NCBI GenBank assembly: GCA_938042195.1
Contig: CALIRQ010000009.1
Span: forward strand, 1,443-65,442
Source: an uncultured archaeon
Lineage (GTDB): Archaea; Thermoproteota; Bathyarchaeia; 40CM-2-53-6; CALIRQ01
Direction of reading: 5' to 3'
DNA: 64,000 nucleotides
Shown here: positions 1 to 64,000 of the stretch, piece after piece
How positions within the stretch are numbered: the first letter of the stretch is position 1
How the letters are laid out: each line of letters begins with the position of its first letter
Translations under genes and position numbers: made by a program
Notes under the pieces: generated by a model
Database searches by the model: none
Seen by the model: the letters and a program-made list of their open reading frames with translations, nothing else
What the model was told of the DNA's origin: nothing

Positions 1-312
1 TTCATCGTTCACCAATACGAGGTTGCCTAGGGCCGTCCTCTTCGATCGGATCACCTCAACCCTTGGGAAATACGCCTCCAGGACCCGGAGCTCCTCCCCC
101 CCTATAGTATGGGGTACTGCTATGCCGTTAGAGTTCGCGGCGACCAAAACCCCATTCAGCCTGGAGCCGCATATATCGACCGAGCATATCTTGACGCCGA
201 GGGCCCCGCTCAGTGTTCTCTTCTTCCCCTCCGGGACTCCCATTGGGATCAGGGCGACCTCCTCATTGGAGAAGCAGTAGATGCCTATATTTGCGTTGCC
301 GAATATATCCAT
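1..312 (-). CDS. eif6: translation initiation factor 6 (aIF6), C-terminal part cut by the window edge
   Basis: Minus-strand frame is open from 381 to position 1 with no stop, so it is absent from the ORF track. Hand translation MDIFGNANIGIYCFSNEEVALIPMGVPEGKKRTLSGALGVKICSVDICGSRLNGVLVAANSNGIAVPHT matches the aIF6 N-terminal consensus. An alternative ATG start is at 357. Confidence 0.65.
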   Translation of the reverse strand, partial: MDIFGNANIGIYCFSNEEVALIPMGVPEGKKRTLSGALGVKICSVDICGSRLNGVLVAANSNGIAVPHTIGGEELRVLEAYFPRVEVIRSKRTALGNLVLVNDE

Positions 313-395
313 GCGCTCTATCGGCAAACTCGCCCCATCACCTTCCCGGCGTGGCATCCCTCGTATCGATCGGGAATGGCCTCAAAAGCTTTTTG

Positions 396-1220
396 ATGCC
401 TTGGGGGGATGTTGGAACGGAGGCGGTGAAAACGATCGAGATATACGCCATTGAAACGGGCCTGATCAAGCCGGGGGACGATGTCCTCGGGATCGTATTG
501 GATGCCATGGGGAGGGTCGGATTGGAGGTCCGCGATGGCGATATCCTTGCCTTGGCGACTAAGGCCGTCTCGACGGCGATGGGGGCGATCGTCGATCTGA
601 GCGAGGTGAGGCCATCAAAGAACGCGAGGGATCTGGCCGAGGCAGCATCGCTGGAAGCCGAGTTCGTGGAGCTGGTCCTGAGGGAAGCGGATGAGATATA
701 CGGGGGGGTGGAGGGGGCCCTGCTGACCCTGAAATCGGGCATAATGGCGATAAACGCCGGCGTCGATCATAAAAACGTCGGCATCGGGAGGGCCGCCCTC
801 TGGCCCCCAGATCCCCAAGCCGTTGCCGATAGCCTCAGGAGGGGAGCGTTCGAAAGGACCGGAAAAAGGATCGGAGTGATCCTCGTCGATAGCAGGATAA
901 CGCCGTTGAGGAGGGGGACCGTGGGGTTGGCCGTGGCCGCCTCCGGGTTTGAGCCGGTTGAGGATTGCAGGGGGAGGCCGGATATATACGGGAGGCCTTT
1001 GAGGATGACTTGGATGGCGATAGCGGACGACCTCGCCTGCGCTGCTCATTTGGCGATGGGCGAGACCGATCGGTTGACGCCGGCAGCGCTCATAAGGGGG
1101 GCACCGATCCGCTTGAGCGAATCGGCCGATGGGGGATCTATCAAGATAGGGCCGGAGGATTGCGTCTTCATGAGGGCCATCTTGGGGCAGGGCCCAAGGC
1201 CTAGGCCGGATAGACCATGA
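396..1220 (+). CDS. cofE: F420-0:gamma-glutamyl ligase family protein (CofE-like)
   Basis: Internal ATG of ORF 213..1220. Motifs GDILALATKAVS, MAINAGVDHKNV, RTGKRIGVILVDS, RGTVGLAVAASG, GRPDIYGRPL and AAHLAMGE align to CofE. The upstream part of the listed ORF overlaps the eif6 region and is probably not coding. Confidence 0.65.
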   Translation: MPWGDVGTEAVKTIEIYAIETGLIKPGDDVLGIVLDAMGRVGLEVRDGDILALATKAVSTAMGAIVDLSEVRPSKNARDLAEAASLEAEFVELVLREADEIYGGVEGALLTLKSGIMAINAGVDHKNVGIGRAALWPPDPQAVADSLRRGAFERTGKRIGVILVDSRITPLRRGTVGLAVAASGFEPVEDCRGRPDIYGRPLRMTWMAIADDLACAAHLAMGETDRLTPAALIRGAPIRLSESADGGSIKIGPEDCVFMRAILGQGPRPRPDRP

Positions 1221-1491
1221 CCTTGCCCTCCTTATCCTTAACCAGCCTCACCTTCATCCTCCTCGGCGGATCCCCCGATCCCCTCCGCCATATCGCCTCG
1301 TTCACCTCGCCGCTTATGAGCACCTCATCCGCCTTCATTATCCTCCTGGCATAATCCCTCAGCATCCTCGAAACCCTCGGGGCCCTCCTCCACATTGGGG
1401 CTATCCAAGCCCTCCTGAAGGATAGAGTGCATATCCTCTCCTCCGCGACCTCGACCTCCCCCTCCTTCGAGCGGGATTCCCTTTCGCTCAT
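1201..1491 (-). CDS. rpl31e: 50S ribosomal protein L31e
   Basis: APRVSRMLRDYARRIMKADEVLISGEVNEAIWRRGSGDPPRRMKVRL matches the eL31 family. The gene overlaps the 3' end of the cofE-like gene by 20 nt, convergently. Confidence 0.85.
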   Translation of the reverse strand: MSERESRSKEGEVEVAEERICTLSFRRAWIAPMWRRAPRVSRMLRDYARRIMKADEVLISGEVNEAIWRRGSGDPPRRMKVRLVKDKEGKVMVYPA

Positions 1492-1502
1492 GGAAAAGCC
1501 CC

Positions 1503-1658
1503 CTAAACCTTAAGCCTATCCCTCCTCCAATTCCTCCTCTTGGGATTCGTCCTGATCCTGCCCGAGGTCCGCGCGACCACCCATGCGGGCACGGCCCTGT
1601 TACCCTTCAAGGCCCTGGCGAGCCTTCGCTTCCTAGCGGTGGGCTTGTTATTGGCCAA
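1503..1658 (-). CDS. rpl39e: 50S ribosomal protein L39e (51 aa, TTG start)
   Basis: Not in the ORF track because it is under 60 aa. Hand translation of the minus strand gives (M)[50 protein letters not shown], a close match to the eL39 consensus (KPLAKKLRLAKA...PVWV...HPKRRHWRR). The TTG start lies 3 nt after the stop of the PDCD5-like gene. Confidence 0.7.
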
Positions 1659-1661
1659 GGC

Positions 1662-1991
1662 TCAAACCCTCCTTATCCTTATATCCCTCTTGAGCGATTG
1701 CAAGCTCTTTAGGGCCCCCTTCAATTGTTCATCCGTTATAGGGATCCTGACCCTGCCCGATTGGGCGAGCTGTATCAATTGGAGCTCGAGCTGGGCGGCG
1801 AACTCCGGCTTGACCATTTTTATGTTCGCGAGCCTTTGCCTAGCCTCGGGGGATAATATTTGGAAGAGCAGGGCCTGCCTCTCCTCCTCGAGCCTCCTCC
1901 TGAGCTGGGCCCTTATTCGCTCTTCCTCCGCCGCCCCTTGGAGCTCGGCCATCCTCCTCCTGCGCAGCTCCTCCAACTCCTCGTCGCTCAA
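1662..1991 (-). CDS. PDCD5-like dsDNA-binding protein (PF01984 family)
   Basis: SDEELEELRRRRMAELQ N-terminus, then PEARQRLANIKMVKPEFAAQLELQLIQLAQSGRV and a basic C-terminus. It sits in the conserved position between S19e and L39e. Confidence 0.8.
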   Translation of the reverse strand: MSDEELEELRRRRMAELQGAAEEERIRAQLRRRLEEERQALLFQILSPEARQRLANIKMVKPEFAAQLELQLIQLAQSGRVRIPITDEQLKGALKSLQSLKRDIRIRRV

Positions 1992-2431
1992 TCCCCGTTC
2001 CCCTTCTTTAGCTCCTTAAGGATCTGGGCAGCGATCCTATCCAGTAGGCTCCGCCCCTCGCTGGTCAACCCCCTCCCCCTCTTCCCAATTTTCTCGACCA
2101 AGCCGGCGGCCTCGAGTTGTTGAAGGGGCTCCCTTATGGCGGATCCGCCGCCCTTAAGGACCCTTTCCGCCCTCCTCCCGCTCCTCTTCCTCCCGCCGTA
2201 TTCGGACCTGAGCCTCGAAACCCCTATCGGGCCCTTCATGTAGAGCTTCCTGAGGAGGGAGGCGCATCTTATATACCACCAATCTGGATCCCTTGGGGGG
2301 TGCTCCGCATGGGCCCCGGTCTTCGCCGTTAGGGCCCAATGGGGAGGGGATACCTCGCCCACCTCTTCCTTTATGTACTTGGCTAGCCTCTCGATGAGCA
2401 GATCGGGCGGTACGTCGAATGGCGTGGGCAA
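1988..2431 (-). CDS. rps19e: 30S ribosomal protein S19e
   Basis: WWYIRCASLLRKLYMKGPIGVSRLRSEYGG and LQQLEAAGLVE are eS19 signatures. Confidence 0.85.
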   Translation of the reverse strand: MPTPFDVPPDLLIERLAKYIKEEVGEVSPPHWALTAKTGAHAEHPPRDPDWWYIRCASLLRKLYMKGPIGVSRLRSEYGGRKRSGRRAERVLKGGGSAIREPLQQLEAAGLVEKIGKRGRGLTSEGRSLLDRIAAQILKELKKGNGD

Positions 2432-2454
2432 ATCTCAATCACTTTGCTGGCGGA

Positions 2455-2500
2455 TCATCCCATCCCTTTTCTTATAGAGCTCGAGATCCCCTACATATAT
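2455..2500 (-). promoter_or_regulatory. AT-rich TATA-like element upstream of the S19e-PDCD5-L39e-L31e operon
   Basis: ctacatatatattattcc sits about 30 nt upstream of the S19e start in an otherwise GC-rich context. Confidence 0.35.
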
Positions 2501-2587
2501 ATTATTCCTCCGGCCCCTCCATCCGGAGCCCTTCGCGCATCGGCCGCCGAACCCGCGATGGGGCCGACGATTGATTCCGCGTTGGGT

Positions 2588-2908
2588 TCATCGCCCCTTG
2601 CGACCGATCGGGAACCTTTTGATCCGCCCGCAATCCAAACAAGTGAGGACGACCCGCGAGCCCCCCCTCGATATGACCCTGACTCTGCAATTCTCGGGGG
2701 GGACCAAGAGGGAGCCGCACCCCTTGCAAACGAACAACTTCAGCTCCTTTGGGATATGAGTCCTGGACCTCATCCCTATCTGCTTCGCTAGGGCTATGTA
2801 GCGCCTCGAGAGCTCCCTATTCTCCGGGAAGGCCTCCCTCGCCAAGCGGAATAGGATCTCGATCCTCTCCCTTGCGATCTCCCTCTCCACCTCCCTATGT
2901 CGCCTCAT
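2588..2908 (-). CDS. rnp4: RNase P protein component 4 (Rpp21/Rpr2)
   Basis: N-terminal helical ARERIEILFRLA and C-terminal zinc ribbon CKGCGSLLVPPENCRVRV...CLDCGRIKRFP. Confidence 0.75.
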   Translation of the reverse strand: MRRHREVEREIARERIEILFRLAREAFPENRELSRRYIALAKQIGMRSRTHIPKELKLFVCKGCGSLLVPPENCRVRVISRGGSRVVLTCLDCGRIKRFPIGRKGR

Positions 2909-3021
2909 TCAAACAGGGCCTCGAAGGCCATCCCGGCCTTGGATCCCCTATTGAAGATCGATCAAGATATGTTTATATTGTCCAAAGCCCCTTCGCCTTG
3001 GTATCCAAAGGGGATCTAGCC

Positions 3022-3267
3022 TTGAAAAGGCTGGGCCATGTCCTGCACCAGTCGAATAACCGAAACCTCATCCTGAGATCGGAATCGAACGCTCCTCCCG
3101 AGCTCGGAGCCAAAGTCTACGATGCGAAGCGAAGGCCCTTGGGCATCGTGGTTGACGTCTTCGGGCCCGTAAAGTCCCCCTATATCGAGGTCAAGCCACT
3201 CCTTACCGATGGGGGGAAATTGGTCGGGAGATCCGTTTACCTAAGGACCGAAAGGGATCGAGCGTGA
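3022..3267 (+). CDS. gar1: H/ACA ribonucleoprotein subunit Gar1 (TTG start inside longer ORF 2749..3267)
   Basis: (M)KRLGHVLHQSNNRNLILRS...KVYDAKRRPLGIVVDVFGPVKSPYIEVKP matches the Gar1 core. The 5' part of the listed ORF looks non-coding and overlaps the Rpp21 region. Confidence 0.7.
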   Translation: MKRLGHVLHQSNNRNLILRSESNAPPELGAKVYDAKRRPLGIVVDVFGPVKSPYIEVKPLLTDGGKLVGRSVYLRTERDRA

Positions 3268-3274
3268 ATCCGCC

Positions 3275-4225
3275 TTGGAAGAAGAGGGAGATTCCGATAC
3301 CGTAATCGAGGTTGGACAAAGGGCCAAGGCCTGCCCGGAATGCGGCGGCGCCAATATAATAGTGGATTACGAATCCGCCGAGGTCGTGTGCAGAGATTGC
3401 GGCTTCGTAATGGATGAGAAGATAGCGGATACGAGGCCCGAATGGAGGGCCTTCGATGAGGAGCAAAGGGAGAAGAGGGCTCGGGTGGGCGCACCGATAA
3501 CCTATGCCCTCCACGACAAGGGCCTCTCCACGATGATAGATTGGCAGGACAATAAGGTCTTGGGGAAGAGGGATAACCCATCGAAGCAGATGGAGCTCTA
3601 CAAGTTGAGGAAATGGCAGAGGAGGATAAGGGTCTCCGATTCGATCGAGAGGAACTTGGCCGCGGCCCTCGCGGAGATGACCAAGATAGCTGAGGCGCTT
3701 AACCTACCGAAGAACATCGTGGAGACGTCCTCGATCCTTTATCGGAGGGCCATAAAGAAGAGGTTGATAAGGGGTAGATCCATACATACGATGAGCGCCG
3801 CGGCCATATACTTGAGCTGCAGGCAATGCGGGATCCCGAGGACGCTGGATGAAGTAGCGGCGGCATCCAACGTGAGCAAGAAGGAAATAGGGAGGTCCTA
3901 TCGCCTGATATTGAAGGAGATGAGCACCCCCGTTCCGCCCTCGATGGGCGGGAATTACGCGGCTAGGTTCTCGAACAAGCTGGCGATCTCCGGTATGGCC
4001 GAGGCGATAGCGATAAAGATACTCGAGGCGGCGAGGGCCATAAGGCTCACCGGCGGGAGGGGGCCGACCGGGATAGCGGCCGCGGCCACATATATAGCCA
4101 CAGTCCTGACTAACGAGAGGAGGACGCAAAGGGAGGTGGCCGAGGTAGCCAACGTAACCGAGGTAACGATAAGGAATAGATATAAGGAGTTGCTAGAGAG
4201 GATATACATAGAAGTATACGTGTGA
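3275..4225 (+). CDS. tfb: transcription initiation factor IIB (TFB)
   Basis: N-terminal zinc ribbon CPECGGANIIVDYESAEVVCRDCGFV followed by two cyclin-like repeats. TTG start 8 nt after the Gar1 stop, which is a conserved Gar1-TFB adjacency. Confidence 0.9.
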   Translation: MEEEGDSDTVIEVGQRAKACPECGGANIIVDYESAEVVCRDCGFVMDEKIADTRPEWRAFDEEQREKRARVGAPITYALHDKGLSTMIDWQDNKVLGKRDNPSKQMELYKLRKWQRRIRVSDSIERNLAAALAEMTKIAEALNLPKNIVETSSILYRRAIKKRLIRGRSIHTMSAAAIYLSCRQCGIPRTLDEVAAASNVSKKEIGRSYRLILKEMSTPVPPSMGGNYAARFSNKLAISGMAEAIAIKILEAARAIRLTGGRGPTGIAAAATYIATVLTNERRTQREVAEVANVTEVTIRNRYKELLERIYIEVYV

Positions 4226-4274
4226 TGAGGGAATTTATGGCTGGTGAAGCCAGCCGCAGATCGCCGCTTTGGAT

Positions 4275-4988
4275 ATGAAGCTGTTTTTGATATTGGCCGA
4301 GTCGTCCCTTGAGCCAGTGCCGGATGAGATAAGGGACCATCCGGCGGTTCGGAAGAGCGCTAGGAGGAGGGGGAGGGATCCGGGCGAGTTGATATTGGAT
4401 AGGAGCCTCCATCATTTCGCCATGAGGGGCCTCCCGAACTCGGGGAAGAGGGGAAGGCCGGATATAGTGCACATGGCCCTGCTGGGAGCCCTGGGGACCC
4501 CCTTGAACTGGGAAGGGCTGCTCTCCATCCACGTGCACACAATAGGGGATATGATAATTGATGTGAACCCCGGCGTGAGGTTGCCCAGGAATTATAACAG
4601 GTTCTTGGGACTCATGGAGCAACTCTTCGCCAAAGGCTCCATAACCTCCACCTCCGGGGAGGTGTTGCTGAGGGCGCGCCCCGGCCGGATGCAGGACCTC
4701 CTCGAAGCCCTGAACCCCTCGATTGTATTGGCCTTCACGAGGGCCGGCTCCCCGAGGACGATGAAGGATTGCGTCGGGGAGCTCATGGGCCGCGATAGGC
4801 CGGCCGCCATAATTGGTGGATTCCCTCACGGGGGATTCTCCGAGGGGACATTGGAGCTCGCGGACGCATTGGTCAGGATCGATCGCGAATCGCTCGATGC
4901 CTCCGTAGTCGTTTCGAGGCTGATATACGAGTTTGAGGAAGCCCTCGGCCTGCCGGAGAGGCGGGTGCGGGGCCCGGATCAAACTTAA
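4275..4988 (+). CDS. nep1: ribosomal RNA small subunit methyltransferase Nep1 (Emg1, SPOUT)
   Basis: ESSLEPVP, KRGRPDIVHMALL, LSIHVHT and PRNYNRFLGLMEQL motifs. ATG at 4275 preferred over the listed TTG at 4269. Confidence 0.85.
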   Translation: MKLFLILAESSLEPVPDEIRDHPAVRKSARRRGRDPGELILDRSLHHFAMRGLPNSGKRGRPDIVHMALLGALGTPLNWEGLLSIHVHTIGDMIIDVNPGVRLPRNYNRFLGLMEQLFAKGSITSTSGEVLLRARPGRMQDLLEALNPSIVLAFTRAGSPRTMKDCVGELMGRDRPAAIIGGFPHGGFSEGTLELADALVRIDRESLDASVVVSRLIYEFEEALGLPERRVRGPDQT

Positions 4989-5014
4989 TAAAAGCGCCCC
5001 ATATCGGAGCACGG

Positions 5015-5401
5015 GTGCTTCATTTGCCGGAGGACGAAGAACTGGAGCTCCTGAAGAGGAGGAAGCTCCAAGAGATCCAAAGAAGGCTCGCGATGGGGCA
5101 GGAGACCATCGAGGGGCCTAGGGGCGAGGACCGGGGGGCGGCGTTGAGGGGGGTCCTCGTCGGGAGGGCTTGGGAGGTGCTCGCGGCGGCTAGGAGGCAA
5201 TACCCGAGGGCTGCGGAGAGTGTGGAAGCAGCTTTGGCGAAGGCGATCTCCGAGGGGAAGATCAGGGGCCCAATAACGGGGGAGCAGCTCTTATGGCTGT
5301 TCAGATACTTGGGGCTGAATGTGAGGTTGGAGACGAGGATCAGGATCTACGAGCATGGGGAGCTCAAATCGATAGCGGAGAAGCTGAGGGAAGGGGATTA
5401 G
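5015..5401 (+). CDS. second PDCD5-like dsDNA-binding family protein (paralog)
   Basis: EDEELELLKRRKLQEIQRRL N-terminus, then AAESVEAALAKAISEGKIRGPITGEQLLWLF and a basic tail. Same architecture as 1662..1991. Confidence 0.55.
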   Translation: MLHLPEDEELELLKRRKLQEIQRRLAMGQETIEGPRGEDRGAALRGVLVGRAWEVLAAARRQYPRAAESVEAALAKAISEGKIRGPITGEQLLWLFRYLGLNVRLETRIRIYEHGELKSIAEKLREGD

Positions 5402-5435
5402 GCTCGGAAAGGGGCCCAGGCGGGCGGATCGGCCC

Positions 5436-6869
5436 CTATCCAGCCCCGCGGCCATATCTTCTCAGGACCCCATCCAGATGGGATAGGAAATCTAGGCAAC
5501 GCTCCGCGCAATCCCCAATGTGGCCCCTCGCGTCGAGGAGCTCTTCGATCTCCTCGGGGCCAAGCCTTTTGGATATCTCCTCATCCCCCTTCAGAAGATC
5601 CGGCAATGGATTCTCGAGACCCTCCATCACGGCCCTCCATGCCCTTTGGGAATGGGCCCTCAGCCTCTCGTGGGCCTCCTGCCGATCCATTCCCCTTTCC
5701 ACGAGCTTCATCAAAACCCTCTCCAAGCCGGCCCATGGGCCGAACCTCCTCAAATTCTCCTCCACGGCCCTCTCGTTAACCACCAAGCCTTTAAGTATCT
5801 CCAAGTAGAGCCTCAAGCACTCATCGATTGCCAGGAACGCCTCCGGCAGGATCACCCTCCTGTTCGCGGAATCGTCCAGGGTCCTCTCGAATATCGCGCA
5901 GGCGGCATTATCCCAAGCGACCTTCGGGAGGGCGCTGACGTATCTGGCTAGGGAGCACATCCTCTCCGATTTGATCGGGTTCCTCTTGAACGGCATGGCC
6001 GAGGATCCTACTTGCCTCTCTGAGAACGGCTCCTGGAGCTCCCCGAGGGTCGGGGATTGGAAATGCCTCAAATCCATCCCGAACTTATGGGCGCTCTGGG
6101 CGATGGAGGACAAGGCCGATAGAACTAGGAAATCCACCTTCCTCGGATAAGTTTGGGTCGAAACCGGGAAGCTCTCAATCCCGAGCCCTTCCATAACTCT
6201 CTTCTCCATATCCTTCGGTTTGCCCTTGCCCGATAATATGGCCGCGAAGCTGGCAGATGAGCCGACGGCGCCCTTGATCCCCTTGCCCTTGAGGGCCTCG
6301 GTCATTACGTATTCGATTAGCCCCAAGTCCAAGATCAAATCTTGGGCATAGTTGGCGAACCTATAGCCCAGGGTCATGGGCTCTGCGGGTTGGAGATGCG
6401 TCCATCCCAAGCACGGGAGGTCCCTATAGCGCGCTATCAGGCCCAAGAGGGCCTCCAAACAATCCAATAGCCTTTCGATTACTATCCCCATAGCCCCCCT
6501 CATTCTTAGGATGTCCGCGTTATCCTCTATATCCGCGGACGTTGCTCCCCAATGGAGCTTCCCCCCGCCGATCGGGCATCGCTCGGAGTAGGATTTCAGC
6601 TCGGCCATGAGGTCATGCTTTATCTCGCGTTCTATCTCCAGCGCCCTCTCCATGTCGATGTTCTCGGCGCCCATCTTGGATTTGATGTCCTCCAATTCCT
6701 TCGGGGATACCAGGCCGTACTCCGCTTGGGCCTCGGCCAACTCGACCCAGATCCGCCTCCATAGGGCCCTGTAGTGGATCTCCGAGAAGATCCTCCTCAT
6801 CTCATCGCTCCCATAGCGCCAAGTGAAGGGGGATTTGAAGGAACCATAGCCTTGGTTCGATCGCTTCAT
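5436..6869 (-). CDS. purB: adenylosuccinate lyase
   Basis: Fumarate-lyase signature GSSAMPFKRNP; 477 aa; adjacent to the pur operon. Confidence 0.85.
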   Translation of the reverse strand: MKRSNQGYGSFKSPFTWRYGSDEMRRIFSEIHYRALWRRIWVELAEAQAEYGLVSPKELEDIKSKMGAENIDMERALEIEREIKHDLMAELKSYSERCPIGGGKLHWGATSADIEDNADILRMRGAMGIVIERLLDCLEALLGLIARYRDLPCLGWTHLQPAEPMTLGYRFANYAQDLILDLGLIEYVMTEALKGKGIKGAVGSSASFAAILSGKGKPKDMEKRVMEGLGIESFPVSTQTYPRKVDFLVLSALSSIAQSAHKFGMDLRHFQSPTLGELQEPFSERQVGSSAMPFKRNPIKSERMCSLARYVSALPKVAWDNAACAIFERTLDDSANRRVILPEAFLAIDECLRLYLEILKGLVVNERAVEENLRRFGPWAGLERVLMKLVERGMDRQEAHERLRAHSQRAWRAVMEGLENPLPDLLKGDEEISKRLGPEEIEELLDARGHIGDCAERCLDFLSHLDGVLRRYGRGAG

Positions 6870-6899
6870 CCATCCTCACACATCCAAGCAAGGGTGCAT

Positions 6900-7012
6900 C
6901 AACTAACTTGGCATCCGAATTTAAATACCCCGAGGGGCGGCACTCCTCAAGGGATCGCCAAAGATTTACAAAAATATGTTAAATTTTTAAGTTTTTAAAC
7001 CCCTTTATATGC
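6900..7012. promoter_or_regulatory. divergent AT-rich promoter region (purB leftward, purS operon rightward)
   Basis: tttaaata at 6921-6929 faces purB. aaatttttaagtttttaaacccctttatat at 6975-7010 faces purS. Confidence 0.4.
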
Positions 7013-7268
7013 AACATTAATTGAGATTGGGCGTGGAGAGAGCGATGGGCGCTTGGCGGAGGGGGAAGGGGATCAAGGAGGGCCTCTGGGATCTCATATG
7101 CCGTAGCGATTTCGAATCGAACCCCCTTGGCGATCGGCTACTGGGGCGGCCTTCCCCGCGGGCTCTCAGGCCGCTTTATGAGATCGCTTGGAGCCCGGCT
7201 TTGCTGAGCGCGCGCATGGGAATCGCGGCGCCTTTGGGGTTTGACAGGGGAACGGCTGGGGAGGGACC

Positions 7269-7547
7269 ATGAGGGAATATTTGGTCGAGGTAATCATACA
7301 GAACAAGGAGATGGCGAAGGATCCGGAGGGGGAAACGATAGAGAGGGACCTCATCCATAGGGGGGGATACGATTCCATAAGGGCCGTGAGATCGGGCAAA
7401 TACCTTCGAATGCTCGTCAAGGCGGATGGCCCCGAGAGGGCAAGGGAGATTGTGGTTAAGATGTGCAACGAATTGAGGTTGTTCAACCCGGTCGTTCATT
7501 CCTGCTCCGTGAAGGTCAGGGCGAGCGGGAGGAAGGGTGGGGATTGA
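7269..7547 (+). CDS. purS: phosphoribosylformylglycinamidine synthase subunit PurS
   Basis: About 90 aa PurS fold sequence MREYLVEVIIQNKEMAKDPEGETIERDL. GGAGG lies upstream of the ATG. Confidence 0.85.
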   Translation: MREYLVEVIIQNKEMAKDPEGETIERDLIHRGGYDSIRAVRSGKYLRMLVKADGPERAREIVVKMCNELRLFNPVVHSCSVKVRASGRKGGD

Positions 7548-8269
7548 GGATCGCGGTCCTCAACTTCCCGGGATCGAACTGCGAGCTGGACACCATCTAC
7601 GTCCTCCGCCGGCTCCTGAACTTGGATGCGGAGCTCGTATGGCATGAGGCCTTCGATCGATCCGGGTATGACGCCGCCATATTGCCGGGCGGCTTCTCAT
7701 ATGGGGATTACCTCAGGGCCGGGACGATAGCGGCCCATAGCCCGGCCATGAAACACGTGAGGGCCATGGCGGATGAGGGGAAGCCCGTGATAGGCATATG
7801 CAATGGGTTCCAGATGCTGACTGAGGCAGGTTTGCTCCCCGGGGCCCTCCTCAGGAACGAAGGGTTGAGCTTCGTCTGCCGATGGGTTTCGCTGAGGGTG
7901 GAATCCAATAGGAGCGCTTTGACTTGGCTATTGCCCAAGGGGGCGATCATCAGGTTGCCCATCGCCCACGCGGAGGGGCGATACGTTAACGAGAGGCGCG
8001 CGATCCGGGAGCTTTGGAGGAACGGGCAAGTGATCTTGACGTACGTTGACGAGCTGGGCAACCCGACCCCGGATGCCAATCCAAATGGCTCGATGGATAA
8101 CATAGCCGGGATATGCAATGAGCGGGGCAACGTCGTTGGGCTGATGCCACATCCGGAGAGGGGGGCCGAGGGGGTGTTGAGCCCCTTCGGCAGCGAGGAC
8201 GGCCTCATGCTGTTCGAATCGTTGCTCTATTTCATGAATGGGGGGGATCGGATCTGCGGGGCGGGCTGA
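7544..8269 (+). CDS. purQ: phosphoribosylformylglycinamidine synthase glutaminase subunit PurQ
   Basis: [27 protein letters not shown] and HPER motifs. TTG at 7544 overlaps the purS TGA (TTGA). The listed ATG at 7463 would give an atypical 27-aa N-terminal extension. Confidence 0.8.
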
Positions 8270-8286
8270 AGGCGAGGACATCCCTT

Positions 8287-10473
8287 TTGCCGGAGGAGTT
8301 GGATTACGTAATCGGCCAGCTGGGCAGGGAGCCGAACCGCATCGAGCTCGGCATGCTCGAGCTGATGTATTCGGAGCATTGTTCCTACAAGAGCAGCAGG
8401 CCGATCCTGAAGATCCTCCCGAGGGAGGGGCCGAGGGTCCTCGTCGGCCCGGGCTACGACGCCGGTATAGTGGATATAGGAAATGGCTACGTCGTCGCCT
8501 TCAAGATCGAGAGCCACAACCACCCTTCCGCCATAGACCCGTACAACGGCGCCGCCACCGGTATCGGTGGGATCGTTCGCGATATCCTATGCACCAACTG
8601 CAGGCCCGTCGCCCTCTTGGACTCCCTGAGGTTTGGCCCGCCGAGGAAGGGCAGGACCAAATGGTTGTTGAAGTACGTCGTGAAGGGCATATCGGATTAT
8701 GGCAATAGGATCGGCGTCCCCACGGTCGCTGGAGAGGTCGAGTTCGATGAGAGCTTCGAGACCAACTGCTTGGTCAACGTGGCATGCGTCGGCATAGGGA
8801 GGAGGGACTCGATAGTGCTCGCGAAGATGGAGAGCCCCGGGGATTACATAGTATTGATGGGCAGCTCCACTGGGAGGGACGGCATACATGGCGTCACCTT
8901 CGCATCAAAGACCATAACCGCTGAATCGGAGGAGGAGAGGCCCTCCGTCCAGATCGGGGACCCCTTCATGAAGAAGATGATAATCGAGGCCACCTTGGAG
9001 GCGGTCGCGACGGGCTTCGTGGCGGGCTTGAAGGACCTCGGGGGCGCGGGGTTGACGTGCGCGCTGTCCGAGATGTCCTTCAAGGGCGGCACGGGCGTAG
9101 AGGTGGAACTGGAGAGAGTGCACTTGCGGGAGGAGGACATGACGCCCTATGAGATAATGCTATCAGAATCCCAGGAGAGGATGCTTTTCGTCGTAAAGCC
9201 CGAGGGCCTTGAAAGGGTCCTCGGGGTATTCAGGAAATGGGGCCTGCCCCATTCGGTGATCGGGAGGGTCACGGATACCGGGGAGATCTTGGTTAAGTAT
9301 AGGGGCGAAGTGGTCGCTAGGCTGCCCTCCAAGCTATTGGCGGAGGCTCCGGTCCTGCACAGGAGGGCCAAGAGGCCGAGGGATCTCGCCAAGGCGCTCA
9401 AGGTCCCGAAGCCCAGGGAGCCCAAGGACCTCGGGAGGGCATTGGTAAGGTTGCTCTCCTCCCCGAACATAGCGAGCAAGGAGCCCATCTATTCCCAATA
9501 CGACTATGAGGTCGGCATCAGGACGATCGTGAAGCCGGGCGATGGGGACGCGGCGGTCCTGAGGCTGCTCGAGGAGCCGAGGGCGATAGCCGTGAAGGCC
9601 GATTGCAATAGCCGGCATTGCCGCCTCGATCCATTCAACGGCCACGCCGGAGCCGTCGCGGAATCTGCTAGGAACGTCGTGGCGGTCGGCGCCGAGCCGA
9701 TCGCGGCCGTCGATTGTTGCAACTTCGGGAACCCGGAGAGGCCCGAGGTCTTTTGGCAATTCTCGGAGGGGATCAGGGGCCTCTCCTACATGCTCGAGGG
9801 CCTCGGGATCCCATGCGTTGGCGGCAATGTGAGCTTCTACAACGAGGACGAGAGGACCGGTAGGGCGGTGAACCCCACGACCGTCGTAGTGACTTTAGGC
9901 CTCGTTGAGGAACTGGATTGGGTGACGACTATGGCCTTCAAGGAGCACGGCGATGAGATATTCGCCGTCGGGAGGACCTACGCGGAGATGGGGGGATCCG
10001 AGTATTATCATTGGATCCACGGCATTAGCGGCGGCAGGCCCCCGCGCGCATCGCCGGGGAGGGAGAGGTCATCCATGGCGATCGTCAAGGAGGCGATCAG
10101 GAGGGGCTTGATCGACGCGGCCCACGATTGCTCCAAGGGCGGAATCGCGGTGGCTTTGGCCATAATGGCCATAAAGGGGGGATTGGGGATCGATGTGGAT
10201 TTGGGGCGCATACCCCGCTCGGGGGTGGGGCGATTGGACGAGCTATTGTTCTCCGAATCCTACGCGAGGTTCGTCATCTCCGCCCGGCCCGGCTCCGCGC
10301 GCGAGCTCAGGGCCATAGCCGAGAGGCATGGGGGCGCGATCTCGAGGCTGGGGAGGGTGGTCGATTCCTCCGAGCTCTTCATGAGATACGGCGGGAGGGC
10401 GATCCGATGCGGGCTTGGGGAATTGAGGGAGGCGTGGAATGGATCCATGAGGAGGTACTTGGGGGAGCTTTGA
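8287..10473 (+). CDS. purL: phosphoribosylformylglycinamidine synthase II PurL
   Basis: 728 aa. SEHCSYKSS near the N-terminus; duplicated AIR-synthase-like domains. Confidence 0.9.
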   Translation: MPEELDYVIGQLGREPNRIELGMLELMYSEHCSYKSSRPILKILPREGPRVLVGPGYDAGIVDIGNGYVVAFKIESHNHPSAIDPYNGAATGIGGIVRDILCTNCRPVALLDSLRFGPPRKGRTKWLLKYVVKGISDYGNRIGVPTVAGEVEFDESFETNCLVNVACVGIGRRDSIVLAKMESPGDYIVLMGSSTGRDGIHGVTFASKTITAESEEERPSVQIGDPFMKKMIIEATLEAVATGFVAGLKDLGGAGLTCALSEMSFKGGTGVEVELERVHLREEDMTPYEIMLSESQERMLFVVKPEGLERVLGVFRKWGLPHSVIGRVTDTGEILVKYRGEVVARLPSKLLAEAPVLHRRAKRPRDLAKALKVPKPREPKDLGRALVRLLSSPNIASKEPIYSQYDYEVGIRTIVKPGDGDAAVLRLLEEPRAIAVKADCNSRHCRLDPFNGHAGAVAESARNVVAVGAEPIAAVDCCNFGNPERPEVFWQFSEGIRGLSYMLEGLGIPCVGGNVSFYNEDERTGRAVNPTTVVVTLGLVEELDWVTTMAFKEHGDEIFAVGRTYAEMGGSEYYHWIHGISGGRPPRASPGRERSSMAIVKEAIRRGLIDAAHDCSKGGIAVALAIMAIKGGLGIDVDLGRIPRSGVGRLDELLFSESYARFVISARPGSARELRAIAERHGGAISRLGRVVDSSELFMRYGGRAIRCGLGELREAWNGSMRRYLGEL

Positions 10474-11915
10474 GGCCGGGGAAGCGCGAGGCCTGCGGCG
10501 TGATGGGCATCTCCTTGGAGCGCGGGAACATATCCCCGCTCATATATTACGGCCTGATGGCCCTGCAGCATAGGGGCCAGGAATCCTGTGGGATCTCCGT
10601 ATACGATGGAAGGGCGCTCAGGACCGTGCGTAGATATGGGCTCGTGGGCGAGGAACTCCAGCGCGTGGCGAGGGCTTTAGGGGGGAGGGTGGGCATAGGC
10701 CACGTGAGATACTCCACCCTTGGGGGGCCCTCATTGATCAACGCGCAGCCCGTCCCCATAAGGATGGGCGGGGAGACGTTCTCGATAGCCCATAACGGCA
10801 CCATAGTCAATTATGAGCAACTGAGGGACTACCTCGCGGGAAAGGGCATCGGGCTGAGGACCAAATCGGACTCGGAGGCGATCTTGAGGATCTTCCTCGA
10901 CTCCTACAGGAGGGGCTGCGATGTATTCGGGAGCTTGGAATCCTGCTCCGAGAGGATCGAGGGCGGCTATTCCATGGTTATGGCGAACTCCAAAGGGGAG
11001 CTGATAGCGGCCAGGGATCCGCTCGGCCTCAGGCCGCTTTGCATGGGAAATTCGGGGAACTCGATCGCCATAGCATCGGAGAGCGTCGCCCTCGATATAA
11101 ACTCCCTAACCCTAATCGGAGACGTCGAGCCGGGGACAGCCGTCTTCGTTGGGGGGAACGATGTGGAGGTCGAGAGGTTCGCCAGCTGCCCGCGGAGGGC
11201 CTATTGCATGTTCGAATACGTATACTTCAGCAGGCCGGACTCGATCTTGGAGGGGAGGAGCGTATACGACGTGAGGTTGCGCCTCGGGAGGAACTTGGCG
11301 GATACGATCGATGGCGATATCGACAGCATAGTCCCGGTCCCCGATACGTCGAGGACGGCGGCCGAGGGATTGTCCAGGATGACGGGGATCCCGGTCGCGG
11401 AGGGCCTGATAAAGAACAGGTACGTCCACAGGACGTTCATAATGCCGACCCAAGAAGCGAGGGAGGGCGCCGTAAGGATGAAGCTGAACCCGCTCAAATC
11501 CGTAATAAAGGGGAAAAGGATAGTCTTGGTCGATGATAGCATAGTGAGGGGCACCACTTTGAAGAACATAGTGGCCATGCTTAAATCCTCGGGGGCGAAG
11601 GAGGTCCACGTGAGGATCACCTGCCCTCCGATAATATCCCCGTGCTTCTACGGGATAGACATATCGAGCCGCTCCGAGCTCATAGCCGCCAATAACTCCG
11701 TTGAAGCGATCGAGAGGATCCTCGGCGCCGATAGCTTGGTATATCAAAGCTTGGAGGGTCTGATAGACGCGATAGGGCTGCCGAGGGGGGACCTCTGCAA
11801 CGCCTGCTTGACGGGCGAGTACCCGACCCCGATGGCCCAGGAGAGGGCCGAGGAGGACGCCCGGAGGCCCCCGAGTCAGATCCCGAGTGGGATGGAGGGC
11901 ATATGGCGGGCATAA
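10470..11915 (+). CDS. purF: amidophosphoribosyltransferase PurF (with short propeptide)
   Basis: CGVMGIS...YYGLMALQHRGQESCGISVYDG Ntn-glutaminase N-terminus, PRTase motif VLVDDSIVRGTT and C-terminal Cys cluster. TTG at 10470 overlaps the purL stop (TTGA) and gives a 7-aa propeptide before Cys1. The listed upstream part of the ORF (from 10128) overlaps purL. Confidence 0.8.
   Translation: MRPGKREACGVMGISLERGNISPLIYYGLMALQHRGQESCGISVYDGRALRTVRRYGLVGEELQRVARALGGRVGIGHVRYSTLGGPSLINAQPVPIRMGGETFSIAHNGTIVNYEQLRDYLAGKGIGLRTKSDSEAILRIFLDSYRRGCDVFGSLESCSERIEGGYSMVMANSKGELIAARDPLGLRPLCMGNSGNSIAIASESVALDINSLTLIGDVEPGTAVFVGGNDVEVERFASCPRRAYCMFEYVYFSRPDSILEGRSVYDVRLRLGRNLADTIDGDIDSIVPVPDTSRTAAEGLSRMTGIPVAEGLIKNRYVHRTFIMPTQEAREGAVRMKLNPLKSVIKGKRIVLVDDSIVRGTTLKNIVAMLKSSGAKEVHVRITCPPIISPCFYGIDISSRSELIAANNSVEAIERILGADSLVYQSLEGLIDAIGLPRGDLCNACLTGEYPTPMAQERAEEDARRPPSQIPSGMEGIWRA
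10540..10609 (+). repeat. 70-nt segment identical to 11958..12027 (copy A, inside purF)
   Basis: Direct comparison: tcatatattacggcctgatggccctgcagcataggggccaggaatcctgtgggatctccgtatacgatgg is identical in both paralogs, while flanking sequence diverges. Confidence 0.85.
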
Positions 11916-13246
11916 TAGGGCTATACGGCTACGATCCCGTTTGGAAGATGGCCAGGTTCATATATTACGGCCTGATGGCCCTGCAGCATAGGGGCCAGGA
12001 ATCCTGTGGGATCTCCGTATACGATGGGGAGCGCATCCTTTGCGATGGCCGCGCCGGCATGGTCGATCAGGCCTTCGGGGAGGCGGAGCTCGAGGCTTTG
12101 AGGGGATGGATCGGGATTGGCCAAGTAGACCCCGAGCCGCCGAAGGGGCGCATCGTCTCCAAGCCCTTCTTCGCCAAATGCCCGATTGGGGTGTCGCTGG
12201 TTTGCGATGGCTCGGCGGCCGGCGCGGTCGAGGCTGCGAGGGAGCGCGGCTTTGCGGCCGAGGATCCGCAGGGCGCCTTGGCGGCCCTCCTCTCCAAGGA
12301 GCTGGCCGATGGGGACCCCTTCGGCGCCGTTGAGAGGATCACGGGGAGGCTTGGGGGCGCTTGCAATTTCATAGCCCTCACCGAGCGCGGGGAGATGATC
12401 GCCTATAGGGGCGAGCTTGGCATAAAGCCCATGGTCGTTGGGAACTTCGGGTTCGATTACGGGGCCATCGCGTCGGAGAGCTGCGCCTTGGACGTCATCG
12501 GCGCGGAACTGAAGGCCGACCTATCGCCCGGGGAGGTGTATCTCTTCACGCCCTGGAGCATAGAGAGGAGGAGGATCGGGGAGGCGGATCCGAAATATTG
12601 CGCCTTCGAATACGTATACTTGGCTAGGCCCGATTCCATAATAAACGGGAAGAGCGTTTATGAGGTGAGGAGGAGGATCGGGGAGAGGTTGGCCTTGGAG
12701 AGCGACGTTAGGGATGCGGACTCCGTCTTGGCGGTGCCCGAAACGGCCATCCCATTCGCCTTATCCTTCGCGAACTTTACTAAGAAGCCGATCGAGATGG
12801 GGTTCGTCCAAACCGGAAGGAGGGTCCGGAGCGCGATAAGGCCGACCCAGTTTGAAAGGCTTGTGGGCGTACAGCTGAAATTGAACCCAATAAGGGCCGC
12901 AATGGCCGGGAGGAGGGTCATCCTGGTGGACGATAGCGTCGTTAGGGGCACGACGACCAAGAACACGGTGAAGATAATGAGGAACAGGATGGGGGCCAAG
13001 GAGGTCCATGTGAGGATAGGCAGCCCCAGGATAATCTCCCAATGCCCCTTCGGGATGGAGGTGCCAGATAAGGACGAGCTCATAGCGGCTCATCTCAACG
13101 AGGAGGAGGTGGGCAAGGTAGTCGAGGCGGATACGTTCCATTGGCTCAGCTTGGAGGGCCTGGTGGAGGCCATAGGGCTGCCGAGGGAGAGCCTCTGCCT
13201 CGGTTGCTTCACTGGGGAATATCCGGGGCGTGGTGATCGAAATTGA
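11903..13246 (+). CDS. PurF-like amidophosphoribosyltransferase paralog lacking the N-terminal Cys nucleophile
   Basis: Begins MAGIIGLYG (Ala where Cys1 is expected). Retains YYGLMALQHRGQESCGISVYDG, VILVDDSVVRGTT and the C-terminal CxxC region. 447 aa. Confidence 0.8.
   Translation: MAGIIGLYGYDPVWKMARFIYYGLMALQHRGQESCGISVYDGERILCDGRAGMVDQAFGEAELEALRGWIGIGQVDPEPPKGRIVSKPFFAKCPIGVSLVCDGSAAGAVEAARERGFAAEDPQGALAALLSKELADGDPFGAVERITGRLGGACNFIALTERGEMIAYRGELGIKPMVVGNFGFDYGAIASESCALDVIGAELKADLSPGEVYLFTPWSIERRRIGEADPKYCAFEYVYLARPDSIINGKSVYEVRRRIGERLALESDVRDADSVLAVPETAIPFALSFANFTKKPIEMGFVQTGRRVRSAIRPTQFERLVGVQLKLNPIRAAMAGRRVILVDDSVVRGTTTKNTVKIMRNRMGAKEVHVRIGSPRIISQCPFGMEVPDKDELIAAHLNEEEVGKVVEADTFHWLSLEGLVEAIGLPRESLCLGCFTGEYPGRGDRN
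11958..12027 (+). repeat. 70-nt segment identical to 10540..10609 (copy B, inside purF paralog)
   Basis: See copy A. Confidence 0.85.
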
Positions 13247-14724
13247 AGGTGCTTCTGGTCGGGGAGGGGGCTAGAGAGCACGCGATAGCCAGCGCCATAT
13301 GCAGGAGCCCACAAGGCCCCAGGCTCTACGCGGCGATGAGATCGATGAACCCCGGGATCCGAGAGCTTTGCCTCAGAAGCGGCGGGGATGTGGCCCTAGG
13401 GGATTCGATGGACCCCGAGTTCATCTCCAAGGCGGCCGATAGGTTCTCGGTCGATTTCGTCTTCATTGGCCCGGAGGAGCCCCTTTTCAGAGGGGCCGCC
13501 AACGCGGTCGAGGATATGGGCATACCGTGCATAGGGGCGAGGCGCGAGGCCGCGGAGATAGAGATGTCCAAGGCTTTCATGAGGAGGCTGATGTGGAGGC
13601 ATAAAATACCAGGGAGGCTCAGGTTCCAAGCCTTCAGGAGCATCGAGGATGCGATCGCCTACATAGAGGAATACGCAGAAAGCGTGGCGATAAAGCCAGC
13701 TAGGCAGGCCGGTGGGAAGGGCGTCAAGGTGATAGCGGATTTCCAAGCCTATCTCAGCAAGGAGAAGGGCCATGTGAAGGCGGAGCACGCAAAGGCCATA
13801 GAGGCGAAGTATATGAAGGGGTATGCCGATATAGAGGATAGGATATTGATCGAGGAACGGGTCGAGGGCCCGGAGTACACAATACAGATGTTCACGGATG
13901 GCGATTCGGTCGCCCCGTTCCCATTGGTCCAGGACAATAAGAACGCCTACGATATGGATATAGGACCAGAAACGGGTGGGATGGGCTCGATCTCCGGGAA
14001 TGGGATGCTCCTCCCCTTCATAACGCGGGAGGAGTACGATGCCTCGGTCGATATCGTGAGGAGATGCGTGAAGGCCATCGAATCCGAGCTCGGCGTGAAA
14101 TACAAGGGGGTCATATCGGGGCAGATGATGCTCACCCCGATATGGGGGCCGACGATAATAGAGTTCTACAGCCGATTCGGGGATCCTGAAGGCGTCAACG
14201 TCCTTCCGCTTTTAAGGACCGATATGGTGGAGATAATGGAGGCGATCGCCTCGGCCAAGTTGCATAAGGTGAAGATGGAGTTCGAGGAGGCGGCGACGGT
14301 CGTCAAATGCTTCGCGCCCAAGGGATATCCGGAGCGCAGGGACCTAGCGGCCGGGCATCCAGTTCGGATAGATGCGGAGGCCATAAGGGCCATGGGATGC
14401 GAGGTCTTCTATGGCTCGGTGGATCTGGCGCAAGATGGGGGGCTGATCACCGGCGGATCCCGGATCTGCGAGATATTCGCGAAGGGCGAGGAAATCCCGG
14501 AGATAAGCGATAGGATAGAGCGCTGCTCGCCCCTCATATATTGCTTGGATGGTTGGGGGGTATTCCACAGGAGCGATATAGGATCGGCGGCGCTCCTTAG
14601 TAGGAGGATCGAGCAATCGAACTTGATAAGGGACGTATACAAGTATAGGATGGGGAAGGGACTGATCGGGATGGATATCGATTGGATCCCCGGGAAGGGG
14701 AAGATAGTCCATTCGGTGTGGTGA
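13243..14724 (+). CDS. purD: phosphoribosylamine--glycine ligase PurD
   Basis: MKVLLVGEGAREHAIA N-terminus and ATP-grasp core; 493 aa with C-terminal extension. Confidence 0.85.
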   Translation: MKVLLVGEGAREHAIASAICRSPQGPRLYAAMRSMNPGIRELCLRSGGDVALGDSMDPEFISKAADRFSVDFVFIGPEEPLFRGAANAVEDMGIPCIGARREAAEIEMSKAFMRRLMWRHKIPGRLRFQAFRSIEDAIAYIEEYAESVAIKPARQAGGKGVKVIADFQAYLSKEKGHVKAEHAKAIEAKYMKGYADIEDRILIEERVEGPEYTIQMFTDGDSVAPFPLVQDNKNAYDMDIGPETGGMGSISGNGMLLPFITREEYDASVDIVRRCVKAIESELGVKYKGVISGQMMLTPIWGPTIIEFYSRFGDPEGVNVLPLLRTDMVEIMEAIASAKLHKVKMEFEEAATVVKCFAPKGYPERRDLAAGHPVRIDAEAIRAMGCEVFYGSVDLAQDGGLITGGSRICEIFAKGEEIPEISDRIERCSPLIYCLDGWGVFHRSDIGSAALLSRRIEQSNLIRDVYKYRMGKGLIGMDIDWIPGKGKIVHSVW

Positions 14725-14730
14725 TTCGCA

Positions 14731-16134
14731 ATGGCCTTGTTAATGCCCTTCAGGGATTCCCTCGGGACGCCGCTCTACGAGGGCTCCACTAAGGTCCTGC
14801 TCTTAGGGGCAGGGGAATTGGGGAAGGAGATAGCCATCGAGGCCCAAAGGCTGGGCGTTGAAACGGTCACTGTGGATAGATACGATAACCCGCCAGCCGC
14901 CCAAGTAGCCCATAGGCATTATACGATCGATATGAGGGACGGGGCGGCCCTGAAGGCCGTGGTCCGTAGGGAGCGGCCGGATGCCATAATCCCGGAGGTG
15001 GAGGCCATAAACACCGATGCCCTCCTAGAGCTCGAGGAGGAGGGGTTCTTCGTCGTTCCGAGGGCAAGGGCCACGAAGATAACCATGGATAGGATCGCGC
15101 TGAGGAGGCTGGCGGCCGAAGAGGCTGGCGTTCCAACGACGCCTTATAAATTCGCGAGCGATCCGGAGGAGCTGGAGGCGGCTTGCGAGGAGATAGGCTT
15201 CCCCTGCATAGTCAAGGCTAGAATGAGCTCCGGCGGGCTGGGCTCGAGCGTAGTCTTCCGCAGGGATCAGGTCCGGGATGCTTATGAAACGGCCAGGAGG
15301 AAGGCCAGGGGTTATGGGGGCGAGGTCATAGTGGAGGGCCTCTGCCGATTCGATTTCGAGATAACCGAGCTGGCCCTAGCCCATTACGATCCGAACGGCG
15401 AGGTTGGGATATCTTTCCCGAAGCCTGTTGGGCACCTGAGGTCGGGCAGCCATTACCACGTCAGCTGGCAGCCGTTCGTTTTGATCGATGAGGAAACTGG
15501 CGCGAGCAAGTCCCCGCTCCAAGCCTTCGGGGGCCAGCTCCATATGTCCGAGGACGTCACCACTCGCGACCTCCTTTGGAGATCGGAACACGATGGCGAG
15601 GTGCTCTCGGCCGAGACCGCGAGGGAGGTCGAGGAGCAATGCTACGAGATAGCTGGAAAGGTTGTGAGGAAGCTGATAGGGGAGGGAGGCGCGATTGAGG
15701 GCCTTGGGATATTCGGCTGCGAGCTCTTCGTCAAGGTCGATGAAGGGGGCAAGCCAAAGGTATACTTCAACGAGATATCGCCCAGGCCGCACGATACCGG
15801 GATGGTGACCATAGCGACCCAGGACCTCTCAGAGGCAGCGCTCCACGTAAGGGCCGTTCTGGGCCTTCCGATAGCTGGGATCAAGGTCCTAACGCCCGGT
15901 GCGGCGCACGTCATCCTATCCAGCGAGGATTCTAAATGGGCCCCCGGCTATGGGCGCTTGAGCAGGGCGCTTGGGATCCCGGGCGTCAGGGTCCTGCTCT
16001 TCGGGAAGCCATCCACTTATAAGGAAAGAAGGCTAGGCTTGGCGTTGGCGATATCCGACGATATACTCGACGCTAGGAGGAAGGCCATGGAGGCGGCCCA
16101 TTTGATAGAAGGGGGCATAAGATATGGCCGATGA
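14731..16134 (+). CDS. purT: formate-dependent phosphoribosylglycinamide formyltransferase PurT
   Basis: [24 protein letters not shown]...[23 protein letters not shown]...IIPEVEAI...[15 protein letters not shown] matches PurT rather than PurK. Confidence 0.75.
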
Positions 16135-16534
16135 GGCACCGATCGTGGAGGTGATCCTCGGCAGCGAGAGCGATAGGCCCGTGGGAGAGAGGGTGGCGAA
16201 GGAGCTTGAGAGGCTCGGGATACCATACGCCCTATCGATCCTATCGGCCCATAGGGATCCGGACGCGTTAGAGGAGCGCATTCGGACATCTAAGGCGAAG
16301 GTATTCATAGCCGTCGCGGGCCTCGCCGCGCATCTCCCGGGCTTCATCGCCTCTAGGACCCGGAGGCCCGTCATCGGGGTCCCGGTCAGCGCCAAGCTCG
16401 GGGGACTTGACGCCCTCCTATCCATAGCTCAAATGCCCAAGGGCGTCCCCGTGGCTTGCGTCGGGATCGATAACGGCGAGAACGCGGCGATATTGGCAGC
16501 TAGGATATTGGGGATTGAGGAGCGCGGTCCATGA
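16124..16534 (+). CDS. purE: phosphoribosylaminoimidazole carboxylase catalytic subunit / mutase PurE
   Basis: [10 protein letters not shown]...[27 protein letters not shown]. No purK in the window. Confidence 0.85.
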
Positions 16535-17283
16535 GGCTCGCCGGAAAGGTCGCGATAATAACGGGCGCGAGCTCGGGGATAGGCGCGGCCGCGGCCAAGC
16601 TCTTCGCCTCGGAGGGCGCAAGGGTCGTCGTCAATTATTCCAAGTCCGAGGGGAAGGCCCTTGAGGTCGTTGGGGCGATAAGGGAATCGGGCGGGGAGGC
16701 GATCGCCGTCAGGGCCGATGTCTCGAGGCCCGATGAGGTCGATTCGATGATCCGATCCTGCGTGGAGCATTTCTCCGGGCTCGATGTATTGGTCAACAAC
16801 GCCGGGCGCATCGTCAGGGCCCCCGATCCCTTTGGCTTGGACGAGGCCTCTTGGCGATCGATGCTGGATGTGAACCTAATGGGCGCCTTCCTCTGCTCGA
16901 GGGCCGCGGCCCCGATCATGCTCGAGCGAGGAGGGGGGAGCATAATAAACGTCTCCTCGATCAACAACGTCATGGGGACGGGCAGCAATATGGCCTACGG
17001 TTGCGCCAAGGCCGGCCAGATCGTATTGACCAGATGGCTTGCGAGGAGGCTCGCGCCGAGGATCAGGGTCAATTGCATAGCGCTCGGCGTAATAGAGACG
17101 CCGATGATAGCCGATATGCCCGATGCCAGGAGGGCCGAGCTCGTGCGGTCCATATTGCTCGGCAGGCTCGGGAGGCCCGAGGAGGTGGCGAGGGTGATGC
17201 TCTTCCTGGCATCGGAGGACTCGAGCTTCATAACCGGTCAGACGATAATCGTCGATGGCGGGCAATTCCTGATCTCGCCCTGA
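16531..17283 (+). CDS. short-chain dehydrogenase/reductase (SDR) family oxidoreductase
   Basis: [10 protein letters not shown] Rossmann motif, NNAG, and a Ser...YxxxK catalytic arrangement (YGCAKAG). Confidence 0.8.
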
Positions 17284-17304
17284 ACACCTTTGGGCATGGT
17301 GGGC

Positions 17305-17697
17305 TCAGCCCTCCTGCTCCTCCCCGAACTCCCTCCGCAACTCCATGTCCAATCTTTCCTTAAGGGAGAAATACCTCCTGAACCTTTCATCCCATTTCCT
17401 GAAGAACCTGAACTCCCTTATGCCGATCGCCAGCCATAGCGATGCGACCACGAGGTTAACGATCACGTAGATCAACATCAACATCCCGAAGGATGGGCCC
17501 GCGAACCTCCCGAATCCAATCACTATGAGCAATAGCCTTGGGTGAAGGAGGAAGAATAGCGTTATCAGGAGCGATATCGGGGCCATCGCCAATGAAACTA
17601 TTAGGATTATCTGGAACCAAATCCTCTCGGAGTTTATGCGATAGATCAAATCGTCTATCATCTTGAGCAGGGAAACGTCCTCCTCTTCCGAGCCCAA
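17305..17697 (-). CDS. hypothetical small membrane protein (2-3 TM helices)
   Basis: Hydrophobic segments ILIVSLAMAPISLLITLFFLL and LMLIYVIVNLVVASLWLAIGI. No recognisable family. Confidence 0.4.
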   Translation of the reverse strand: MGSEEEDVSLLKMIDDLIYRINSERIWFQIILIVSLAMAPISLLITLFFLLHPRLLLIVIGFGRFAGPSFGMLMLIYVIVNLVVASLWLAIGIREFRFFRKWDERFRRYFSLKERLDMELRREFGEEQEG

Positions 17698-17751
17698 TGG
17701 GGATCCTCGAATCGATCCAGATCGCGGATATAAATCGATTCCTAAACAAAG

Positions 17752-18066
17752 TTAACCAGATCCCCTCCTGGGGAACATGGCCTCGTAGGGCTCCAATATC
17801 TTCCTCAGGAAATCTTGGCCTTTCTGGGTTATGGAGTACAGGGTGATCCTCCTCTTCCCCCGCAACCCCTCCCTCTTCTCTATGAGGCCCTTCTCCTCCA
17901 TCTCGTCCAAGATGGACTTATGCTTCTGGAGGTTCAAGCCGCAATAGCTGAGGAGGGCCGTTTGGTTGAGCTCCCCATGTTGGACCAACTTGAGCAATAT
18001 GTCCTTCCTCATATAGATCCTGTCCCTATACTCCTTCGCGGCCGACATGACCGCCTGCACGACCAT
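17752..18066 (-). CDS. winged-helix DNA-binding protein (PadR/MarR-like wHTH)
   Basis: LLKLVQHGELNQTALLSYCGLNLQKHKSILDEMEEKGLIEKREGLRGKRRITLYSITQKG is a wHTH pattern. Confidence 0.5.
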   Translation of the reverse strand: MVVQAVMSAAKEYRDRIYMRKDILLKLVQHGELNQTALLSYCGLNLQKHKSILDEMEEKGLIEKREGLRGKRRITLYSITQKGQDFLRKILEPYEAMFPRRGSG

Positions 18067-18117
18067 ATGCCCTTCGAGGCCATCTTGCCCAGTAAGGGCT
18101 TGCGATCATTTTAAATT

Positions 18118-18921
18118 TTGGCCCGATATCCAATGGCCCCATCGGCCGATCGGTTGGGGAGCGCCATGGCGCTGGGGTATTCCATGCGCATCCTCTATAG
18201 CGAGGAGGCCCCCTATCGGGATCTGCTCGATGCCTTGAGGGAGACATCGAAAAGGATAAGGGCCAAGTGGGGGATGGAGGTCGAGGAGCTGGAGGCATCG
18301 AGGCTCGGGCCGGATGAGGCGGAGAGGATCAAATCCGATATGCGCTCGATCCCGCCCCAGATTAGGGGGAGGATCGTCAGCTCGGGTGGGCGACCGCTAC
18401 CGCTCTCCGGGAAGAAGAATTTGAATTTGCGGAACACTCCGATCCTTTTGCTCTATCGGGAAGGGGAACCGATCGACGTCTATCCCCACCTCCTCGGCGC
18501 GAGCTATTTCGGCGTAATCGAGGCCGCCAATAGGATCTTGGAGCTCGGCCCCAGGTTCTACGTCGAATCCAGGGGGCTCTTTGAGGATCCGATTTTGAGG
18601 ATCTTGAGGGATCACCCGGGGATCGTTGAGGAGGGCCTGAAGTTCAAGGGTTCGAACGTGGACGTTGGAACGGGAACGGCGGACTTGATAATGGAGGATC
18701 GAGATGGGAACCCAATCGTGATCGAGATCGAAACGATCGCCGGGGAAGGGGCGGTAGCCCAGGTTTCCAGATTGGGATTCGGTTACGCCGAATGCTTAGG
18801 GATCCCCAAGGGCGCCGTGAGGATGGCCATAATATGCGCGGGCTTCGATGCCAAGGCCCGAAGGGCTTGCGAGTCCTTTGGCATCGAACTATACCAAATG
18901 GTTGCTAAGAGGATAGTTTGA
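18118..18921 (+). CDS. protein with C-terminal NucS/DUF91-like PD-(D/E)xK nuclease domain and uncharacterised N-terminal domain
   Basis: TGTADLIMEDRDGNPIVIEIETIAGEGAVAQVSRLGFGY resembles the NucS C-terminal motif (GRIDLLA.D.DGN.VVIE.K). N-terminal 150 aa unassigned. True start may be an internal Met. Confidence 0.45.
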   Translation: MARYPMAPSADRLGSAMALGYSMRILYSEEAPYRDLLDALRETSKRIRAKWGMEVEELEASRLGPDEAERIKSDMRSIPPQIRGRIVSSGGRPLPLSGKKNLNLRNTPILLLYREGEPIDVYPHLLGASYFGVIEAANRILELGPRFYVESRGLFEDPILRILRDHPGIVEEGLKFKGSNVDVGTGTADLIMEDRDGNPIVIEIETIAGEGAVAQVSRLGFGYAECLGIPKGAVRMAIICAGFDAKARRACESFGIELYQMVAKRIV

Positions 18922-18999
18922 TCATGGGTCAGTTTTGAGAGGTTGGTCTCGGATGCGCAACGCGGCCGCGAAGGGGAGCGCCTTTGAACGGCGGCCATT

Positions 19000-19536
19000 T
19001 CAGCCGCTCCCCAGTTTGGCTTTGGCCATCCTCAACAGGGCGATTTGATCGGCGGGCTTTATGCTCTTGGATGCTATGGAGGTCGCCAGGCCCGCCGTCA
19101 AGGGCTCCAGCGGAGAGCCGACGCTCTCCCTCAGATCATGGGGATCGACGGCGACCGCTTGAATGACGTATTCGTACGCCCCAATCGTGGAATCGGCGCA
19201 AAGGACCCTGGGCTCTTCCTGGAAGAACCTCACGAGCTTATCCTTAACGTTCGGGACGGCTGAGGTCCTGGTGCATATGTATGCCATCGTGTTCAACCCC
19301 AACTTGCTCCAATCGATCTCGACCGTGAACCTCTTTATCACCCCAAGCTTGGCGAGCCTATCGACCCTTCTAGAAACCTTCCTCTCATCCACCCCTAATG
19401 CCTTGGCGACTTCCTTGAACTTGGCCCTTCCGTTGATCGCCAACGCTTCCAAGATCCCGAAATCCAAATCATCCAACGCGCCCCTGGCTATAGCCAACTT
19501 CGGGCACCCAATGCGTGTTAATGGCATCGAATCCAA
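19000..19536 (-). CDS. lrp: Lrp/AsnC family transcriptional regulator
   Basis: HTH segment DDLDFGILEALAINGRAKFKEVAKALGVDERKVSRRVDRLAKLGVI followed by a RAM-like domain. Confidence 0.75.
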   Translation of the reverse strand: MDSMPLTRIGCPKLAIARGALDDLDFGILEALAINGRAKFKEVAKALGVDERKVSRRVDRLAKLGVIKRFTVEIDWSKLGLNTMAYICTRTSAVPNVKDKLVRFFQEEPRVLCADSTIGAYEYVIQAVAVDPHDLRESVGSPLEPLTAGLATSIASKSIKPADQIALLRMAKAKLGSG

Positions 19537-19602
19537 TATTTATGCCTTTTAAATCAAAATGCTTGGCCCTCACCCCCACGAAATGGAGAAACTTTATATG
19601 AG

Positions 19603-19758
19603 ATGAAGTCCGCGCCGCACCCGGTGCCAATAACAATGGCGGGCGCGGAAAAGACCGAGCGATCGGCTAAGGGGTTCTTTCGCTGGGTCATAATCGCCAT
19701 GGCCGTCCTAGCCATCCTAATGTTGCTCGACGCGGTCTACTTCAGGATCGGGCAATAA
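19603..19758 (+). CDS. candidate 51-aa single-pass membrane micro-protein
   Basis: Hand translation MKSAPHPVPITMAGAEKTERSAKGFFRWVIIAMAVLAILMLLDAVYFRIGQ. One TM helix. Under the ORF-track size cut-off. Lies in an AT-rich island. Confidence 0.3.
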   Translation: MKSAPHPVPITMAGAEKTERSAKGFFRWVIIAMAVLAILMLLDAVYFRIGQ

Positions 19759-19934
19759 AAGCTAAAAGGGCTCGGCGGGACGAACCCCTCCATTTTTATA
19801 CGATCGCGCGGAAAAGCCGTTGCGATAAAATGACTTCCTAATAGGCCCTCTGGGATCGCCCTTGCCCGAGGACAATCTGGCTCTTCGTTGCGCCCTTGGG
19901 ACCTTCACTCGGCTCGAGGAGCCCTCCGATTTTT

Positions 19935-19962
19935 ATGACATTTTTTAAAATAAAAAAGTCAT
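19935..19962 (+). promoter_or_regulatory. near-perfect AT-rich inverted repeat inside a strong TATA-like region
   Basis: atgacattttttaaaataaaaaagtcat has arms ATGAC(A)TTTTTT and AAAAAAGTCAT. It is about 80 nt upstream of the 20040 ATG. Confidence 0.4.
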
Positions 19963-20039
19963 TTTATAGCATTAAGATCGCTCAATTCCATCTTCCCATG
20001 AAAAATTTATATGAAAAATTTTCAAAAACCCCAAAAGGG

Positions 20040-20357
20040 ATGTCTGAGGAAGTTGAGGTAGAACTAACTTACTACGCGGGCGACGTAAAGCGCCAGAAGG
20101 GGATCGAGATAAGCGAGGACGAGGTGAGGAGGATTTGCGGAGAGAGAGGGACAGCGCTCAAGGCATTTAAAGTGAGCACAGAATTCACGATAAAGAAGAT
20201 ATCGATGCTGATCTCGGGCGAGGAGGATAAGCTCCGCGAGACCGTCAAGTCCATCGCGGGGCTTTACGGCAAGCCGAACCTCCCTGGACTGGCCTTCGGA
20301 AAGATGAAGAGGGGCAAGCAGATAGCGGAATCGGTCATAAGGGAACTCGGGGCCTGA
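20040..20357 (+). CDS. hypothetical 105-aa protein
   Basis: Internal ATG of ORF 19896..20357. The upstream part of that ORF is just translation of the AT-rich promoter. MSEEVEVELTYYAGDVKRQKGIEISEDEVRRICGERG has no family I can assign. Confidence 0.45.
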   Translation: MSEEVEVELTYYAGDVKRQKGIEISEDEVRRICGERGTALKAFKVSTEFTIKKISMLISGEEDKLRETVKSIAGLYGKPNLPGLAFGKMKRGKQIAESVIRELGA

Positions 20358-20435
20358 GTGGATTGAGCGGCCCGCCTTCATGGGCATTGGCTTACGAGAG
20401 AAGCTTTAAAAGCCCCGGGCACCCCTTCAAAACGC

Positions 20436-20624
20436 CATGCGTTTGAGGCGCTGGATATTGCTCCTGTTTTTCATCTTAATAATCGCAAATTACGCCATCC
20501 CATATTTGGCCCTATCATCCGCGAGGGGGCTCTCGGGGGCCTTCATGTTCTGGATATTAATATCCCTCATCGCAATAGCCTTGGTTATGGCGGCCTCATG
20601 GGGATGGAGGGAGTGAGCCCATGA
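20436..20624 (+). CDS. candidate 62-aa two-TM membrane protein, putative small partner of the SSS transporter
   Basis: Hand translation MRLRRWILLLFFILIIANYAIPYLALSSARGLSGAFMFWILISLIAIAFGYGGLMGMEGVSP. Its stop overlaps the transporter ATG (ATGA at 20621-20624). Not in the ORF track. Confidence 0.4.
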   Translation, partial: HAFEALDIAPVFHLNNRKLRHPIFGPIIREGALGGLHVLDINIPHRNSLGYGGLMGMEGVSP

Positions 20625-22105
20625 TAAGATCGGCCCATATGTACTTCGGCGTTGCCCTCTTCTTCGCGATCATGCTCGCGATTGCCCATTACGGGAGGAG
20701 GAGGACCGGGGCGGGCGTCGAGGAATATTACCTGGCCGGGAGGAGGATGGGGGGATTGGTGGCAGCGCTGACGTACAGCGCCACCACCTATAGCGCATTC
20801 ATGATGGTCGGGCTCGTGGGCTACGCTTGGGCTGGGGGCGTCGGGGCGATGGGCTTCGAATTGACCTATCTCATCGGGACGGGCCTATTGCTCCTGATAT
20901 TCGCCCCCAGGATGCTGCTCGCCGGGAGGATCTGGGGCCTCGTGAGCCCATCCGAGCTCCTCGCCAAGAGATATGGCAGCCCGGCGGTCGGGGCCCTCGC
21001 CTCCCTAATATGCCTCCTCTTCCTGGTGCCATATACCTCGGTCCAAGCCCAAGGCTCCGCATACCTCCTCACCACGCTCACGGGCGGGGAGATATCCTAC
21101 GAGGCCGGGTTGGCGTTCATGATAGCCATCATTGCGGCTTTGGCTTGGTGGGGCGGGATGAGGGGCGTCGCTTGGTCCGATGCCATACAAGCGCTAGTAA
21201 TGATTATTACGGCTACGGCGTTGCTCGCCCTAATGATCCAATCGATATTCGGCGGGCTTGGCGCATTCGTTTCAAGGATCGAGGCGGAGGCCCCGGAGTT
21301 GCTAAGCGTACCAGGACCAAACGCCTTCTTCAACTTCCCCAGGTTCCTGGGCCTCACGATCCCGTGGTTCTTCTTCGCGATTACGAACCCCCAAGTTTCG
21401 CAAAGGCTCCTCGCGCCAAGGTCCATGGCCTCCCTCAAATGGATGCTTAGGGGGTTCTTGATCTTCGGGCTCCTTTACACGGTGATATGCACCCTGTTTG
21501 GGCTATCCTCTCGATTGATATACCCATCCCTCCCATCGCCCGACTTGGCGATGCCGAAGCTCCTTTCGGAGAAGGTGCCCCCGCCCATCTCCATAGTGAC
21601 GTTGATGGGGATACTCTCGGCCGCGGTGACCACAGCAGATTCCATCCTTCTCTCCTTGGGCTCGATGGTTGGGAGGGATATATATAGGGCCATCAGGCCC
21701 GGGGCCTCGGACGTGGAGGAGTTGAGGGTCGGTAAGGCTGTTATAATCCTCATGGCCCTGGCCTTGCTCGCTTTCTCCTGGAGCCCCAGGGGCCTTATAG
21801 TGGAATTGTCGGTCCTCTCCTCGGCCGGCCTATTGGCGCTCGTGCCGCCATTCGTTGGGGCCTTCTTTTGGCGAAGGGGGACCGCGCTCGGCGCCATCCT
21901 CAGCATGGCGGCCGGCGCGTTGGCAGCGGGGTCCCTCCACTTCTCTAGGGCCTACCCGCTGGGGCAGTGGCCTGGGGTCTGGGCCCTCCCGGTGTCCACA
22001 ATGGCCTTCCTAATCGCGAGCGCGTTGAGCAAGCAGCCGGGGGGCGTTGATGAGTTCTTCAGGGCCTTGGATGGGGCTTTGGCGAAGAAGAACGTGGCCA
22101 TCTAG
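20621..22105 (+). CDS. sodium:solute symporter (SSS) family transporter
   Basis: 494 aa and about 13 TM helices. N-terminal YYLAGRRMGG...YSATTYSAFMMVGLVGYAWAGG is SSS-like. Confidence 0.85.
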   Translation: MIRSAHMYFGVALFFAIMLAIAHYGRRRTGAGVEEYYLAGRRMGGLVAALTYSATTYSAFMMVGLVGYAWAGGVGAMGFELTYLIGTGLLLLIFAPRMLLAGRIWGLVSPSELLAKRYGSPAVGALASLICLLFLVPYTSVQAQGSAYLLTTLTGGEISYEAGLAFMIAIIAALAWWGGMRGVAWSDAIQALVMIITATALLALMIQSIFGGLGAFVSRIEAEAPELLSVPGPNAFFNFPRFLGLTIPWFFFAITNPQVSQRLLAPRSMASLKWMLRGFLIFGLLYTVICTLFGLSSRLIYPSLPSPDLAMPKLLSEKVPPPISIVTLMGILSAAVTTADSILLSLGSMVGRDIYRAIRPGASDVEELRVGKAVIILMALALLAFSWSPRGLIVELSVLSSAGLLALVPPFVGAFFWRRGTALGAILSMAAGALAAGSLHFSRAYPLGQWPGVWALPVSTMAFLIASALSKQPGGVDEFFRALDGALAKKNVAI

Positions 22106-22184
22106 GGCCCCTCGGAGGGGAGGGAGGCCGTTCGACGTCCAATTGCGGATTCTATTGAAAACGACCTATCGGGTTTGCGGGGCC

Positions 22185-22484
22185 TCATTGGGGCCTCCCG
22201 CAAACGGTGCAGAACTTGGCGGCGCCCTGGATCTTCGCGCCGCAATGGATGCAGAACTTCCCCCACCCCTCCGGATCCGGCTCACCGGCTTTAATGCGCC
22301 GCTTGACAGCCCCCCTTCTCCGTTCGGCCGCTTGGGCCGTTGGGGCCATGGCCCCGGCCCCCGGCTCCGCCTTGGAGCCCTCCGGTCGATCCCCCTCATC
22401 GGATCGCATCGGGATCCCGCGCCCATTTTGGGCGGATCCGGATAAAAATGTCCCCCCAGCCCCGGCGGCCCTCGCGATTCCCAT
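22185..22484 (-). CDS. small protein with C-terminal double-CxxC zinc ribbon (start uncertain)
   Basis: C-terminus KFCIHCGAKIQGAAKFCTVCGRPQ matches the FCxxCG...FCxxCG zinc-ribbon pattern. The Gly/Ala-rich N-terminus may be a GC artefact. A shorter product from MAPTAQ... is possible. Confidence 0.35.
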   Translation of the reverse strand: MGIARAAGAGGTFLSGSAQNGRGIPMRSDEGDRPEGSKAEPGAGAMAPTAQAAERRRGAVKRRIKAGEPDPEGWGKFCIHCGAKIQGAAKFCTVCGRPQ

Positions 22485-22579
22485 AGGTTTATATTCATGG
22501 AGCCCTCCTCGGGACTTGTATACGGGATTTCTGCGAGCAGCGAAATCGCGTATAACCAGTCGAAAAGGTGAGAAGAGGA

Positions 22580-22729
22580 ATGGGTTACGAAAGGCGTGGA
22601 TTCGGCCCTAGGACCATGTACAAGATAAGGTGCTCCGATTGCGGCGCCGAAGCCGAAGTTCCGTTCAAGCCAACTGAGGGAAGGCCGGTCTACTGCAGGG
22701 AATGTTATCAAAAGCATAGGAAGTATTGA
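22580..22729 (+). CDS. 49-aa CxxC-x17-CxxC zinc-ribbon protein
   Basis: Hand translation MGYERRGFGPRTMYKIRCSDCGAEAEVPFKPTEGRPVYCRECYQKHRKY. aaggtgagaagaggaATG has an SD-like GGTGA. Under the ORF-track cut-off. Confidence 0.55.
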   Translation: MGYERRGFGPRTMYKIRCSDCGAEAEVPFKPTEGRPVYCRECYQKHRKY

Positions 22730-22842
22730 TCCTTCCCAATTGGCGATTATCCGATCACCCCATTTTTTCATCTAAACGACTTGGCTGCGCGGGCCCCGCT
22801 CCGCTCAGCCGGGATGCAGCAACCTTCCCGCCCTTCAGATCC

Positions 22843-23463
22843 TCAATCAACGCGGCCCGGCTCAGGGATCGAATCCCCCGGGCCCGCGAATCGGCTCAGG
22901 AGGGATATTTTGGCGCTCTCCTCGAGCAATTCGGCCAAATCCTCCGCGCTCCTAAGGTTCGATCCGGCGGCGATGATCCCGTGGCCGGATAATATGGCTA
23001 CGCGGACCTCCGGATCGGAGAACGCCCCCTTAACCAAGCTGGCCATGGCATCGCTCCCATCCTCCGCCGGAGGTATGACCGGGATCCTTTTGAGAATCCT
23101 TTTCGAATGGAAGGTCTTGAGCGGTATCGCCTCGCCCCTGACGGCATAGGCCGTGGCGAAGGGAGAATGGTAATGGACGATCCCGCTGACGTCCTCCCGG
23201 ATCCCATATATCCCCAAATGGGCCCTCAAATCCCTCGTTGGCCTCCCGATCCCCTCCACCGGGCTCCCGGAGCAGTCGAAGACCAAGAGGTCCTCGCCCC
23301 TCAGCTCGAATAGGGGGATCCCGCTTGGCTTCACCAAGAAGAGCCCGCCTCCCAGCCGCATGCTTATGTTCCCGCCGGAGGAGGTCTGCATGCCCGATAG
23401 GAACGCCCTTCGGCAAATCCTTATGAACTCTCTCCGCTCGCTGGCCCAAGTCGCCATCTCCAT
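22843..23463 (-). CDS. class II aldolase/adducin family protein
   Basis: Internal Met of ORF 22843..23658; the rest overlaps the MBL gene. TSGGNISMRL and HYHSPFATAYAV (zinc-binding His region). Confidence 0.7.
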   Translation of the reverse strand: MEMATWASERREFIRICRRAFLSGMQTSSGGNISMRLGGGLFLVKPSGIPLFELRGEDLLVFDCSGSPVEGIGRPTRDLRAHLGIYGIREDVSGIVHYHSPFATAYAVRGEAIPLKTFHSKRILKRIPVIPPAEDGSDAMASLVKGAFSDPEVRVAILSGHGIIAAGSNLRSAEDLAELLEESAKISLLSRFAGPGDSIPEPGRVD

Positions 23464-23470
23464 CGCCCCG

Positions 23471-24319
23471 CTATGGATAAACCGGCCTTCGGCCAACGCA
23501 TCTCCCGTGGCCCGGGAATATCCGATCCCGGTCCGCCATTCCGAATATGCGCTCCATGCTATCGAACATATCGAATACGTCGACATATCTTCCCATCGGA
23601 GTGAACGACAGGCCCCTATGCTCATCCGGCTCCAGGTTCTCGTCCGAGAAGACGGCATCCCCCGCGATCACGTAGACGCCCTTATCCGTTTCGACGGCGA
23701 CCGATTGATGGCCCGGGGAATGGCCGGGCGTTGGGAAGATCAGCATCGATGGGCCGAGCCGATATTCGCCCGAGATCTCCTCGAAATCCGCCCCGTCGAA
23801 GGGGGGCGTAACCCCGAGCCTCTTGGATTCGTAGGATTTTAGGTATAGGGGGTGGGGATCGAGGGCGAACCGGAGCTCTCTTCGATGAGCGTAGAACTTC
23901 GCATTCCTGAAGAGCTTCATATTGGAGCAATGATCCCAATGGAGATGCGTGAATACGACCGCATTTATATCCTCCGGCTTAATGCCGAGCTCCCCCAAGC
24001 GCTCATCGATCCGATGCCCCTCGGGCTGGCGGGAGCCCGGATGATGCCAATCGGCCCTTTCGGTTTCGCACATCCCAGTATCGATCAGGATCCTCTCCGA
24101 TTCATCCGCCACCAGGAACGCCCAATCCGGGACATCGACCTCCCTTCCATAATCCCTCCCCATCGTTATATAGGCCCCCTTGTCGACCCTTATGAAGCCC
24201 GTGTTCATCGGATAGATCCTCGCGCCCATCCGCTTTATCGCCTCGTTATGGGCCCTCGGGACCATCCGCATTAAAAACTTCCCGCGGATCCGGGGATCAT
24301 TCCCAGAGCCTCCGCCCAA
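23471..24319 (-). CDS. metallo-beta-lactamase fold hydrolase (lactonase-like)
   Basis: VVFTHLHWDHCSN HxHxDH motif and distal TPGHSPGH. Confidence 0.8.
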   Translation of the reverse strand: MGGGSGNDPRIRGKFLMRMVPRAHNEAIKRMGARIYPMNTGFIRVDKGAYITMGRDYGREVDVPDWAFLVADESERILIDTGMCETERADWHHPGSRQPEGHRIDERLGELGIKPEDINAVVFTHLHWDHCSNMKLFRNAKFYAHRRELRFALDPHPLYLKSYESKRLGVTPPFDGADFEEISGEYRLGPSMLIFPTPGHSPGHQSVAVETDKGVYVIAGDAVFSDENLEPDEHRGLSFTPMGRYVDVFDMFDSMERIFGMADRDRIFPGHGRCVGRRPVYP

Positions 24320-25148
24320 TGCGCTCCTCGAAGAGCCCCATGACCTCCTTCGTTATCGGCCCGGGCCTCCCGTCGCCTATCCTGGTGCCGTCTATGGCCA
24401 CTATCGGCATGACCCCGTGGCCCGATGATGTTAGGAACGCCTCCTCTAGGTTCGGTATCTCCGAAGCCCTGACGAACCTATATTCGACCGGTATCCTCCC
24501 GCGAACGAGCTCCAGGACCGTCCTCCGCGTTATCCCGTCCAGGACTTCGCTCCCAGCGGTCATTATCTGGCCACCCCTCACGGCGAAGAAGCTGCAAACC
24601 GTGCATTCGTATAGGAGGCCCCCGTGGGAGTAAATGGCCTCATGAGCCCCTTGGAGCCTGGCCCTCCTCAGCGCCCTGACGGCGGTGGCGTAGTTCAGGG
24701 TCTTGGCCTCCGGGAGATCCCTCTTGGCCGGATAAGTGATGGCCTTGATGCCCTTCGTGAAGAACTCCTTCGGATAGGTATCGATCGGCTTGACAATCAC
24801 CAGGAGGCTAGGCCGGCCCAAGGGGGAGAGCGAATCGGGGCTATCGCCGCCGGTGGCCACGATCCTTATGCCCCTCTCGCCGCCCGGGTTCCTATCCAAC
24901 GCCTCATGGACGATCCCCTCCAACTCCTCCAAGCCCCAAGGCAGCTCCAGCTCGATGAGCCTCGCCGAGTTCAGAAACCTCTCCAAATGATCCCTCAACC
25001 TGAATGGCTCCCGGCCGTAGGTCCTAGTGAAATCGAAGACGCCGTATCCCCGGAGGAGGCCCAAGTCCGAGACGGCCAGCTTGGCTTGGCTCTGCGGGAG
25101 GAACTCGCCGTTCACGTAGAAGATGGGCTCCTTCGTCTCATGGCCCAA
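24297..25148 (-). CDS. ilvE: branched-chain/D-amino-acid aminotransferase (PLP fold type IV)
   Basis: YVNGEFLPQSQAKLAVSDLGLLRGYGVFDFTRTYGREPFRLRDHLERF...EAFLTSSGHGVMPI. Confidence 0.8.
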   Translation of the reverse strand: MGHETKEPIFYVNGEFLPQSQAKLAVSDLGLLRGYGVFDFTRTYGREPFRLRDHLERFLNSARLIELELPWGLEELEGIVHEALDRNPGGERGIRIVATGGDSPDSLSPLGRPSLLVIVKPIDTYPKEFFTKGIKAITYPAKRDLPEAKTLNYATAVRALRRARLQGAHEAIYSHGGLLYECTVCSFFAVRGGQIMTAGSEVLDGITRRTVLELVRGRIPVEYRFVRASEIPNLEEAFLTSSGHGVMPIVAIDGTRIGDGRPGPITKEVMGLFEERIGRRLWE

Positions 25149-25250
25149 ACCCGATCGGATCCAAATCCCCGGCCCGCAAGATAAGCTTGTGGGATGTGAC
25201 CCCCTTAGGAGGGGTTTGAGCTCATCCAGCTTGGGGCTCCCCTAACTTCG

Positions 25251-25273
25251 GGCCTCGAGGCCTTAAAGGCCTC
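25251..25273. repeat. nested perfect palindromes in a 395-nt intergenic region
   Basis: ggcctcgaggcc (12-nt palindrome) overlaps gaggccttaaaggcctc (8-nt arms). Confidence 0.6.
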
Positions 25274-25543
25274 AATGCGGTTCGCCCTCCCAAGCGCCTC
25301 CACCTTCATTGAGGATTAAGTAATCGGGTTTCCTTTTGTTCCCTTAAGCGACCCCTCAGCTCGTTAGGGCCGAGCTTGTGGGCGCATATTTTCTCCCGCG
25401 CCCATAGAGGATCCAAATAGGCCCGGCCCGAGCTGACGCCCTTCAGGATCTTCCCCCGACGTATCCACCGCCCTTCCCTCGAGGATCCTCGAGGTGGGCG
25501 GAGCCGATATAGCCGTCCCCAAAGCTGCCCTTTCAAGCGCATT

Positions 25544-26068
25544 TCATTGGAATCTCTCATGGCATATTATCTCCCCCAAGGGCTTCCTGTCGGAGGTCTC
25601 CTTGAAGGCATCTCGGGCGGGATACCCTATCGGGATTACGGCGACCACGTTGTAATCCTCCGGGATCCCCAAGAACTCCTTCAGGGCGGAGTTATTGAAG
25701 GCGCCGATCCAGCAGCTGCCCAACCCTTCGGCCCTAGCTGCGAGCACCAAATGGTCGACGGCTATCGAAACGTCCACCAGCATGCTCATATCCCCCATGT
25801 AATCCCCTCTGTTGAAATCAATCCTCCTCCCGCAGGCCACTATGACCAGCGGGGCCTCGGCAATGAAGCCCTGCCCATGGCAGAGCTTGGCGACCTCTTC
25901 CTTCGCCGACCTCTCCTTGATCAGTATGAACTTCCAAGGCTGGCGATTGGAGCCCGAGGGAGCGATCCTCGCGGCCTCGAGTACCCTTTTTATAACGTCC
26001 TCCGGTATCGGATCGGGCTTGAAGGAGCGCACGCTCCTCCTGGTCCTTATGACCTCGTAAAAATCCAT
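25544..26068 (-). CDS. nitroreductase family protein
   Basis: Internal Met of ORF 25544..26221. MDFYEVIRTRRSVRSFKPDPIPEDVIKRVLEAARIAPSGSNRQPWKF. Confidence 0.8.
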   Translation of the reverse strand: MDFYEVIRTRRSVRSFKPDPIPEDVIKRVLEAARIAPSGSNRQPWKFILIKERSAKEEVAKLCHGQGFIAEAPLVIVACGRRIDFNRGDYMGDMSMLVDVSIAVDHLVLAARAEGLGSCWIGAFNNSALKEFLGIPEDYNVVAVIPIGYPARDAFKETSDRKPLGEIICHERFQ

Positions 26069-26289
26069 GGACCATCCTCGCCCGATGGCCCATATGCCAA
26101 ATAAAAGCCTACCGGCCCATTCGGGCGGCACGGGAACTATTCCCCATTCAAAAAGCGCGCATAGAGTTAGACAGGGGGCCTTGGGAATAACTCCTATATA
26201 TGGGATGGCACCGTATCTCAAGCGTCGATCGCGGAGGAGCGGGCCCCGATCTCAGACGTTCCCGAAAGCTATTTTGAGACCCATCCTTC

Positions 26290-26350
26290 AAAAGGCTTAT
26301 TAAACTTTATACGATTTTAAACATTTTTGTTAAAAAATAATAAAATAAAA
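26290..26350 (+). promoter_or_regulatory. AT-rich BRE/TATA region upstream of the TBP gene
   Basis: aaactttatacgattttaaacatttttgttaaaaaataataaaataaaaa. Confidence 0.5.
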
Positions 26351-26397
26351 AGGGGCCTCTGGAGCTCTCCAAATCACGCTAATCGGGTTGATGCGAC

Positions 26398-27285
26398 TTG
26401 GCGGGATTAAAGGACTCTTTCATCCAACCATCCCTTTCCGAGATGGGAGCCGAATTGCTCGCAATATTCCAAAAGCGCCCATATGAACCCCGTTCTTTGG
26501 AATCCTTGGCCAGGGATGTGGGAAGGAACGCTGAGGAGGTGGAGGCGGGGCTTAGGGAGCTTGAGAAATTGGGCCTACTCAGGAGCCCGGAAGGCTATGC
26601 GCTCGATTTGGCCAAAGCTAAGGCGATCGGGATCAAATACGCCCCCGGTGAGGGGCGGATCCAAAGGCCGGACATATCGATAAGGGTGGAGAACGTAGTC
26701 GCGTCCGGCAAGCTCGATCATGAGCTGGACCTCCAATTCATAAGCAGGATCGCCCCGTCGGCGGAATACAGGCCCGAGGTATTCCCAGGCTTGGTCTATA
26801 GGCTGAGGAAGCCGAAATCCGTATCGCTGATATTCTCATCGGGGAAGATCGTCTGCGCCGGGGCCAAGTCGGAGCGCCAAGCCAAGATGGCCATAAATAA
26901 GATCGTGGAGGAGCTGAAGATGAAGGGGATAGTGATCGCCGGGAACCCGGCCGTCCGCATAGACAATATAGTGGCATCGGCCGACTTCAGAGGGCAAATC
27001 GACCTTGAGGGGATGGCCGAATCAAAGCCCAGGACCATTTACGAGCCCGAGCAATTCCCGGCCCTAATATATAGGTCTGACGATCCGAAGGCCGTGATGC
27101 TCGTATTCTCCAGCGGAAGGGTGATTTGCTCCGGGGCCAAGAAGGAGAGGGATGCCAAGCGGGCGCTGTATAAGCTATTCTATGATTTGGCGGAGAGCAA
27201 TTTGATATTCAGGACGGAGCCAACTTATGGAATGATGCCCTCGATAGGGATCCCATCCCCAATGAGGGATGTTCCCCAATTGTAG
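26398..27285 (+). CDS. tbp: TATA-box binding protein with about 95-aa N-terminal winged-helix-like extension
   Basis: Two TBP repeats (IRVENVVASGKLDHELDL...SGKIVCAGAKSERQAKMAI / RIDNIVASADFRGQIDLEG...SGRVICSGAKKERDAKRAL). They are preceded in-frame, with no stop, by LLAIFQKRPYEPRSLESLARDVGRNAEEVEAGLRELEKLGLLRSPEGYALD. Start is TTG at 26398 or ATG at 26443. A minimal TBP from GTG near 26687 cannot be excluded. Confidence 0.8.
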   Translation: MAGLKDSFIQPSLSEMGAELLAIFQKRPYEPRSLESLARDVGRNAEEVEAGLRELEKLGLLRSPEGYALDLAKAKAIGIKYAPGEGRIQRPDISIRVENVVASGKLDHELDLQFISRIAPSAEYRPEVFPGLVYRLRKPKSVSLIFSSGKIVCAGAKSERQAKMAINKIVEELKMKGIVIAGNPAVRIDNIVASADFRGQIDLEGMAESKPRTIYEPEQFPALIYRSDDPKAVMLVFSSGRVICSGAKKERDAKRALYKLFYDLAESNLIFRTEPTYGMMPSIGIPSPMRDVPQL

Positions 27286-27289
27286 AGCC

Positions 27290-28615
27290 TTAGACGCGGT
27301 CCCCATCGGCCCTCTTGACTAAGAAGAGCGGCCCCTCCTTCTTAATTATAATAACCTTATCGCCCCTTTTGGCGGCATCTTTGAACCTTGCCTTCCAAAC
27401 CTCGCCCCTCCACATCAGGAACCCCTCCCCCTCGGCTTGGACGTCGTCCAAGGCCTCCGCGATCTCCCCTACGCCCTCGCTATGAATGGGAGGCTTCCTG
27501 CGGGCCCTGAGGACCTTGAAGGCGACGAAGGCGACGAAGGCCAAGAAGACCCCCGCCGTCGCCCCTATGGCCATTAGGAAAGATATGATCCATTCCTGCG
27601 ACACGGCCCATTTCTCCGGGCTGAGCGAGAGGAATAGGAAGCTCCCCAACAACACGCATATGATGCCTGATGTCCCGAAAAGCCCGAAGCCGGGGGTCAA
27701 GGCCTCGACCAGCAGTAATACGAAGCCTAGCGAGAGGAGGAGGATCGCGCCCAGATCGACTTGGGCCATCCCGAGGCCTATGAGGCCCAATATCGTCAAT
27801 ATAGTCCCGGCTATAATCATCGGGTACACGGCCGTCATCAGGCCGAAGAATATGGCCATGAAGCCGAAAGTGAAGAGCATATAGCCCACCATGGGCTCGG
27901 ATACCACCCTCAGGACCTTCACCCTAAGGCTCGGGGAGAACTCCAGCACCGACGCGCCCCTGGTGCTCAACTTTACCTCGCCCAAGGCCGTCCTGACGGC
28001 CCTGCCGTCCGCCGCTTCCAAGAGCTCCGGCAGGGTCCTAGCCAATATCTCCACGACCCCTTGCCTATGGGCTTCCTCGGCCCCAAGGTTCAGGTTCTTC
28101 CTCACAAAGAGTTCGGCGGCCGTTTCGTTCCGGCCGTGCATCCTCGCCCGCTCGGTCGCGAGCTTCGCGAGCGCGTTTATTACCTTCGTATCGTTCACCG
28201 GGACGCCGGTCGAGGTCACGGGTTGCGCCGACCCAATGACCGTGTGGGGGGCCATTGCCGCCAAATGCGTCGCCAATAGGATATAGGTCCCGGCCGACCA
28301 AGCCTTCGCCCCCTCCGGGTACACATATCCAATGAAGGGCGTATTCGATGCGGCTATCGCATCCATTATGCCCATCATGGAGTCCACGAGCCCCCCAGCC
28401 GTGTTCAATTGAAGGACTATCGCCCCAGCCCCAACTTGGGATGAGTACGATATGGCCTCCTTCACGGCCTCATAGCTCGCCGGCGTTATGGTCTCCTCCA
28501 GCCTCACGAGGAGGACCCTAGAGCCATAGGGAGCGGCGAGGGGATGGGGAACGCGCGCCGCCGAGATGAATGCCAAGAACAGGAGTATGGCTATTGGCTT
28601 GGCCTTACCATTCAT
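27290..28615 (-). CDS. NfeD-family membrane-bound ClpP-class serine protease (stomatin operon partner)
   Basis: Signal/TM, ClpP-like domain, multi-TM middle and C-terminal OB-like domain. The neighbouring stomatin gene overlaps its start region (28612..28615). Confidence 0.8.
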   Translation of the reverse strand: MNGKAKPIAILLFLAFISAARVPHPLAAPYGSRVLLVRLEETITPASYEAVKEAISYSSQVGAGAIVLQLNTAGGLVDSMMGIMDAIAASNTPFIGYVYPEGAKAWSAGTYILLATHLAAMAPHTVIGSAQPVTSTGVPVNDTKVINALAKLATERARMHGRNETAAELFVRKNLNLGAEEAHRQGVVEILARTLPELLEAADGRAVRTALGEVKLSTRGASVLEFSPSLRVKVLRVVSEPMVGYMLFTFGFMAIFFGLMTAVYPMIIAGTILTILGLIGLGMAQVDLGAILLLSLGFVLLLVEALTPGFGLFGTSGIICVLLGSFLFLSLSPEKWAVSQEWIISFLMAIGATAGVFLAFVAFVAFKVLRARRKPPIHSEGVGEIAEALDDVQAEGEGFLMWRGEVWKARFKDAAKRGDKVIIIKKEGPLFLVKRADGDRV

Positions 28616-29526
28616 CGCTTGACCTCCCCCTCCTCCTTCGGCTTCGCGGGCGCCAGCGCCACCTGCTTAGCTATGCCCAAGGCGGCCGCGATATCCGAGA
28701 AGGTCGAGGGGGCTATCACTATCATGTTCCTCTCCCTGGCTATTTCGGTGAGCGTTTGGAACTCCCTCAGCCTGATGGCCAAGCTGGGATCCCCATACGC
28801 CTTCGCGGCCTCCGCCAGGATCCTCGAGGCTTGCTCCTCGGCTTGAGCCACTATTATCCTGGCCCTCCTCTCCCTCTCGGCCTCCGCCTGCTTGGCTATT
28901 GCCCTAAGCATCGCCTCGGGGAGGCTGACGGCCTTTATGGTTACGTTGGCGACCTTTATGCCCCAAGGATCTGTCAATATGTCCAGTATGGAGGTGAGCC
29001 TCTTGCTCAGTTCCTCCCTCTTCGAGAGCAACTCATCCAGCTCCGATTGGCCCAATACGTCCCTGAGGGTCGTCTGGCTGAGCAGGTTCGTCGCGAGCAT
29101 ATAGTTTTCGACGTTCACTATGGCCTTTGTGGCATCCAGGACCCTATAGTATACAACGGCATCGACATCCACGGTGACGTTATCCCTCGTCACGATCCTT
29201 TGAACGGGGACATCAATCGACTTTATCCTCAAATCGACCTTCACCAGCCTATCGGCCAAGGGGATCCTCAATATCAAGCCGGGCCCCTTGACCCCGGCGA
29301 GCCTCCCGACCCTGAATAGGACGACCCTTTCGTATTCCCTAACGACCTTCACGGAAGCGAGAATCAACATGAGCGCGACTGCGAAAGCCGACATCCATGG
29401 TAGGTATTCTAGGACCGGGGTGAAGCGGAGGGGCATCAGGGATGCCAATACTATCAATAGCAATATCAATAGGACTATCGCCCACCCTACTACTGCCCCG
29501 GAGGGCTCCCTCCTAATGCTCTCCAT
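28612..29526 (-). CDS. stomatin/prohibitin (SPFH, band 7) family protein
   Basis: N-terminal TM helix followed by an SPFH domain (EYERVVLFRVGRLAGVKGPGL...) and coiled-coil tail (ARIIVAQAEEQASRILAEAA). Confidence 0.85.
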   Translation of the reverse strand: MESIRREPSGAVVGWAIVLLILLLIVLASLMPLRFTPVLEYLPWMSAFAVALMLILASVKVVREYERVVLFRVGRLAGVKGPGLILRIPLADRLVKVDLRIKSIDVPVQRIVTRDNVTVDVDAVVYYRVLDATKAIVNVENYMLATNLLSQTTLRDVLGQSELDELLSKREELSKRLTSILDILTDPWGIKVANVTIKAVSLPEAMLRAIAKQAEAERERRARIIVAQAEEQASRILAEAAKAYGDPSLAIRLREFQTLTEIARERNMIVIAPSTFSDIAAALGIAKQVALAPAKPKEEGEVKR

Positions 29527-29616
29527 AAGAACTCCCTTTTTCCCTTAAAGACTTTGCATACCTCTATAAAAACCCGATGGGAGGGCTTTTATAATGGTCT
29601 TTTGGAAGTAAAGGCC

Positions 29617-29967
29617 ATGTCGGTTGTTAGGGAACGCGAAGTCGATTTTTGGGAGGTCCAGCCTGGGCTGAGGGGGAAGGTCCTCGCGATTGGGGAGAGA
29701 TCCATGATGCTATATGGCGTCTTGGAGGAGGGTGCAAGCTTCCCCGAGCATAGCCACCCCCATGAGCAGATCGGGTTCTGCCTTAGGGGGAGGGCCGAGT
29801 TCAAGATAGGGGAGGAGATCGAGCTGGTTGAGGAGGGATCCTCATATTGGATACCGCCGAACTCGCCCCATTACGTTAAGAACGCTGGTAGGGGCGAGTT
29901 CGTGGAGGTCTTCACGCCGCTTAGGGAAGACCTTCTAAGAAGGGGGTTCGATTATCTGAGGCGGTGA
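29617..29967 (+). CDS. cupin domain protein
   Basis: HSHPHEQIGFCLRG...GSSYWIPPNSPHYVKN cupin motifs. Internal ATG of ORF 29554. Confidence 0.6.
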   Translation: MSVVREREVDFWEVQPGLRGKVLAIGERSMMLYGVLEEGASFPEHSHPHEQIGFCLRGRAEFKIGEEIELVEEGSSYWIPPNSPHYVKNAGRGEFVEVFTPLREDLLRRGFDYLRR

Positions 29968-29980
29968 AAGGGGGAGGGGG

Positions 29981-30349
29981 ATGGTGCTGGTCTTCCATGC
30001 CGAGGAGGCGAGGGCGAAGACCTCGGAGGATAAGAGGCGCTCCGAGAGGGAATTGGCTTCTGAGGAGCATGGGGTGAAGAATTTCTTTATCCACCTCGAA
30101 AGCCTAAGCCCAGGGGCGGGCCCCACAGGATATCATTACCATAAGGTCAAGGAAACCGTCTTCTTCGTCCTGAGGGGGAGGGGGAAACTCCTCTTGGAGG
30201 GCGCCGAATACGAGGTGGGGCCGAATCACGTGATCGTTATGAGGCCCGGGGAGAGGCATGGGATCTTGGAGGTATTGGGAGAGGAGGAGTTCGAGTTCTT
30301 GGAGGTAGGTGCCCCTCCTGTGGAGGATAGGGTCCCTGTTGAACCCTAG
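29981..30349 (+). CDS. cupin domain protein (tandem paralog)
   Basis: GYHYHKVKETVFFVLRGRG...VIVMRPGERHGI. Confidence 0.6.
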   Translation: MVLVFHAEEARAKTSEDKRRSERELASEEHGVKNFFIHLESLSPGAGPTGYHYHKVKETVFFVLRGRGKLLLEGAEYEVGPNHVIVMRPGERHGILEVLGEEEFEFLEVGAPPVEDRVPVEP

Positions 30350-30669
30350 GGGGCGGATCGGAGGTGCGGGGAAACCCTCTCCTTCAATAGCCTTTTCAGC
30401 TCGGGATCGTTTCGGAAATAGATGTCCGGTATCCCAAGTACCACGACCTTATGGATGGCCCAAGGGAATTTCTTGGCGATGTACTCCTTATGCATTTCCT
30501 CCATGACGAATATCTTGTCCGCCCAAGCCGCCAAATCTTCCGTCAGGAATCTTGGCGCGCTGGGCGATATCCCGGCCGATTTGGCCTCTAGGCCATCCTC
30601 GTTCCTGAAGAGCTCCTCGGCCGTCGGGCTCCTCTCCATATTCCCGGTGCAGACGAAAAGCACCCTCAA
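30346..30669 (-). CDS. low-molecular-weight protein-tyrosine phosphatase / ArsC-type reductase family
   Basis: VLFVCTGNMERS is a CX5R P-loop. 107 aa. Confidence 0.8.
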   Translation of the reverse strand: MRVLFVCTGNMERSPTAEELFRNEDGLEAKSAGISPSAPRFLTEDLAAWADKIFVMEEMHKEYIAKKFPWAIHKVVVLGIPDIYFRNDPELKRLLKERVSPHLRSAP

Positions 30670-30719
30670 CTCGATCCCTCAGCCCCGATCGCTTCGATCC
30701 CCCCTTAAATTCTCCACTA

Positions 30720-31349
30720 TTAACGATAAAGAGAGGGGCGTGTCCCTACAAATCGGCCTTCAGAGCGATCTTTTTTGAAGTACAGCCCTTCGTTCAAGAA
30801 GGGTATCAGTGCCATCAGGACGGCGCTCTCGGTGAGCTCCTCCCTATCCATCAGCCCCTTGGATAACAACCCTATCGCCCCCTCCCCCCTCCCGATTCCC
30901 TTGATCCCGAAGATCGCGTCGATCGCGCCCTCCACATCCCTTCCCTTCTCGAGCACCTCCTCGATTATGGCCGGCGGCTGCTCGAACCCGGGCCCGCATC
31001 CGAGGGAGGCCCTCCCCGCTCTATCCCTTAGGGCGCACCATTGGAGTTCCAAGTAGCCCGTCAGGGCATTTGGGAAGTGGAATAAGCCGGCCTCTATGCC
31101 CACACCGAAGTCCGCCCCCGACGCCTCCAAGGCCCTAGCGGCGCGGTTCATCGCCCCCCTTATGGTCTCCTCGCCAATCGGTTGCGGGGGCACCCCGGAT
31201 TCTACATCCATCCCGAAGACCACCACCCCAAGTCCTTGGAAGGCCCTCGAAAATGCCCTCTCCGCGGCTCTGATCTTCACGGGATTCGTCGAGCCCACCG
31301 CGACCCGCAGGGGAGGGCCGCGGCGCTCGGGAACAGTGCTATCCTCCAA
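30720..31349 (-). CDS. yjjX: inosine/xanthosine triphosphatase (YjjX/DUF84 family)
   Basis: GSTNPVKIRAA, ESGVPPQPIGEETIRGAMNRA, GIEAG and GRGEGAIGLLSKGLMDREELT align to E. coli YjjX. Confidence 0.75.
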   Translation of the reverse strand: MEDSTVPERRGPPLRVAVGSTNPVKIRAAERAFSRAFQGLGVVVFGMDVESGVPPQPIGEETIRGAMNRAARALEASGADFGVGIEAGLFHFPNALTGYLELQWCALRDRAGRASLGCGPGFEQPPAIIEEVLEKGRDVEGAIDAIFGIKGIGRGEGAIGLLSKGLMDREELTESAVLMALIPFLNEGLYFKKDRSEGRFVGTRPSLYR

Positions 31350-31352
31350 CGC

Positions 31353-32135
31353 TCAAATCCCCAAGTAATCCACCCTAGCTCTCTTCAATTCCTTGAAGTC
31401 TAGTTCTTCTCCGCCCACGACCTTCAGCCTGATCCTAGCTTCGCCGCCCTTTAGATCGATCACGTTATAGGAATTGGCGAAGAAACCCCTCAGCCTTGCT
31501 GAGGATAAGCTCCCGGCGTGGACGATCTCCATTCCCTCAATGCTCCACCTCCAAGGCCTGTGCCTATGGCCGCAAAGGAGGAGGTCAACCCCGCCCTCTA
31601 TCAGGGTTTGGAGGACGTCTCCAGCATCTATTATCGTCAGCCTATCGGGCCCCGTATCCGGTATCGGGAGGAGGTGGTGATGCATCGCGACTATCTTCCT
31701 AATGCCACGGCGCTTGGACAGCTCCCTCTCCAGCCAAAGGCCCTGCCTGTAGCCGACCTCGCCCTCATCCCGATCCGGCCTAGCGGTGCTCAGGGAGATG
31801 AGGACGAATCCATCCCCCTCCAAGATCCGCCTGAAGCCAAAGAACCTCTTGAAAGGCAAGTAGCCGGTCGATCGATAATCGTGGTTTCCGCTCAAAACCA
31901 CGAGCTCCTCGGCCGAGAACCTCTTAATGGCATCCCTGGCCCCCCTCAGCTGGGATATGAGCCCATCCTCGCTCAGATCCCCGGTTATAACCACCAGATC
32001 TGGATCTAGAGAGTTTATCTCCTCCACGGCCAAGTCGAATGCATCGCGTTGGAATTGTGGTCCAAAGTGTAAATCAGAGGCATGGACGATCCTAGTCATC
32101 CCGATTCGGCCCACCGGTCGCCATTGTTCGATCAT
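31353..32135 (-). CDS. metallophosphoesterase (calcineurin-like)
   Basis: IVHASDLHFG, VVITGDLSEDG and GNHDYR motifs. Confidence 0.75.
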   Translation of the reverse strand: MIEQWRPVGRIGMTRIVHASDLHFGPQFQRDAFDLAVEEINSLDPDLVVITGDLSEDGLISQLRGARDAIKRFSAEELVVLSGNHDYRSTGYLPFKRFFGFRRILEGDGFVLISLSTARPDRDEGEVGYRQGLWLERELSKRRGIRKIVAMHHHLLPIPDTGPDRLTIIDAGDVLQTLIEGGVDLLLCGHRHRPWRWSIEGMEIVHAGSLSSARLRGFFANSYNVIDLKGGEARIRLKVVGGEELDFKELKRARVDYLGI

Positions 32136-32162
32136 CGGGCCCCATTCGATCGATCGCCCAGC

Positions 32163-32948
32163 CTAAAGCTTGGAAACCAACCTCAGGATCTGATCGTGGA
32201 TCTTCCCGTTTGAGAAGACCATGTCGCTCCTCCTCGGGACCCATTCCCTCCCCTTGAAATCCGTCGCCATCCCGCCCGCCTCTTTCACGAAGAGGACCCC
32301 AGCCGCTACATCCCACGGATCTATTTGCTCCGTCACATAGGCCTCCGCCCTGCCGCAGGCGACCCATGCACATTCCAATGATCCTGACCCCAATTTCCTG
32401 ACGTCCCTAGCCCTTAAGAGGAGGGCCGCGTTAATGCTGCTTACCCTAGATGCCCTCCTCTCCCCTCCCTCGCAGGCGACCAAATAGCAATCCTTCAACT
32501 TTGAGATGTCCGTAACCTCGGCTGTCCTCCCGTTCACGGTGCACCCGCCTCCCTCCTCGGCCAAGAAGAGCTCCCGGAGGAATGGGGCATATGCTGCGCC
32601 GAATACCGGATCATCGAGATGAAGCAATGCAACCGATATTGAGAAGAAGGGATTCCCAATGGCGTAGTTGCTGCTGCCGTCCAATGAATCAACGACCCAC
32701 GTGAACTCCGATCCCCTATCGATGAAGCCGCTCTCCTCGGTCAATATGTTATGATCCGGAAACCTCTTGGAAAGGGCGGATATCAGCATCTCGTCGATCA
32801 TCTTATCGTACTTTGTCGTTATTTCCTTCGACCTCCCCCTCAGCCTTATCAATGAGTAGTCTTTACAATAATGCCTCATCAGCTCCCTTCCAGCCCTCTT
32901 CACCAATCCAACGATGAACCTTTGCATGGATGTGGAATGGTAGCCCAT
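32163..32948 (-). CDS. suhB: inositol monophosphatase / fructose-1,6-bisphosphatase family (SuhB-like)
   Basis: LTEESGFI, WVVDSLDGSSNYAIGNPFFSISVAL and WDVAAG motifs. Start taken at an internal Met (alternative 32927). Confidence 0.8.
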   Translation of the reverse strand: MGYHSTSMQRFIVGLVKRAGRELMRHYCKDYSLIRLRGRSKEITTKYDKMIDEMLISALSKRFPDHNILTEESGFIDRGSEFTWVVDSLDGSSNYAIGNPFFSISVALLHLDDPVFGAAYAPFLRELFLAEEGGGCTVNGRTAEVTDISKLKDCYLVACEGGERRASRVSSINAALLLRARDVRKLGSGSLECAWVACGRAEAYVTEQIDPWDVAAGVLFVKEAGGMATDFKGREWVPRRSDMVFSNGKIHDQILRLVSKL

Positions 32949-33084
32949 TCGATTAATGTCTTTCGATCCCCGGGCCGTGCCGGGGAGGGTTCCCGCCTCA
33001 TTTGTCAAAGGCCTGCGGGGCGTTCAAAAAAGCTTTTAGATGGGTTATCCCAAAAACTTGAACGGGTGTCGTCTTTTGGAGCTT

Positions 33085-33588
33085 ATGGAAGCGATAAGGA
33101 ATAGGAGGTCGATCCGGAGGTATAAGCCGGATCCGGTTCCCGAGGATAAATTGAAGGCCGTTTTGGAGGCCGCGATCTGGGCCCCGAGGGCTTGGGAGCG
33201 GTGGGAGTTCATTGTCGTCAGGGATGCCGAGACCAGAGGGGAGCTTGCGAAGGCTGCGAAGGGCAGCGAGCACGTTGGGGAAGCCCCGGTCGACATAGTC
33301 GTCTGCTCCAACCTCAAGGGGGCTAAGGCGAGGGATAGGGAGCTATATTCGATCCAAGAGGCAGCGGCCGCCATCCAGAACCTTATGCTGAAGGCCCACG
33401 AAGAGGGGCTCGGGACCTGCTGGGTCTCGGAGTTCAGGGAGGCGGCCGTGGCCAAGGCCTTGGGCATCCCGAGGGGGGTTAGGCCCTTGTCAATAATCTC
33501 ATTGGGCTATCCGGACGAGGCCCCCTCCGCCCCTAGCAGGAAGGATTTGGGCGAAGTGGTCCATTGGGAGAAGTACGGGGCCCGCTGA
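33085..33588 (+). CDS. nitroreductase family protein
   Basis: MEAIRNRRSIRRYKPDPVPEDKLKAVLEAAIWAPRAWERWEFIVV. Internal ATG of ORF 33040. Confidence 0.8.
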   Translation: MEAIRNRRSIRRYKPDPVPEDKLKAVLEAAIWAPRAWERWEFIVVRDAETRGELAKAAKGSEHVGEAPVDIVVCSNLKGAKARDRELYSIQEAAAAIQNLMLKAHEEGLGTCWVSEFREAAVAKALGIPRGVRPLSIISLGYPDEAPSAPSRKDLGEVVHWEKYGAR

Positions 33589-33609
33589 GCGCGCTGGGAG
33601 GGGAAATCC

Positions 33610-34164
33610 TTGGAGCTACGCATCGGCGGGGCTAAGGTAGTCCTTGTGCGGGGCGATATAACCGAGCAGGATGCGGAGGCGATCGTCAATGCCGCGAACC
33701 CAAGCCTCATGGGGGGCGGGGGCGTGGACGGCGCGATCCATCGAAAGGGCGGGCCGAAGATATTGGAGGAATGCAAGCGGATAAGGGCAATGGAATGGCC
33801 CGAAGGCTTGCCAACCGGGAAGGCCGTCATAACGTCGGGGGGAGATTTGAAGGCCCGCTACGTGATCCACACGGTCGGGCCGATATGGCAAGGTGGCGGG
33901 AGGGGCGAGCCGGGGCTCCTCAGGGAGGCCTATTTGAACTCCCTCAAGCTGGCGGTCTCGAGGGGCATAAGGACCATAGCCTTTCCCTCCATAAGCACGG
34001 GCGCCTACGGATATCCAATCGAAGAGGCCAGCCGAATCGCCCTGAGGGCAATCAAGGATTTCCTCGAAGTCGAGGACGGGCTGGATGAGGTGAGACTCGT
34101 CCTGTTCACCGAGGGGGACCTGAAGGTATACGAAGAGGCCGCCAGGGAGGTCCTTAAACCCTGA
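33610..34164 (+). CDS. macro domain protein (ADP-ribose / O-acetyl-ADP-ribose processing)
   Basis: VLVRGDITEQDAEAIVNAANPSLMGGGGVDGAIHRKGGP...ITSGG...IHTVGP...SISTGAYGYP. Confidence 0.85.
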   Translation: MELRIGGAKVVLVRGDITEQDAEAIVNAANPSLMGGGGVDGAIHRKGGPKILEECKRIRAMEWPEGLPTGKAVITSGGDLKARYVIHTVGPIWQGGGRGEPGLLREAYLNSLKLAVSRGIRTIAFPSISTGAYGYPIEEASRIALRAIKDFLEVEDGLDEVRLVLFTEGDLKVYEEAAREVLKP

Positions 34165-34203
34165 TCCTCGGAAGGAATTGGGGCCTCCCTATACCCTTAG
34201 GGC

Positions 34204-35775
34204 TCAGTTATTCCGCATTAAAGTCGAATTTATCGCCTCCAATCGATGGCCAAGGTTTTCCAAAACGATCCTATATATGTGGATCGCAACCGACCTATCC
34301 ACGAATCGATGGACCTTGCTATATTCGACGAAATATCCTATTGGGATCCTTGGATCCGTCAAATCGATCTTATCCCTTCCCCCGGATAGCTCCGGGTAAA
34401 GCCACCAAAGGCTTGAATATGAAGCGTTCTGCCAGACCATGTAACGGATGTTATTATTCAGATACCATTCCCTGAGCCTCTCCCTGCTCCAGCCTTGGGC
34501 GTACCAATGGATCCGGGTGCTCGAGTGGAACCTCCTCGGGTCTATCTTGCTATAGTATATGACCGTGGGGCTGTCTGAGATCACGCCGCCGCCCTCGTAT
34601 ATCGTTGTTAAGGCAAGACCGGCCTCCAATTCCGGCTTGACAACATAGGTCTTAAGCGGGAATATCCAAGCATCTCTCAAGGGCAGAAGCACGATCAACA
34701 GAAGGAGGGCCATGAATAGTGCCTTCTTTATATGCGAGCGTTTCAAGCTCATATCTCCCAAGGGCGATATTGAAAGGATCGAGGTCAGGGGAAAGACGTA
34801 TATCGAATATTTTGGTTCGGGAAGCGAGCCGCCCAATAGGATCTGGGCCCCAAGGTACGCCAAGAATGCCGACTCCAAGATCGCGAGGGTCCTTATTTCG
34901 ATCCTTTTTTTCAGGAGCCCGGCCGCTAGGCCGATCGGGAGGAGCCAAGAAGTCATATTGAGCATTGAGTTGATAAAATTCGTGAGCCTTCGAAAACTAG
35001 GCCCAGCCCTCCCGTAGAAATACCTGATGTCCCACCCTGTCATGGTCGTTTGGATCTTATACCAAGCCAGTGGGTCATTTGTGTTTGCATAGCTCCAAAG
35101 GCACCAACATATTGCAACGGCTCCGACGCAGAGGGCGAAGGCCAATAGCTTCCTAACCCTGAACCTCCGCTGGATGGCCAAGAGAGCCAGCAACGCGACT
35201 GCAAAAAACCACGCATCATATCGAGTCAACATGGCCAAGGCTATGGAGGCGAGGAACGGCACATGCTTCCCTAGCAAGTAAAAGCGGATGGACGAAATTA
35301 CGAGAAGGCAGGATAGGGTTTCGGTCAAGGCTAAGGTATTGAGGTCCACGAACCATGGTTGAAGCGAAAGGGCAGAGGCGGCGGCGATCCCGAGGTCTTC
35401 CCGGCCGCTTAAATTTTTCATGATCGAATAAGCGATCGCGCAAGTTAAAGATCCGAAGACGATGTTCACGGCATGTGGCGCGGTCAGGTCATAGATGCCG
35501 GTCAAATTCATGAGGAATGCGTTTATGTAATGGTATAATGGCAACCAGACTATGCGCATCTCCTCTTTGAAGGAGGTATAGATATAGCCATTTGTGGCCG
35601 TCAAGTAGCTGACCAACCAATGGTGGTAGCTATCGCCATAGTAATCCAATCTCCTGTTGATAATATGCCAAATCCTGATAGAGAGGGCCGAACCGAATAT
35701 GGCGATCGGAATCGCGGCTCGAATAGGGGCCGTCCAACGAAACAAGCTTGCCCTTATTCCCTCATAGGTGCTCAA
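34204..35775 (-). CDS. GT-C fold membrane glycosyltransferase-like protein (PMT/ArnT-like) with C-terminal soluble domain
   Basis: About 11 TM helices. First extracytoplasmic loop RRLDYYGDSYHHW has the acidic pair typical of GT-C enzymes. Confidence 0.5.
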   Translation of the reverse strand: MSTYEGIRASLFRWTAPIRAAIPIAIFGSALSIRIWHIINRRLDYYGDSYHHWLVSYLTATNGYIYTSFKEEMRIVWLPLYHYINAFLMNLTGIYDLTAPHAVNIVFGSLTCAIAYSIMKNLSGREDLGIAAASALSLQPWFVDLNTLALTETLSCLLVISSIRFYLLGKHVPFLASIALAMLTRYDAWFFAVALLALLAIQRRFRVRKLLAFALCVGAVAICWCLWSYANTNDPLAWYKIQTTMTGWDIRYFYGRAGPSFRRLTNFINSMLNMTSWLLPIGLAAGLLKKRIEIRTLAILESAFLAYLGAQILLGGSLPEPKYSIYVFPLTSILSISPLGDMSLKRSHIKKALFMALLLLIVLLPLRDAWIFPLKTYVVKPELEAGLALTTIYEGGGVISDSPTVIYYSKIDPRRFHSSTRIHWYAQGWSRERLREWYLNNNIRYMVWQNASYSSLWWLYPELSGGRDKIDLTDPRIPIGYFVEYSKVHRFVDRSVAIHIYRIVLENLGHRLEAINSTLMRNN

Positions 35776-36404
35776 TGTTCAAGGCCCTCCTTGGCGCATT
35801 TCGCAACCAAGCTCATCCAGGTGGGCTCCTCTACCGCTACCATCCTCAAATCCGCGTACTTCAAAAGAAGCTCGAACTCATTCAGGGAGAAAAGTCGCAC
35901 ATTCACTCCATGCGATAAATGGTAGAGCTTGTATAGAATGCCAATCGGGGAGAGCTTGGGTATAAGAAAGACCATGTAGCCATTATCCTTCAGATGGAGG
36001 CGCAAATTCTCAATTATGGCCAAAGGATCCTCGGAGAACTCCAAAACCCCAGCGCATAGGATCTTATCGAACCTCGCCTTGAGGCTGAAGGAGCTGAGGT
36101 CCGCAACTATTATATCCGCTCCGCTAGCGCTCGCCACCGCTGCCATCCCCCTCGAAAGATCCACCCCTAGGGCATTCGCGCCGAGGGCCTTGAGGGGGAT
36201 TAAATAATAGCCGGCACCGCAACCCGCATCCAATATCAAATCTCCATGCGTTGGCGAGAGCATTTTGAATATGCTCTCCATCTCCCTTCTCCTTATTTGG
36301 TTCAGGATGGGAGATGAGGTCATCTTGGAATATCTCTCAGCGATCCTATCGAAATGTTTTCTGACCTTAAGCTTTTTCCCGAGCCCTTTATCGCGCCTAG
36401 ACAT
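35772..36404 (-). CDS. class I SAM-dependent methyltransferase
   Basis: Motif I LILDAGCGAGYY. Confidence 0.7.
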   Translation of the reverse strand: MSRRDKGLGKKLKVRKHFDRIAERYSKMTSSPILNQIRRREMESIFKMLSPTHGDLILDAGCGAGYYLIPLKALGANALGVDLSRGMAAVASASGADIIVADLSSFSLKARFDKILCAGVLEFSEDPLAIIENLRLHLKDNGYMVFLIPKLSPIGILYKLYHLSHGVNVRLFSLNEFELLLKYADLRMVAVEEPTWMSLVAKCAKEGLEH

Positions 36405-36463
36405 CGGAATGCTTTCTAAGCCTAACGCTTTTAAGCAATTCGGTCAATCTAAGATGCAGCGCC

Positions 36464-37177
36464 TTGAGCATATCAGTAGTAGTTCCTATGAGGAACGAGG
36501 GCGAGAATGTCCGCCCCCTAGCGGACGAGATCCACGAGTTCATTCGAAGCAATTATTGGATGAACCTCATTGAGGTGATATTTGTAGGCGATAATAGCGA
36601 GGACTGTACTTATGAGGAGATCAAGCCTTCCTCGACCAAATTCCCCCTCATCAGGGCTATTCGCCTAAATGGGGAGGGGGGAAAGGGCGCGGCCATAAAG
36701 GCGGGGATCAGGGCGGCAAAGGGCGACATAGTGGTCATGATGGATGGGGATCTGCAACATTCCCCGCGATGGATTCCGAACATTGTGAGGGGGATTACGG
36801 ATGACGGGTTGGATCTGGTCGTTGCCGCTAGAGTGGATGGGAATTACTCCCCCTATAGGAGGACGCTTTCGAGGGCGTTCAGCGGGATCTTCAATGCCCT
36901 CTTTGGGCTACGCCTAACCACACCCAATGAAGGATTTAAGGCTTTCAGGAAGGACGCCATTTCCAACTTGAACGTAAGCGCGAATGATTTTGATTTCGAT
37001 ATAGAGCTGTTGGTTAAGGCCAAGAGGGCCGATCTGAGGATCGGCGAGGTACCTATCCCCTTAAGGAGCAGGCTTCATGGATCCTCGAAGGTCCGCATGC
37101 TTAAGGTCATCCCCCTATTCATATATAGGATGGTCAGGCTATGGCTGGATCGAGGAGGGTGTTCTGCCTCACGATAG
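36464..37177 (+). CDS. family 2 glycosyltransferase (dolichyl-phosphate sugar synthase-like)
   Basis: ISVVVPMRNE...VIFVGDNSEDCT...GKGAAIKAG...VVMMDGDLQH (DxD). Confidence 0.8.
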   Translation: MSISVVVPMRNEGENVRPLADEIHEFIRSNYWMNLIEVIFVGDNSEDCTYEEIKPSSTKFPLIRAIRLNGEGGKGAAIKAGIRAAKGDIVVMMDGDLQHSPRWIPNIVRGITDDGLDLVVAARVDGNYSPYRRTLSRAFSGIFNALFGLRLTTPNEGFKAFRKDAISNLNVSANDFDFDIELLVKAKRADLRIGEVPIPLRSRLHGSSKVRMLKVIPLFIYRMVRLWLDRGGCSASR

Positions 37178-38037
37178 ATCTTGAGGAATGTACCCTACCC
37201 CAAGAGTTTGGAGGGCGACCGCTCGGCGAGGAGGAGTCCTTGGGGCTATCCGAAGCTGGCGCCCATCGATTATTGAAGATCATCGAGTCCGAGGGCATAA
37301 GGGCCACCTTTTTCGTTACCGGCTTCTTCACATCCAAACGGCCAAGGCTTGTGAAGGAGATAGCGGATATGGGGAACGAGGTTGCGAACCATGGGCTTAG
37401 GCATTATGGCCCCGTATTAGGACCCAGCGAGCCGAATGGCCTCTTGAAAAGCGGGGAGATCTTGGAGCGGGTCACGGGGGGGAGGCCGCTTGGATACAGG
37501 GAGCCGCGCTTGAGGATCGGGCCGGGCATGATAGGAGCCTTGAAACGACTTGGCTACGCCTATGATAGCTCGATCCTCCCGGCCTGCGTCCCAGGGAGGT
37601 ATAGTAGGCTGAGGATGAGGCCAGCACCGTTCGCCTGGGATTGCGGGAAAGCTGGGCGGTTGATCGAGATCCCCATCTCCGCGACGCCGATCCTAAGGAT
37701 CCCAGCCGGTTGGTGGTGGTTCCGAAAGAACTTCGGGGATCGCATCTGCAGGATCTGCTTCGACGCCATATGGAGGCTGGGCCTGCCAGTCATTTGCAAC
37801 ATCCATGCTTGGGAGCTCTCCGAATTACCAAGGATGGAACGCGTCCCGGCCCATGTGAGGTTCAACTGCGGGCCTCCATCGGAGGCCCAAGTGAAGGGGA
37901 TTATCGCCCATGGGAAGAGCGCCGGAGTTCCTTACGATGCTCGATCTGGCCGAGAGAATTTCAAGGAATATCGAGAGATTGAATTTGATCGAGCCCATTT
38001 AGGGAGTTGGACCGGGGCCGCTTTACTGGATAGTTAG
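37141..38037 (+). CDS. polysaccharide deacetylase (NodB/CE4 family)
   Basis: VFCLTIDLEE...ATFFVTG...NHGLRH pattern. Confidence 0.7.
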   Translation: MAGSRRVFCLTIDLEECTLPQEFGGRPLGEEESLGLSEAGAHRLLKIIESEGIRATFFVTGFFTSKRPRLVKEIADMGNEVANHGLRHYGPVLGPSEPNGLLKSGEILERVTGGRPLGYREPRLRIGPGMIGALKRLGYAYDSSILPACVPGRYSRLRMRPAPFAWDCGKAGRLIEIPISATPILRIPAGWWWFRKNFGDRICRICFDAIWRLGLPVICNIHAWELSELPRMERVPAHVRFNCGPPSEAQVKGIIAHGKSAGVPYDARSGRENFKEYREIEFDRAHLGSWTGAALLDS

Positions 38038-38154
38038 TTCAGTGGAGGTTGCATCTCGACATCCGGGCCGAGGCCCTTCCGCGCAGGTCAGTCCACATCA
38101 TCTGCCTAACGTTATCGCGTGGGCCCTTATAGCCTTTTGGCCCCCCTTAAACCA

Positions 38155-38742
38155 TCACCGCCAAAAATCCTTGAGAAGGGCCCTCGCGAGCTCCCTTGGG
38201 AAGCCTATCCTCGCCATCTCATCTATGACCTCTTCAAAACCCTTCCCCTCCCCCTTCAACCTCGAGGCCATCTTGGCGATGAACTCCCGCCTCTCATGGG
38301 GATAGACTATCCAATCGCTCGTCTCCTCAACGTAATAATCCGGCACGATCGAGCTCGTCGGCTTATAGTGCAACGTCGCCAACCTCACCTCCCTAGCCCC
38401 CAACCCCTTGGCATGCTCCATCGCCAGCCTCAGGCTGCTACCGGTATCAGCCACATCGTCAACTATCAGAATCGCCTTGCCCTTTATTGAGTCATCCAAG
38501 GGTTGGACTATAGTCGGCTTCTTTTCCGTTCTTCCTATGTCGACGTAGAACTGGATGCGCATGTTCATCACGTTTGGATTGTCCAGTAGGTCGGAGAGAA
38601 CCCTGGCCGGGATCCATCCGCCCCGCGCGATCCCAACGATCACATCCGGGAAGAACCCGCTCCCCCTTATCTTGCTCGCCAAGCGAATGCATAGATCGTA
38701 AACCTCGTCCCAGCTCAATACGAGGAAGCCCATCCGGATCAC
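38155..38742 (-). CDS. purine phosphoribosyltransferase (Gpt/xanthine-guanine PRTase-like)
   Basis: VLSWDEVYDLCIRLASKI...VIVGIARGGWIPARVLSDLL...ILIVDDVADTGSSL parallels E. coli Gpt. Confidence 0.75.
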   Translation of the reverse strand: MIRMGFLVLSWDEVYDLCIRLASKIRGSGFFPDVIVGIARGGWIPARVLSDLLDNPNVMNMRIQFYVDIGRTEKKPTIVQPLDDSIKGKAILIVDDVADTGSSLRLAMEHAKGLGAREVRLATLHYKPTSSIVPDYYVEETSDWIVYPHERREFIAKMASRLKGEGKGFEEVIDEMARIGFPRELARALLKDFWR

Positions 38743-38854
38743 GCTCCTTATTTAAGGCGAGGGGCGACTTATAGCTTATTTTTCCTCCCGGGCGGCTCGG
38801 TGGACCCTTCAGCTCCTCCAAGGCTTAAATAGCTCTTGCTCGTGGGTTCGGCCG

Positions 38855-39421
38855 ATGGCCATAATCGCCAAGCTCAAGGGGCTTGGGCTTTACGCCGCGA
38901 TCATGGGCTTGAAGGGCTTCAGCAACAGGGGCGTCGATGAGACCCTAGCCGCCATAAGGTCCGCGTCGCATTCCAAGTGTGTCCAGGCGTTTGATGCCGA
39001 TTTGATAGCCGGCCCCGAGCATTTGATTTGCGCCGCCACAAATGCCGCGAAGGGCTTTAGGGAGAAGCCCATATCCAAGGCCCTTGAAACGGAGTTATTG
39101 CTTTACGCATCGGGGCAAAGGCAGATCGATGTCGCCATAGAGATGGTTGGCTTGAGCCCCGGAACAAAAAATTTGGCCATTGTTGTCATAGACGGGGAGA
39201 AGGGGCGCCTATTGGAGTCGCTAAAGACCATAGCGGAGGCCGTTGGGGGCCAGGAGAGCGATTCCATCCTATCGATATCCAGCCAGGGGAAATTGGAGCG
39301 AATCGTAAAGGCCTTTGGGATATCGGATGAGGAGATGAGGGGATTCGTCGGAAAGGATCCATCCGAGGCCGTGAAGAAGGCGATCATCGAGAGGTCGGCC
39401 ATATTAACGATTCGATCCTAG
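38855..39421 (+). CDS. cgi121: KEOPS complex subunit Cgi121
   Basis: ELLLYASGQRQIDVAIEMVGLSPGTKNLAIVV matches the Cgi121 ASGQRQI motif. Confidence 0.6.
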   Translation: MAIIAKLKGLGLYAAIMGLKGFSNRGVDETLAAIRSASHSKCVQAFDADLIAGPEHLICAATNAAKGFREKPISKALETELLLYASGQRQIDVAIEMVGLSPGTKNLAIVVIDGEKGRLLESLKTIAEAVGGQESDSILSISSQGKLERIVKAFGISDEEMRGFVGKDPSEAVKKAIIERSAILTIRS

Positions 39422-39954
39422 CGCTTATACATCTCCCTCTTTTCCCTCTCCACGGAGAGGATCTCGTCCGGCCTCAAGATGGACAGGCCAGTAATGTCGC
39501 CTATCACCTCCACCAGCACGATCCAATCGGGATTCTCGAGATCAACCTTCCTATCTATCCTAGACGCCAATGCATCTATTATCTTGCGGGATTCCAAGGG
39601 CGATCGCCTCTTTTCAATGACTATCTTAAACTTCTCGCCATTCCCTATCGTTCCCTTTAGCAAATCTATGGCCTTGATCATCTCATCCAGATCCGTCCTA
39701 ACGACGAGCTCTATCGGCTTTATCTTCAGGATGTATCTGAACTCCCAGGGCCTATTCAAAAGGATCTCCCTGAGCCTCCTTACGGCCTCCTTCGGCTCCA
39801 AACCCGTCTCGGCGGTCAAGAGGCCGGAGATCCCGGTGAAGTCCGCTCGGGGGTCCCCATCGCCGACCTCCTTGAGCAGGTACCAGATTTCGCTTCGGGC
39901 GTTCCCCTCGTTCCCCCTAGAGGTTGAAAGCAATAGGTTAAAATCTTGGCGCAT
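39418..39954 (-). CDS. THUMP domain-containing protein (RNA-modification associated)
   Basis: N-terminal ferredoxin-like plus THUMP pattern PWEFRYILKIKPIELVVRT...FKIVIEKR. Confidence 0.5.
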   Translation of the reverse strand: MRQDFNLLLSTSRGNEGNARSEIWYLLKEVGDGDPRADFTGISGLLTAETGLEPKEAVRRLREILLNRPWEFRYILKIKPIELVVRTDLDEMIKAIDLLKGTIGNGEKFKIVIEKRRSPLESRKIIDALASRIDRKVDLENPDWIVLVEVIGDITGLSILRPDEILSVEREKREMYKR

Positions 39955-40027
39955 GGATCCTTACACCCGAGCCGCATCTTTGAAAAGGTAGCCATTTGGG
40001 ATTTAAAAGATCGACGGAGGGGAGCGA

Positions 40028-40972
40028 TTGAACGCTCCTAAGATCTCGGTGATCGTGACCTGCTTCAATAAAGCCCGAACTTTAGAAGCCTGCATATCTT
40101 CAATTTACGACCAAGCGGTGGATGGCCTCGAGGTCGTGCTCGTTGATGACGGCTCCACCGATGACTCCTTGGAGAGGGTATCGAAGTTCTCCGGCTTGGG
40201 GGGTTTCCGGCTCATCAAGATGCCCCATAATGGCATATCGGCGGCCAAGAATGAGGGCCTCAGGGCCTCGCATGGGGACATAATACTGTTCCTAGATGGG
40301 GATTGCGTCCTCGAGAAGGGAGCCCTCGCGAAGGTCGTGGAGATCTTCGAAGCGGGGGATGGGAGGCTCGGTTGCGTGGGCGGGGAGGTGAGGGCCCTGA
40401 ACGGCTCAAGCGCGATAGCCAAGACCATAGAGCTATTGCAGAACGAATTTGTGAGGAGGTGGCCCTTCGGCGCGAACGTGGCCTTCAGGAGGAGCGTATT
40501 GGAGGAGCTCGGGGGCTTTGATCCCGACATGGAATGGGGGGAGGACGCGGACTTATTCATCAGGATGAGGAAGGCCGGCTATGCCCACATCATGGTGAAG
40601 TCCGTTTCGGCGAGGACCGAGAACCCAGAAAACTTCCTCGATTTGTTCAGGCAACGATATAAATGGGGGAGAGGATTTGGGCAATTGATCGATCGCCATC
40701 CCGAACTCTTCGATCATAGGATCAAGTTCTGCTTCGCCCTGAATTACGCCATGCTGGCATCCCTGATCTCCTCCGCGGTCCACCCGATCTCCCTGCTAGT
40801 CTTCCTCTCCCTAGCGGCCATAAACCTTCTCCGATTCCTGCCCTTGGCCCTTCGGGCCTATCGGATCTCCGGCGAGCGCTCGCATTTGGTGCTTGTCCCC
40901 CTCGTGAAGGCGACGAATGCGCTCGCATATTCCTTAGGCTGGCTTATCCATCTTATCGGTCGATCCCCTTGA
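40028..40972 (+). CDS. family 2 glycosyltransferase with C-terminal TM segments
   Basis: ISVIVTCFNKARTLEACISSIYDQ...VVLVDDGSTDDS...ILFLDGDC. Confidence 0.75.
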   Translation: MNAPKISVIVTCFNKARTLEACISSIYDQAVDGLEVVLVDDGSTDDSLERVSKFSGLGGFRLIKMPHNGISAAKNEGLRASHGDIILFLDGDCVLEKGALAKVVEIFEAGDGRLGCVGGEVRALNGSSAIAKTIELLQNEFVRRWPFGANVAFRRSVLEELGGFDPDMEWGEDADLFIRMRKAGYAHIMVKSVSARTENPENFLDLFRQRYKWGRGFGQLIDRHPELFDHRIKFCFALNYAMLASLISSAVHPISLLVFLSLAAINLLRFLPLALRAYRISGERSHLVLVPLVKATNALAYSLGWLIHLIGRSP

Positions 40973-41623
40973 CCTTATCGCCGCCCTTATGGCCTCCCAA
41001 TCCACGGGGCCGGGCCTCAAGAGCCTTGGCTCTCCCGAGGATAGGTCCACAACGGTCGATCCGACGGCTAGCGCCGCCCTTCCGCCATCTATTATCAGAT
41101 CGACCTCATCCCCCAGCCTTTCAAGGGCCTCCTCCGCCGTGAGGCAAGGGGGACGGCCGCTCCTGTTCGCGCTTGTGCCCACTAAGAACCCCCCGCACTT
41201 GGAGATGAGGGATAAGGCTATCGGATTTTTCGGGATCCTTACTCCCACCGTAGGCCCTCCACAGGTCACCCGGGGCGGAAATCCGATGTTGCGGAGCACA
41301 AGGGTCAACGGGCCGGGCCAGAACCTCTTCATCAATTCCTCGGCCGCTTCATTCACTTCGGCCAAACCGCGAAGCCTTTCGGGACCGTCAACAAGTATCG
41401 GAACCGGTTTGGCCCTCTCCCCCTTGATCCTGAAGACTCTCTCAACGGCCTCTCGCCTGAAGGGATCGCAACCCAGGCCGTAAACCGTATCCGTGGGATA
41501 TATGAGGACTCCACCTTCCCTCAGTATTCGAGCGCCCTCCTCAACAGCCCTTTGTCCCGATAGAATCCTCGCCATGGCAAGGCGGAGGGCACCAAAAGAT
41601 TTAAAAAAAGATTTGGTTGGCAT
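40934..41623 (-). CDS. yrdC: L-threonylcarbamoyladenylate synthase (YrdC/Sua5 family, YrdC-domain only)
   Basis: GGVLIYPTDTVYGLGCDP...GPLTLVL...SANRSG motifs. Confidence 0.85.
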   Translation of the reverse strand: MPTKSFFKSFGALRLAMARILSGQRAVEEGARILREGGVLIYPTDTVYGLGCDPFRREAVERVFRIKGERAKPVPILVDGPERLRGLAEVNEAAEELMKRFWPGPLTLVLRNIGFPPRVTCGGPTVGVRIPKNPIALSLISKCGGFLVGTSANRSGRPPCLTAEEALERLGDEVDLIIDGGRAALAVGSTVVDLSSGEPRLLRPGPVDWEAIRAAIRSRGSTDKMDKPA

Positions 41624-41639
41624 CCAAAACGCTGGTGGA

Positions 41640-41790
41640 TTTCATGGAAGAGGAATGGTCCGAGGAGGATTTCGAAGAGGAAGAGGAGGACTGGGGTGCC
41701 GAGGAGGAAGAGTGGGAGGAAGAGGAAATAGAAGAGGAAGAGGAGTGGGATGAGGAGGGAGCGGAGGAAGAGGAATGAGGAGATAGGCCC
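41640..41790 (+). repeat. GA-rich polypurine low-complexity tract (contains 44-codon acidic ORF 41644..41778)
   Basis: (GAGGAA)n-like sequence. The + frame reads MEEEWSEEDFEEEEEDWGAEEEEWEEEEIEEEEEWDEEGAEEEE. The antisense gives the poly-Ser tail of ORF 41601..42101. Confidence 0.6.
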
Positions 41791-41855
41791 CCCAATCCCC
41801 AGATTTTTAGCTTCGCATCCTTATTTTTGATGAAAATTGGCTCGGATGAGCGGGC

Positions 41856-43640
41856 TTGCCAAGGATAGCGATTCTCGATAGGGAAAGGTGCAAGCCAGAG
41901 GACTGTGGACGCGAATGCATGCGCTTCTGCCCCGAGGTAAGGGGGGGCATCGAGGCCGTCAAGTTCCCTGAGGGTAAGGGATCCCAACCGCTCATAGCGG
42001 AGGCCCTCTGCTCGGGATGCGGGATATGCGTAAAGAAATGCCCGTTCAAGGCCATTTCGATAATCAACCTCCCCGAGAGGCTTGAGGGGGAATGCGTCCA
42101 TAGGTACGGCCCGAACTCATTCGAGCTCCTCCGCCTCCCAGAGCCGGGCGAGGGCGCCATCACGGGATTGATAGGCAGGAACGGGATGGGGAAGAGCACA
42201 GCTCTCAGGATTCTCTCGGGGGAGCTGAAGCCCAACCTTGGGGATTATGAATCCCCCCCAGATTGGGATCGAATAATCAAGAGGTTTAGGGGATCCGTCC
42301 TTCAGGAATACTTCAGGAAATTGAGCGGCGGGGAGTTGAAGGTCATCAGGAAGCCGCAATATGTCGACGGAATAAGGTCCGTTGTGAGGGGTCGCGTCCG
42401 AGAAGTGCTCGAGGGGCTTGATGAAGCGAACAGGTTATCGCGCATCAAGGATGAGTTCCACTTGGGGCCGATATATGAAAGGGAGGTCAAGGATCTAAGC
42501 GGGGGCGAGCTCCAAAGGCTTGCGATAGCGGCGGCTTTGCTCAGGGAGGCGGATGTATATATATTCGATGAGCCCTCGAGTCACCTCGATGTTTATCAAA
42601 GGCTTGAGGTCGCAAAGGGGATCAGGAGGTTGGCGGACGAAGGAAGGACCGTGTTTCTCGCCGAGCACGACCTCGCGATGCTGGATTACCTCTCCGACCA
42701 AGTTTGCATACTCTACGGCGAGCCGGGCGCCTACGGTATAGTATCGCATCCGAAGGGCGTCAGAAATGGCATCAATATTTACTTGGATGGTTACATGCCC
42801 GACGAGAACATGCGCTTCAGGGATGAGCCAATAAAGTTCAGCCCGAAGCCCCCCAGGAGGGCCGAGGATTTAGGCATACCATACCTTCGATGGCCAAGGC
42901 TTGTGAAGGATTACGGCCAATTCCGCCTCGAGGTCAGTCCCGGGCGCATATTCCAAGGGGAGGTGCTTGGGCTGATGGGCCCGAACGGTATAGGGAAGAC
43001 CACCTTCATAGAGCTATTGGCGGGCCTCGAGCGGGCCGATGTCGGCGGAGCCCCTTTGGAGGGATATGAGCTCAGCCTGAAGCCGCAATATATCTCTGGG
43101 CTCTACAGGGGGGTCGTGGGGGAACTCATTAAGGAAGCTTTGGGCGCGGATCCCCTTGAGCTCCCGGAGGCGGTGGAGCTGGTGAAGTCATTGGGCTTGG
43201 ATGGGCTTATGGAGAGGAGGGCTGAGAACCTGAGCGGGGGGGAGCTCCAAAGGCTTGCGATAGCGATTTGCTTGCTCAAGGATGCGCAGATCTACCTCTT
43301 GGATGAGCCGTGCGCCTACTTGGATATTGAGGAAAGGTTCTCCGTAGCGAAGGTCATAAAGAGGAGGGTTATGGAGGCGAGGGCTTTCGGGTTCGTTGTG
43401 GAGCACGACATAATCCTCCAAGACCTCTTGGCGGATCGGCTCATGGTATTCCTAGGGAGGCCCGGGGAGGAGGGCTTTGCCGGAGAGCCCCAAGCGCTCA
43501 AGGATGGTATGAACTCCTTCCTGAAGGATCTGGGCGTGACCTTTCGCAGGGATGCGGATACGGGGAGGCCCAGGGTTAATAAACCCGGCAGCAGGCTCGA
43601 TAGGATCCAGAAGGGATCGGGAGAATACTACTACGCTTGA
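41856..43640 (+). CDS. abce1: ribosome recycling ATPase ABCE1 (RNase L inhibitor homolog)
   Basis: N-terminal FeS domain RIAILDRERCKPEDCGRECMRFCP...CSGCGICVKKCP plus two ABC cassettes (GRNGMGKST / GPNGIGKTT, LSGGELQRLAIA x2). TTG start. Confidence 0.9.
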   Translation: MPRIAILDRERCKPEDCGRECMRFCPEVRGGIEAVKFPEGKGSQPLIAEALCSGCGICVKKCPFKAISIINLPERLEGECVHRYGPNSFELLRLPEPGEGAITGLIGRNGMGKSTALRILSGELKPNLGDYESPPDWDRIIKRFRGSVLQEYFRKLSGGELKVIRKPQYVDGIRSVVRGRVREVLEGLDEANRLSRIKDEFHLGPIYEREVKDLSGGELQRLAIAAALLREADVYIFDEPSSHLDVYQRLEVAKGIRRLADEGRTVFLAEHDLAMLDYLSDQVCILYGEPGAYGIVSHPKGVRNGINIYLDGYMPDENMRFRDEPIKFSPKPPRRAEDLGIPYLRWPRLVKDYGQFRLEVSPGRIFQGEVLGLMGPNGIGKTTFIELLAGLERADVGGAPLEGYELSLKPQYISGLYRGVVGELIKEALGADPLELPEAVELVKSLGLDGLMERRAENLSGGELQRLAIAICLLKDAQIYLLDEPCAYLDIEERFSVAKVIKRRVMEARAFGFVVEHDIILQDLLADRLMVFLGRPGEEGFAGEPQALKDGMNSFLKDLGVTFRRDADTGRPRVNKPGSRLDRIQKGSGEYYYA

Positions 43641-43695
43641 GGCCCATGGGGAAGGTTTACTAATAGCCGGGGACCAAATATACCCGGGTAATGGG

Positions 43696-43890
43696 ATGGC
43701 CAATTATTGCCTCGAATGCGGGGGGATCCTGACTTACGATCCGCTCCTGAAGAACTTCTCATGTAAATCCTGTGGCGCCACGTACACCTACGAGGAGTTG
43801 CTTGAGCGCAAAGAAAGGCTGGATGGCAACGACGAGGATCGGAGGAGGAAACAAAAGGATTATCTCCAATGGTGGCTATCTAAGAAATAG
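43696..43890 (+). CDS. small zinc-ribbon protein (Auto_anti-p27/SSSCA1-like)
   Basis: Internal ATG of ORF 43552. MANYCLECGGILTYDPLLKNFSCKSCGATYTYEELLERKER. Starts 56 nt after the ABCE1 stop. Confidence 0.45.
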   Translation: MANYCLECGGILTYDPLLKNFSCKSCGATYTYEELLERKERLDGNDEDRRRKQKDYLQWWLSKK

Positions 43891-44029
43891 GTGCCAGCGC
43901 TTTAGAAGACGCCGTAAGCGGTTTCCCGTCCCGAATGGTTAATGTGATTGGAGATCGGGGGACGCCTCGCTTCAGGGCGATCCCGGCCAAAAGCGGACGC
44001 CCTTCGCTCGGCCCAATATGGCGCCCCGC

Positions 44030-44050
44030 GAGCAATAGATTTATATTTTA
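44030..44050 (+). promoter_or_regulatory. TATA-like element upstream of rpoK
   Basis: gatttatattttaac, followed by a purine-rich roughly 140-nt leader with duplicated GGGTGAA. Confidence 0.3.
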
Positions 44051-44209
44051 ACTCTTTTGCCCTTCCTTTAACAAAAATTGATTGGTGATGGCCCTATAAA
44101 GCCGGATTTGATGGGGAGATCGCGTTCAACCCGGAAAATCGGCGAGAAGAGAGATCGAAGGGGTGAAGGAGGGAGGGGGGGTGAATCGAGGGAGGGCATC
44201 GCCAGCGAA

Positions 44210-44461
44210 ATGAGCTTGCAAATAATCGGGCCTCCGAGATTGACCCGCTTCGAGAAGGCGAGGATCGTGGGCGCTAGGGCGCTTCAGCTGTCAATGGGAG
44301 CTCGGCCGTTGATAGATGTGCCATCGGAGTCAATGTCCCCAAGGGATATAGCCCTCCTAGAGCTCGAGGAAGGCGTGCTCCCGATCAGCATAAGGAGGAT
44401 GCTGCCCGACGGCACCAGTCAGAACATACCGCTTAAGTGGTTGCTGAAGGGAGGGGGGTGA
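44210..44461 (+). CDS. rpoK: DNA-directed RNA polymerase subunit K (Rpo6/Rpb6 homolog)
   Basis: [27 protein letters not shown]. Internal ATG of ORF 44078, preceded by GGAGG. Confidence 0.8.
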
Positions 44462-44467
44462 ATCGAG

Positions 44468-44776
44468 TCATGGGATCTCTATATCGATTAAGGGCGCATG
44501 TTGCTGGGCACCATATATGTCCGTATCCATCTCATCCCCGCACGGGTATCTCCTCGGTATCGTTATCTTTATCGCCATCGCGAAGTCGTAATTTATTATT
44601 CTTACATCCTCCTCCTTAACCTTGTAGAGCCTCGATATAAGCTTCTCCGTGAGCACTCCGGAGTTCTTGACCCTTTCGTAGTTCTCCTTTTTATCGAACA
44701 TTATGTCGAATGTAAGTTGGAGAACTTTGGCGTTCTTGCTCCTGAGCACGCGCGCAAGTTCTATCAATTTGGCCAA
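44468..44776 (-). CDS. DUF4387-like protein (AtuA C-terminal-module homolog)
   Basis: VLRSKNAKVLQLTFDIMFDKKENYERVKNSGVLT...YGAQQHAPLIDIEIP recalled as DUF4387 consensus. 8 nt downstream of the DUF1446-like gene. Confidence 0.5.
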   Translation of the reverse strand: MAKLIELARVLRSKNAKVLQLTFDIMFDKKENYERVKNSGVLTEKLISRLYKVKEEDVRIINYDFAMAIKITIPRRYPCGDEMDTDIYGAQQHAPLIDIEIP

Positions 44777-44783
44777 GATCCCA

Positions 44784-46145
44784 TCACCTTACATCAACAT
44801 ACTCTATTGGAAACGGCTCGCTGGGGTCCTGGACCTCCATCAGGTGATATATGTTGAATGCGTATGTCGGGCCCATCGATATATCGGAGGGGGAATACGG
44901 GAACGCCAGGTTCCCAGCCGTGGCCTTCCTCCCCTCGTAATGGTAATGTAGCATGGTCGATCTGGCGACGGCGCAAATGGCATCGGCCATCTCCTTAGTC
45001 TTGGCTATTGCCTCTATTATTATGCATAGCTCATGAGCCTTCGCGTCCAAGGGCTCCATTTCACCCATGACCCCGTTCTTCCCGTAGATGCGGAAGTGCA
45101 ACCTATAATCCTCGGGCTGGAACCTTCTCTTCAGGTCCTCCCTCGTTATCTCCTCGACCGCTTTTGTCACCTCCTCTATCCTGGATATCATTATTGGATC
45201 CCTGACGCCGGCGATCGATATGGTCCTATAACCAGACATTTTCACACCCTCCAGCTTTATCCTCCATACGCCCTCCGAGGGAACGAATTTGCTGCCGCTG
45301 ACCTTTACAGTCCTCTCATCATATTGCTCGAACTTGCTTTGGGAGAGGTCCATCATTCCATCGGGCTCGTAGATGTAATACGGATCCGGTTGTTCGTAAA
45401 GCGTATGGGCGGCCACTGAAACCGGGACGCATTTCCTAATGGGGTTCAATGGCTTCAGCAGGAAGTAATCCCTCTCCAAGTACGCCATTATGGAATCGGC
45501 TGCTGAGCCCGGCGTCGCGCACATGGCGCCGCATTCTATTATCTTGGCCATATGCCAAACCAACCCAGGGTCGTAGCCCTTTATCAAGGGCAGCGCGGCG
45601 AATATCGCCGTATCACAGGACCTCCCGGCCAATACGACCTCGGCTCCCCCCCTCAGGGCCTCGATGTAGGGGGTGGATCCCATTTGTCCCACTATCCTGA
45701 CGGCCTCATCGACATCCCTCTCCTCGAGCTCCTTTATCGGCCCCAAGGGTTTCACCTCGCCCATTCTGATCTTCCCCTTGAGGTAATCCTTATTTATCTC
45801 CGAGTGTATAACGGCCATCCTGAACTTCAATCCCTTCTCCTCGGCGATCTCCTCTATTATCCTCCTATTCCATTCGATGTGGGGCTCCCCCCCTGAGCCG
45901 CCAGCGGTGCCTATTATGAAAGGTATCCCCCTCTCCACAGCCTCCGGGAGGGCTAGCTCCAGATCCCTCTTGACGCCGGCCTTGGATGTGAAGGAAACAC
46001 CGGCCCCGAGGTAGTAGGGCCCAGGGTCTGTCGATCCGGCATCGACGCCTATTACGTCCGGATCCTCCTTTAACCCGTTTTCCAGAGACACTTCCGCATA
46101 GCCATATCCCAATATCCCATTTAGTGAAAGGACCCTGAGCCCCAT
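44784..46145 (-). CDS. DUF1446-like protein (AtuA N-terminal-module homolog)
   Basis: 453 aa. My assignment rests on the usual DUF1446-DUF4387 pairing; domain identity needs an HMM check. Confidence 0.5.
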   Translation of the reverse strand: MGLRVLSLNGILGYGYAEVSLENGLKEDPDVIGVDAGSTDPGPYYLGAGVSFTSKAGVKRDLELALPEAVERGIPFIIGTAGGSGGEPHIEWNRRIIEEIAEEKGLKFRMAVIHSEINKDYLKGKIRMGEVKPLGPIKELEERDVDEAVRIVGQMGSTPYIEALRGGAEVVLAGRSCDTAIFAALPLIKGYDPGLVWHMAKIIECGAMCATPGSAADSIMAYLERDYFLLKPLNPIRKCVPVSVAAHTLYEQPDPYYIYEPDGMMDLSQSKFEQYDERTVKVSGSKFVPSEGVWRIKLEGVKMSGYRTISIAGVRDPIMISRIEEVTKAVEEITREDLKRRFQPEDYRLHFRIYGKNGVMGEMEPLDAKAHELCIIIEAIAKTKEMADAICAVARSTMLHYHYEGRKATAGNLAFPYSPSDISMGPTYAFNIYHLMEVQDPSEPFPIEYVDVR

Positions 46146-46159
46146 TGATCGCCGACCTC

Positions 46160-46290
46160 GCGACTTTGGAGTCTTTCGACAATTTAAATTTAATCATCGT
46201 CTGACTACAGTTCAATATCAATTTGACATATATCGGAAGATTTATTTTCAATCCCTTGTAAGGAGCGGGGAATCTTAAAAAAGAAGGGGC
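46160..46290. promoter_or_regulatory. divergent AT-rich promoter region (DUF1446 gene leftward, iorA rightward)
   Basis: caatttaaatttaatc and gatttattttc / tcttaaaaaag. Confidence 0.4.
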
Positions 46291-46295
46291 ACCAA

Positions 46296-48167
46296 ATGGA
46301 AACAGATTACCTCACACTCGATTCCATAGGCAAGAAGGTCCTGATGACGGGGAACGGCGCTGTGGCGCGCGGGGCAATAGAGGCGGGCGTGAAGGTCGCG
46401 ACCTCTTATCCGGGGACCCCAGCTTCGGAGATCCTCAGCTCCATAGCCGCCGTCGCCAAGAAGGCCGGCATCTATGCGGAATGGTCCATAAATGAGAAGG
46501 TCGCCTTCGAGGTCGCGTTCGCCGCATCGCTCTCCGGCCTCAGGGCCCTGATGGCCTGCAAGCACTTGGGTTTCAATTGGATCTCCGATGCCTTTCTAGT
46601 TTCGGCTTATACTGGCGTTAATGGTGGATTGGTCGTGGTCGTCTCCGACGATCCCCACCCCCATAGCTCCCAAAACGCCGAGGACACGAGATATTATTCC
46701 AAGATGGGGAAAGTCCCCTGCCTCGAGCCCTCAGATCCCGGGGAGGCTAGGAAGATAATGCCGATGGCCTTCGATCTCTCCGAGTCCTTACAATTGCCAG
46801 TCGTCGTCAGGCTCACCTCCAGGATATCCCATTCGAGGGGGGATGTGGAGCTCGGGGAAATGCGGAAGGAGGATAGGGATCCCAAGTTTGAGAAGGATCC
46901 AAAGAGATATGCCGTCATAGCGCCGCACGCTAGGGAGAGGCACCTCTGGCTGAACAAGCAATACGCGAAGGCCGCGGAGGCTATGGAGGGCTTTCCGCTC
47001 AATTGGATCGAGGGGCCGAGGGGGGATTTCGGCATAATAGCCAATGGGTTGAACTACTCGTACGTCAAGGAGGCCCTTGGGATTCTCGGGATCGAGGCTC
47101 CGATCCTCAAGCTCTCCTCCGCGAACCCAATCCCGAGGAGGCTTGTGGCGAACTTCCTGAAGGGCCTTAAGGAATGCTTGGTGGTCGAGGAGATAGAGCC
47201 GATAACGGAAGAGAGCGTTAAGGCGATAGCGCAATCGGAGGGGCTCCCCGTTAAGGTGTATGGCAGGTCCACTGGGCATATCCCCCTCCAATGGGAACTT
47301 AACCCGGACATCGTAAACGGCGCGATCTCCAAGATCATCGGCTTGAGCAACCCCGGCCCCGGTCTCCTCGCCAAGGCCGTTCAACTGGAGGTCAGCAGGA
47401 GGACTCCCTTCCTATGCGCCGGTTGCCCCCACAGGGCCAGCTATTATTCGATTAAACAGGCCTTGAGGAGGATCAATAGGGGGGGCATAATCGCTGGGGA
47501 TAGGGGTTGCTATAACCAAGGGATATATCCACCGCTTAATGGATACGATACATGCATATGCATGGGAGCTAGCATAGGGATGGCGTGCGGGTTTTATAAG
47601 GCTGGGATAAAGGAGCCAATAGTCGCAGTTATAGGTGAATCGACCTTCTTCCATGCCGGCATCCCACCGTTGATAAATGCCGTCCATAATAATGCGAACA
47701 TAACGGTCGTGATATTCGATAATAGCTGGACGTCGATGACCGGCTTCCAGCCCAATCCCGCAACGGGGATAAACGCCATGGGGGAGGAAACCAAGAGGTT
47801 GAACGTGGAAGAAATATGCAAGGCCTGCGGGGTCGAGTTCATAAAGGTCATCGATTCCTTCAAGGTTAGGGAGCTGATAGATGCGATAGAATCCGCGATA
47901 AACTTCCCAGGTCCGGCCGTGGTGGTATCGAGGCACGAGTGCGCGGTCAGGGAGACGGCGAGGCTGAGGCGGAGGGGCGAGCGGCCGAGGCCCTACGCGG
48001 TGGACCCGACGAGGTGCACCGCCTGTAAGATCTGCCTATCCCAATTCGGGTGCCCAGCTATCTCGATCGAGAATGGAAAGGTGTCTATAGACAAATACTC
48101 CTGCACGGGCTGTGGCGTATGCGCCCAGATCTGCCCATCTAAGGCCATAGTCCAGGTGGAGGGGTGA
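46296..48167 (+). CDS. iorA: indolepyruvate:ferredoxin oxidoreductase alpha subunit
   Basis: TGNGAVARGAIEAGVKVATSYPGTPASEIL, TPP-binding region and C-terminal 2x[4Fe-4S] CTACKICLSQFGCP...CTGCGVCAQICP. Confidence 0.85.
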   Translation: METDYLTLDSIGKKVLMTGNGAVARGAIEAGVKVATSYPGTPASEILSSIAAVAKKAGIYAEWSINEKVAFEVAFAASLSGLRALMACKHLGFNWISDAFLVSAYTGVNGGLVVVVSDDPHPHSSQNAEDTRYYSKMGKVPCLEPSDPGEARKIMPMAFDLSESLQLPVVVRLTSRISHSRGDVELGEMRKEDRDPKFEKDPKRYAVIAPHARERHLWLNKQYAKAAEAMEGFPLNWIEGPRGDFGIIANGLNYSYVKEALGILGIEAPILKLSSANPIPRRLVANFLKGLKECLVVEEIEPITEESVKAIAQSEGLPVKVYGRSTGHIPLQWELNPDIVNGAISKIIGLSNPGPGLLAKAVQLEVSRRTPFLCAGCPHRASYYSIKQALRRINRGGIIAGDRGCYNQGIYPPLNGYDTCICMGASIGMACGFYKAGIKEPIVAVIGESTFFHAGIPPLINAVHNNANITVVIFDNSWTSMTGFQPNPATGINAMGEETKRLNVEEICKACGVEFIKVIDSFKVRELIDAIESAINFPGPAVVVSRHECAVRETARLRRRGERPRPYAVDPTRCTACKICLSQFGCPAISIENGKVSIDKYSCTGCGVCAQICPSKAIVQVEG

Positions 48168-48769
48168 TGAGGGAGAACCTCAACGTAATACTCGCGGGCG
48201 TCGGCGGACAAGGCGTCATCCTATCATCGACTATTATAGGGGAGGCCGCCGTCGAGGAGGGATTGAGCGTCAGGATAGCCGAATCGAGGGGGTTAGCCCA
48301 AAGGGGGGGCATCGTGACGAGCCATATCAGGATAGGGTGGGGGATCCATTCGCCATTGATACCGAAGGGGATGGCCGACGGAATAGTTGGGTTCGAGCCC
48401 ATGGAGTTCCTGAGGCATTGCGAATACTTGAGGGGGGATGGGGGATTCGGGATCGTCAACGGGAATCCGATACTCCCGGTGACCTCGAGGATCGGATTGG
48501 AGAAGTATCCAGATTACGAGGCCATGATGGAAGCAATAAGGTCCTCGGCCGAGAGGGTCTACATCATAGACGGCTCGGGGATCGCCGAGAGGCTCGGGAA
48601 CCCCAATATGCTCAGCATCGTTATGGTGGGCGCCCTATACGCAGTCGCCGAGCCCCCGATCTCGAGGAGGGCGATGGAGGAATCGATAAGGAGGAACGTC
48701 CCAAAGGGGACCGAGGAAGCCAATTTGAAGGCCTTCGAGGAGGGCATAAGGGCCATCGAGGGATATTAG
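48164..48769 (+). CDS. iorB: indolepyruvate:ferredoxin oxidoreductase beta subunit
   Basis: NVILAGVGGQGVILSSTIIGEAA. Overlaps the iorA stop (ATGA). Confidence 0.85.
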   Translation: MMRENLNVILAGVGGQGVILSSTIIGEAAVEEGLSVRIAESRGLAQRGGIVTSHIRIGWGIHSPLIPKGMADGIVGFEPMEFLRHCEYLRGDGGFGIVNGNPILPVTSRIGLEKYPDYEAMMEAIRSSAERVYIIDGSGIAERLGNPNMLSIVMVGALYAVAEPPISRRAMEESIRRNVPKGTEEANLKAFEEGIRAIEGY

Positions 48770-48770
48770 G

Positions 48771-49808
48771 TTGTTCAGGACCCATGCCCGGATAGGGATC
48801 GAGGGATTTGGGGCCTATCTGCCCAAGTACAGGATAAGGATCCGAGACCTCCCGCTGGCCCATGGGTCCCCCTCACCAGATTTCGAGAAGGCCATCTGTG
48901 GTCCGGATGAGGACGCCGTGACCATGGCAAAGGAGGCGGTCGAGAGGGCTTTGAGGATGGCCGGCGTTGGAAGAGGCAAGATCGGATCGATCCTCTGCGG
49001 GACGTCCTCCAATCCCTATTCGGGAAAGCCCATCGGGACCATTTTATCGAAGGCCTTGGGGATGGAGGGGGCGATCCTCGCGGCCGATATAAACTTCTCG
49101 GGCAAATCCTGCTCCGAGGCCCTTCAGCTATGCTTGGGGCTCGTGGGCAGCGGGATGGTGGATTACGCGATCGCCTCCGGTTCGGACTCGATTCCGGAGC
49201 CTGGGGGGAAGGGCGCAACGTATTCCTCCTGCGGGGCCGCCGCCTTTGTCATCGGGCGCGAAAGCGGGAGCTCGATAGCCTCCATCGAGGGCAGCTCGAC
49301 ATGGGTGATGGACGCGCTCGATACTTGGTCTGTGAGGGGTTCGGCTCAGAGGAGGAACAGTGGGCGCTTCGCTGAGAGGGTCTTGGCTCAATGCGTAATT
49401 GCCTCCGTGAAGGATCTCCTAAGCGGGCTCGGCCTAAGCCCGGGGGACTTCGACCATGTTGTGTTGCCCCAAAGCGATCCCAAGTCCGCATTAGACTTGG
49501 CCAAAAGGCTTGGCTTAAAACCAGAGCAAATGGAGGCTGGGTTCGTCCTCCCTAAGGCGGGTAACGTGGAGTCCCTCTCGGGGCTGCTGGGCCTGATAGC
49601 GGTCTTGGATGTGGCGAAGCCATCCGAGAGGATATTGGTGGCGACCTTCGGGAGCGGAGCCGGGAGCGATTCCTTCAGCCTCTTGGTTAAGGACGCGATA
49701 GAGGGACGCGAGAGGGGGGATTTCCTGAACCAAGTCTCGAAGAAGGCCTACATCGATCATAAGGCCTATTTGAAATTCCTCAACCGCAATTCGGGGGGAT
49801 CGGCTTGA
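48771..49808 (+). CDS. hydroxymethylglutaryl-CoA synthase (archaeal type)
   Basis: IGIEGFGAYLPKYRI...EDAVTMAKEAVERAL. 345 aa. First gene of the HMGCS-thiolase-DUF35 triad. Confidence 0.85.
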   Translation: MFRTHARIGIEGFGAYLPKYRIRIRDLPLAHGSPSPDFEKAICGPDEDAVTMAKEAVERALRMAGVGRGKIGSILCGTSSNPYSGKPIGTILSKALGMEGAILAADINFSGKSCSEALQLCLGLVGSGMVDYAIASGSDSIPEPGGKGATYSSCGAAAFVIGRESGSSIASIEGSSTWVMDALDTWSVRGSAQRRNSGRFAERVLAQCVIASVKDLLSGLGLSPGDFDHVVLPQSDPKSALDLAKRLGLKPEQMEAGFVLPKAGNVESLSGLLGLIAVLDVAKPSERILVATFGSGAGSDSFSLLVKDAIEGRERGDFLNQVSKKAYIDHKAYLKFLNRNSGGSA

Positions 49809-50962
49809 GGGGGGTCGCCATAATCGGCATAGGGTGCACAAAGGTCGGAGAGCATTGGGATAAGTCCCTGAGGGACTTGGCCGTCGAAGCCTCATTGAGG
49901 GCGATGGAGGACGCTGGGCTTTATGATGCGGATTACGTCCTAGTTGGGAATATGATGTCAGGCTACCTTCAGAACCAAGAGCACCTTGGGGCCCTCGTGG
50001 CGGATTCGCTCGGCCTCCAAGGCGCGGGGGCCGCAAAGGTCGAGGCGGCTTGTGCATCCGGCGGGATGGCCGTGCATATGGGATGCCAGTTGATAGCCTC
50101 CGGCGCCGCGGACTCGGTCTTGGTGGTTGGGGCTGAGAAGATGACCGATGCCACTACTCCGGAGGTGACGAAGGCACTTGCCATGGCGGAGGATCAAGAA
50201 TACTCGGCATACACGGGCGCGAGCTTCATTGGGCTGAACGCCCTAGTGGCTAGGGCTTATATGAAAGCCTATGGGGTTGAGCCCGAGGATATGGCGCTCT
50301 TCTCGGTCATATGTCACAAGCATGCGTTGGATAACGAGTTCGCCCAATTCAGATTCCCTATAACGGTCGAGGCCGTTATGAATTCGCCGATCGTCGCCGA
50401 TCCGTTGCACCTGCTCGAATGCGCTGGCATAGGCGATGGGGCGGCCGCCGTATTGCTGGCCTCATTGGATGGGGCGCGCAAGATCGCCGATGCACCTGTG
50501 GAATTGCTCGCCTCCACCGTGAGCACGGATAAGTTCTCGCTGCATCAAAGGGACGACCTTACGAGCTTCAAGGCGGCGAGGGCATCGGCGGAGGCCGCCT
50601 TCAGGAGGGCCGGATTGAGGGCCGAGGACATCGATGTCCTGGAAGTCCACGACGCCTCCTCGGCGCTGGGCTTGATCGCCCTCGAGGATCTCGGTTTCGC
50701 CGAAAGGGGCAAAGCGGCGGAGCTCATAAGGGACGGGGGGATAGAGATCGGCGGGAGGATACCAACGAATACTTTCGGTGGCCTTAAGGCCAGGGGACAT
50801 CCCGTGGGCGCCACCGGGGTATATCAGATCGTGGAGTTGACGAGGCAATTAAGGGGGGAGGCCGGGAAAAATCAAGTGGGGGGCGCAGAAAGGGGATACG
50901 CGCAGAACATCGGCGGGGCCGGGACTACGATCACCGCGCACATACTCGGGAGGGTCGATTGA
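49805..50962 (+). CDS. acetyl-CoA C-acetyltransferase (thiolase)
   Basis: VAIIGIGCTKVGE...CASGGMAV...GHPVGATG thiolase motifs. Confidence 0.85.
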   Translation: MRGVAIIGIGCTKVGEHWDKSLRDLAVEASLRAMEDAGLYDADYVLVGNMMSGYLQNQEHLGALVADSLGLQGAGAAKVEAACASGGMAVHMGCQLIASGAADSVLVVGAEKMTDATTPEVTKALAMAEDQEYSAYTGASFIGLNALVARAYMKAYGVEPEDMALFSVICHKHALDNEFAQFRFPITVEAVMNSPIVADPLHLLECAGIGDGAAAVLLASLDGARKIADAPVELLASTVSTDKFSLHQRDDLTSFKAARASAEAAFRRAGLRAEDIDVLEVHDASSALGLIALEDLGFAERGKAAELIRDGGIEIGGRIPTNTFGGLKARGHPVGATGVYQIVELTRQLRGEAGKNQVGGAERGYAQNIGGAGTTITAHILGRVD

Positions 50963-50963
50963 A

Positions 50964-51347
50964 TTGAGCGTTCCCAATTACCTAAGGGAGGCGCCGCGGA
51001 GGCAGAGGATGGAGGGCACAAGGTGTAAGGGCTGCGGCGCGATCCATTTCCCGCCCAGGGCCGTATGCGATCGCTGCGGTGGGAGGGATTTGGAGAGGGA
51101 GGAGTTGAGCGGGACGGGGGAGTTGGTGGCCTACACGGTCATAATGTATCCACCGAAGGGCTTCGAGAACCAAGCCCCCTATGCGATCGGCATCGTCCAG
51201 CTCAAGGAGGGCGTCAGGATCTTGTCCCAAATAGCGGATTGCGATCCGATGGAGCTCAGGGAGGGCATGAGGGTGGAGATTGTGATAAGGAGGATTAGGG
51301 AGGATGGGGGATTCATCGAATATGGTTATAAGTTCAGGCCCGTTTAA
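50964..51347 (+). CDS. DUF35 OB-fold/zinc-ribbon scaffold protein of the thiolase-HMGCS complex
   Basis: Rubredoxin-like CKGCGAIHFPPRAVCDRCG followed by an OB fold. Confidence 0.8.
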   Translation: MSVPNYLREAPRRQRMEGTRCKGCGAIHFPPRAVCDRCGGRDLEREELSGTGELVAYTVIMYPPKGFENQAPYAIGIVQLKEGVRILSQIADCDPMELREGMRVEIVIRRIREDGGFIEYGYKFRPV

Positions 51348-51353
51348 AGGGCC

Positions 51354-52772
51354 TCATCCGCCGAAGCGCCTCCTTATCCTACCATAGGCCCTGAGGGCGC
51401 TCAGAGCCCTCATCGCCCGCTCAGGCGAAGGGAACGCTGGCACACCTCTTTCCTTCAACCATGAGGCCGCCTCCTCGCATTCGCTCCCGCCGATGAAAGC
51501 CGCCACTATGGGCTTATTGTTCTTCAATTCCGAGTATGGCCCATAAATGGCCTCCGCGACCTTCATCGGGGAGGTTATGGCCGTATGGCAATATAATACG
51601 GCCAAGCCATCGACCCCGGGATGCGCCAAGGCCTCCCTTATGGCCCCCTCGTATTTATCGGCGGTGCCCATCCCGGTCAAATCCACGGGGTTCTTGGCGC
51701 TCCCGAACTCGGGCATATACTTCCTCAAGCTCTTCGCAAGGTCCGGCGGGGAATCGGATATCGGGATCCCGTAGCGCTCCGCCGCGTCGGTCGCGACGAC
51801 CCCGGCACCGCCCCCATTCGTTATTATCAGGGGGAAGTCCCCAAGCATGGGTGGCTGAAGGGAGAGGGCCAGGGCGCTATCGAAGAGCTCTATCAGCGAG
51901 CTGACCTCTATGACCCCGCATTGTTTGAATGCCGCTGAATAGATCAAGGGTGCGCCCGCCAAGGATCCCGTATGGGAGGCCGCGGCCGCCACCCCCCTCT
52001 CCGATTTCCCGGCCTTGAGAGCCACGAGCGGCTTCTTGGGGCTAACCCTCCTGCAGGCCTCTATGAACTCGGGGCCCGCGTCCAAGCCCTCTATGTACAT
52101 GGCTATGCAATTCGTATGCTCGTCCCTCTCCCCAAAATAGAGTATCAGCTCCGAGAAGTCCACATCGGCCTTGTTCCCTATGCTCGCCATCGAGGAGAGC
52201 CCAACCCTATAAAGCCAAGTCCAGCCGATCAGGGCGATAGCCAAGGCCCCGCTTTGGGATATGAAGGCCGTCCTGCCGGCATAGGGCAGGGATTGGCAGA
52301 AGCTGGCATTGCATTTCTTCCAGCTATTGGAGATCCCCACTATATTCGGCCCGAGGAGCGGGATCCCATTCTCCCTGCATATCCTGACTATCTCATCCTC
52401 CTCCTCCTTTTTCCCTATCTCGCTGAAGCCGGCCGTGATCATGGCCACGGCCTTAACGCCCTTCCTCACGCAATCCTCGATCGCGCTCTTCGCTATCCTC
52501 GCCGGGACCACTATGAGCGCGAGGTCGACCTCGCCCGGGACCTCTGATAGGGATGGGAAACACTTCAATCCCATTATCTCGTCGGCGTTCGGGTTTATCG
52601 GATAGATCCTCCCCCCGTAGCCGCCCTCGACGAGGTTCCTCAAGCATTGATAACCTATCTTCCCCGGGTCCCTTGAGGCCCCCACCACCGCGACCGAATT
52701 CGGTTCGAACATGAACCTCAGCTTCTCCACGACCTCCTCCCTTATGCCAGGTATCCTCATTTCGCTCACCAT
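51354..52772 (-). CDS. ADP-forming acyl/acetyl-CoA synthetase alpha subunit
   Basis: CoA-binding VAVVGASRDPGKIGYQCLRNL, succinyl-CoA-synthetase-like domains and phosphohistidine region GKSERGVAAAASHTGSLAG. Confidence 0.8.
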   Translation of the reverse strand: MVSEMRIPGIREEVVEKLRFMFEPNSVAVVGASRDPGKIGYQCLRNLVEGGYGGRIYPINPNADEIMGLKCFPSLSEVPGEVDLALIVVPARIAKSAIEDCVRKGVKAVAMITAGFSEIGKKEEEDEIVRICRENGIPLLGPNIVGISNSWKKCNASFCQSLPYAGRTAFISQSGALAIALIGWTWLYRVGLSSMASIGNKADVDFSELILYFGERDEHTNCIAMYIEGLDAGPEFIEACRRVSPKKPLVALKAGKSERGVAAAASHTGSLAGAPLIYSAAFKQCGVIEVSSLIELFDSALALSLQPPMLGDFPLIITNGGGAGVVATDAAERYGIPISDSPPDLAKSLRKYMPEFGSAKNPVDLTGMGTADKYEGAIREALAHPGVDGLAVLYCHTAITSPMKVAEAIYGPYSELKNNKPIVAAFIGGSECEEAASWLKERGVPAFPSPERAMRALSALRAYGRIRRRFGG

Positions 52773-52837
52773 CCCCCCCCGAATGGCCTAAGAGAAGATT
52801 CATCCGAATCTTATATTGATTTACCCTCGGGACCTTG

Positions 52838-53356
52838 TCAATCCCCGGCCTCGGGCTCGCACCTCTTGGCCATCACATAGGCATCTTCCCCATCGCTATA
52901 ATAATGCCTTATCCTGTTCACTATCTCGAACTTCAGATTCCTATAGAGGCTGATGGCCGGATGGTTCGTGACCCTCACCTCCAAGTATATCTCGCTCGCT
53001 CCATAGTCCCTCAAGGCCCTCATCGCCTCGATCATGAGGGCCCTCCCTACGCCCCTCCTGCGGTGCTCCGGGAGGACCGCGATGGAGATTACGTGCCCCT
53101 TCTTGGCCAGTTTCCATCTATCGAACTCCGATAGGCTCCATTCCACTCGGCACATGACGTAGCCTAGTATCTTCCCGTTGAGCTCCGCGACTACGAAGGA
53201 GTTTGGGAAGCTCTGATGCAGATCCAAGTAGAAGAACGGCGTATAGTTCTCGGGGAGGCATTCCTCATTTATCCTCATCACCTTATCCAGATCGGCCTTG
53301 GAGAACTTCCTAAGGATGTAGTTTCCGAGGGCATATTCCTCGCCCATCCCGCCCAT
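52838..53356 (-). CDS. GNAT family N-acetyltransferase (RimI/Ard1-like)
   Basis: C-terminal 172 aa of ORF 52838..54196. ISIAVLPEHRRRGVGRALM acetyl-CoA motif. The rest of that ORF is antisense to gene 53517..54206. Confidence 0.75.
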   Translation of the reverse strand: MGGMGEEYALGNYILRKFSKADLDKVMRINEECLPENYTPFFYLDLHQSFPNSFVVAELNGKILGYVMCRVEWSLSEFDRWKLAKKGHVISIAVLPEHRRRGVGRALMIEAMRALRDYGASEIYLEVRVTNHPAISLYRNLKFEIVNRIRHYYSDGEDAYVMAKRCEPEAGD

Positions 53357-53516
53357 CACCGATCCTGCCTTACGATGGCGAGCCCACCCGAAGACCTCGG
53401 GAGCGTCTCCCCTCCCCAGAGCGGGGTCCCCGCGCCCCGTAGCCCCCTCCCCGAGGCTACTAAAAACCTTTCCAACCCGAGCGCGGCTTGCGATCGAGAT
53501 ACGCTTTAATCCCCCG

Positions 53517-54206
53517 TTGCCAATTGGAGCGGATGGGTTGAGCGAACGCCCATGGCTCCGGCTCTTGGCCCTCGAGCTCCTGAGGGAGCTCAAGCCCGGG
53601 AAGGGCCCGATCCGAATCCCGGAGCTCGGCTCCAAATATCCGAACGCCGTGCTTAGGGGGAGGCTGGCCGAGATGGCCGAGAGGGGCCTATTGGAATTGG
53701 AGGGGGATCGGGTTTCCGCCAGCGCAGCGCAAAGGCTGAAGCTGGCGCTCTTTGCGGTCGAGAATGGCGCGGAGCTCGATTCCGTGGGGAGGGCCATGGA
53801 TTGGAGGGAGTTCGAGGATTTCGCGGAGGAGATCCTGAGGAATATGGGCTTCAAGTGCGTCAAGCACCTAAGGTTTAAGGGAAAGAGTAGGGCCGAAGTG
53901 GATCTCCTAGCCATCGGCCCCCTCTTCTCGCTCTCCATCGATTGCAAGCGCTGGAGGCGCGCCAACGAGGGTGGGATCTTGAAGGCGGCTGAAGCCCAGA
54001 GGAAGAGGACCGAGGAGCTTGGGGAGTGGCTTGAGAGGACCGGTTTGGGCCGGGCCATGGGGATGCCGAACGGCGCGATCCTATGGCCGGTGGTTTTGAC
54101 GCTCCTGGAGCAAGGAATCGGGGTCAAGGGCGGGGTGGCCATCGTCCCAATCCTAAAATTGAGGGATTTCCTCATGAGGGCAGATCCATCCAGCATGGCC
54201 CCCTAG
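53517..54206 (+). CDS. winged-helix + Mrr-like restriction-endonuclease-fold (Mrr_cat) protein
   Basis: N-terminal wHTH (RIPELGSKYPNAVLRGRLAEMAERGLLELEGDRV). WREFEDFAEEILRNMGFKCVKHLRFKGKSRAEVDLLAIGPLFSLSIDCKRWRR fits Mrr_cat (FE..LV..LL...G..V......GDGGIDL.A......VQCKR). Confidence 0.5.
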   Translation: MPIGADGLSERPWLRLLALELLRELKPGKGPIRIPELGSKYPNAVLRGRLAEMAERGLLELEGDRVSASAAQRLKLALFAVENGAELDSVGRAMDWREFEDFAEEILRNMGFKCVKHLRFKGKSRAEVDLLAIGPLFSLSIDCKRWRRANEGGILKAAEAQRKRTEELGEWLERTGLGRAMGMPNGAILWPVVLTLLEQGIGVKGGVAIVPILKLRDFLMRADPSSMAP

Positions 54207-54239
54207 CCGGGGAGGCACCCCCATGGCCTCGCGGCCGGG

Positions 54240-55304
54240 GTGCCTCAATACGTGGAAAAGTATTTCTATCTTCGCGATGAAAGGATCCAGTCGAGTCGGG
54301 CTGGCTTGACCATATCAGACCTTTATGGGAGGTCCATCACGGGCATCAGGATCGCGCTGACGCAAAGGTGCAATCTCCGCTGCCTCTATTGCCATAGGGA
54401 GGGGGAACGGGGAGAGGGGGCGGAGATGACATCGGAGGAGATCTCGGAGATCGTCAGGTTGGCCAGCGGTTTCGGCATAAGGGCCGTGAAGCTGACGGGC
54501 GGGGAGCCCCTCTTGAGGGAGGACATAGTGGAAGTAGTTGGCGGGATCAAGCGCGGGGCCCAAGTGGAAGACCTCTCGATGACCACCAACGGAACGCTCC
54601 TCGCCGATTTAGCCAGGGACCTGAAGGCCTCTGGGCTGGATCGGGTGAACGTTAGCTTGGATACTTTGGATAGGGGGACCTATGAGCGCATCACCGGGTC
54701 CGACCGCCTCGGGGACGTCATCTCCGGTATAGAGGCGGCGGCGGGGGCAGGGTTGAAACCGATCAAGCTAAACATGGTCGTCATGAGGGGGATAAACGAT
54801 GGAGAGGTTTGGAGCATGGTGGAGTTCGCGAAGAGCGTTGGCGCCATCCTCCAATTGATAGAGCTGGAGGCCCTTTTCGATGATGAGATATATGGGAGAT
54901 ATCACTTGGACCTCCTTGGCGTTGAGAAAGAGCTCGAAAAACGATCGAGCAGTGTGGAGGTCAGGCCGCTTCATCACAGGCGGAGATATCTCCTGAAGGG
55001 GGGCGGGGAGGTGGAGGTGGTTAGGCCGATGCACAACTCGGAGTTTTGTGCCAATTGCAAACGCATGAGGGTCACATCGGACGGCAAGCTCAAGCCCTGC
55101 CTAATGCGGGAAGATAACCTCGTCGACCTGATCGCCCTAATGAGGGAGGGGGCCGACCCGAGAAGGCTCAAGTCGGCGTTCCTAGAAGCGGTCGGCCTCA
55201 GGGCTCCGTTCTTCGGGGAGGCGACTCGCGCGGGGGGCATTGAGAGGCCAACGATGGATCGCCGGCTTGGGGGCCGCGGAGATATGGCCCCTCCGCAAGG
55301 GTAG
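54240..55304 (+). CDS. moaA: GTP 3',8-cyclase MoaA (radical SAM)
   Basis: CNLRCLYCH radical-SAM cluster, GGEPLLR and C-terminal CANCKRMRVTSDGKLKPCL second cluster. Confidence 0.85.
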   Translation: MPQYVEKYFYLRDERIQSSRAGLTISDLYGRSITGIRIALTQRCNLRCLYCHREGERGEGAEMTSEEISEIVRLASGFGIRAVKLTGGEPLLREDIVEVVGGIKRGAQVEDLSMTTNGTLLADLARDLKASGLDRVNVSLDTLDRGTYERITGSDRLGDVISGIEAAAGAGLKPIKLNMVVMRGINDGEVWSMVEFAKSVGAILQLIELEALFDDEIYGRYHLDLLGVEKELEKRSSSVEVRPLHHRRRYLLKGGGEVEVVRPMHNSEFCANCKRMRVTSDGKLKPCLMREDNLVDLIALMREGADPRRLKSAFLEAVGLRAPFFGEATRAGGIERPTMDRRLGGRGDMAPPQG

Positions 55305-55322
55305 TCCCATAATTCGGCCCGA

Positions 55323-57827
55323 TCACTCACGAGGGAGCGGCCATCCATCCCAAAGGAAGAACTCCAAGCGAGTTTCCGACGCCCATTCGACGCGAAGATC
55401 CATCGATTTGGAGCCGTATCCCTCCGCCGCCACACCTATGGCATATTCGCCCTTCGGGAGCCAGAGCTCGAAGCGGCCATCGAGGGAGCAGGTGAAGGCC
55501 TCGGTCCTATGGGCGCTAACCCCGGCCCAAGATATGGGCCTCGGCCTGCCTAGGAAGTCGAGGCCGAAAACCATCCCGCTCACCTTCCCCAGCTTCTCAA
55601 GGCTTACGATGACCGAAACCGATCCGGGGCTGCGAGCCTCGAACTCCACCCTGCGCGTTTGCTCATAGCCGGGGACCAAGACCCTTATGGAGTATTCGCC
55701 CGGTAGCAACCCCCAATCCTTTTGTGGATATCCATCGGTGGTATCGTAGAAGTTTGCCCATCTCATGGCCGGGTTGCCAGCATATCTTTCGAACCCCGAT
55801 ACGATTAAGCTGCATTTATATTCATCATGCCTTATGGTAGTTATCTTCGCGCCCACCATCCCGCCCCTTCGGTCGTAGAGCTCGACCCTTAGGGAGGCTT
55901 TCCTCCCAATATGCTTCGGGATCCCCTCCTCCTTGAGGACCACCGTCAGGTCAACGTCGACCCCCTTCTCCAAGTCTATCTCTACGTGGCTCGTCGAGTT
56001 CAGGTATACGGGAACGAGGACCGGGGCCCGTTGGATGTAGCCCACCGTGTACGCCATCAGCATATAATCCCCGGGTTCCAAGCCCGTGTAAATACCGCCG
56101 TATTCGATATTGACCGCAGAATCGGAGGCGGGCTGGGTGGCGTTCAGGATCGCGACCACCTCGCCGAGCCAATTTACGACCTCGACATTTATCCTAGACC
56201 CGGGGTGGGCCCAAGGCCTCGGGGCCCGCGGCTTCTCCCAATCCATTGAGGTTATCGTTATGTTTAAGCGCCCTCCCTTGACCATCTCGAGGCTTACCTT
56301 CGTCAATGAGCACCCGGTGCCAACGGTGGCTATCAGGGGCTGGAGTTGAAGGTATCCCCCAGCATCCACCTCGATCCAATAGTCGCCCGGTGGCAAGCCG
56401 TAATCGAATGAGCCGCGATAATTGCGCAGGCCCCTCAACTCAATGGATGCTTGGGAGTCCCCGGGATCGGCATGGGAGAAGCTCAGGGCCGAGAGCCGGC
56501 CCCTGGAATCGTAGGCCCTCGCCCTAATCCAAGTGCGCCCGGTTAACTTCGAGACGGCCTTCGCCCCCGGGAGGTCCTTGAAGTTCAACATCACCTCTAA
56601 CCGACCGCTCCTATGGAGGTCCATCTCGAGGTCGATGGACGAGGTCCCGTTATGGGCGCTTATCACGTAATCCCTCGTTTGTATGTATCCCCATACATAG
56701 GCCCTAACGTAGTAATCGCCCGGCGGGATGCCGGAAACATAGGTCGCATAGTCTTGGGGAACGTGTCCCGTGTACTCGGTGGCGTTCAGCGAGAGCTCGT
56801 GGTTATAGGAATCCTCATCCGTGTAATGGAGGGGGGAGGGCACCCCGGGGAAGGAGGTGCTGGCTATGGACCTGAGATTCATATCGAGGAGCTCCACGGC
56901 GATCGGCAATTTCTCGCCCCAGCGGATTGGCCTCCCACAGCATTTCGACCAGACCGTTATGTTCGCGATTAGCCCCTCGCCTATGTAGGCGTCGATGCCC
57001 TCCAGCGATTGGCCCTTATGGACCGATATGGGCCGGTCGAGGGTCATGGGCGGAAAACCGCTGGCGGAGAACGTAAGGTTGTACGTGCCCTCGGCCAAGC
57101 CATAGAGCGTATAGGCGCCATTCGCCAATTCATTGAAGTAAGCAACGGCCTCGACCCTCCTCCCACCCGGGGTCAGGCCGCTCGCTAGGACCTTTCCAGG
57201 CCTAGTCAAGGGCTTACCATAGCGCCCGAGGTCGGGTCCCCCATAGCGCACCGTGCCCGATACATAGGCCGGATTTATGTCCGCCTCCACGACGATCGTT
57301 GGGAAGTTCTCGGCCCCTATCGATATCGTTTCGTTCACGAAGACTTTGAAAAAATATCTCCCAGCCACAGAGGGCGCTGTTAAGTTGAAGAGCCTCAGGG
57401 CGCATCCGTATCCCTCATATCCCATTTTCGGCGATGTTACGTTTAATACCCTCACCCTCCACCAGCCCGGGGCCCTCGCATCCCAAGAGTCCATAGCCCT
57501 CACCGAGATCAGGTTATAGTCGCTAGTGGCATTGGTCCAAACGTTCGATGTATCGCCTTGGTTCAGCCCCTGGAACTCCGGGGGTATGTAGACGTCGATG
57601 GAGCTGTAATTGCCCTTCAGGGTCAGCTCGAAGAGGAGGTCCCCATTTGCACCCACTAGGATCGAGCTATTGGGATAGCTCAGGCGCACGAGGGCCGATG
57701 AGTCCCCGAGGAAGAGGGAATAGCGCCCGGGCGATACCCGAGCAGTTTCGCCTGAGGCATGGGCCCAAGGGGATGGGGCCAGCAAGAGCAAAAGGATGGC
57801 AACGGTCGCCCCTCGTATCCCGGCCAC
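55323..57827 (-). CDS. large secreted surface glycoprotein with at least 6 carboxypeptidase-regulatory-like (transthyretin-fold) repeats
   Basis: Signal peptide (AILLLLLAPSPWAHA). Repeated G(L/I)xPG(D/E)Y...V...GY motif. Many N-x-S/T sequons. No C-terminal anchor. Confidence 0.6.
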   Translation of the reverse strand: MAGIRGATVAILLLLLAPSPWAHASGETARVSPGRYSLFLGDSSALVRLSYPNSSILVGANGDLLFELTLKGNYSSIDVYIPPEFQGLNQGDTSNVWTNATSDYNLISVRAMDSWDARAPGWWRVRVLNVTSPKMGYEGYGCALRLFNLTAPSVAGRYFFKVFVNETISIGAENFPTIVVEADINPAYVSGTVRYGGPDLGRYGKPLTRPGKVLASGLTPGGRRVEAVAYFNELANGAYTLYGLAEGTYNLTFSASGFPPMTLDRPISVHKGQSLEGIDAYIGEGLIANITVWSKCCGRPIRWGEKLPIAVELLDMNLRSIASTSFPGVPSPLHYTDEDSYNHELSLNATEYTGHVPQDYATYVSGIPPGDYYVRAYVWGYIQTRDYVISAHNGTSSIDLEMDLHRSGRLEVMLNFKDLPGAKAVSKLTGRTWIRARAYDSRGRLSALSFSHADPGDSQASIELRGLRNYRGSFDYGLPPGDYWIEVDAGGYLQLQPLIATVGTGCSLTKVSLEMVKGGRLNITITSMDWEKPRAPRPWAHPGSRINVEVVNWLGEVVAILNATQPASDSAVNIEYGGIYTGLEPGDYMLMAYTVGYIQRAPVLVPVYLNSTSHVEIDLEKGVDVDLTVVLKEEGIPKHIGRKASLRVELYDRRGGMVGAKITTIRHDEYKCSLIVSGFERYAGNPAMRWANFYDTTDGYPQKDWGLLPGEYSIRVLVPGYEQTRRVEFEARSPGSVSVIVSLEKLGKVSGMVFGLDFLGRPRPISWAGVSAHRTEAFTCSLDGRFELWLPKGEYAIGVAAEGYGSKSMDLRVEWASETRLEFFLWDGWPLPRE

Positions 57828-57889
57828 GGCTCCCTCGCGCCCCCATGGCTATGGTCAAGTGCCCCCGCTTCCCCGCTCCCGGGAGCCGC

Positions 57890-59131
57890 TCACTCCTTCC
57901 TCAAGGCCACGACGGGCTCCAGCCCGGAGGCCCTCCACGCCGGATACAACCCGGCGCCGATGGATAAGAGCATGGAGAGGCCCCATACCGATGCCAAGTC
58001 TTGGGGGTAGAATATGGGCTTCATGCCGGCGGCGGCCCCGCCGAACCTGAATATGGGCATAGCCCCGAGCCCGAGGTTGGCGATGAGGATCCCGACCACG
58101 ATCCCGATCGTGCCCCCGATCAGGCCTATTATTATGGCCTCGTCCAAGAAGAGCAACAGTATGGAGGAATTATTGAAGCCCAAGGCCTTTAGGAGCCCGA
58201 TCTCCTTTATACGCTCCGTAACGGATGTATAAAGGGTCGTTATTATGCCCACGGCCCCCACCACGAGCGAAACCACGGCGACGCTCTGTATATATGTCGA
58301 AATGCCCGCGAGGAGCGATTGGATATTCTGCGCTATGGCCCTGGGCGATATCACGCCTATATTGCCCCCATATTTATCCCTGATCCTCTTCTCGACATCC
58401 GCGTTTATGGATGGATCCGCCGTTACCACATACAACCCATCATACTTCCCAGATCTCCTGAACAGGGAGTTGGCGGCGGATAACGAAATATAGGCCACCC
58501 TATCCGTTTGCACCCCGTAAGCGGCCAATATCCCCTTCACTTGGAATCCCCTGCTCTCGGTCACGGTCTTTTGTATATTCCCAGAACTTTCCACCCTGGA
58601 ATGTTTCACAACGACGCTCTGCCCAAAGGTGGCGAATGAGCCCGAGAGAGCCGGCGGATGAGCCACCTCATAGCCCAAGACGACCCCTGTCGAATCATGC
58701 TTGCTCAAGAGCGATCCCTCGTCGAGCTGGAGGCCGGGATATACGCTTAGGAGCTTGGATTGATCTATGCCGATCAGGTTGATGCGCCTGCTCCTCCCCC
58801 CGGCGCTTATCTCCACTGAGTCCGAGAAGAACGGGACGACCTCCTTGACACCCGATAACGACTTTATAGTATTAACAGTTTGATCGTTGAAGGTTATGCC
58901 GGTCCCGCCCCCTCCGCCGGGGCCCCGGAACGGCGATGGGTTAACGATCAGGACGTTCGCGGCGAACCTGCTGAACTGCTCGTTGACGTAAGCGGATGTC
59001 CCCGCGTTCATACCGTTGAGGGTTGTCATCAAAGCGGAGCCGACGAGCACCATCAGGATCGTCAAGCCCGACCTGAGCTTCCGCTCCTTTATCGCCTCGA
59101 AGGCCAGCTTAGTCAATTCGAACCCGTTCAT
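57890..59131 (-). CDS. MacB/FtsX-type ABC transporter permease
   Basis: N-terminal TM, large extracytoplasmic domain and C-terminal FtsX 3-TM bundle. Confidence 0.8.
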   Translation of the reverse strand: MNGFELTKLAFEAIKERKLRSGLTILMVLVGSALMTTLNGMNAGTSAYVNEQFSRFAANVLIVNPSPFRGPGGGGGTGITFNDQTVNTIKSLSGVKEVVPFFSDSVEISAGGRSRRINLIGIDQSKLLSVYPGLQLDEGSLLSKHDSTGVVLGYEVAHPPALSGSFATFGQSVVVKHSRVESSGNIQKTVTESRGFQVKGILAAYGVQTDRVAYISLSAANSLFRRSGKYDGLYVVTADPSINADVEKRIRDKYGGNIGVISPRAIAQNIQSLLAGISTYIQSVAVVSLVVGAVGIITTLYTSVTERIKEIGLLKALGFNNSSILLLFLDEAIIIGLIGGTIGIVVGILIANLGLGAMPIFRFGGAAAGMKPIFYPQDLASVWGLSMLLSIGAGLYPAWRASGLEPVVALRKE

Positions 59132-60018
59132 TGGGATCGCCGAACCCTGCGTTTTTTCCTAATATAAAGGATGGCGATTGCGACCACCACCAGGATCGAT
59201 ACGGCAAGCGCGAAGTTCCATTGCAGGTATAAGGGCCCGCTCGATGCCCCGCCGCGGGCCTGCGGGACCTGGGATATTGGAACCTCCACAGGGATCGATA
59301 GGGAATGCCTCTCGGACAGATCGTCCAAGTAGGTCAATACAATCGTCAGGGGATACGTGCCGTTTTGGGTCCTCTCCCTAACCCTTACGTAGAGGGTGAA
59401 TGGGGCGGGCGAGTTCGGATCTATCTGGCCCAAGTAGCTTGTGCTCTCGTCCAAGGGCTCGAAGGGCTGGCGCGGAATTACGCTTACGTTGGCGTACATG
59501 GCAGCAATGTTGCCTTGGTTAAGGACCGTGCCGGCAAGCGCCAGCCTGGCCCCTGGGAAGGCGGGCTTGGGATCGAGCGAGAGGCCGTATACGACCATCT
59601 TTATCCAACCGCGGACGAAGATGTTGAAGGCATAGGTTTCCGTGTAGTAGGATACATAGCCCAATCTCTTATAGCTTATGGTTACCGAGCATGGGTAGGT
59701 ATTTCCAACGGAGCCCGACGGCGCATATATTGTGACAGGCAACGACTCGGAGGAGCCCTTCCTAAGGGATTCCATCCTCCAGCTGCTCGGCCCTATGGCG
59801 ACCAGCGGTGACGGAACGCTCAGGGCTATGGTGAGATCGTAGAGGTCCTCGTAGTTGTTGGATATTTTTATCCAGAGCGATTCATTAAAACCTGCGACCA
59901 CGAAGTTCCTCGAGGCCGTGACCTCCAGCCTGAGCACCGCCGCTGAGCAAGGGATCGATGTCCCCAAGGGGGCCAAGAGCAGGACGATGAGGATGAGTTG
60001 GGGCTTGAGGGATTTCAT
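59128..60018 (-). CDS. extracytoplasmic beta-sandwich protein with C-terminal TM anchor (COG1361-like ABC-associated S-layer-domain protein)
   Basis: Signal peptide; two predicted beta-rich domains; C-terminal NFALAVSILVVVAIAILYIRKKRRVRR. Both ends overlap flanking ABC genes by 4 nt. Confidence 0.5.
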   Translation of the reverse strand: MKSLKPQLILIVLLLAPLGTSIPCSAAVLRLEVTASRNFVVAGFNESLWIKISNNYEDLYDLTIALSVPSPLVAIGPSSWRMESLRKGSSESLPVTIYAPSGSVGNTYPCSVTISYKRLGYVSYYTETYAFNIFVRGWIKMVVYGLSLDPKPAFPGARLALAGTVLNQGNIAAMYANVSVIPRQPFEPLDESTSYLGQIDPNSPAPFTLYVRVRERTQNGTYPLTIVLTYLDDLSERHSLSIPVEVPISQVPQARGGASSGPLYLQWNFALAVSILVVVAIAILYIRKKRRVRRSQ

Positions 60019-61184
60019 CTCCCCCCACCGGTCAAGACTTCTTCCCTCTCGACGAGGCCATCCCTTAAATATATTATCCTATCCGATTTCCTCGCGAGCT
60101 CCAAGTTATGGGTGACGACTATTATGGTGGCGTTCCTCTCCCTATTCGCCTTCCTCAACATCTCCCACACCTCCCTCCCCGCCTTCGAATCCAAATTCCC
60201 GGTCGGCTCATCGGCCAATATGAAGGTTGGGGCGTTCATCAAGGCCCTCGCTATCGCCACCCTCTGCTGCTCCCCACCGCTCAAGGTCGTCGGCTTCTGC
60301 TGAAGCTTGGACCCAATCCCCATCGCCTCCAGCAAATCCCTCGCCCTCCTAGCCCTCTCCGATTTCGGCAAACCCTTCACTATGGAGGGGAGCTCGACGT
60401 TCTGAAGGACATTGGCCCTCTGAACGAGGTTATACGCTTGGAAGACGAACCCTATCTTCTCGTTCCTGAATTTCGCAAGCTCCCCATCGTTCATCCGGGA
60501 GATGTCCACGCCATCTATGTATATCTTACCCCCGGAGGGCTTATCGAGCGCCCCGAGCAGGTTGAGCAATGTGGATTTTCCGCATCCCGAGGGCCCAACT
60601 ATGCATACAAATTCCCCCCTCTTGACCTCTAAGTTCACGCCGCGAAGGGCCGGAATCTCGACCAAGCCCGTCTTATAGACCTTCGTTAGGTCAACTACCT
60701 TGACGGCGAGATCCTCCCTCACGGGCGATCGGGCCTCCGGGCGCTCAAGGATCGGCACCGCCGGCCTCAGCGTGGCCAATGATGCCAAAAGGGCTAAGGA
60801 GTAGAAGAGGAGGGGCATCAGGAACGGAGAGGGGCGGAGGGCGGCGAGGAGGGCCATCAGCTCCGATCCCGTCGGCCCGCCAATCAAATAGGCCAACCCT
60901 AGCGCTGAGGCGAGGGCCATCGCGTAATCGCCCCGGGGGGAGGCCCTAAGGATGCCGTAGATCGCGGCCGCGATGACCATCGCGGGGATCGCCGCCGAAT
61001 AAAGATCGATTTGATTCCTATTCCCGATCAAGGGCAGGCCCATATTGAGCGCGGCGGCGCCAAGCAGCAGGATCGCACCGGTGCCTTGGGCGAAGGATCT
61101 CTGAGATCTCTGCATAACGGCGGAGACCCCTTCCATGGAGAAGCCATCGGCGATAATAATCTTTTTTCTCACCCCACCATCCAC
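60015..61184 (-). CDS. ABC transporter ATP-binding protein (LolD/MacB-like) with about 150-aa N-terminal four-TM extension
   Basis: Walker A GPSGCGKST, LSGGEQQRVAIARAL and Walker B ILADEPTGNLD. The N-terminal hydrophobic region is in-frame. An internal GTG near 60738 preceded by GGAGG could alternatively start a canonical ATPase. Confidence 0.75.
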   Translation of the reverse strand: MDGGVRKKIIIADGFSMEGVSAVMQRSQRSFAQGTGAILLLGAAALNMGLPLIGNRNQIDLYSAAIPAMVIAAAIYGILRASPRGDYAMALASALGLAYLIGGPTGSELMALLAALRPSPFLMPLLFYSLALLASLATLRPAVPILERPEARSPVREDLAVKVVDLTKVYKTGLVEIPALRGVNLEVKRGEFVCIVGPSGCGKSTLLNLLGALDKPSGGKIYIDGVDISRMNDGELAKFRNEKIGFVFQAYNLVQRANVLQNVELPSIVKGLPKSERARRARDLLEAMGIGSKLQQKPTTLSGGEQQRVAIARALMNAPTFILADEPTGNLDSKAGREVWEMLRKANRERNATIIVVTHNLELARKSDRIIYLRDGLVEREEVLTGGGR

Positions 61185-61404
61185 CCCCTTCCATATCCAG
61201 AATGTCTAGAAGTTGCTGCCCTGACCAACTCCCTCGCCTCCCGCTTTCCAAACCTGCCCATATAATAAGATTGTGCAACATTGTTACAGAATGGAGGAGG
61301 CGCCATTAGCTGCAGTAATCTCTAGCGATCCGGCATCGATCAAAGGCTTCGGTCCGATCCGTGTCGGCGATCATTTCCAAATCGTCATTGGAGAAGCTCA
61401 GATA

Positions 61405-61416
61405 TGTTTATAACTA
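61405..61416 (+). promoter_or_regulatory. TATA-like box upstream of the rubredoxin gene
   Basis: tgtttataacta sits about 35 nt upstream of the GTG start. Confidence 0.3.
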
Positions 61417-61448
61417 TGAGATAAAGATGGGATACCAGGTGACAGTTC

Positions 61449-61610
61449 GTGGAGAGGTATAGGTGCACGATTTGCGGATATATTTATGATCCCGAGAAGG
61501 GGGATCCTGAGTCTGGAGTTATCCCCGGAACTCCATTCAATGATTTGCCGGACGACTGGGTTTGCCCGCTCTGCGGGGCAGGGAAGGATTCATTCGAAAG
61601 GTTGGATTGA
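61449..61610 (+). CDS. rub: rubredoxin (53 aa, GTG start)
   Basis: Hand translation (M)[52 protein letters not shown] with two CxxCG knuckles. Absent from the ORF track. Its stop TGA sits 1 nt before the FprA ATG. Confidence 0.8.
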
Positions 61611-61611
61611 T

Positions 61612-62802
61612 ATGGTCGTCAGGAAATTGGGGGATGGCGTATACTCGGTTGGCGCGATCCATTGGGATAGGAGGCTCTTCGATGAGCTCATACCTTTGCC
61701 GGATGGCACCAGCTATAATGCCTACTTGGTGAGGGGCAGCGAGAGGACCGCATTGATAGATGCCGTCGATCCGACGAAGGCTCGCGAGCTCATCGATAAC
61801 CTAAAAGGGCTCGGGGTTAAGGAGATCGATTATATAATCTCCAATCACGCCGAGCAGGATCACTCCGGGGCCATACCAGATGTCCTGAGGGCGTTCCCGG
61901 GCGCGAGGGTCGTGACGAATCCGAAATGTAAGGAGATGTTAATGCAACTCCTCCTCATACCGGAGGGCGAGTTCATGACTGTGGTGGATGGAGAGGAGGT
62001 TTCGCTTGGGGATAGGACCCTCAAGTTCATCTATGCTCCATGGGTCCATTGGCCCGAAACCATGCTGACCTACCTGGAAGAAGACGGCATATTATTCACC
62101 TGCGATCTATTCGGCTCCCACCTGGCCACCTCGGATCTCTACGCCACCGATGAGGAGAGGGTCTACGAAGCCGCTAAGCGCTATTATGCGGAGATCATGA
62201 TGCCCTTCAGGGCTACCATAAGGAGGCATTTGGAGAAGATAAAGGGCTTTAGGCTCGAAATGATAGCAACGAGCCATGGCCCGATTTACAATGAGCCCGA
62301 TTTCATCCTGAAGGCCTACGGGGATTGGGTTTCGGATTACGTGAAGAACGAGGTCGTCATAGCCTATGTTTCCATGCATGGCAGCACGGGCAAGATGGTC
62401 GATTATTTCATCGATGCCTTGATCGAGAGGGGGATAACCGCGAAGCCCTTCAATTTGACGAAGACGGACATAGGGGAGCTGGCCATGGCCCTGGTCGATG
62501 CCGCCACGATCGTTATCGGCTCCCCAACGGTCCTAGCGGGGCCACATCCCAGCGCCCTTTACGCTACCTATTTGGCGAGCGCGCTCAGGCCGAAGCTGAG
62601 GTACGCCTCCGTGATAAGCTCCTACGGATGGGGGGAGAGGGCCATTGAGTATTTGAAGGGCATGTTGACCCATCTGAAGGCGGAGGTCCTCGAGCCGGTC
62701 GTCGCGATGGGACATCCGAAAGAGGGGGACTTCAAAGCCTTGGATAGGCTGGCTGATGAGATCCTGAAGAGGCATCAGGAGGATGCCCTAGTGAGGAAAT
62801 AG
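61612..62802 (+). CDS. fprA: flavodiiron protein (FprA; MBL-like diiron + flavodoxin domains)
   Basis: HAEQDHSG diiron motif and C-terminal flavodoxin fold (VIAYVSMHGSTGKM). Internal ATG of ORF 61486. Confidence 0.85.
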   Translation: MVVRKLGDGVYSVGAIHWDRRLFDELIPLPDGTSYNAYLVRGSERTALIDAVDPTKARELIDNLKGLGVKEIDYIISNHAEQDHSGAIPDVLRAFPGARVVTNPKCKEMLMQLLLIPEGEFMTVVDGEEVSLGDRTLKFIYAPWVHWPETMLTYLEEDGILFTCDLFGSHLATSDLYATDEERVYEAAKRYYAEIMMPFRATIRRHLEKIKGFRLEMIATSHGPIYNEPDFILKAYGDWVSDYVKNEVVIAYVSMHGSTGKMVDYFIDALIERGITAKPFNLTKTDIGELAMALVDAATIVIGSPTVLAGPHPSALYATYLASALRPKLRYASVISSYGWGERAIEYLKGMLTHLKAEVLEPVVAMGHPKEGDFKALDRLADEILKRHQEDALVRK

Positions 62803-62863
62803 GACTGCAAATTAAACCCTCAAGGTTGGGGCGTCCAAAAAAGTGGAAAAAAGAGTGGGGAAA

Positions 62864-63310
62864 TCAGTAGCTGCTCCCTTGTATCCCAAGCAGGAGCTCC
62901 AGTTCCGTTATGTGCTCTTGCTCCTCCATCAATATGTGCCTCACTTCGTGTTCGAGCAAGAAGTCGTAATATCCCCGCCCCCTATCCTTCGAGAGCTCCT
63001 CCAGGATCTTCCTGTAAGTGTCCACGGCTATCTTCTCGTCCTTCAGGTTCACCCTGAGGATCTCGTCCAGGCTCTTCGCCGGATGGGTCTCGGCCATCCC
63101 CATGCTCGGCACTCCTCCAAGGAGGCCTATTAGGGTCCTGAACTTCTCCTGGTGCTTATTTTCGTCATCGGCGATCTCCTTCAGCCTCTCGATTATTGGC
63201 TCCGCATTTATTCCATCCACGACCTCGGCATGGCTCAGGTATTGGACGAAGGCCGCATGCTCCAATTCCAGCGCGTGGTTCAGCAGCTCCAGAATCTTCT
63301 CCTTCGCCAA
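62864..63310 (-). CDS. ferritin-like diiron protein (rubrerythrin/bacterioferritin superfamily)
   Basis: Four ExxH-type motifs (LELEH, ENKHQE, EHEVRH, EEQEH) in a four-helix arrangement. Confidence 0.6.
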   Translation of the reverse strand: MAKEKILELLNHALELEHAAFVQYLSHAEVVDGINAEPIIERLKEIADDENKHQEKFRTLIGLLGGVPSMGMAETHPAKSLDEILRVNLKDEKIAVDTYRKILEELSKDRGRGYYDFLLEHEVRHILMEEQEHITELELLLGIQGSSY

Positions 63311-63456
63311 GCCATATCCCTTATTACCATTGGGCTGAGCTCTTTTTATGTTTTATCTTTATCGGTTAATTCCAATTAATTCTCAGATGCAGGGGCTAAT
63401 GGAGCGAATGGGGCACCCGGCAGTTTTATTTTGGTCACGGAATAGGATTGGTCCCA

Positions 63457-64000
63457 ATGCCGGGTGGATCGATCGAGGAGGACGTCGTCGAGAAATTCCA
63501 AAAGCGATATGGCGGAGGGCCCTCCATAAGGCTGCGATCCTCGGGGGAAAGGGTCTTGAAGGTGGAGCTCCAGTTGGATCGACATCGTGAAATTGGTCAC
63601 CATTTCTTGGAAGAATTGGCCTCGGATTTGGAGGAGGCGACGGGCATACCTTACGCGGTTTGGGATTTCTGCGGCGCCATCGGCCCCGGAGCGATCCTCG
63701 TGGCAAAGCTCGTCCGGCTGGATTTCTTGAACGAATTGAAGGAAGCCATTGGGGAGGTCGGCGATCTCGTAAGGGGCCGAATGAAGGAATTCGAGAGGGT
63801 CGGGGGGAGCGAGGAAGGATTATTCGGGGAATTATGCTTTTGCATATTAACCGCGAATTTCTCGGCCGAGGGAGGGGTCAAGATCCAAGGGGCCATAGGG
63901 GACGGATTCCTTAGGCTGAGCGAGGGGGAGCTCTTCAAAAGGCTTAGGGAGTTGGGCCACAGGTATCCGAGGGCGAGGACCAAGTACATCGTGGAGGCCA
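63457..64000 (+). CDS. ogg: N-glycosylase/DNA lyase (archaeal Ogg2-type 8-oxoguanine glycosylase), 3' end cut by the window edge
   Basis: Hand translation MPGGSIEEDVVEKFQKRYGG...EEGLFGELCFCILTANFSAEGGVKIQGAI matches the Ogg2 LF.EL.FCILTAN.SA motif. No stop within the window. Confidence 0.65.
   Translation, partial: MPGGSIEEDVVEKFQKRYGGGPSIRLRSSGERVLKVELQLDRHREIGHHFLEELASDLEEATGIPYAVWDFCGAIGPGAILVAKLVRLDFLNELKEAIGEVGDLVRGRMKEFERVGGSEEGLFGELCFCILTANFSAEGGVKIQGAIGDGFLRLSEGELFKRLRELGHRYPRARTKYIVEA

Follow-up and report, generated by a model that had tools for sequence, protein, structure and literature searches.

Why does the purine operon of an uncultured archaeon hold two copies of PurF side by side, and what can the second copy do if it has no catalytic cysteine? 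In the 64,000-nucleotide stretch of Bathyarchaeia DNA that was analysed (the window), genes for two PurF homologues follow one another on the plus strand, at 10470-11915 and 11903-13246. The first-pass annotation had described them as tandem paralogs, the second beginning MAGI and lacking the Ntn cysteine, and both genes and the alanine codon are seen directly in the sequence. The evidence set out below suggests that the second gene is an old, selectively maintained PurF derivative (PurF') which very probably cannot use glutamine and is likely to bind a phosphoribosyl ligand.

A canonical PurF in a purine cluster

The pair had been placed within a pur cluster, and profile matches bear this out, giving purB on the minus strand followed by the order purS-Q-L-F-F'-D-T-E:

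5436-6869, minus strand: purB (adenylosuccinate lyase), divergent from the pur cluster; TIGR00928, 379.5 bits (cutoff 326.2 bits)
7269-7547, plus strand: purS; TIGR00302, 51 bits (cutoff 39 bits)
7463-8269, plus strand: purQ, limits of the open reading frame; TIGR01737, 305.5 bits (cutoff 177.8 bits)
8287-10473, plus strand: purL; TIGR01736, 938.7 bits
10470-11915, plus strand: purF, canonical glutamine PRPP amidotransferase; TIGR01134, 466.6 bits (cutoff 350 bits)
11903-13246, plus strand: purF' (PurF-prime), PurF paralog, very probably glutaminase-dead; TIGR01134, 298 bits (below cutoff); in the PurF' clade in 200 of 200 bootstraps
13243-14724, plus strand: purD, overlapping the purF' stop by 4 nt; TIGR00877, 346.9 bits (cutoff 288 bits)
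14731-16134, plus strand: purT (formate-dependent GAR formyltransferase); NF006766, 482 bits (cutoff 339 bits)
16124-16534, plus strand: purE; TIGR01162, 161.7 bits (cutoff 149.6 bits)

The profile match to purQ starts at residue 29, so that its real start is probably near 7545. Promoter and terminator scans of the window gave nothing above chance, and Rfam had no match anywhere in it.

The first gene, purF, starts at a TTG (10470) that overlaps the purL stop codon. Its product begins MRPGKREA-CGVMGI, an eight-residue propeptide followed by Cys9 (TGC, 10494-10496), and its catalytic residues are all canonical. Propeptide plus cysteine is also the arrangement of Bacillus subtilis PurF, and the propeptide-plus-CG N-terminus recurs in every partner purF whose N-terminus lies inside its locus.

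Loss of the nucleophile and of the glutamine site

The second gene starts at ATG 11903, overlaps purF by 13 nt and is an intact open reading frame of 447 amino acids. Its product begins MAGIIGLYGYD, without a propeptide, and is 40% identical to the PurF of the window over the full length. It matches TIGR01134 with E = 1.6e-88 over residues 7-441, below the equivalog cutoff, and PDB entry 1ao0 with E = 1.6e-73; a Pfam search of PurF' detected no glutamine-amidotransferase (GATase) domain. An exact-sequence look-up of the protein returned nothing on record.

11906-11908, plus strand: Ala2 codon (GCG), aligned with the position of the Ntn nucleophile Cys1

Two simple explanations for the alanine had been raised at first pass, an upstream N-terminus containing a cysteine and a sequencing error, and both fall away. 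No start codon lies between the preceding in-frame stop and ATG 11903, and the 50 in-frame codons upstream of it contain neither a cysteine nor a start codon. GCG matches TGC and TGT at no codon position, so the alanine is not explicable by a single-base error, and the MAGIIG N-terminus is common to three independent relatives (P0001, P0002 and L001; 91%, 87% and 87% identity).

Alignment confirms the loss of Cys1 expected from the earlier reading, together with the retention of phosphoribosyltransferase (PRTase) residues described below, and extends the loss to the rest of the glutamine site. At E. coli positions, Cys1 is replaced by Ala, Arg73 by Asp, Tyr74, Thr76 and Asp127 by Pro, and Asn101 by Asp; Gly102 of the Ntn set is still Gly. 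In B. subtilis numbering, C1, H70, R72, Y73, T75, N101 and D126 are 98-100% conserved among 63 partner PurF proteins, whereas all are replaced in 78 PurF' proteins. Some PurF' members keep the cysteine, and Arg72 is gone in those too. Since every residue that binds or activates glutamine is lost, the window PurF' is very probably dead as a glutaminase and would be unable to act as a glutamine amidotransferase. The residues that permit removal of the initiator Met are A, P, T, S, G, C and V, and the residue following Met in the family is always one of these, a choice that fits a mature N-terminus still being required by the Ntn fold.

The phosphoribosyltransferase half and the iron-sulfur ligands

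The retention of the PRPP-binding loop and of the cysteine cluster, both proposed at first pass, is upheld by the residue comparison:

12599-13207, plus strand: span of the four predicted [4Fe-4S] ligand cysteines (C233, C381, C432, C435), aligned to the B. subtilis ligands and invariant in the family
12800-12892, plus strand: PurF' flexible loop, residues 300-330, GFVQTGRRVRSAIRPTQFERLVGVQLKLNPI, near-invariant in the family
12929-12955, plus strand: PRPP / 5-phosphate-binding loop DDSVVRGTT (residues 343-351), from the residue table and conservation

In every homologue visible in the residue table, the D, D, S, R and G of the PRPP loop do not vary, and the two threonine positions hold T or N and then T; DDSxxRG[TN]T, R310 and the Fe-S cysteines are invariant in the PurF' family. 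The flexible-loop arginine (R309 in the window protein, equivalent to E. coli R332) is conserved. The PRTase half is intact, and its PRPP loop, Arg332-equivalent and flexible loop are under stronger constraint than in PurF. PurF' is likely to bind a phosphoribosyl ligand, and it carries the predicted [4Fe-4S] ligands of the Fe-S class of PurF (B. subtilis type).

Within this conserved frame there are family-specific substitutions. The flexible loop shows R-to-G and F-to-A changes, and the equivalents of Lys326, Arg328 and Tyr329 are all altered; Lys326 (E. coli numbering), which contacts PRPP, is Q, R, S or T in PurF'. The VPDS motif of the PPi loop has become VPET. Two channel residues (E. 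coli numbering) are also replaced, Tyr74 by Pro, Ser, Ala or Thr and Phe334 by Ala. An AF2 model of the window protein (pLDDT 89) contains the complete two-domain PurF fold and superposes on B. subtilis PurF (1ao0) over the full length with a TM-score of 0.87. Its only long segment of low pLDDT is the flexible loop, as expected for a mobile loop.

Selection and gene conversion

Purifying selection acts on both domains of PurF': in the comparison with L001, dN/dS is 0.127 for the whole gene, 0.136 in the N domain and 0.118 in the C domain. The C domain has a mean conservation of 0.74 in PurF' and of 0.63 in PurF, and the mean pairwise distances of the two proteins are 0.72 and 0.98 respectively: PurF' evolves more slowly than its partner. 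The residues that are newly invariant in PurF' (W14, F19, F184) are aromatic or hydrophobic. The two genes of the window also have an identical 70-nt tract in common:

10540-10609, plus strand: purF copy, encoding IYYGLMALQHRGQESCGISVYDG
11958-12027, plus strand: purF' copy

An assembly chimera was considered as the source of this tract and rejected. L001 has the tract as well, and both of its paralogs carry matching synonymous variants particular to that genome, which indicates that the tract is kept identical by gene conversion between purF and purF' and is not an artefact.

These results bear on whether purF' is a decaying duplicate, a gene whose start was mis-called or an artefact of sequencing or assembly. 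Such a reading could appeal to the score below the TIGR01134 cutoff, the missing Pfam GATase match and, in principle, mis-assembly at the exact repeat. However, the frame is intact over 447 codons with a dN/dS of about 0.13 in both domains, the family is conserved across phyla and slower than PurF, no upstream start or cysteine is available, independent assemblies give the identical N-terminus, and the repeat itself carries variants in L001. Decay or artefact is accordingly a very remote prospect, and a pseudogene, a wrong start and a sequencing error were each rejected on the dN/dS values, the upstream codons and the N-termini of relatives.

PurF' as an archaeal family

A cysteine-less paralog was named PurF' in Crenarchaeota by Brown, Hoopes, White & Sarisky in 2011 (Biol Direct 6:63; PMC3261824), who reported the order purF-purF'-purD and suggested ammonia-dependent activity; ST1497 and Msed_1982 are examples. 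The gene order of the window is that of Sulfolobus tokodaii ST1496/(ST1497)/ST1498 in the table of that paper. A phylogeny of the paralog, proposed at first pass, was obtained as a neighbour-joining (NJ) tree of 88 sequences with 200 bootstraps. The window protein falls in a PurF' clade of 40 taxa together with 27 PurF' proteins from inspected loci and 12 representatives (200/200), including the cultured Sulfolobales Sulfurisphaera ohwakuensis (WP_390530961.1) and Sulfodiicoccus acidiphilus (WP_126449071.1), whereas partner PurF and bacterial PurF all lie outside. The clade is marked by Trp14, loss of Arg72, R306 to G, F312 to A or M, and the four cysteines. The window gene is almost certainly a member of this family and an ortholog of archaeal PurF', and the family is best explained as the outcome of an ancient PurF duplication, with purF' translated together with purF and purD.

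Relatives are encoded in at least 579 species genomes, spread over Thermoproteota and Asgard archaea. This distribution comes from a genome scan with a 48-sequence alignment; a single-protein query gave no matches, its patterns being too specific. In 70 of the 73 loci that could be inspected, from both groups, purF' starts between -13 and +35 nt from the purF stop, and 4-nt overlaps of the two genes are frequent. The pair, which the first-pass annotation had called distinctive, is therefore usual in Thermoproteota and in many of the Asgard archaea; it is standard across much of the Archaea and has been in print since 2011. The marine Nitrosopumilales listed in PMC3261824 make purines without PurF', indicating that it is dispensable in some lineages; the family is also present in MAGs labelled Nitrosopumilales or Nitrososphaerales.

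What PurF' may do

The functions first proposed for the paralog were an ammonia-dependent enzyme, a regulatory pseudo-amidotransferase and a partner of PurF, and it is reasonable to regard these as not separable by sequence analysis. A literature search for functional characterisation of PurF' found none. What we infer of its activity, substrate and oligomeric state is as follows. The best overall explanation, to which we give a probability of roughly 50%, is that PurF' has PRPP or a similar 5-phosphoribosyl compound as its ligand and takes part with PurF in the first step of purine synthesis. Its most likely mechanism would be that of a PRPP aminotransferase taking ammonia directly, with replacement of the bulky channel residues Tyr74 and Phe334 possibly giving free NH3 access to the site. 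In E. coli PurF, C1 mutants lose glutamine-dependent and keep NH3-dependent activity (Mei & Zalkin 1989, as cited in PMC3261824). Ammonia-dependent synthesis of phosphoribosylamine (PRA) by PurF' is a tentative assignment, held a little less firmly than the overall explanation, and catalysis could be impaired by the loss of Lys326 and the change from VPDS to VPET. Canonical PurF itself uses NH3 in vitro, so that a co-transcribed enzyme dedicated to NH3 has no obvious regulatory logic, a point against ammonia use by PurF'. The tight coupling of the genes suggests that PurF' may well form a mixed oligomer with PurF, and for physical association of the two proteins the odds appear balanced.

It is possible, though on the unlikely side, that PurF' is no aminotransferase at all and serves as an obligatory non-catalytic partner, either as a prozyme-like activator or regulator of PurF or as an adaptor that captures PRA and passes it to PurD. 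As a pseudoenzyme subunit, similarly doubtful, it would take the place of PurF subunits within the dimer or tetramer, tuning the stability, Fe-S maturation or nucleotide feedback inhibition of PurF, its phosphoribosyl site being kept as a regulatory sensor of nucleotides or PRPP and not as an active site. The near-universal adjacency of the genes with overlaps of the translational-coupling type would suit such a role, as would a fully canonical partner PurF that should be self-sufficient, an N domain that is catalytically dead yet under purifying selection, as expected of an interface or scaffold, and the new invariant residues W14, F19 and F184. The altered equivalents of Lys326, Arg328 and Tyr329 point the same way; the homologous loop residues in B. 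subtilis structures presumably contribute to inter-subunit nucleotide sites. However, the flexible loop and the PRPP loop are conserved beyond the needs of a simple scaffold, and no PurF-PurF' protein with two full-length matched stretches was found among the best 150 of 1.84 billion representatives. Nor is the co-evolution of PurF and PurF' in excess: comparison of distance matrices (mirror-tree) gave a partial r of 0.37 for PurF-PurF' and, for PurF'-PurD, r 0.86 and partial r 0.67, a weak and ambiguous signal that does not specifically favour a complex of PurF with PurF'.

A role in PRA hand-over is improbable, more so than a pseudoenzyme subunit. Here PurF' would bind PRA, or make it from NH3, at the PRTase site and dock PurD, protecting a short-lived intermediate whose instability causes difficulty above all at high temperature. 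The position of purF', always between purF and purD and often with its stop overlapped by purD, is consistent with this, as are the retained 5-phosphoribosyl-binding loop, the thermophily of many host lineages (judged from MAG sources) and the PurF' distances, which track those of PurD best, although the mirror-tree comparison is weak evidence and can be accounted for by saturation in PurF, which evolves faster. The idea that PRA is channelled between PurF and PurD is an earlier one (references 25 and 26 of PMC3261824, as cited there). The occurrence of the family in the MAGs labelled Nitrosopumilales or Nitrososphaerales counts against the proposal. A different candidate function was also considered. 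PurO, for its part, has an Ntn fold. IMP cyclohydrolase is missing from Crenarchaeota and Thaumarchaeota (PMC3261824, PMC6486802). PurF' as the missing enzyme was rejected as a general explanation, Nitrosopumilus and Cenarchaeum having neither PurF' nor a known cyclohydrolase, and is disfavoured too by the retained PRPP-type site.

PurF' thus occurs in hundreds of archaeal species and is conserved more strongly than its parent enzyme. The hypotheses are narrowed by the erased glutamine site, a hyper-conserved PRTase half with two invariant substitutions in channel and loop, and the tight translational coupling of the genes, which make the problem directly testable by Sulfolobus genetics and anaerobic biochemistry. 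For annotation, purF' genes should not be named amidophosphoribosyltransferase (EC 2.4.2.14). If PurF' were a non-catalytic partner, a PurF-PurF'(-PurD) assembly that has so far gone unrecognised would perform the first purine step across most Thermoproteota and Asgard archaea.

Comparison with known systems

Catalytically impaired paralogs acting as partners of active enzymes are known in HisZ with HisG and in the trypanosomatid AdoMetDC prozyme. PurF' resembles them as such a paralog kept beside or with an active enzyme, a working analogy and not a claim of membership. The E. coli Cys1 mutants (as cited in PMC3261824) offer a precedent for ammonia use, since NH3-dependent PRA synthesis persists when the cysteine is replaced; however, they are point mutants with the glutamine site and NH3 channel otherwise intact, and PurF' has both remodelled.

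Aligned by structure, PurF' and canonical Fe-S PurF (B. subtilis, 1ao0/1gph) are about 34% identical and share the two-domain fold (TM 0.87); PurF' also keeps the flexible-loop arginine, the PRPP loop and all four cysteines of the cluster. It differs in the loss of Cys1, Arg73, Tyr74, Thr76, Asn101 and Asp127, the change of Phe334 to Ala and of the Arg328 and Tyr329 equivalents, the absence of a propeptide and a score below the TIGR01134 cutoff. Isolated duplicates (Mlab_0150 of Methanocorpusculum; P0133, P0137 and P0146) have likewise replaced Cys1, in their case by Ser, but they fall outside the PurF' clade and keep the canonical K304, R306 and F312; they are independent, recent degenerations and not PurF'. 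The closest likeness is to PurF' of Crenarchaeota, also without the cysteine (Ala here), also directly between purF and purD, and sharing a clade and a residue signature with the window protein through the Sulfolobales members. The window adds an uncultured Bathyarchaeia-type host, a lineage outside the 2011 analysis, in which the glutaminase half is even more eroded (no Pfam GATase match; GHVRY to GQVDP) and gene conversion with purF is ongoing.

The purine-biosynthesis cluster

The gene purF' is the second of two adjacent PurF homologues in the following cluster.

Genes in and around the purine-biosynthesis cluster
3275-4225, archaeal TFB gene, upstream of the pur cluster
5436-6869, minus strand, purB, divergent from the pur cluster
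7269-16534, plus strand, purine-biosynthesis cluster purS-purQ-purL-purF-purF'-purD-purT-purE
7269-7547, plus strand, purS
7463-8269, plus strand, purQ (ORF)
8287-10473, plus strand, purL
10470-11915, plus strand, purF, first PurF homologue (466.6 bits against the curated purF equivalog TIGR01134, whose cutoff is 350)
11903-13246, plus strand, purF', second PurF homologue (same equivalog model, 298 bits, below the cutoff of 350)
13243-14724, plus strand, purD
14731-16134, plus strand, purT
16124-16534, plus strand, purE

For the purS product, NF004450 ('hypothetical protein') outscores the PurS equivalogs with 85.5 bits, itself under its 96-bit cutoff. PurD runs about 40 aa past the end of the TIGR00877 profile, and PurT (467 aa, against profiles of 380-396 positions) matches its profile in two stretches, implying a putative insertion of about 70 aa starting after about residue 260. 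No Rfam family reached its gathering score across the 64-kb window (1-64000), and the Rfam search thus gave no tRNA or rRNA.

Loss of the nucleophile in the second PurF

The purF gene starts at a TTG (10470) that overlaps the purL stop, and its N-terminus (MRPGKREA-CGVMGI) resembles that of B. subtilis PurF in carrying a short propeptide ahead of the nucleophile Cys; all canonical catalytic residues are present in the product. The purF' gene starts at an ATG (11903) 13 nt ahead of the end of purF, and its product begins MAGIIGLYGYD, has 40% protein identity to the neighbouring PurF and gave no detectable Pfam glutamine-amidotransferase domain. The first-pass annotation had reported that the second paralog starts MAGI and lacks the Cys nucleophile. 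This observation stands, since no possible start lies between the preceding in-frame stop and ATG 11903, start and Cys codons are both absent from the 50 in-frame codons upstream of it, the Ala codon GCG shares no base with either Cys codon at any of the three positions, and the MAGIIG start recurs in independent assemblies with 87-91% identity (database proteins P0001 and P0002, and L001, a purF' locus in a Bathyarchaeota MAG which, at 87% identity, is the closest relative of the window among the loci).

Residues lost and retained

Residues were compared between 63 partner PurF (products of the purF genes paired with purF') and 78 PurF', with numbering that follows a reconstructed B. subtilis PurF (for residues 70 to 126, adding one gives the E. 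coli number). Cys1, His70, Arg72, Tyr73, Thr75, Asn101 and Asp126 are 98-100% conserved in partner PurF and replaced in PurF', which has thereby lost the glutamine carboxylate binder Arg72 (E. coli Arg73), Tyr73 (E. coli Tyr74), the oxyanion hole residue Asn101 and Asp126 (E. coli Asp127). A minority of PurF' keep the propeptide and Cys, yet Arg72 is lost there too, so that glutamine binding, beyond the nucleophile alone, is gone family-wide. Judged by its residues, PurF' almost certainly cannot be a glutamine amidotransferase. The proteins with propeptide and Cys1 but without Arg72 and Tyr73 are found in Bathyarchaeia (L008), Freyarchaeota (L010, L014) and Jordarchaeia (L012, L015, L023), and further Cys1-keeping PurF' without these two residues occur among the database matches (P0006, P0015, P0017, P0023 and others).

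Arg26-Gly27, four Fe-S cysteines, the PRPP loop DDSxxRG[T/N]T and the flexible-loop Arg (E. coli Arg332) are invariant in PurF', and the flexible loop (GFxxTGRxVRSAIxPTQFERxxGVQLKLNPI) is almost so. It is thus likely that PurF' keeps its predicted PRPP/5-phosphoribosyl-binding site, along with a putative Fe-S scaffold. Fixed changes specific to PurF' are R306 to G, Y307 to R, F312 to A (E. coli Phe334) and A286 to F, together with an inserted, invariant Trp14. In the E. coli PurF structures, Tyr74 and the Phe334/Ile335 segment presumably line the NH3 channel.

Constraint, fold and gene conversion

Between the window and L001, dN/dS is 0.127 for purF' (0.136 in the N domain, the Ntn glutaminase half, and 0.118 in the C domain, the PRTase half) and 0.098 for purF. 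The mean distance across 59 genomes is smaller for PurF' than for partner PurF (0.72 against 0.98), and the PRTase half is more conserved in PurF' than in PurF (0.74 against 0.63). An AlphaFold model of PurF' (pLDDT 89, pTM 0.87) is confident except in the flexible loop and aligns along its whole length with the B. subtilis PurF structure, with a TM of 0.87. The invariants particular to PurF' are W14, F19, G183-F184, P284-F285, G305 and A311. Together, the dN/dS values, the slow divergence, the conservation and the confident full-length fold rule out a decaying copy of purF; PurF' is a functional protein. The residue after its initiator Met is always A, P, T, S, G, C or V, the set permitting methionine removal, suggesting that the buried Ntn position still has to accommodate the mature N-terminus.

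A 70-nt tract is identical in purF (10540-10609) and purF' (11958-12027), genes that otherwise show 40% protein identity; it encodes the Arg26-Gly27 region (IYYGLMALQHRGQESCGISVYDG), conserved in both PurF and PurF'. L001 has an identical purF/purF' stretch of 60 nt in the same place (about 3641-3700 and 5056-5115), and the longest exact match in the other loci has a median of 12 nt. Wherever the window and L001 differ synonymously within the tract, purF and purF' of one genome agree in their base, so the tract is being homogenised within each genome. This points to recurrent gene conversion between the neighbouring purF and purF', and the synonymous variants common to both paralogs rule out an assembly artefact.

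Distribution and synteny

When one genome per species was scanned, at least 579 genomes proved to encode a relative. Hosts of the best 80 loci are Bathyarchaeia, Nitrososphaeria, Methanomethylicia, Thermoprotei, Brockarchaeota and several Asgard lineages (Freya-, Jord-, Njord-, Baldr-, Wukong- and Hodarchaeota). In 73 loci a purF-type ORF was found ahead of purF'; in 70 of the 73 the distance from purF stop to purF' start is -13 to +35 nt, a 4-nt overlap being common, and purD then follows. Wherever the locus includes the N-terminus of the upstream purF, that N-terminus is of the propeptide-plus-CG kind.

In two MAG loci the upstream purF appears broken up (three ORF pieces in L021, 4096-5508) or strongly diverged (only 30% identity in L032, 4611-5819), either of which may reflect frameshifts or assembly errors. 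L002 and L003 have purF 1-2.8 kb from purF', and L006, L042, L045 and L058 carry purF' without purF in the upstream flank examined. Methanocellales (the bin assignment of L042 and L045) and Undinarchaeota (that of L058) are unexpected hosts for purF', and these three loci may be mis-binned.

Possible roles of PurF'

PurF' has been described as a possible ammonia-dependent PRPP aminotransferase in need of experimental testing (Brown et al. 2011, PMC3261824), and a search of the later literature found no functional characterisation. The value of the window instance lies in the question of the role of PurF', which the conservation pattern of the family helps to frame. The preferred reading, which is that of Brown et al., is that PurF' would make phosphoribosylamine (PRA) from PRPP and free ammonia, with a probability of roughly 0.4. 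It draws on the NH3-dependent activity retained by E. coli PurF Cys1 mutants, as cited in that paper (PMC3261824), and on the replacement of bulky channel residues by small ones in PurF'. PurF and PurF' may also be assembled in a mixed oligomer, for which the tight purF-purF' gene coupling makes an even chance plausible; no PurF-PurF' fusion protein was found among the best 150 representatives.

Such an oligomer would fit a catalytic role as well as one in regulation alone, and the main rival to ammonia-dependent synthesis is that PurF' is a non-catalytic pseudoenzyme subunit, which we consider rather unlikely. A hand-over adaptor passing unstable PRA to PurD would agree with the co-encoding of purF' with purF and purD and its position between them. 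In the 59 loci with complete purF, purF' and purD, distances also correlate more strongly for PurF'-PurD (r 0.86, partial r 0.67) than for PurF-PurF' (0.77 and 0.37), but this correlation is weak evidence, and the adaptor is improbable.

Relationship to described PurF' proteins

A homology search with PurF' returned thousands of matches, the best 120 of which are archaeal, mostly begin M-[A/G/S/T/P/V]-G and have 48-91% identity, well above the 40% to the neighbouring PurF. A neighbour-joining tree was built from 88 sequences, namely both paralogs of the window and of 27 loci, representatives at 50% identity, and B. subtilis PurF. In it, the window PurF' falls inside a 40-member clade (bootstrap 200/200) holding all locus PurF' and including the cultured Sulfolobales Sulfurisphaera ohwakuensis (WP_390530961.1) and Sulfodiicoccus acidiphilus (WP_126449071.1), with every partner PurF and every bacterial PurF outside it.

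The Cys1-keeping PurF' are nested near the window PurF' in this tree and are not basal; this would mean either many independent Cys losses or an N-terminus re-imported from purF by conversion. P0133, P0137 and P0146 are PurF-like proteins outside the clade, with Ser for Cys1 and canonical PRTase loop residues, and look like independent degenerations similar to Mlab_0150 of Brown et al. (PMC3261824).

Two PurF-like proteins were reported for each crenarchaeon that synthesises purines; they form two clusters, one with the N-terminal Cys and a Cys-less other named PurF' (Brown et al. 2011, Biol Direct 6:63, PMC3261824). The window protein has all four defining features of PurF' and is an instance, in a Bathyarchaeia-type genome, of a kind already named in 2011. 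The tandem, which the first-pass annotation had thought distinctive, is the arrangement in which Thermoproteota and Asgard archaea ordinarily encode PurF and PurF', although the functions proposed there for the Cys-less paralog were sensible. The window order purF-purF'-purD is that of the PurF' loci tabulated as ST1496/(ST1497)/ST1498 and Msed_1981/(Msed_1982)/Msed_1983 (PMC3261824), and the window PurF' has its residue signature in common with PurF' of Sulfolobales.

Follow-up and report, generated by a model that had tools for sequence, protein, structure and literature searches.

The window, by which we mean the whole 64-kb stretch of DNA that was analyzed, contains a purine operon in which two related genes, purF and purF′, lie in tandem between purL and purD. 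The coordinates of these genes, and of a sequence tract that the two have in common, are listed in Table 1.

Table 1. Features of the purine operon and of the tract common to purF and purF′ in the window
Feature	Positions	Strand	Basis
Purine operon	7463..16134	+	ORFs; Pfam-annotated orthologous loci L001–L007, same gene order
purQ	7463..8269	+	ORF list
purL	8287..10473	+	ORF list
purF, canonical glutamine PRPP amidotransferase	10470..11915	+	TIGR01134, 1AO0 match, ORF list
Identity tract, copy 1	10540..10609	+	Inside purF; exact 70-nt match to 11958–12027
purF stop/purF′ start overlap, 13 nt	11903..11915	+	
purF′, cysteine-less paralog	11903..13246	+	TIGR01134 below cut-off, 1AO0 alignment, predicted fold
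Identity tract, copy 2	11958..12027	+	Inside purF′; exact 70-nt match to 10540–10609
purD	13243..14724	+	ORF list
purT	14731..16134	+	ORF list

The first gene passed the TIGR01134 model (466.6 bits, cut-off 350), and its product matched the Bacillus subtilis PurF structure 1AO0 from Cys1 onward (E = 6.7e-112), with Cys1, HRGQ, GHVRYST, AHNG and DDSIVRGTT all present. In the product, a short propeptide precedes the nucleophile Cys, which is encoded at 10494–10496. The start codon is uncertain (TTG at 10470 or GTG at 10434), and the 5′ end of the gene overlaps the purL stop. The second gene scored 298 bits against the same model, and its product has the N-terminus MAGIIG, with Ala in place of Cys1; it therefore lacks both the score and the N-terminal Cys that define PurF membership. 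Alignment to 1AO0 showed that its glutaminase-site motifs are degenerate (GHVRYAT to GQVDPEP and AHNGN to VCDGS), while the PRTase motif and four Fe-S cysteines are kept, and the predicted fold gave TM scores of 0.86–0.89 to PurF structures. The gene corresponds to PurF′ as described by Brown et al. (2011), having the fold without the N-terminal Cys, lying next to purF in the purine cluster and forming its own clade. The tandem pair was found in Bathyarchaeia, Nezhaarchaeales, Hecatellales, Methanomethylicia, Nitrososphaeria and Jordarchaeum, and the PurF′ of the window was 47–64% identical to its PurF′ orthologs versus 40% to its own PurF. The same 13-nt overlap of purF and purF′ occurred in L001–L008, which suggests that the two genes are translationally coupled.

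The initial annotation had reported a 70-nt stretch of perfect identity between these otherwise divergent paralogs. Our comparison confirmed the match and found it to be maximal, with a differing base on each side, while outside it the genes had an identity of only 40% at the amino-acid level and ∼51% at the nucleotide level. The two copies lie 1418 nt apart and form the longest exact direct repeat in the 64-kb window, in which no other exceeded 24 nt and no inverted 20-mers were found. Both copies are translated as (L/F)IYYGLMALQHRGQESCGISVYDG. In mature PurF, numbered by alignment to 1AO0, the tract covers residues ∼16–38 (LIYYGLMALQHRGQESCGISVYDG) and includes Arg26/Gly27 of the Ntn glutaminase site, in keeping with the earlier description of a conserved glutaminase segment. 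In PurF′ it covers residues 19–41 and two bases of the codon for Phe18. An AlphaFold model of PurF′ (pLDDT 87; helix at 16–27, strand at 34–40) placed this segment on the second half of helix α1, the RGQ loop and the next β strand; Q28, R30, G31, Q32 and E33 were invariant across the PurF′ alignment. The edges of the tract coincide with divergence of the proteins, P-L/I versus R-F upstream and R/S-A-L versus E-R-I downstream.

The identity of the tract was compared with what chance and protein constraint would yield. In a GENECONV-type test, the longest identical run among 5000 permutations of the codon columns was 34 nt, versus the 70 nt observed, and L001, L008 and L090, three of the relatives described below, gave the same result. 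The comparison of synonymous sites inside and outside the tract that the initial annotation had called for was also made: residues identical in both proteins used the same codon at 21 of 21 positions in the tract versus 86 of 151 (57%) outside it, and the chance of 21/21 at the outside rate is ∼0.57^21, about 7e-6. Protein-level purifying selection and codon bias, acting on a conserved motif without any exchange of DNA, might be expected to produce such an island, given that the tract covers the most conserved motif common to PurF and PurF′ and that genomic codon preferences are strong (GC3 ∼0.79). However, relatives with the same YYGLMALQHRGQE motif (L091/L092, L093 and L021) had only 62–65% nucleotide identity there, with longest runs of 8–14 nt and identical codons at 5–10 of 13–14 positions. 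Moreover, the paralogs of the window differ synonymously at other conserved motifs (FEYVY, GAKEVHVRI and DDSxVRGTT), and no further islands were present in the window at FEYVY, GAKEVHVRI or SLEGL..AIGLPR. Protein constraint and chance do not account for the 70-nt identity, and with the variation among relatives described below, where synonymous sites of the tract changed at the background rate and always in both copies, selection on the protein as the sole cause is left with a negligible probability.

A scan of genome contigs with a single PurF′ protein as the query gave no relative; repeated with an alignment, it returned mostly generic PurF patterns, yet also 13 useful archaeal loci. Four lineages were compared, namely the window, L001–L007 (seven NCBI MAG assemblies from different samples), L008 (an ENA MEGAHIT contig, k141) and L090 (a JGI contig). 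Each of the other three had its own identical tract at the same place, of 70 nt in L001–L007, 60 nt in L008 and 63 nt in L090. The 5′ boundary was identical in three lineages, which could also mean that identity is selected for and not just passively tolerated. These tracts differed from that of the window at 5–7 sites, and the changes were common to both paralogs of a genome. Almost all changes between lineages were synonymous, the exceptions being Val to Ile/Thr in L008 and Asp to Glu and Ile to Ala in L090. Across the four lineages, paralogs in one genome differed at 2–5 positions per 72 nt of the tract versus 7–11 between genomes, whereas outside the tract the p-distance was 0.50–0.54 for paralogs and 0.12–0.19 for orthologs. 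Sites that group the sequences by genome numbered ∼6 per 70 nt inside the tract versus 5–15 per ∼1240 nt outside, and sites that group them by paralog numbered 0 inside versus 295–425 outside. The phylogenetic signal of the tract thus conflicts with that of its flanks, grouping by genome inside and by paralog outside.

These comparisons bear on the possibility that a chimeric or collapsed contig placed the same 70 nt in both genes, which the initial annotation had named as the refutation of its proposal. The window does come from the assembly of an uncultured organism, and no record elsewhere has exactly its PurF′ protein, but at least ten independent assemblies have the same architecture, with the tandem pair and the tract at the same codons in L001–L007, L008 and L090, each with lineage-specific sequence. 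The reading frames of both genes are intact, and both ordinary reads and the k of 141 used for at least one assembly (L008) exceed 70 nt. An assembly artefact is therefore exceedingly improbable, and the hazard to assembly that had been ascribed to the repeat is weak, 70 nt being in practice too short to threaten it.

The same data separate one conversion from many. Synonymous codons of orthologs differed at 16–35% of positions inside the tract and 25–39% outside, so orthologous tracts diverge at about the background rate and the nucleotide sequence as such is not conserved. The lineage-specific changes common to both paralogs indicate that conversion postdates the split of the lineages and recurs. 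The intergenic conversion proposed at first is thus borne out by the four lineages, as a recurring process rather than one recent event. One old conversion in their common ancestor, after which the tract evolved unusually slowly, would fit the presence of the island with nearly the same boundaries in all four lineages. The tract is not slow, however, as its orthologs differ at 7–11 of 72 nt, like the flanking synonymous divergence, and without later conversion each pair of lineages would require 5–7 parallel identical substitutions; we consider this history extremely unlikely. Gene conversion between the tandem copies was supported by the comparative data as the only reading that fits them, and these sequences further support a conversion that is recurrent, short-patch and limited to one motif.

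A second, shorter island was found in Methanomethylicia (L012, L094/95, L096 and L097), where 30–36 nt are identical on the same QHRGQE motif. Synonymous changes and one Ala/Thr change were common to both paralogs, with 0–2 differences within a genome versus 4–7 between genomes. This island is independent of the one in Bathyarchaeia. Islands occurred in only 2 of ∼13 sampled clades having the tandem pair, so the conserved motif is not enough by itself; chance nucleation or recombination properties particular to a lineage are needed as well.

That a second clade has an island at this motif, and that boundaries are kept in three lineages, might reflect a need for identity at the nucleic-acid level, as in a structured RNA, a target of antisense or small RNA or a protein-binding site, with conversion only as the means. 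Yet the tract had an unremarkable folding energy on either strand (z = −0.35 and −0.47), and with their flanks the two copies took up different folds (z = −2.1 and 0.0). Rfam gave no match at E ≤ 1 to positions 10000–13500; no promoter-like site was found, and terminator-like sites were at chance level only. The tract was found to have neither a stable or conserved structure nor membership of a known RNA family, and its sequence is free to vary between lineages. Such a function is very unlikely. A trans-acting antisense partner was also sought: the sole 14-nt complementary match elsewhere in the window, at 21686, lies inside a 494-aa ORF and was taken as chance.

Taken together, the tract is very probably maintained by short-patch gene conversion that repeatedly overwrites it between purF and its anciently diverged tandem paralog purF′, making it a self-maintaining island of concerted evolution. 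Non-reciprocal homologous recombination between copies 1418 nt apart would overwrite one copy with the other. The island may have nucleated on (Y)YGLMALQHRGQE, the longest amino-acid run that both proteins must keep; in relatives without an island, this run is the longest common to both proteins in L093 and L091 and the second longest in L021. Once formed, the identical DNA would offer homology enough for strand invasion and heteroduplex formation, and a new mutation in the tract would either be lost or spread to the other copy. The sharp boundaries would reflect an abrupt loss of homology plus selection against conversion of functionally diverged flanks. Outgroup comparison shows the tract as a mosaic, with QES and ISV purF-like and CGI and YDG purF′-like, so that conversion probably ran in both directions. 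The machinery could be RadA-type recombination or template switching during replication. In the TACK archaeon Sulfolobus acidocaldarius, short-patch, un-coordinated conversion of mismatches over short intervals has been shown experimentally (PMC3367456). No sign of GC-biased conversion was seen, the GC3 of the tract (0.68) being not above that of the genes (0.79).

Recombination between the copies could also join the N-terminus of PurF to PurF′. We rejected such a chimera as a functional product, because PurF′ lacks the other glutaminase residues and a regained Cys1 would not restore activity; PurF::PurF′ deletions may instead be deleterious by-products. It is unlikely, but less so than the alternatives above, that the island itself is selected because PurF and PurF′ form a hetero-oligomer needing the same helix α1, RGQ loop and strand β2 in both subunits. 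The subunits would then, for instance, make a symmetric contact through the common segment or use it as a shared allosteric element, with conversion as the route of subunit co-evolution. If true, this would explain the use of the same motif in two distant archaeal classes and the stable boundaries.

Recurrent conversion at this locus would provide a clean natural case in which a concerted-evolution tract as short as 30–70 nt is long-lived in paralogs otherwise saturated with differences, and such islands escape whole-gene phylogenetic screens for concerted evolution. It is also indirect evidence for short-patch homologous recombination in uncultured Bathyarchaeia and Methanomethylicia. The bona fide enzyme PurF probably took residues (Cys31 and YDG) from its pseudo-enzyme paralog, and imported residues of this kind matter when the function or phylogeny of PurF and PurF′ is inferred from the tract segment. 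The island further draws attention to a widespread and uncharacterized archaeal gene pair.

Conversion of tufA and tufB in enterobacteria is reportedly a recombination-dependent homogenization of duplicated essential genes, and conversion between α and β chaperonin subunits of Crenarchaeota, which are TACK archaea, is said to be concentrated in conserved segments. Both of these sets of paralogs are much more alike overall than purF and purF′, with their 40% amino-acid identity.

The gene pair itself is the one described by Brown et al. (2011, PMC3261824), who reported that a crenarchaeal PurF with an N-terminal Cys adjoins the Cys-less PurF′ in the purine cluster and proposed PurF′ to be an ammonia-dependent PRPP aminotransferase. 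The PurF/PurF′ passages of that paper mention neither nucleotide identity nor gene conversion, and the lineages studied here (Bathyarchaeia, Methanomethylicia) were not part of the 2011 sampling. Searches of the literature turned up no account of gene conversion in purF. Wang and Chen (2018, PMC6053082) described long-lasting recurrent concerted evolution in prokaryotes, most of their 26 listed genes belonging to the same complex or pathway. The purF/purF′ tract follows their pattern of paralogs closer within a genome than orthologs between genomes; purF does not occur in their main text, and their screen, which uses whole-gene trees, would miss a 70-nt island.

In bacteria, conversion between the anciently diverged, functionally distinct paralogs RF1 and RF2 (Ishikawa et al. 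2015, PMC4530459) is likewise limited to a region of common function, independent in two clades and in both directions. RF1 and RF2, however, do not lie in tandem as purF and purF′ do, conversion there spans almost an entire domain, and the conversions are single historical events found by phylogeny, whereas the purF/purF′ tract is currently identical. The mtrA-1/mtrA-2 genes of methanogens, although of a different family, undergo long-lasting recurrent conversion (Wang et al. 2015, PMC4632066); as here, they are tandem paralogs in one archaeal operon of which only the part that the two proteins have in common is homogenized, in two separate lineages. There a whole domain is homogenized, whereas in purF/purF′ only 30–70 nt (10–23 codons) are, in genes otherwise ∼50% different in nucleotides. 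The purF/purF′ island is new, but the process that it exemplifies on a small scale, gene conversion, is already known.

Both copies of the 70-nt tract (10540-10609 and 11958-12027) lie inside tandem genes of one purine operon, and the gene order of this operon recurs in the Pfam-annotated orthologous loci.

Genes of the purine operon, from the ORF list of the window
Gene	Position (nt)	Remark
purQ	7463-8269	
purL	8287-10473	
purF	10470-11915	canonical amidophosphoribosyltransferase
purF′	11903-13246	divergent paralog
purD	13243-14724	
purT	14731-16134	

The product of purF scored 466.6 bits with the amidophosphoribosyltransferase profile TIGR01134 (cut-off, 350) and matched Bacillus subtilis PurF (1AO0; E=6.7e-112) from the nucleophile Cys onward, preceded by a short propeptide. 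The product of the second gene scored 298 bits, below the cut-off. Its N terminus, MAGIIG, has Ala in place of Cys1, and its glutaminase site is altered (GHVRYAT to GQVDPEP; AHNGN to VCDGS); it retains the PRTase motif DDSVVRGTT and four Fe-S cysteines, and its predicted structure (pLDDT 87) had TM scores of 0.86-0.89 with PurF structures. This protein is the PurF′ of Brown et al. 2011 (PMC3261824), where ammonia-dependent PRA synthesis was proposed as a putative function in Crenarchaeota. Its nearest relatives are proteins of Bathyarchaeia MAGs (91% and 87% identity). The tandem pair is old and occurs in Bathyarchaeia, Nezhaarchaeales, Hecatellales, Methanomethylicia, Nitrososphaeria and the Asgard archaeon Jordarchaeum.

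PurF′ proteins occur widely across the archaea, generally without Cys1 (N termini MAGI, MGGV, MSGL and MPGI; proteins P0006, P0015, P0017, P0025 and P0032, and locus L009). Because certain PurF′ proteins, that of Jordarchaeum among them, retain Cys in an ERCGV-type N terminus yet lack the RYST motif, the nucleophile seems from these sequences to have been lost more than once, or its loss reversed. Upstream of purF, purL contains an intein in the related loci L091 and L092 (positions 1-1056; P0003 lineage; Intein_splicing and LAGLIDADG Pfam matches), which the window's purL lacks. In one of seven sister MAGs (L006, 427-2571), the purL call is split into ORFs of 461 and 250 aa rather than being a single 735-aa ORF; a frameshift, a stop codon or misassembly could account for this.

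The initial annotation had reported an identical tract between otherwise divergent paralogs, and both points were confirmed. The identity is exact and maximal, with differing flanking bases on both sides, and the paralogs are only 40% identical in protein and, outside the tract, 51% in codon-aligned DNA. No other exact direct repeat in the 64-kb window exceeds 24 nt, and no inverted 20-mers were found there. In 5000 codon-column permutations the longest identical run was at most 34 nt. The same codon was used at 21/21 identical residues in the tract compared with 86/151 (57%) outside, a run with a probability of about 7e-6 at the outside rate. In the structure, the tract spans the end of helix alpha1, the H-R-G-Q loop (with glutaminase-site residues Arg26/Gly27 in PurF numbering) and the beta strand that follows.

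Two shorter repeats were seen in the window. A 24-nt exact match (33 nt with one mismatch) joins the two ABC signature regions (LSGGELQRLAIA; 42507-42530 and 43242-43265) of an ABCE1/RLI-like gene (41856-43640) and may reflect a micro-conversion within the gene, between its two nucleotide-binding domains. Inside purF′, 19 nt are repeated exactly in direct orientation (GAGGAGGAGGATCGGGGAG; 12565-12583 and 12667-12685), encoding RRRIGE twice; this repeat arises from AGG-rich codons and from a Met to Arg change in its second copy that is specific to the window and not shared by the sister lineages, and it is probably due to chance.

Protein constraint together with codon bias might produce such identity. 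However, in three relatives whose paralogs both carry the YYGLMALQHRGQE or ALQHRGQE residues (L091/L092, L093 and L021), the two copies are only 62-65% identical in nucleotides at these residues, their longest runs being 8-14 nt. At other conserved motifs of the window's own pair, synonymous sites differ.

We next compared three sister lineages from independent assemblies: seven NCBI MAGs (L001-L007, differing mutually at 0-4 sites over both genes), an ENA k141 contig (L008) and a JGI contig (L090). In each, the paralogs were identical over a tract lying at the same codons (70, 60 and 63 nt, respectively), in a lineage-specific spelling common to both paralogs of the genome: TAT TAC ... CTG ... 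CAG GAA TCC TGT ... GAT in the window, TAC TAT ... CTC ... CAA GAA TCC TGC ... GAC in L001 and GCG CTT CAG CAC ... GAG TCC TGC in L090. Over 72 nt of tract, paralogs of one genome differed at 2-5 positions and the same gene across genomes at 7-11, whereas outside the tract the p-distances were 0.50-0.54 and 0.12-0.19, respectively. Sites grouping the genes by genome numbered 5-7 in the 70-nt tract and 5-15 in the other ~1240 nt; those grouping them by paralog numbered 0 in the tract and 295-425 outside.

Synonymous codon differences across lineages were about as frequent in the tract (16-35%) as outside (25-39%), indicating that what is conserved is the equality of the copies and not their nucleotide sequence as such. 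This equality, maintained while the sequence varies between lineages, rules out a single ancestral conversion followed by slow evolution, a fixed nucleic-acid element and an assembly artefact, as well as protein constraint with codon bias. Equal copies of a changing sequence are the hallmark of gene conversion that has recurred since the lineages diverged. The proposed conversion between tandem copies is thus supported, as a recurrent event postdating the split. A further micro-conversion is a candidate in the L001 lineage, where a 23-nt exact purF/purF′ match spans SLEGLIEAIGLPR (3855-3877 and 5246-5268); purF there has purF′-like GGC, GAG and GCC codons (Asp to Glu), which the window, L008 and L090 all lack.

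Folding energies (z = -0.35 and -0.47 for the two strands) did not support RNA structure in the tract, and its copies, folded together with their flanks, gave structures unlike each other. We found no known RNA family at E<=1 and no promoter-like or terminator-like sites above chance. A trans-acting complement was not supported either: the sole 14-nt antisense match to part of the tract elsewhere in the window (AGGGCCATCAGGCC; 21686-21699) falls within a 494-aa ORF (20621-22105) and was judged a chance match. GC-biased conversion did not fit a tract GC3 of 0.68 versus 0.79 for the genes. Selection for tract identity through co-assembly of PurF and PurF′ appears quite unlikely.

In Methanomethylicia (L012, L094/L095, L096 and L097), a 30-36-nt exact match falls on the motif ALQHRGQES(A/T)GI between paralogs 52-54% different elsewhere. 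As in the sister lineages, variants are lineage-specific and common to both copies (AGG GGG CAG GAG TCC in L094, AGA GGA CAG GAA TCT in L096; an Ala/Thr replacement in L097 and L012). This island is independent of that in the window's clade. Nine other sampled clades showed none (longest runs, 6-17 nt); three further loci went unscored, the motif not having been located in their purF. Thus, the motif is a recurrent rather than universal conversion site. In L101/L102 (P0059 lineage), purF and purF′ have the residues ATSNGE in common just after QHRGQE, with low nucleotide identity in the region (48/72), which may be a decayed trace of an old conversion.

The motif is the longest residue run common to PurF and PurF′ in two of three island-free lineages (13 residues in L093 and 10 in L091; in L021 its 8 residues are one fewer than the longest), making it the likeliest site for nucleotide similarity that would seed heteroduplex formation. 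Once identical, the stretch would be long enough for homologous pairing, and new mutations would be removed or copied across to the partner. The tract ends where the proteins diverge, its upstream end lying at position 2 of a Leu/Phe codon and its downstream end at position 3 of a Gly codon; we infer that extension stops there through loss of homology and probably also because conversion that replaced diverged residues would be selected against. In Sulfolobus acidocaldarius, which also belongs to the TACK archaea, experiments have shown that mismatches over short intervals are resolved in short patches and without coordination (PMC3367456). Because the tract is, relative to outgroups, a mosaic of PurF-like (QES and ISV) and PurF′-like (CGI and YDG) residues, its sequence suggests transfer in both directions.

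Our literature search found no report of purF/purF′ conversion, and the island is a new instance of a known process, gene conversion. It is notable for its short tract, its stable boundaries and its repeated occurrence, at a single motif, in two classes of archaea. The closest analogues are a set of 26 prokaryotic genes under long-lasting concerted evolution (PMC6053082, the main text of which does not include purF), the domain-3 conversion of RF1/RF2 (PMC4530459) and the tandem mtrA-1/mtrA-2 pair of methanogens (PMC4632066).

Follow-up and report, generated by a model that had tools for sequence, protein, structure and literature searches.

A rare TATA-box-binding protein of Bathyarchaeia with a fused PF25212-type winged-helix domain

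Archaeal TATA-box-binding proteins (TBPs) are regarded as minimal, core-only factors, and promoter selectivity is credited to the multiplicity of TBP paralogues or to separate regulators. Alternative paralogues include TbpA-F of the haloarchaea and TBP1-3 of Methanosarcina, while Ptr2 is an activator that recruits TBP in trans. In reviews of TBP innovation, N-terminal expansions are described as a eukaryotic trait and as low-complexity sequence. A rare archaeal combination, described as a "winged-helix repressor domain" plus a "TBP domain", was listed without analysis for the Methanosarcina protein Q8TJ64_METAC (Brindefalk et al., 2013; PMC3597702).

The sequence studied here, hereafter the window, is a 64-kb stretch (64,000 nucleotides) of an uncultured hot-spring member of the Bathyarchaeia. 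An open reading frame on its + strand (26398..27285), which starts with TTG and has 295 codons plus a stop, is predicted from its sequence to encode one polypeptide in which a winged-helix (wHTH) domain of the PF25212 family is joined, via a linker of approximately 20 residues (22 amino acids), to a complete two-repeat TBP. The frame cannot open further upstream, as an in-frame TGA is found at 26389-26391. The following features were identified:

26306..26344, + strand: near-invariant AT-rich block TTTATAcgATTTTAAACATTTTTGTTAAAAAATAATAAA, the presumed TATA/BRE promoter region, 54-92 nt before the start codon
26387..26395, + strand: conserved GTTGATGCG, directly before the start codon and containing the in-frame TGA
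26398..27285, + strand: wHTH-TBP coding sequence, an open reading frame with an identical public protein (P0181) and collinear orthologues (P0001, P0003, and P0004)
26437..26607, + strand: wHTH domain (aa 14-70), PF25212 HVO_A0114-like, from Pfam, AF2, Foldseek, and dN/dS
26608..26673, + strand: post-wing helix and basic linker (aa 71-92), with an AF2 helix at residues 71-76 followed by a low-confidence segment
26674..27207, + strand: TBP core (aa 93-270) with two PF00352 matches, pseudo-symmetric repeats at approximately aa 93-180 and 181-270
27208..27282, + strand: C-terminal tail (aa 271-295), Pro/Gly-rich and non-acidic, varying among orthologues

The linker carries a net charge of +3, and its C-terminal RIQRPD is invariant within the group of close orthologues to which the window protein belongs (the window clade). 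The C-terminal tail has a net charge of 0 and an AF2 pLDDT below 50.

The TBP core was recognized by PF00352 in two stretches over approximately aa 93-270, with a score of 188 bits against a gathering score (GA) of 22.9 and an E-value of 2e-56. The solved archaeal TBPs 2Z8U, 1MP9, and 1PCZ aligned to aa 92-271 without gaps, and since only 6-12 residues precede the aligned part in these proteins, approximately 90 residues of the fusion are left with no counterpart. This agrees with the first-pass annotation of the locus, which had counted roughly as many N-terminal residues beyond a normal TBP. The residues of the core were then compared with those of 277 other archaeal TBPs, using yeast numbering taken from our own alignment. 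The DNA-contact residues N99, V101, F129, L144, F146, V152, N190, V192, F220, L235, and F237 were all kept, corresponding to yeast N69, V71, F99, L114, F116, V122, N159, V161, F190, L205, and F207. Among these, the four intercalating phenylalanines (F129, F146, F220, and F237) and the asparagines N99 and N190 were present, as in 276-277 of the 277 TBPs. The TFB-contacting stirrup residues E216, E218, and Q219 (equivalent to yeast E186, E188, and L189) were also kept and were the same in at least 93% of the comparison set. Judged by these residues, the fused core appears able to bind TATA DNA and to contact TFB.

Other positions of the core were less typical. A222, the equivalent of yeast G192, is an alanine in only seven of the 277 TBPs, where 270 have glycine. 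The central threonine pair (yeast T124 and T215) is replaced by A154 and S245 in the window protein and by serine and alanine in a second clade of fusions described below. An altered TATA reading specific to the fusion was considered for this threonine loss and set aside: both threonines are also absent from 13 of the 277 other TBPs, and the loss is common to the unfused Bathyarchaeia TBPs P0070, L023, and the CAVXDP paralogues, so it is a trait of a TBP subgroup and not of the fusion. The core was divergent overall, since it reached the cut-off of none of the ten NCBIfam TBP models (the best, NF001592, gave 209 against 270 bits). Its identity to the mainstream Bathyarchaeia TBPs was 57-61%, compared to 73-89% among the mainstream proteins themselves, and the unfused hot-spring TBP P0070 was about as divergent, with 55% identity to the mainstream. 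The pI of the core is 9.3.

For the N-terminal region, a search with the isolated aa 1-92 gave a borderline match to PF25212 (HVO_A0114) on residues 13-62, just above the gathering score (27.7 versus 27.6 bits); in longer contexts the window protein scored 25.2-27.4 bits. The second-clade protein P0123 scored 30.8 bits, and PF25212 was matched by 17 of the 21 aligned family members. Based on this 21-sequence alignment, AF2 predicted three helices (residues 15-26, 34-41, and 45-57) and a beta-hairpin wing (residues 61-62 and 67-69), after which come a short helix and a disordered linker, with a pLDDT of 76-87 over residues 11-70. A full-length model had the same N-terminal fold, but with a pTM of 0.39 it was uninformative on the domain arrangement. 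The in-frame wHTH-like extension proposed at first pass is thus supported by the PF25212 match, the predicted winged-helix topology, and the purifying selection reported below.

Structural and profile comparisons placed the domain among winged helices in general. The Foldseek matches in the PDB included CymR (Rrf2), HpaR and MepR (MarR), the GntR family, and Z-alpha, with TM values of 0.5-0.63 and none at E <= 0.001. A sequence-profile search of the PDB returned weak matches to MarR, ArsR, and Crp only, and a PqqD-type peptide-binding wHTH was weakly matched at E = 0.09. A one-component regulator of the MarR, ArsR, GntR, or Rrf2 type was rejected as an assignment: the Pfam scores of 13-17 bits were below the gathering scores, and the domain, at approximately 60 aa and without the extra helices, resembles these regulators at the level of the fold only. 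The first-pass annotation had also raised a TFE-like module, which was not upheld by any of the comparisons. No match of the fusion protein to PF02002 was obtained at E <= 1 in Pfam or at E <= 0.01 in a second scan, an hhalign comparison of the wHTH profile with the TFE-alpha of L007 gave a probability of 0.7%, the Foldseek and PDB matches were to other wHTHs and included no TFE, and residues 1-92 contain no cysteine for a Zn-ribbon such as that of TFE.

A word-indexed search with the 92-aa extension missed even P0001, in which the extension is 85% identical to that of the window, and an exhaustive HMM search with the extension profile was used instead. Among 1.84 billion representatives, 22 proteins were found at E <= 0.001. 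The top match, P0121 (6,824 aa, matched in 26 stretches), was spurious, as it consists of E/K/L-rich coiled-coil repeats that align only through 'KEEVEAG' at approximately 11 bits per repeat. Apart from these TBPs, the exhaustive search found the extension domain only on KaiC-like ATPases and small stand-alone proteins; the nearest relatives were the N-termini of KaiC/RecA-like ATPases (PF06745) of approximately 330 aa and stand-alone proteins of 73-130 aa. In our literature search, no paper on HVO_A0114 and no characterized member of the family were found.

The same search identified a second clade of the fusion. P0123 (281 aa) matches the window protein over both domains, with 47% identity, and P0142 (284 aa) was added by a later profile search; both consist of a wHTH and a TBP, at 47-49% identity to the window protein. 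Both proteins start at an ATG that corresponds to residue 6-7 of the window protein, and a TATA-like TTTTATAA lies approximately 46 nt upstream of this ATG. The genomic context of the second clade comprises an apparent tRNA 3' end upstream, as judged by eye (ARAGORN reported no tRNA), and a gene for a CBS-domain protein downstream. In contrast, the window and the three related loci L001, L002, and L005 share a synteny of nitroreductase (-), fusion (+), NfeD (-), and Band_7 (-), and no partner gene was conserved beside the fusion in both clades. A neighbor-joining tree of the TBP cores did not group the two clades as strict sisters. They nevertheless have in common the rare core states G104, V128, I151, A222, V242, and A253, and these shared residues favor the descent of both clades from a single old fusion.

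The wHTH-TBP family comprised about seven clusters at 90% identity among the matches listed from 5.8 billion proteins, in line with the unusual architecture claimed at first pass. Among the best 80 loci, the fusion occurred in one of 185,579 GTDB species representatives (L008). It was also present in some twelve Bathyarchaeia metagenome-assembled genomes (MAGs) of NCBI, the isolate names of which point to a hot-spring sampling project, and one further locus (L091) was found in JGI. Approximately 155 other TBP loci were inspected for a split precursor of the fusion, but in none of them did a separate wHTH gene adjoin the TBP gene, which leaves no two-gene counterpart for comparison. No description of a wHTH-TBP fusion was returned by our literature search. 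On the sequence comparisons made here, the fusion is conserved and under selection but rare.

The gene is preceded by a 329-nt intergenic region (26069-26397) that it shares with the divergent nitroreductase gene. The GC content was 0.32 at 26300-26399, compared to 0.50-0.60 across the open reading frame, and within this stretch the 39-nt AT-rich block at 26306-26344 was almost invariant in the four loci despite a synonymous divergence (dS) of 0.3-1.1. The earlier reading of an AT-rich, promoter-like stretch upstream of the long frame is supported by both observations, and the block is presumed to be the TATA/BRE promoter region of the fusion gene. A TATA box within it would put the transcription start site at approximately 26335-26375, upstream of the TTG. 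The element GTTGATGCG (26387-26395) was invariant in all four loci, with variable flanking bases, and could serve as a translation-initiation element or a weak Shine-Dalgarno-like site. Further upstream, the core of the CCTATATATGGG element at 26193-26204 was likewise invariant across the four loci. A search of the 64-kb window for further copies of the AT-rich block or its sub-motifs, which might have marked a regulon, found none, and Rfam yielded no relevant match within 25800-27600.

Translation of the extension was examined in the four independent loci (window, L001, L002, and L005), where codons 1-270 were collinear with no indel and no stop. NCBI, ENA, and Logan each contain a protein identical to that of the window (P0181), and the orthologues P0001, P0003, and P0004 are 90%, 81%, and 78% identical to it; in addition, P0002 (269 aa) is called from codon 20, and P0005 is partial. 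By pairwise Nei-Gojobori estimates among the four loci, the TBP core had a dN/dS of 0.08-0.12, compared to 0.18-0.27 over codons 2-92 and 0.13-0.30 within the wHTH core. A lack of conservation in the upstream frame had been named in advance as part of the outcome that would speak against a fusion, and the comparison of TBP N-termini in related genomes instead found this frame conserved. The TTG at codon 1 was the only start codon common to the four loci, since L002 and L005 lack the internal ATG (M16), and codon 97 is GTG in the window and L001, ATC in L002, and ATA in L005.

These comparisons bear on two simpler accounts of the gene. The first-pass annotation had pointed to the GTG near 26687 (codon 97) as an alternative start, in which case an ordinary TBP would be made from there, and the upstream frame would be untranslated or a separate product. 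A GTG does stand at this position in the window and L001, and the NCBI annotation, which labels the fusion genes plainly as 'TATA-box-binding protein', is itself inconsistent, with PGAP choosing differing starts (288, 273, 269, and 255 aa) for near-identical genes. However, GTG97 cannot be the start of the family with ATC and ATA in its place in L002 and L005, and the sole nearby in-frame start in these two loci, GTG100, would delete strand S1 of the TBP fold. The GC profile also showed no promoter-like AT-rich island ahead of the TBP core inside the frame, and the same fusion is present in a clade of only 47% identity. The preservation of the extension at the protein level in two clades, along with the purifying selection and the absence of frameshifts and stops in four loci, is far beyond chance, and a mis-assigned start is very improbable. 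The fusion might also be suspected of being a chimera from assembly or binning, given that all data on it derive from metagenome assemblies, or else two genes recently joined by a pseudogene-like read-through. No evidence in favor of either was found, and both are still harder to credit, as the same gene and synteny were assembled independently in NCBI, JGI, ENA, and Logan, from many samples and on contigs of up to 164 kb. Judged from the sequence, the long frame is the translated product. As to its place among the TBPs of the host, the fusion is probably a specialized paralogue beside a canonical TBP. Several Bathyarchaeia MAGs carry at least 2-3 TBP loci (among the best 80 loci of a genome scan), which makes paralogy plausible. 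The alternative, in which the fusion is the only and general TBP of its lineage and the wHTH is a lineage-specific accessory like the N-terminal region of eukaryotic TBP, is considered unlikely. It is consistent with the 64-kb window, where no second TBP was found, and with the strong purifying selection on the core (dN/dS of about 0.1). Similarly, the fusion was found in 12 hot-spring MAGs and the nearest TBP without a fusion (the P0070/P0190 cluster) in three, apparently all from one sequencing project in NCBI, and by the proximity of protein accessions no MAG had both, a comparison confined to this cluster among the TBPs. Nor is the divergent core of the fusion sufficient to infer paralogy, given that the unfused P0070 is equally divergent. 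Set against these points, multiple TBPs per genome are common in the Bathyarchaeia, the search covered the top 120 matches, from which a lower-ranked copy or a cluster with a non-NCBI representative would escape, and the peptide patterns of the genome scan left out the canonical 'MYEPEQFP' TBPs.

What the wHTH contributes can be framed in terms of a second contact. The fusion would bind TATA boxes and recruit TFB and RNA polymerase like any archaeal TBP, and the tethered wHTH would supply an additional contact, made either with DNA on the sides of the TATA box or with another protein. This contact would limit or tune the sites or the timing of initiation by this TBP. In effect, a regulator would be covalently built into a basal factor. 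We regard it as more likely than not that the tethered wHTH modulates the promoter choice or the activity of the TBP in this manner. Between the two kinds of contact, a wHTH that touches flanking DNA and makes this a TBP for a subset of promoters is a plausible but tentative reading, and an action through a protein partner or intramolecular gating is slightly more tentative. In the window clade, the wHTH is acidic (net charge -4, pI 4.7), and E46, E47, and E49 are invariant in the N-terminal half of helix 3, at positions that, by our own alignment to FadR, are those where MarR/GntR-type wHTHs contact bases. The acidic charge and the invariant glutamates argue against a classical major-groove reading in this clade, where DNA binding by the wHTH appears doubtful. 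The second-clade wHTH is basic (pI 9.2), and with opposite charges in the two clades there is no consistent signal from charge. In the stronger form of the protein-contact reading, the wHTH would be a protein-interaction or autoinhibitory module and no DNA reader at all, which we consider rather unlikely. Such a module could dock a signaling protein, TFB/TFE, or RNA polymerase, or its acidic face could fold onto the basic saddle or N-terminal lobe of the TBP and gate DNA binding, in analogy to the action of TAF1-TAND or Mot1 on eukaryotic TBP. The low pI and invariant glutamates of the window-clade wHTH, next to a core of pI 9.3, would suit such a module. The same wHTH family also sits on KaiC-like ATPases, reportedly proposed as signaling hubs by Makarova and colleagues in mBio in 2017. 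The weak match to a PqqD-type peptide-binding wHTH points in the same direction, and regulators of the eukaryotic TBP N-lobe use acidic and aromatic residues (PMC7221094). On the other side, the basic wHTH of the second clade means that DNA mimicry cannot be what the two clades have in common, DNA-binding regulators share the fold and supply the nearest structures, and no partner gene was conserved next to the fusion in both clades.

A TBP with a fused PF25212 wHTH is a rare architecture that suggests a basal factor with a built-in specificity or regulatory module. This conserved and selected fusion, which places a folded wHTH on a full TBP, would represent a naturally occurring basal factor with a hard-wired regulator, and the full-length protein alongside a delta-N version would provide a simple test system for how extra contacts bias the placement of the pre-initiation complex. 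The fusion also ties the transcription machinery to a poorly understood wHTH family that is found otherwise on KaiC-like ATPases. The finding would be of considerably higher significance if this were the sole TBP in its genome. In that case, every promoter of a thermophilic lineage would be read by a basal factor with an absorbed regulator-type domain, a single chain that reads promoters through two elements, TATA and a second contact, and that would be functionally convergent on the multi-domain sigma factors of bacteria; we consider this distinctly unlikely.

Compared to the canonical archaeal TBPs of M. jannaschii (2Z8U), S. acidocaldarius (1MP9), and P. woesei (1PCZ/1AIS), the fusion has the same two-repeat saddle with its phenylalanines, asparagines, and stirrup. 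The canonical proteins are 180-200 aa long and begin 6-12 residues before strand S1, whereas the fusion adds a folded wHTH region of approximately 90 residues. Many canonical TBPs end in an acidic tail, in contrast to the Pro/Gly-rich, non-acidic tail of the fusion, which also has the rare stirrup substitutions V128 and A222. The N-terminal regions of eukaryotic TBPs and TAF1-TAND resemble the fusion in that extra sequence precedes the TBP core and that acidic elements can regulate the DNA-binding surface (PMC7221094). However, the extensions of the eukaryotic proteins consist of low-complexity, non-globular sequence (such as polyQ) that is unrelated to that of the fusion, whose own extension is predicted to be a compact, folded wHTH.

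The systems of TbpA-F, TBP1-3, and Ptr2 share with the fusion the concept that selectivity can come from variants of the basal factors or from a wHTH regulator bringing TBP to the promoter. They rely on separate polypeptides or on variation of the core, whereas the fusion holds the wHTH and the TBP in one chain. Q8TJ64_METAC is likewise described as an archaeal protein with a winged helix and a TBP fold, and it comes from Methanosarcina, whereas the fusion comes from Bathyarchaeia. With respect to the wHTH, the closest counterparts are the wHTH-KaiC-like ATPases (P0122, P0125, P0127, P0128, P0135, P0137, and P0141), which carry an N-terminal PF25212-type wHTH with 26-33% identity and E-values of 1e-9 to 1e-3 to the profile. 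These proteins have the same order of a wHTH, a linker, and a globular C-terminal domain, the latter being a PF06745 KaiC/RecA-like ATPase where the fusion has a TBP instead.

The N-terminal domain of the fusion TBP is inconsistently represented in databases, because PGAP start sites vary and fragments are named without reference to it. Within P0001, the cluster of near-identical fusion proteins, the starts assigned by PGAP differed among the NCBI proteins of near-identical genes, resulting in lengths of 288, 273, 269, and 255 amino acids, and two contig-end fragments carry the name "hypothetical protein". A PF25212-type wHTH like that of the fusion TBP was also found in an archaeal family of approximately 330 amino acids, where it is combined with a KaiC/RecA-like ATPase (PF06745, DUF7504). 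This family, which included P0122, P0125, P0127, P0128, P0135, P0137, and P0141, appears to be uncharacterized so far.

The following positions lie on the nitroreductase side of the fusion gene:

26193-26204: near-palindrome CCTATATATGGG, in the intergenic stretch that separates the nitroreductase and fusion genes
25544-26221, minus strand: nitroreductase reading frame as called mechanically, 225 amino acids
25544-26068, minus strand: nitroreductase gene when started at the conserved ATG

The CCTATATAT part of the near-palindrome was unchanged in all four orthologous loci. The near-palindrome could be a TATA element, either an additional or a bidirectional one, or else the site of a regulator. 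The nitroreductase orthologues had a called length of 174 amino acids. Directly upstream of the conserved-ATG start, a conserved AATAAAAGCCTA (plus-strand letters) was observed, which looks like the TATA region of the nitroreductase gene.

The contigs of loci L006 (positions 1-50) and L007 (positions 1-30), both from the second fusion clade, open with a sequence that by eye resembles the 3' end of a tRNA gene (…GGTTCAAATCCCGCCCGGTCCACCA); the fusion gene follows approximately 270 nt downstream. ARAGORN did not call a tRNA there, presumably because the gene is truncated by the contig end.

The presence of more than one TBP seems to be common among Bathyarchaeia, as single MAGs hold two or three distinct TBP loci. 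Three were identified in each of the MAGs CAYXJU01 (L014, L018, and L031) and CAVXDP01 (L017, L019, and L025), while two were found within one MAG for the pairs L009/L029 and L021/L032.

Four TBP-like proteins of 269-289 amino acids (P0006, P0007, P0143, and P0144) originated from ENA and JGI metagenomes. Inspection of the sequences revealed three TBP repeats in both P0006 and P0007, the middle one being nearly an exact copy of an adjoining repeat; P0143 and P0144 were assumed to be alike, judging by length and coverage only. The four proteins reflect either artefacts of assembly or tandem duplications of very recent origin.

Near the unfused TBP gene P0190, approximately 6.5 kb of locus L089 (JAWCKG010000007.1, positions 1428-8000) lacked a called gene. 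An rRNA operon, or a non-coding feature of a different kind, might occupy this stretch, which is flanked by P0190 and an intein-containing FeoB.

Some unfused TBPs of Bathyarchaeia, namely the P0070/P0190 cluster and those at L023, L019, L025, L093, L109, L128, and L148, form a subgroup with Ala at both equivalents of the central minor-groove residues T124 and T215 of yeast, and TATA recognition may be altered in this subgroup. Among the 277 other archaeal TBPs compared, 84% were Thr/Thr at these positions.
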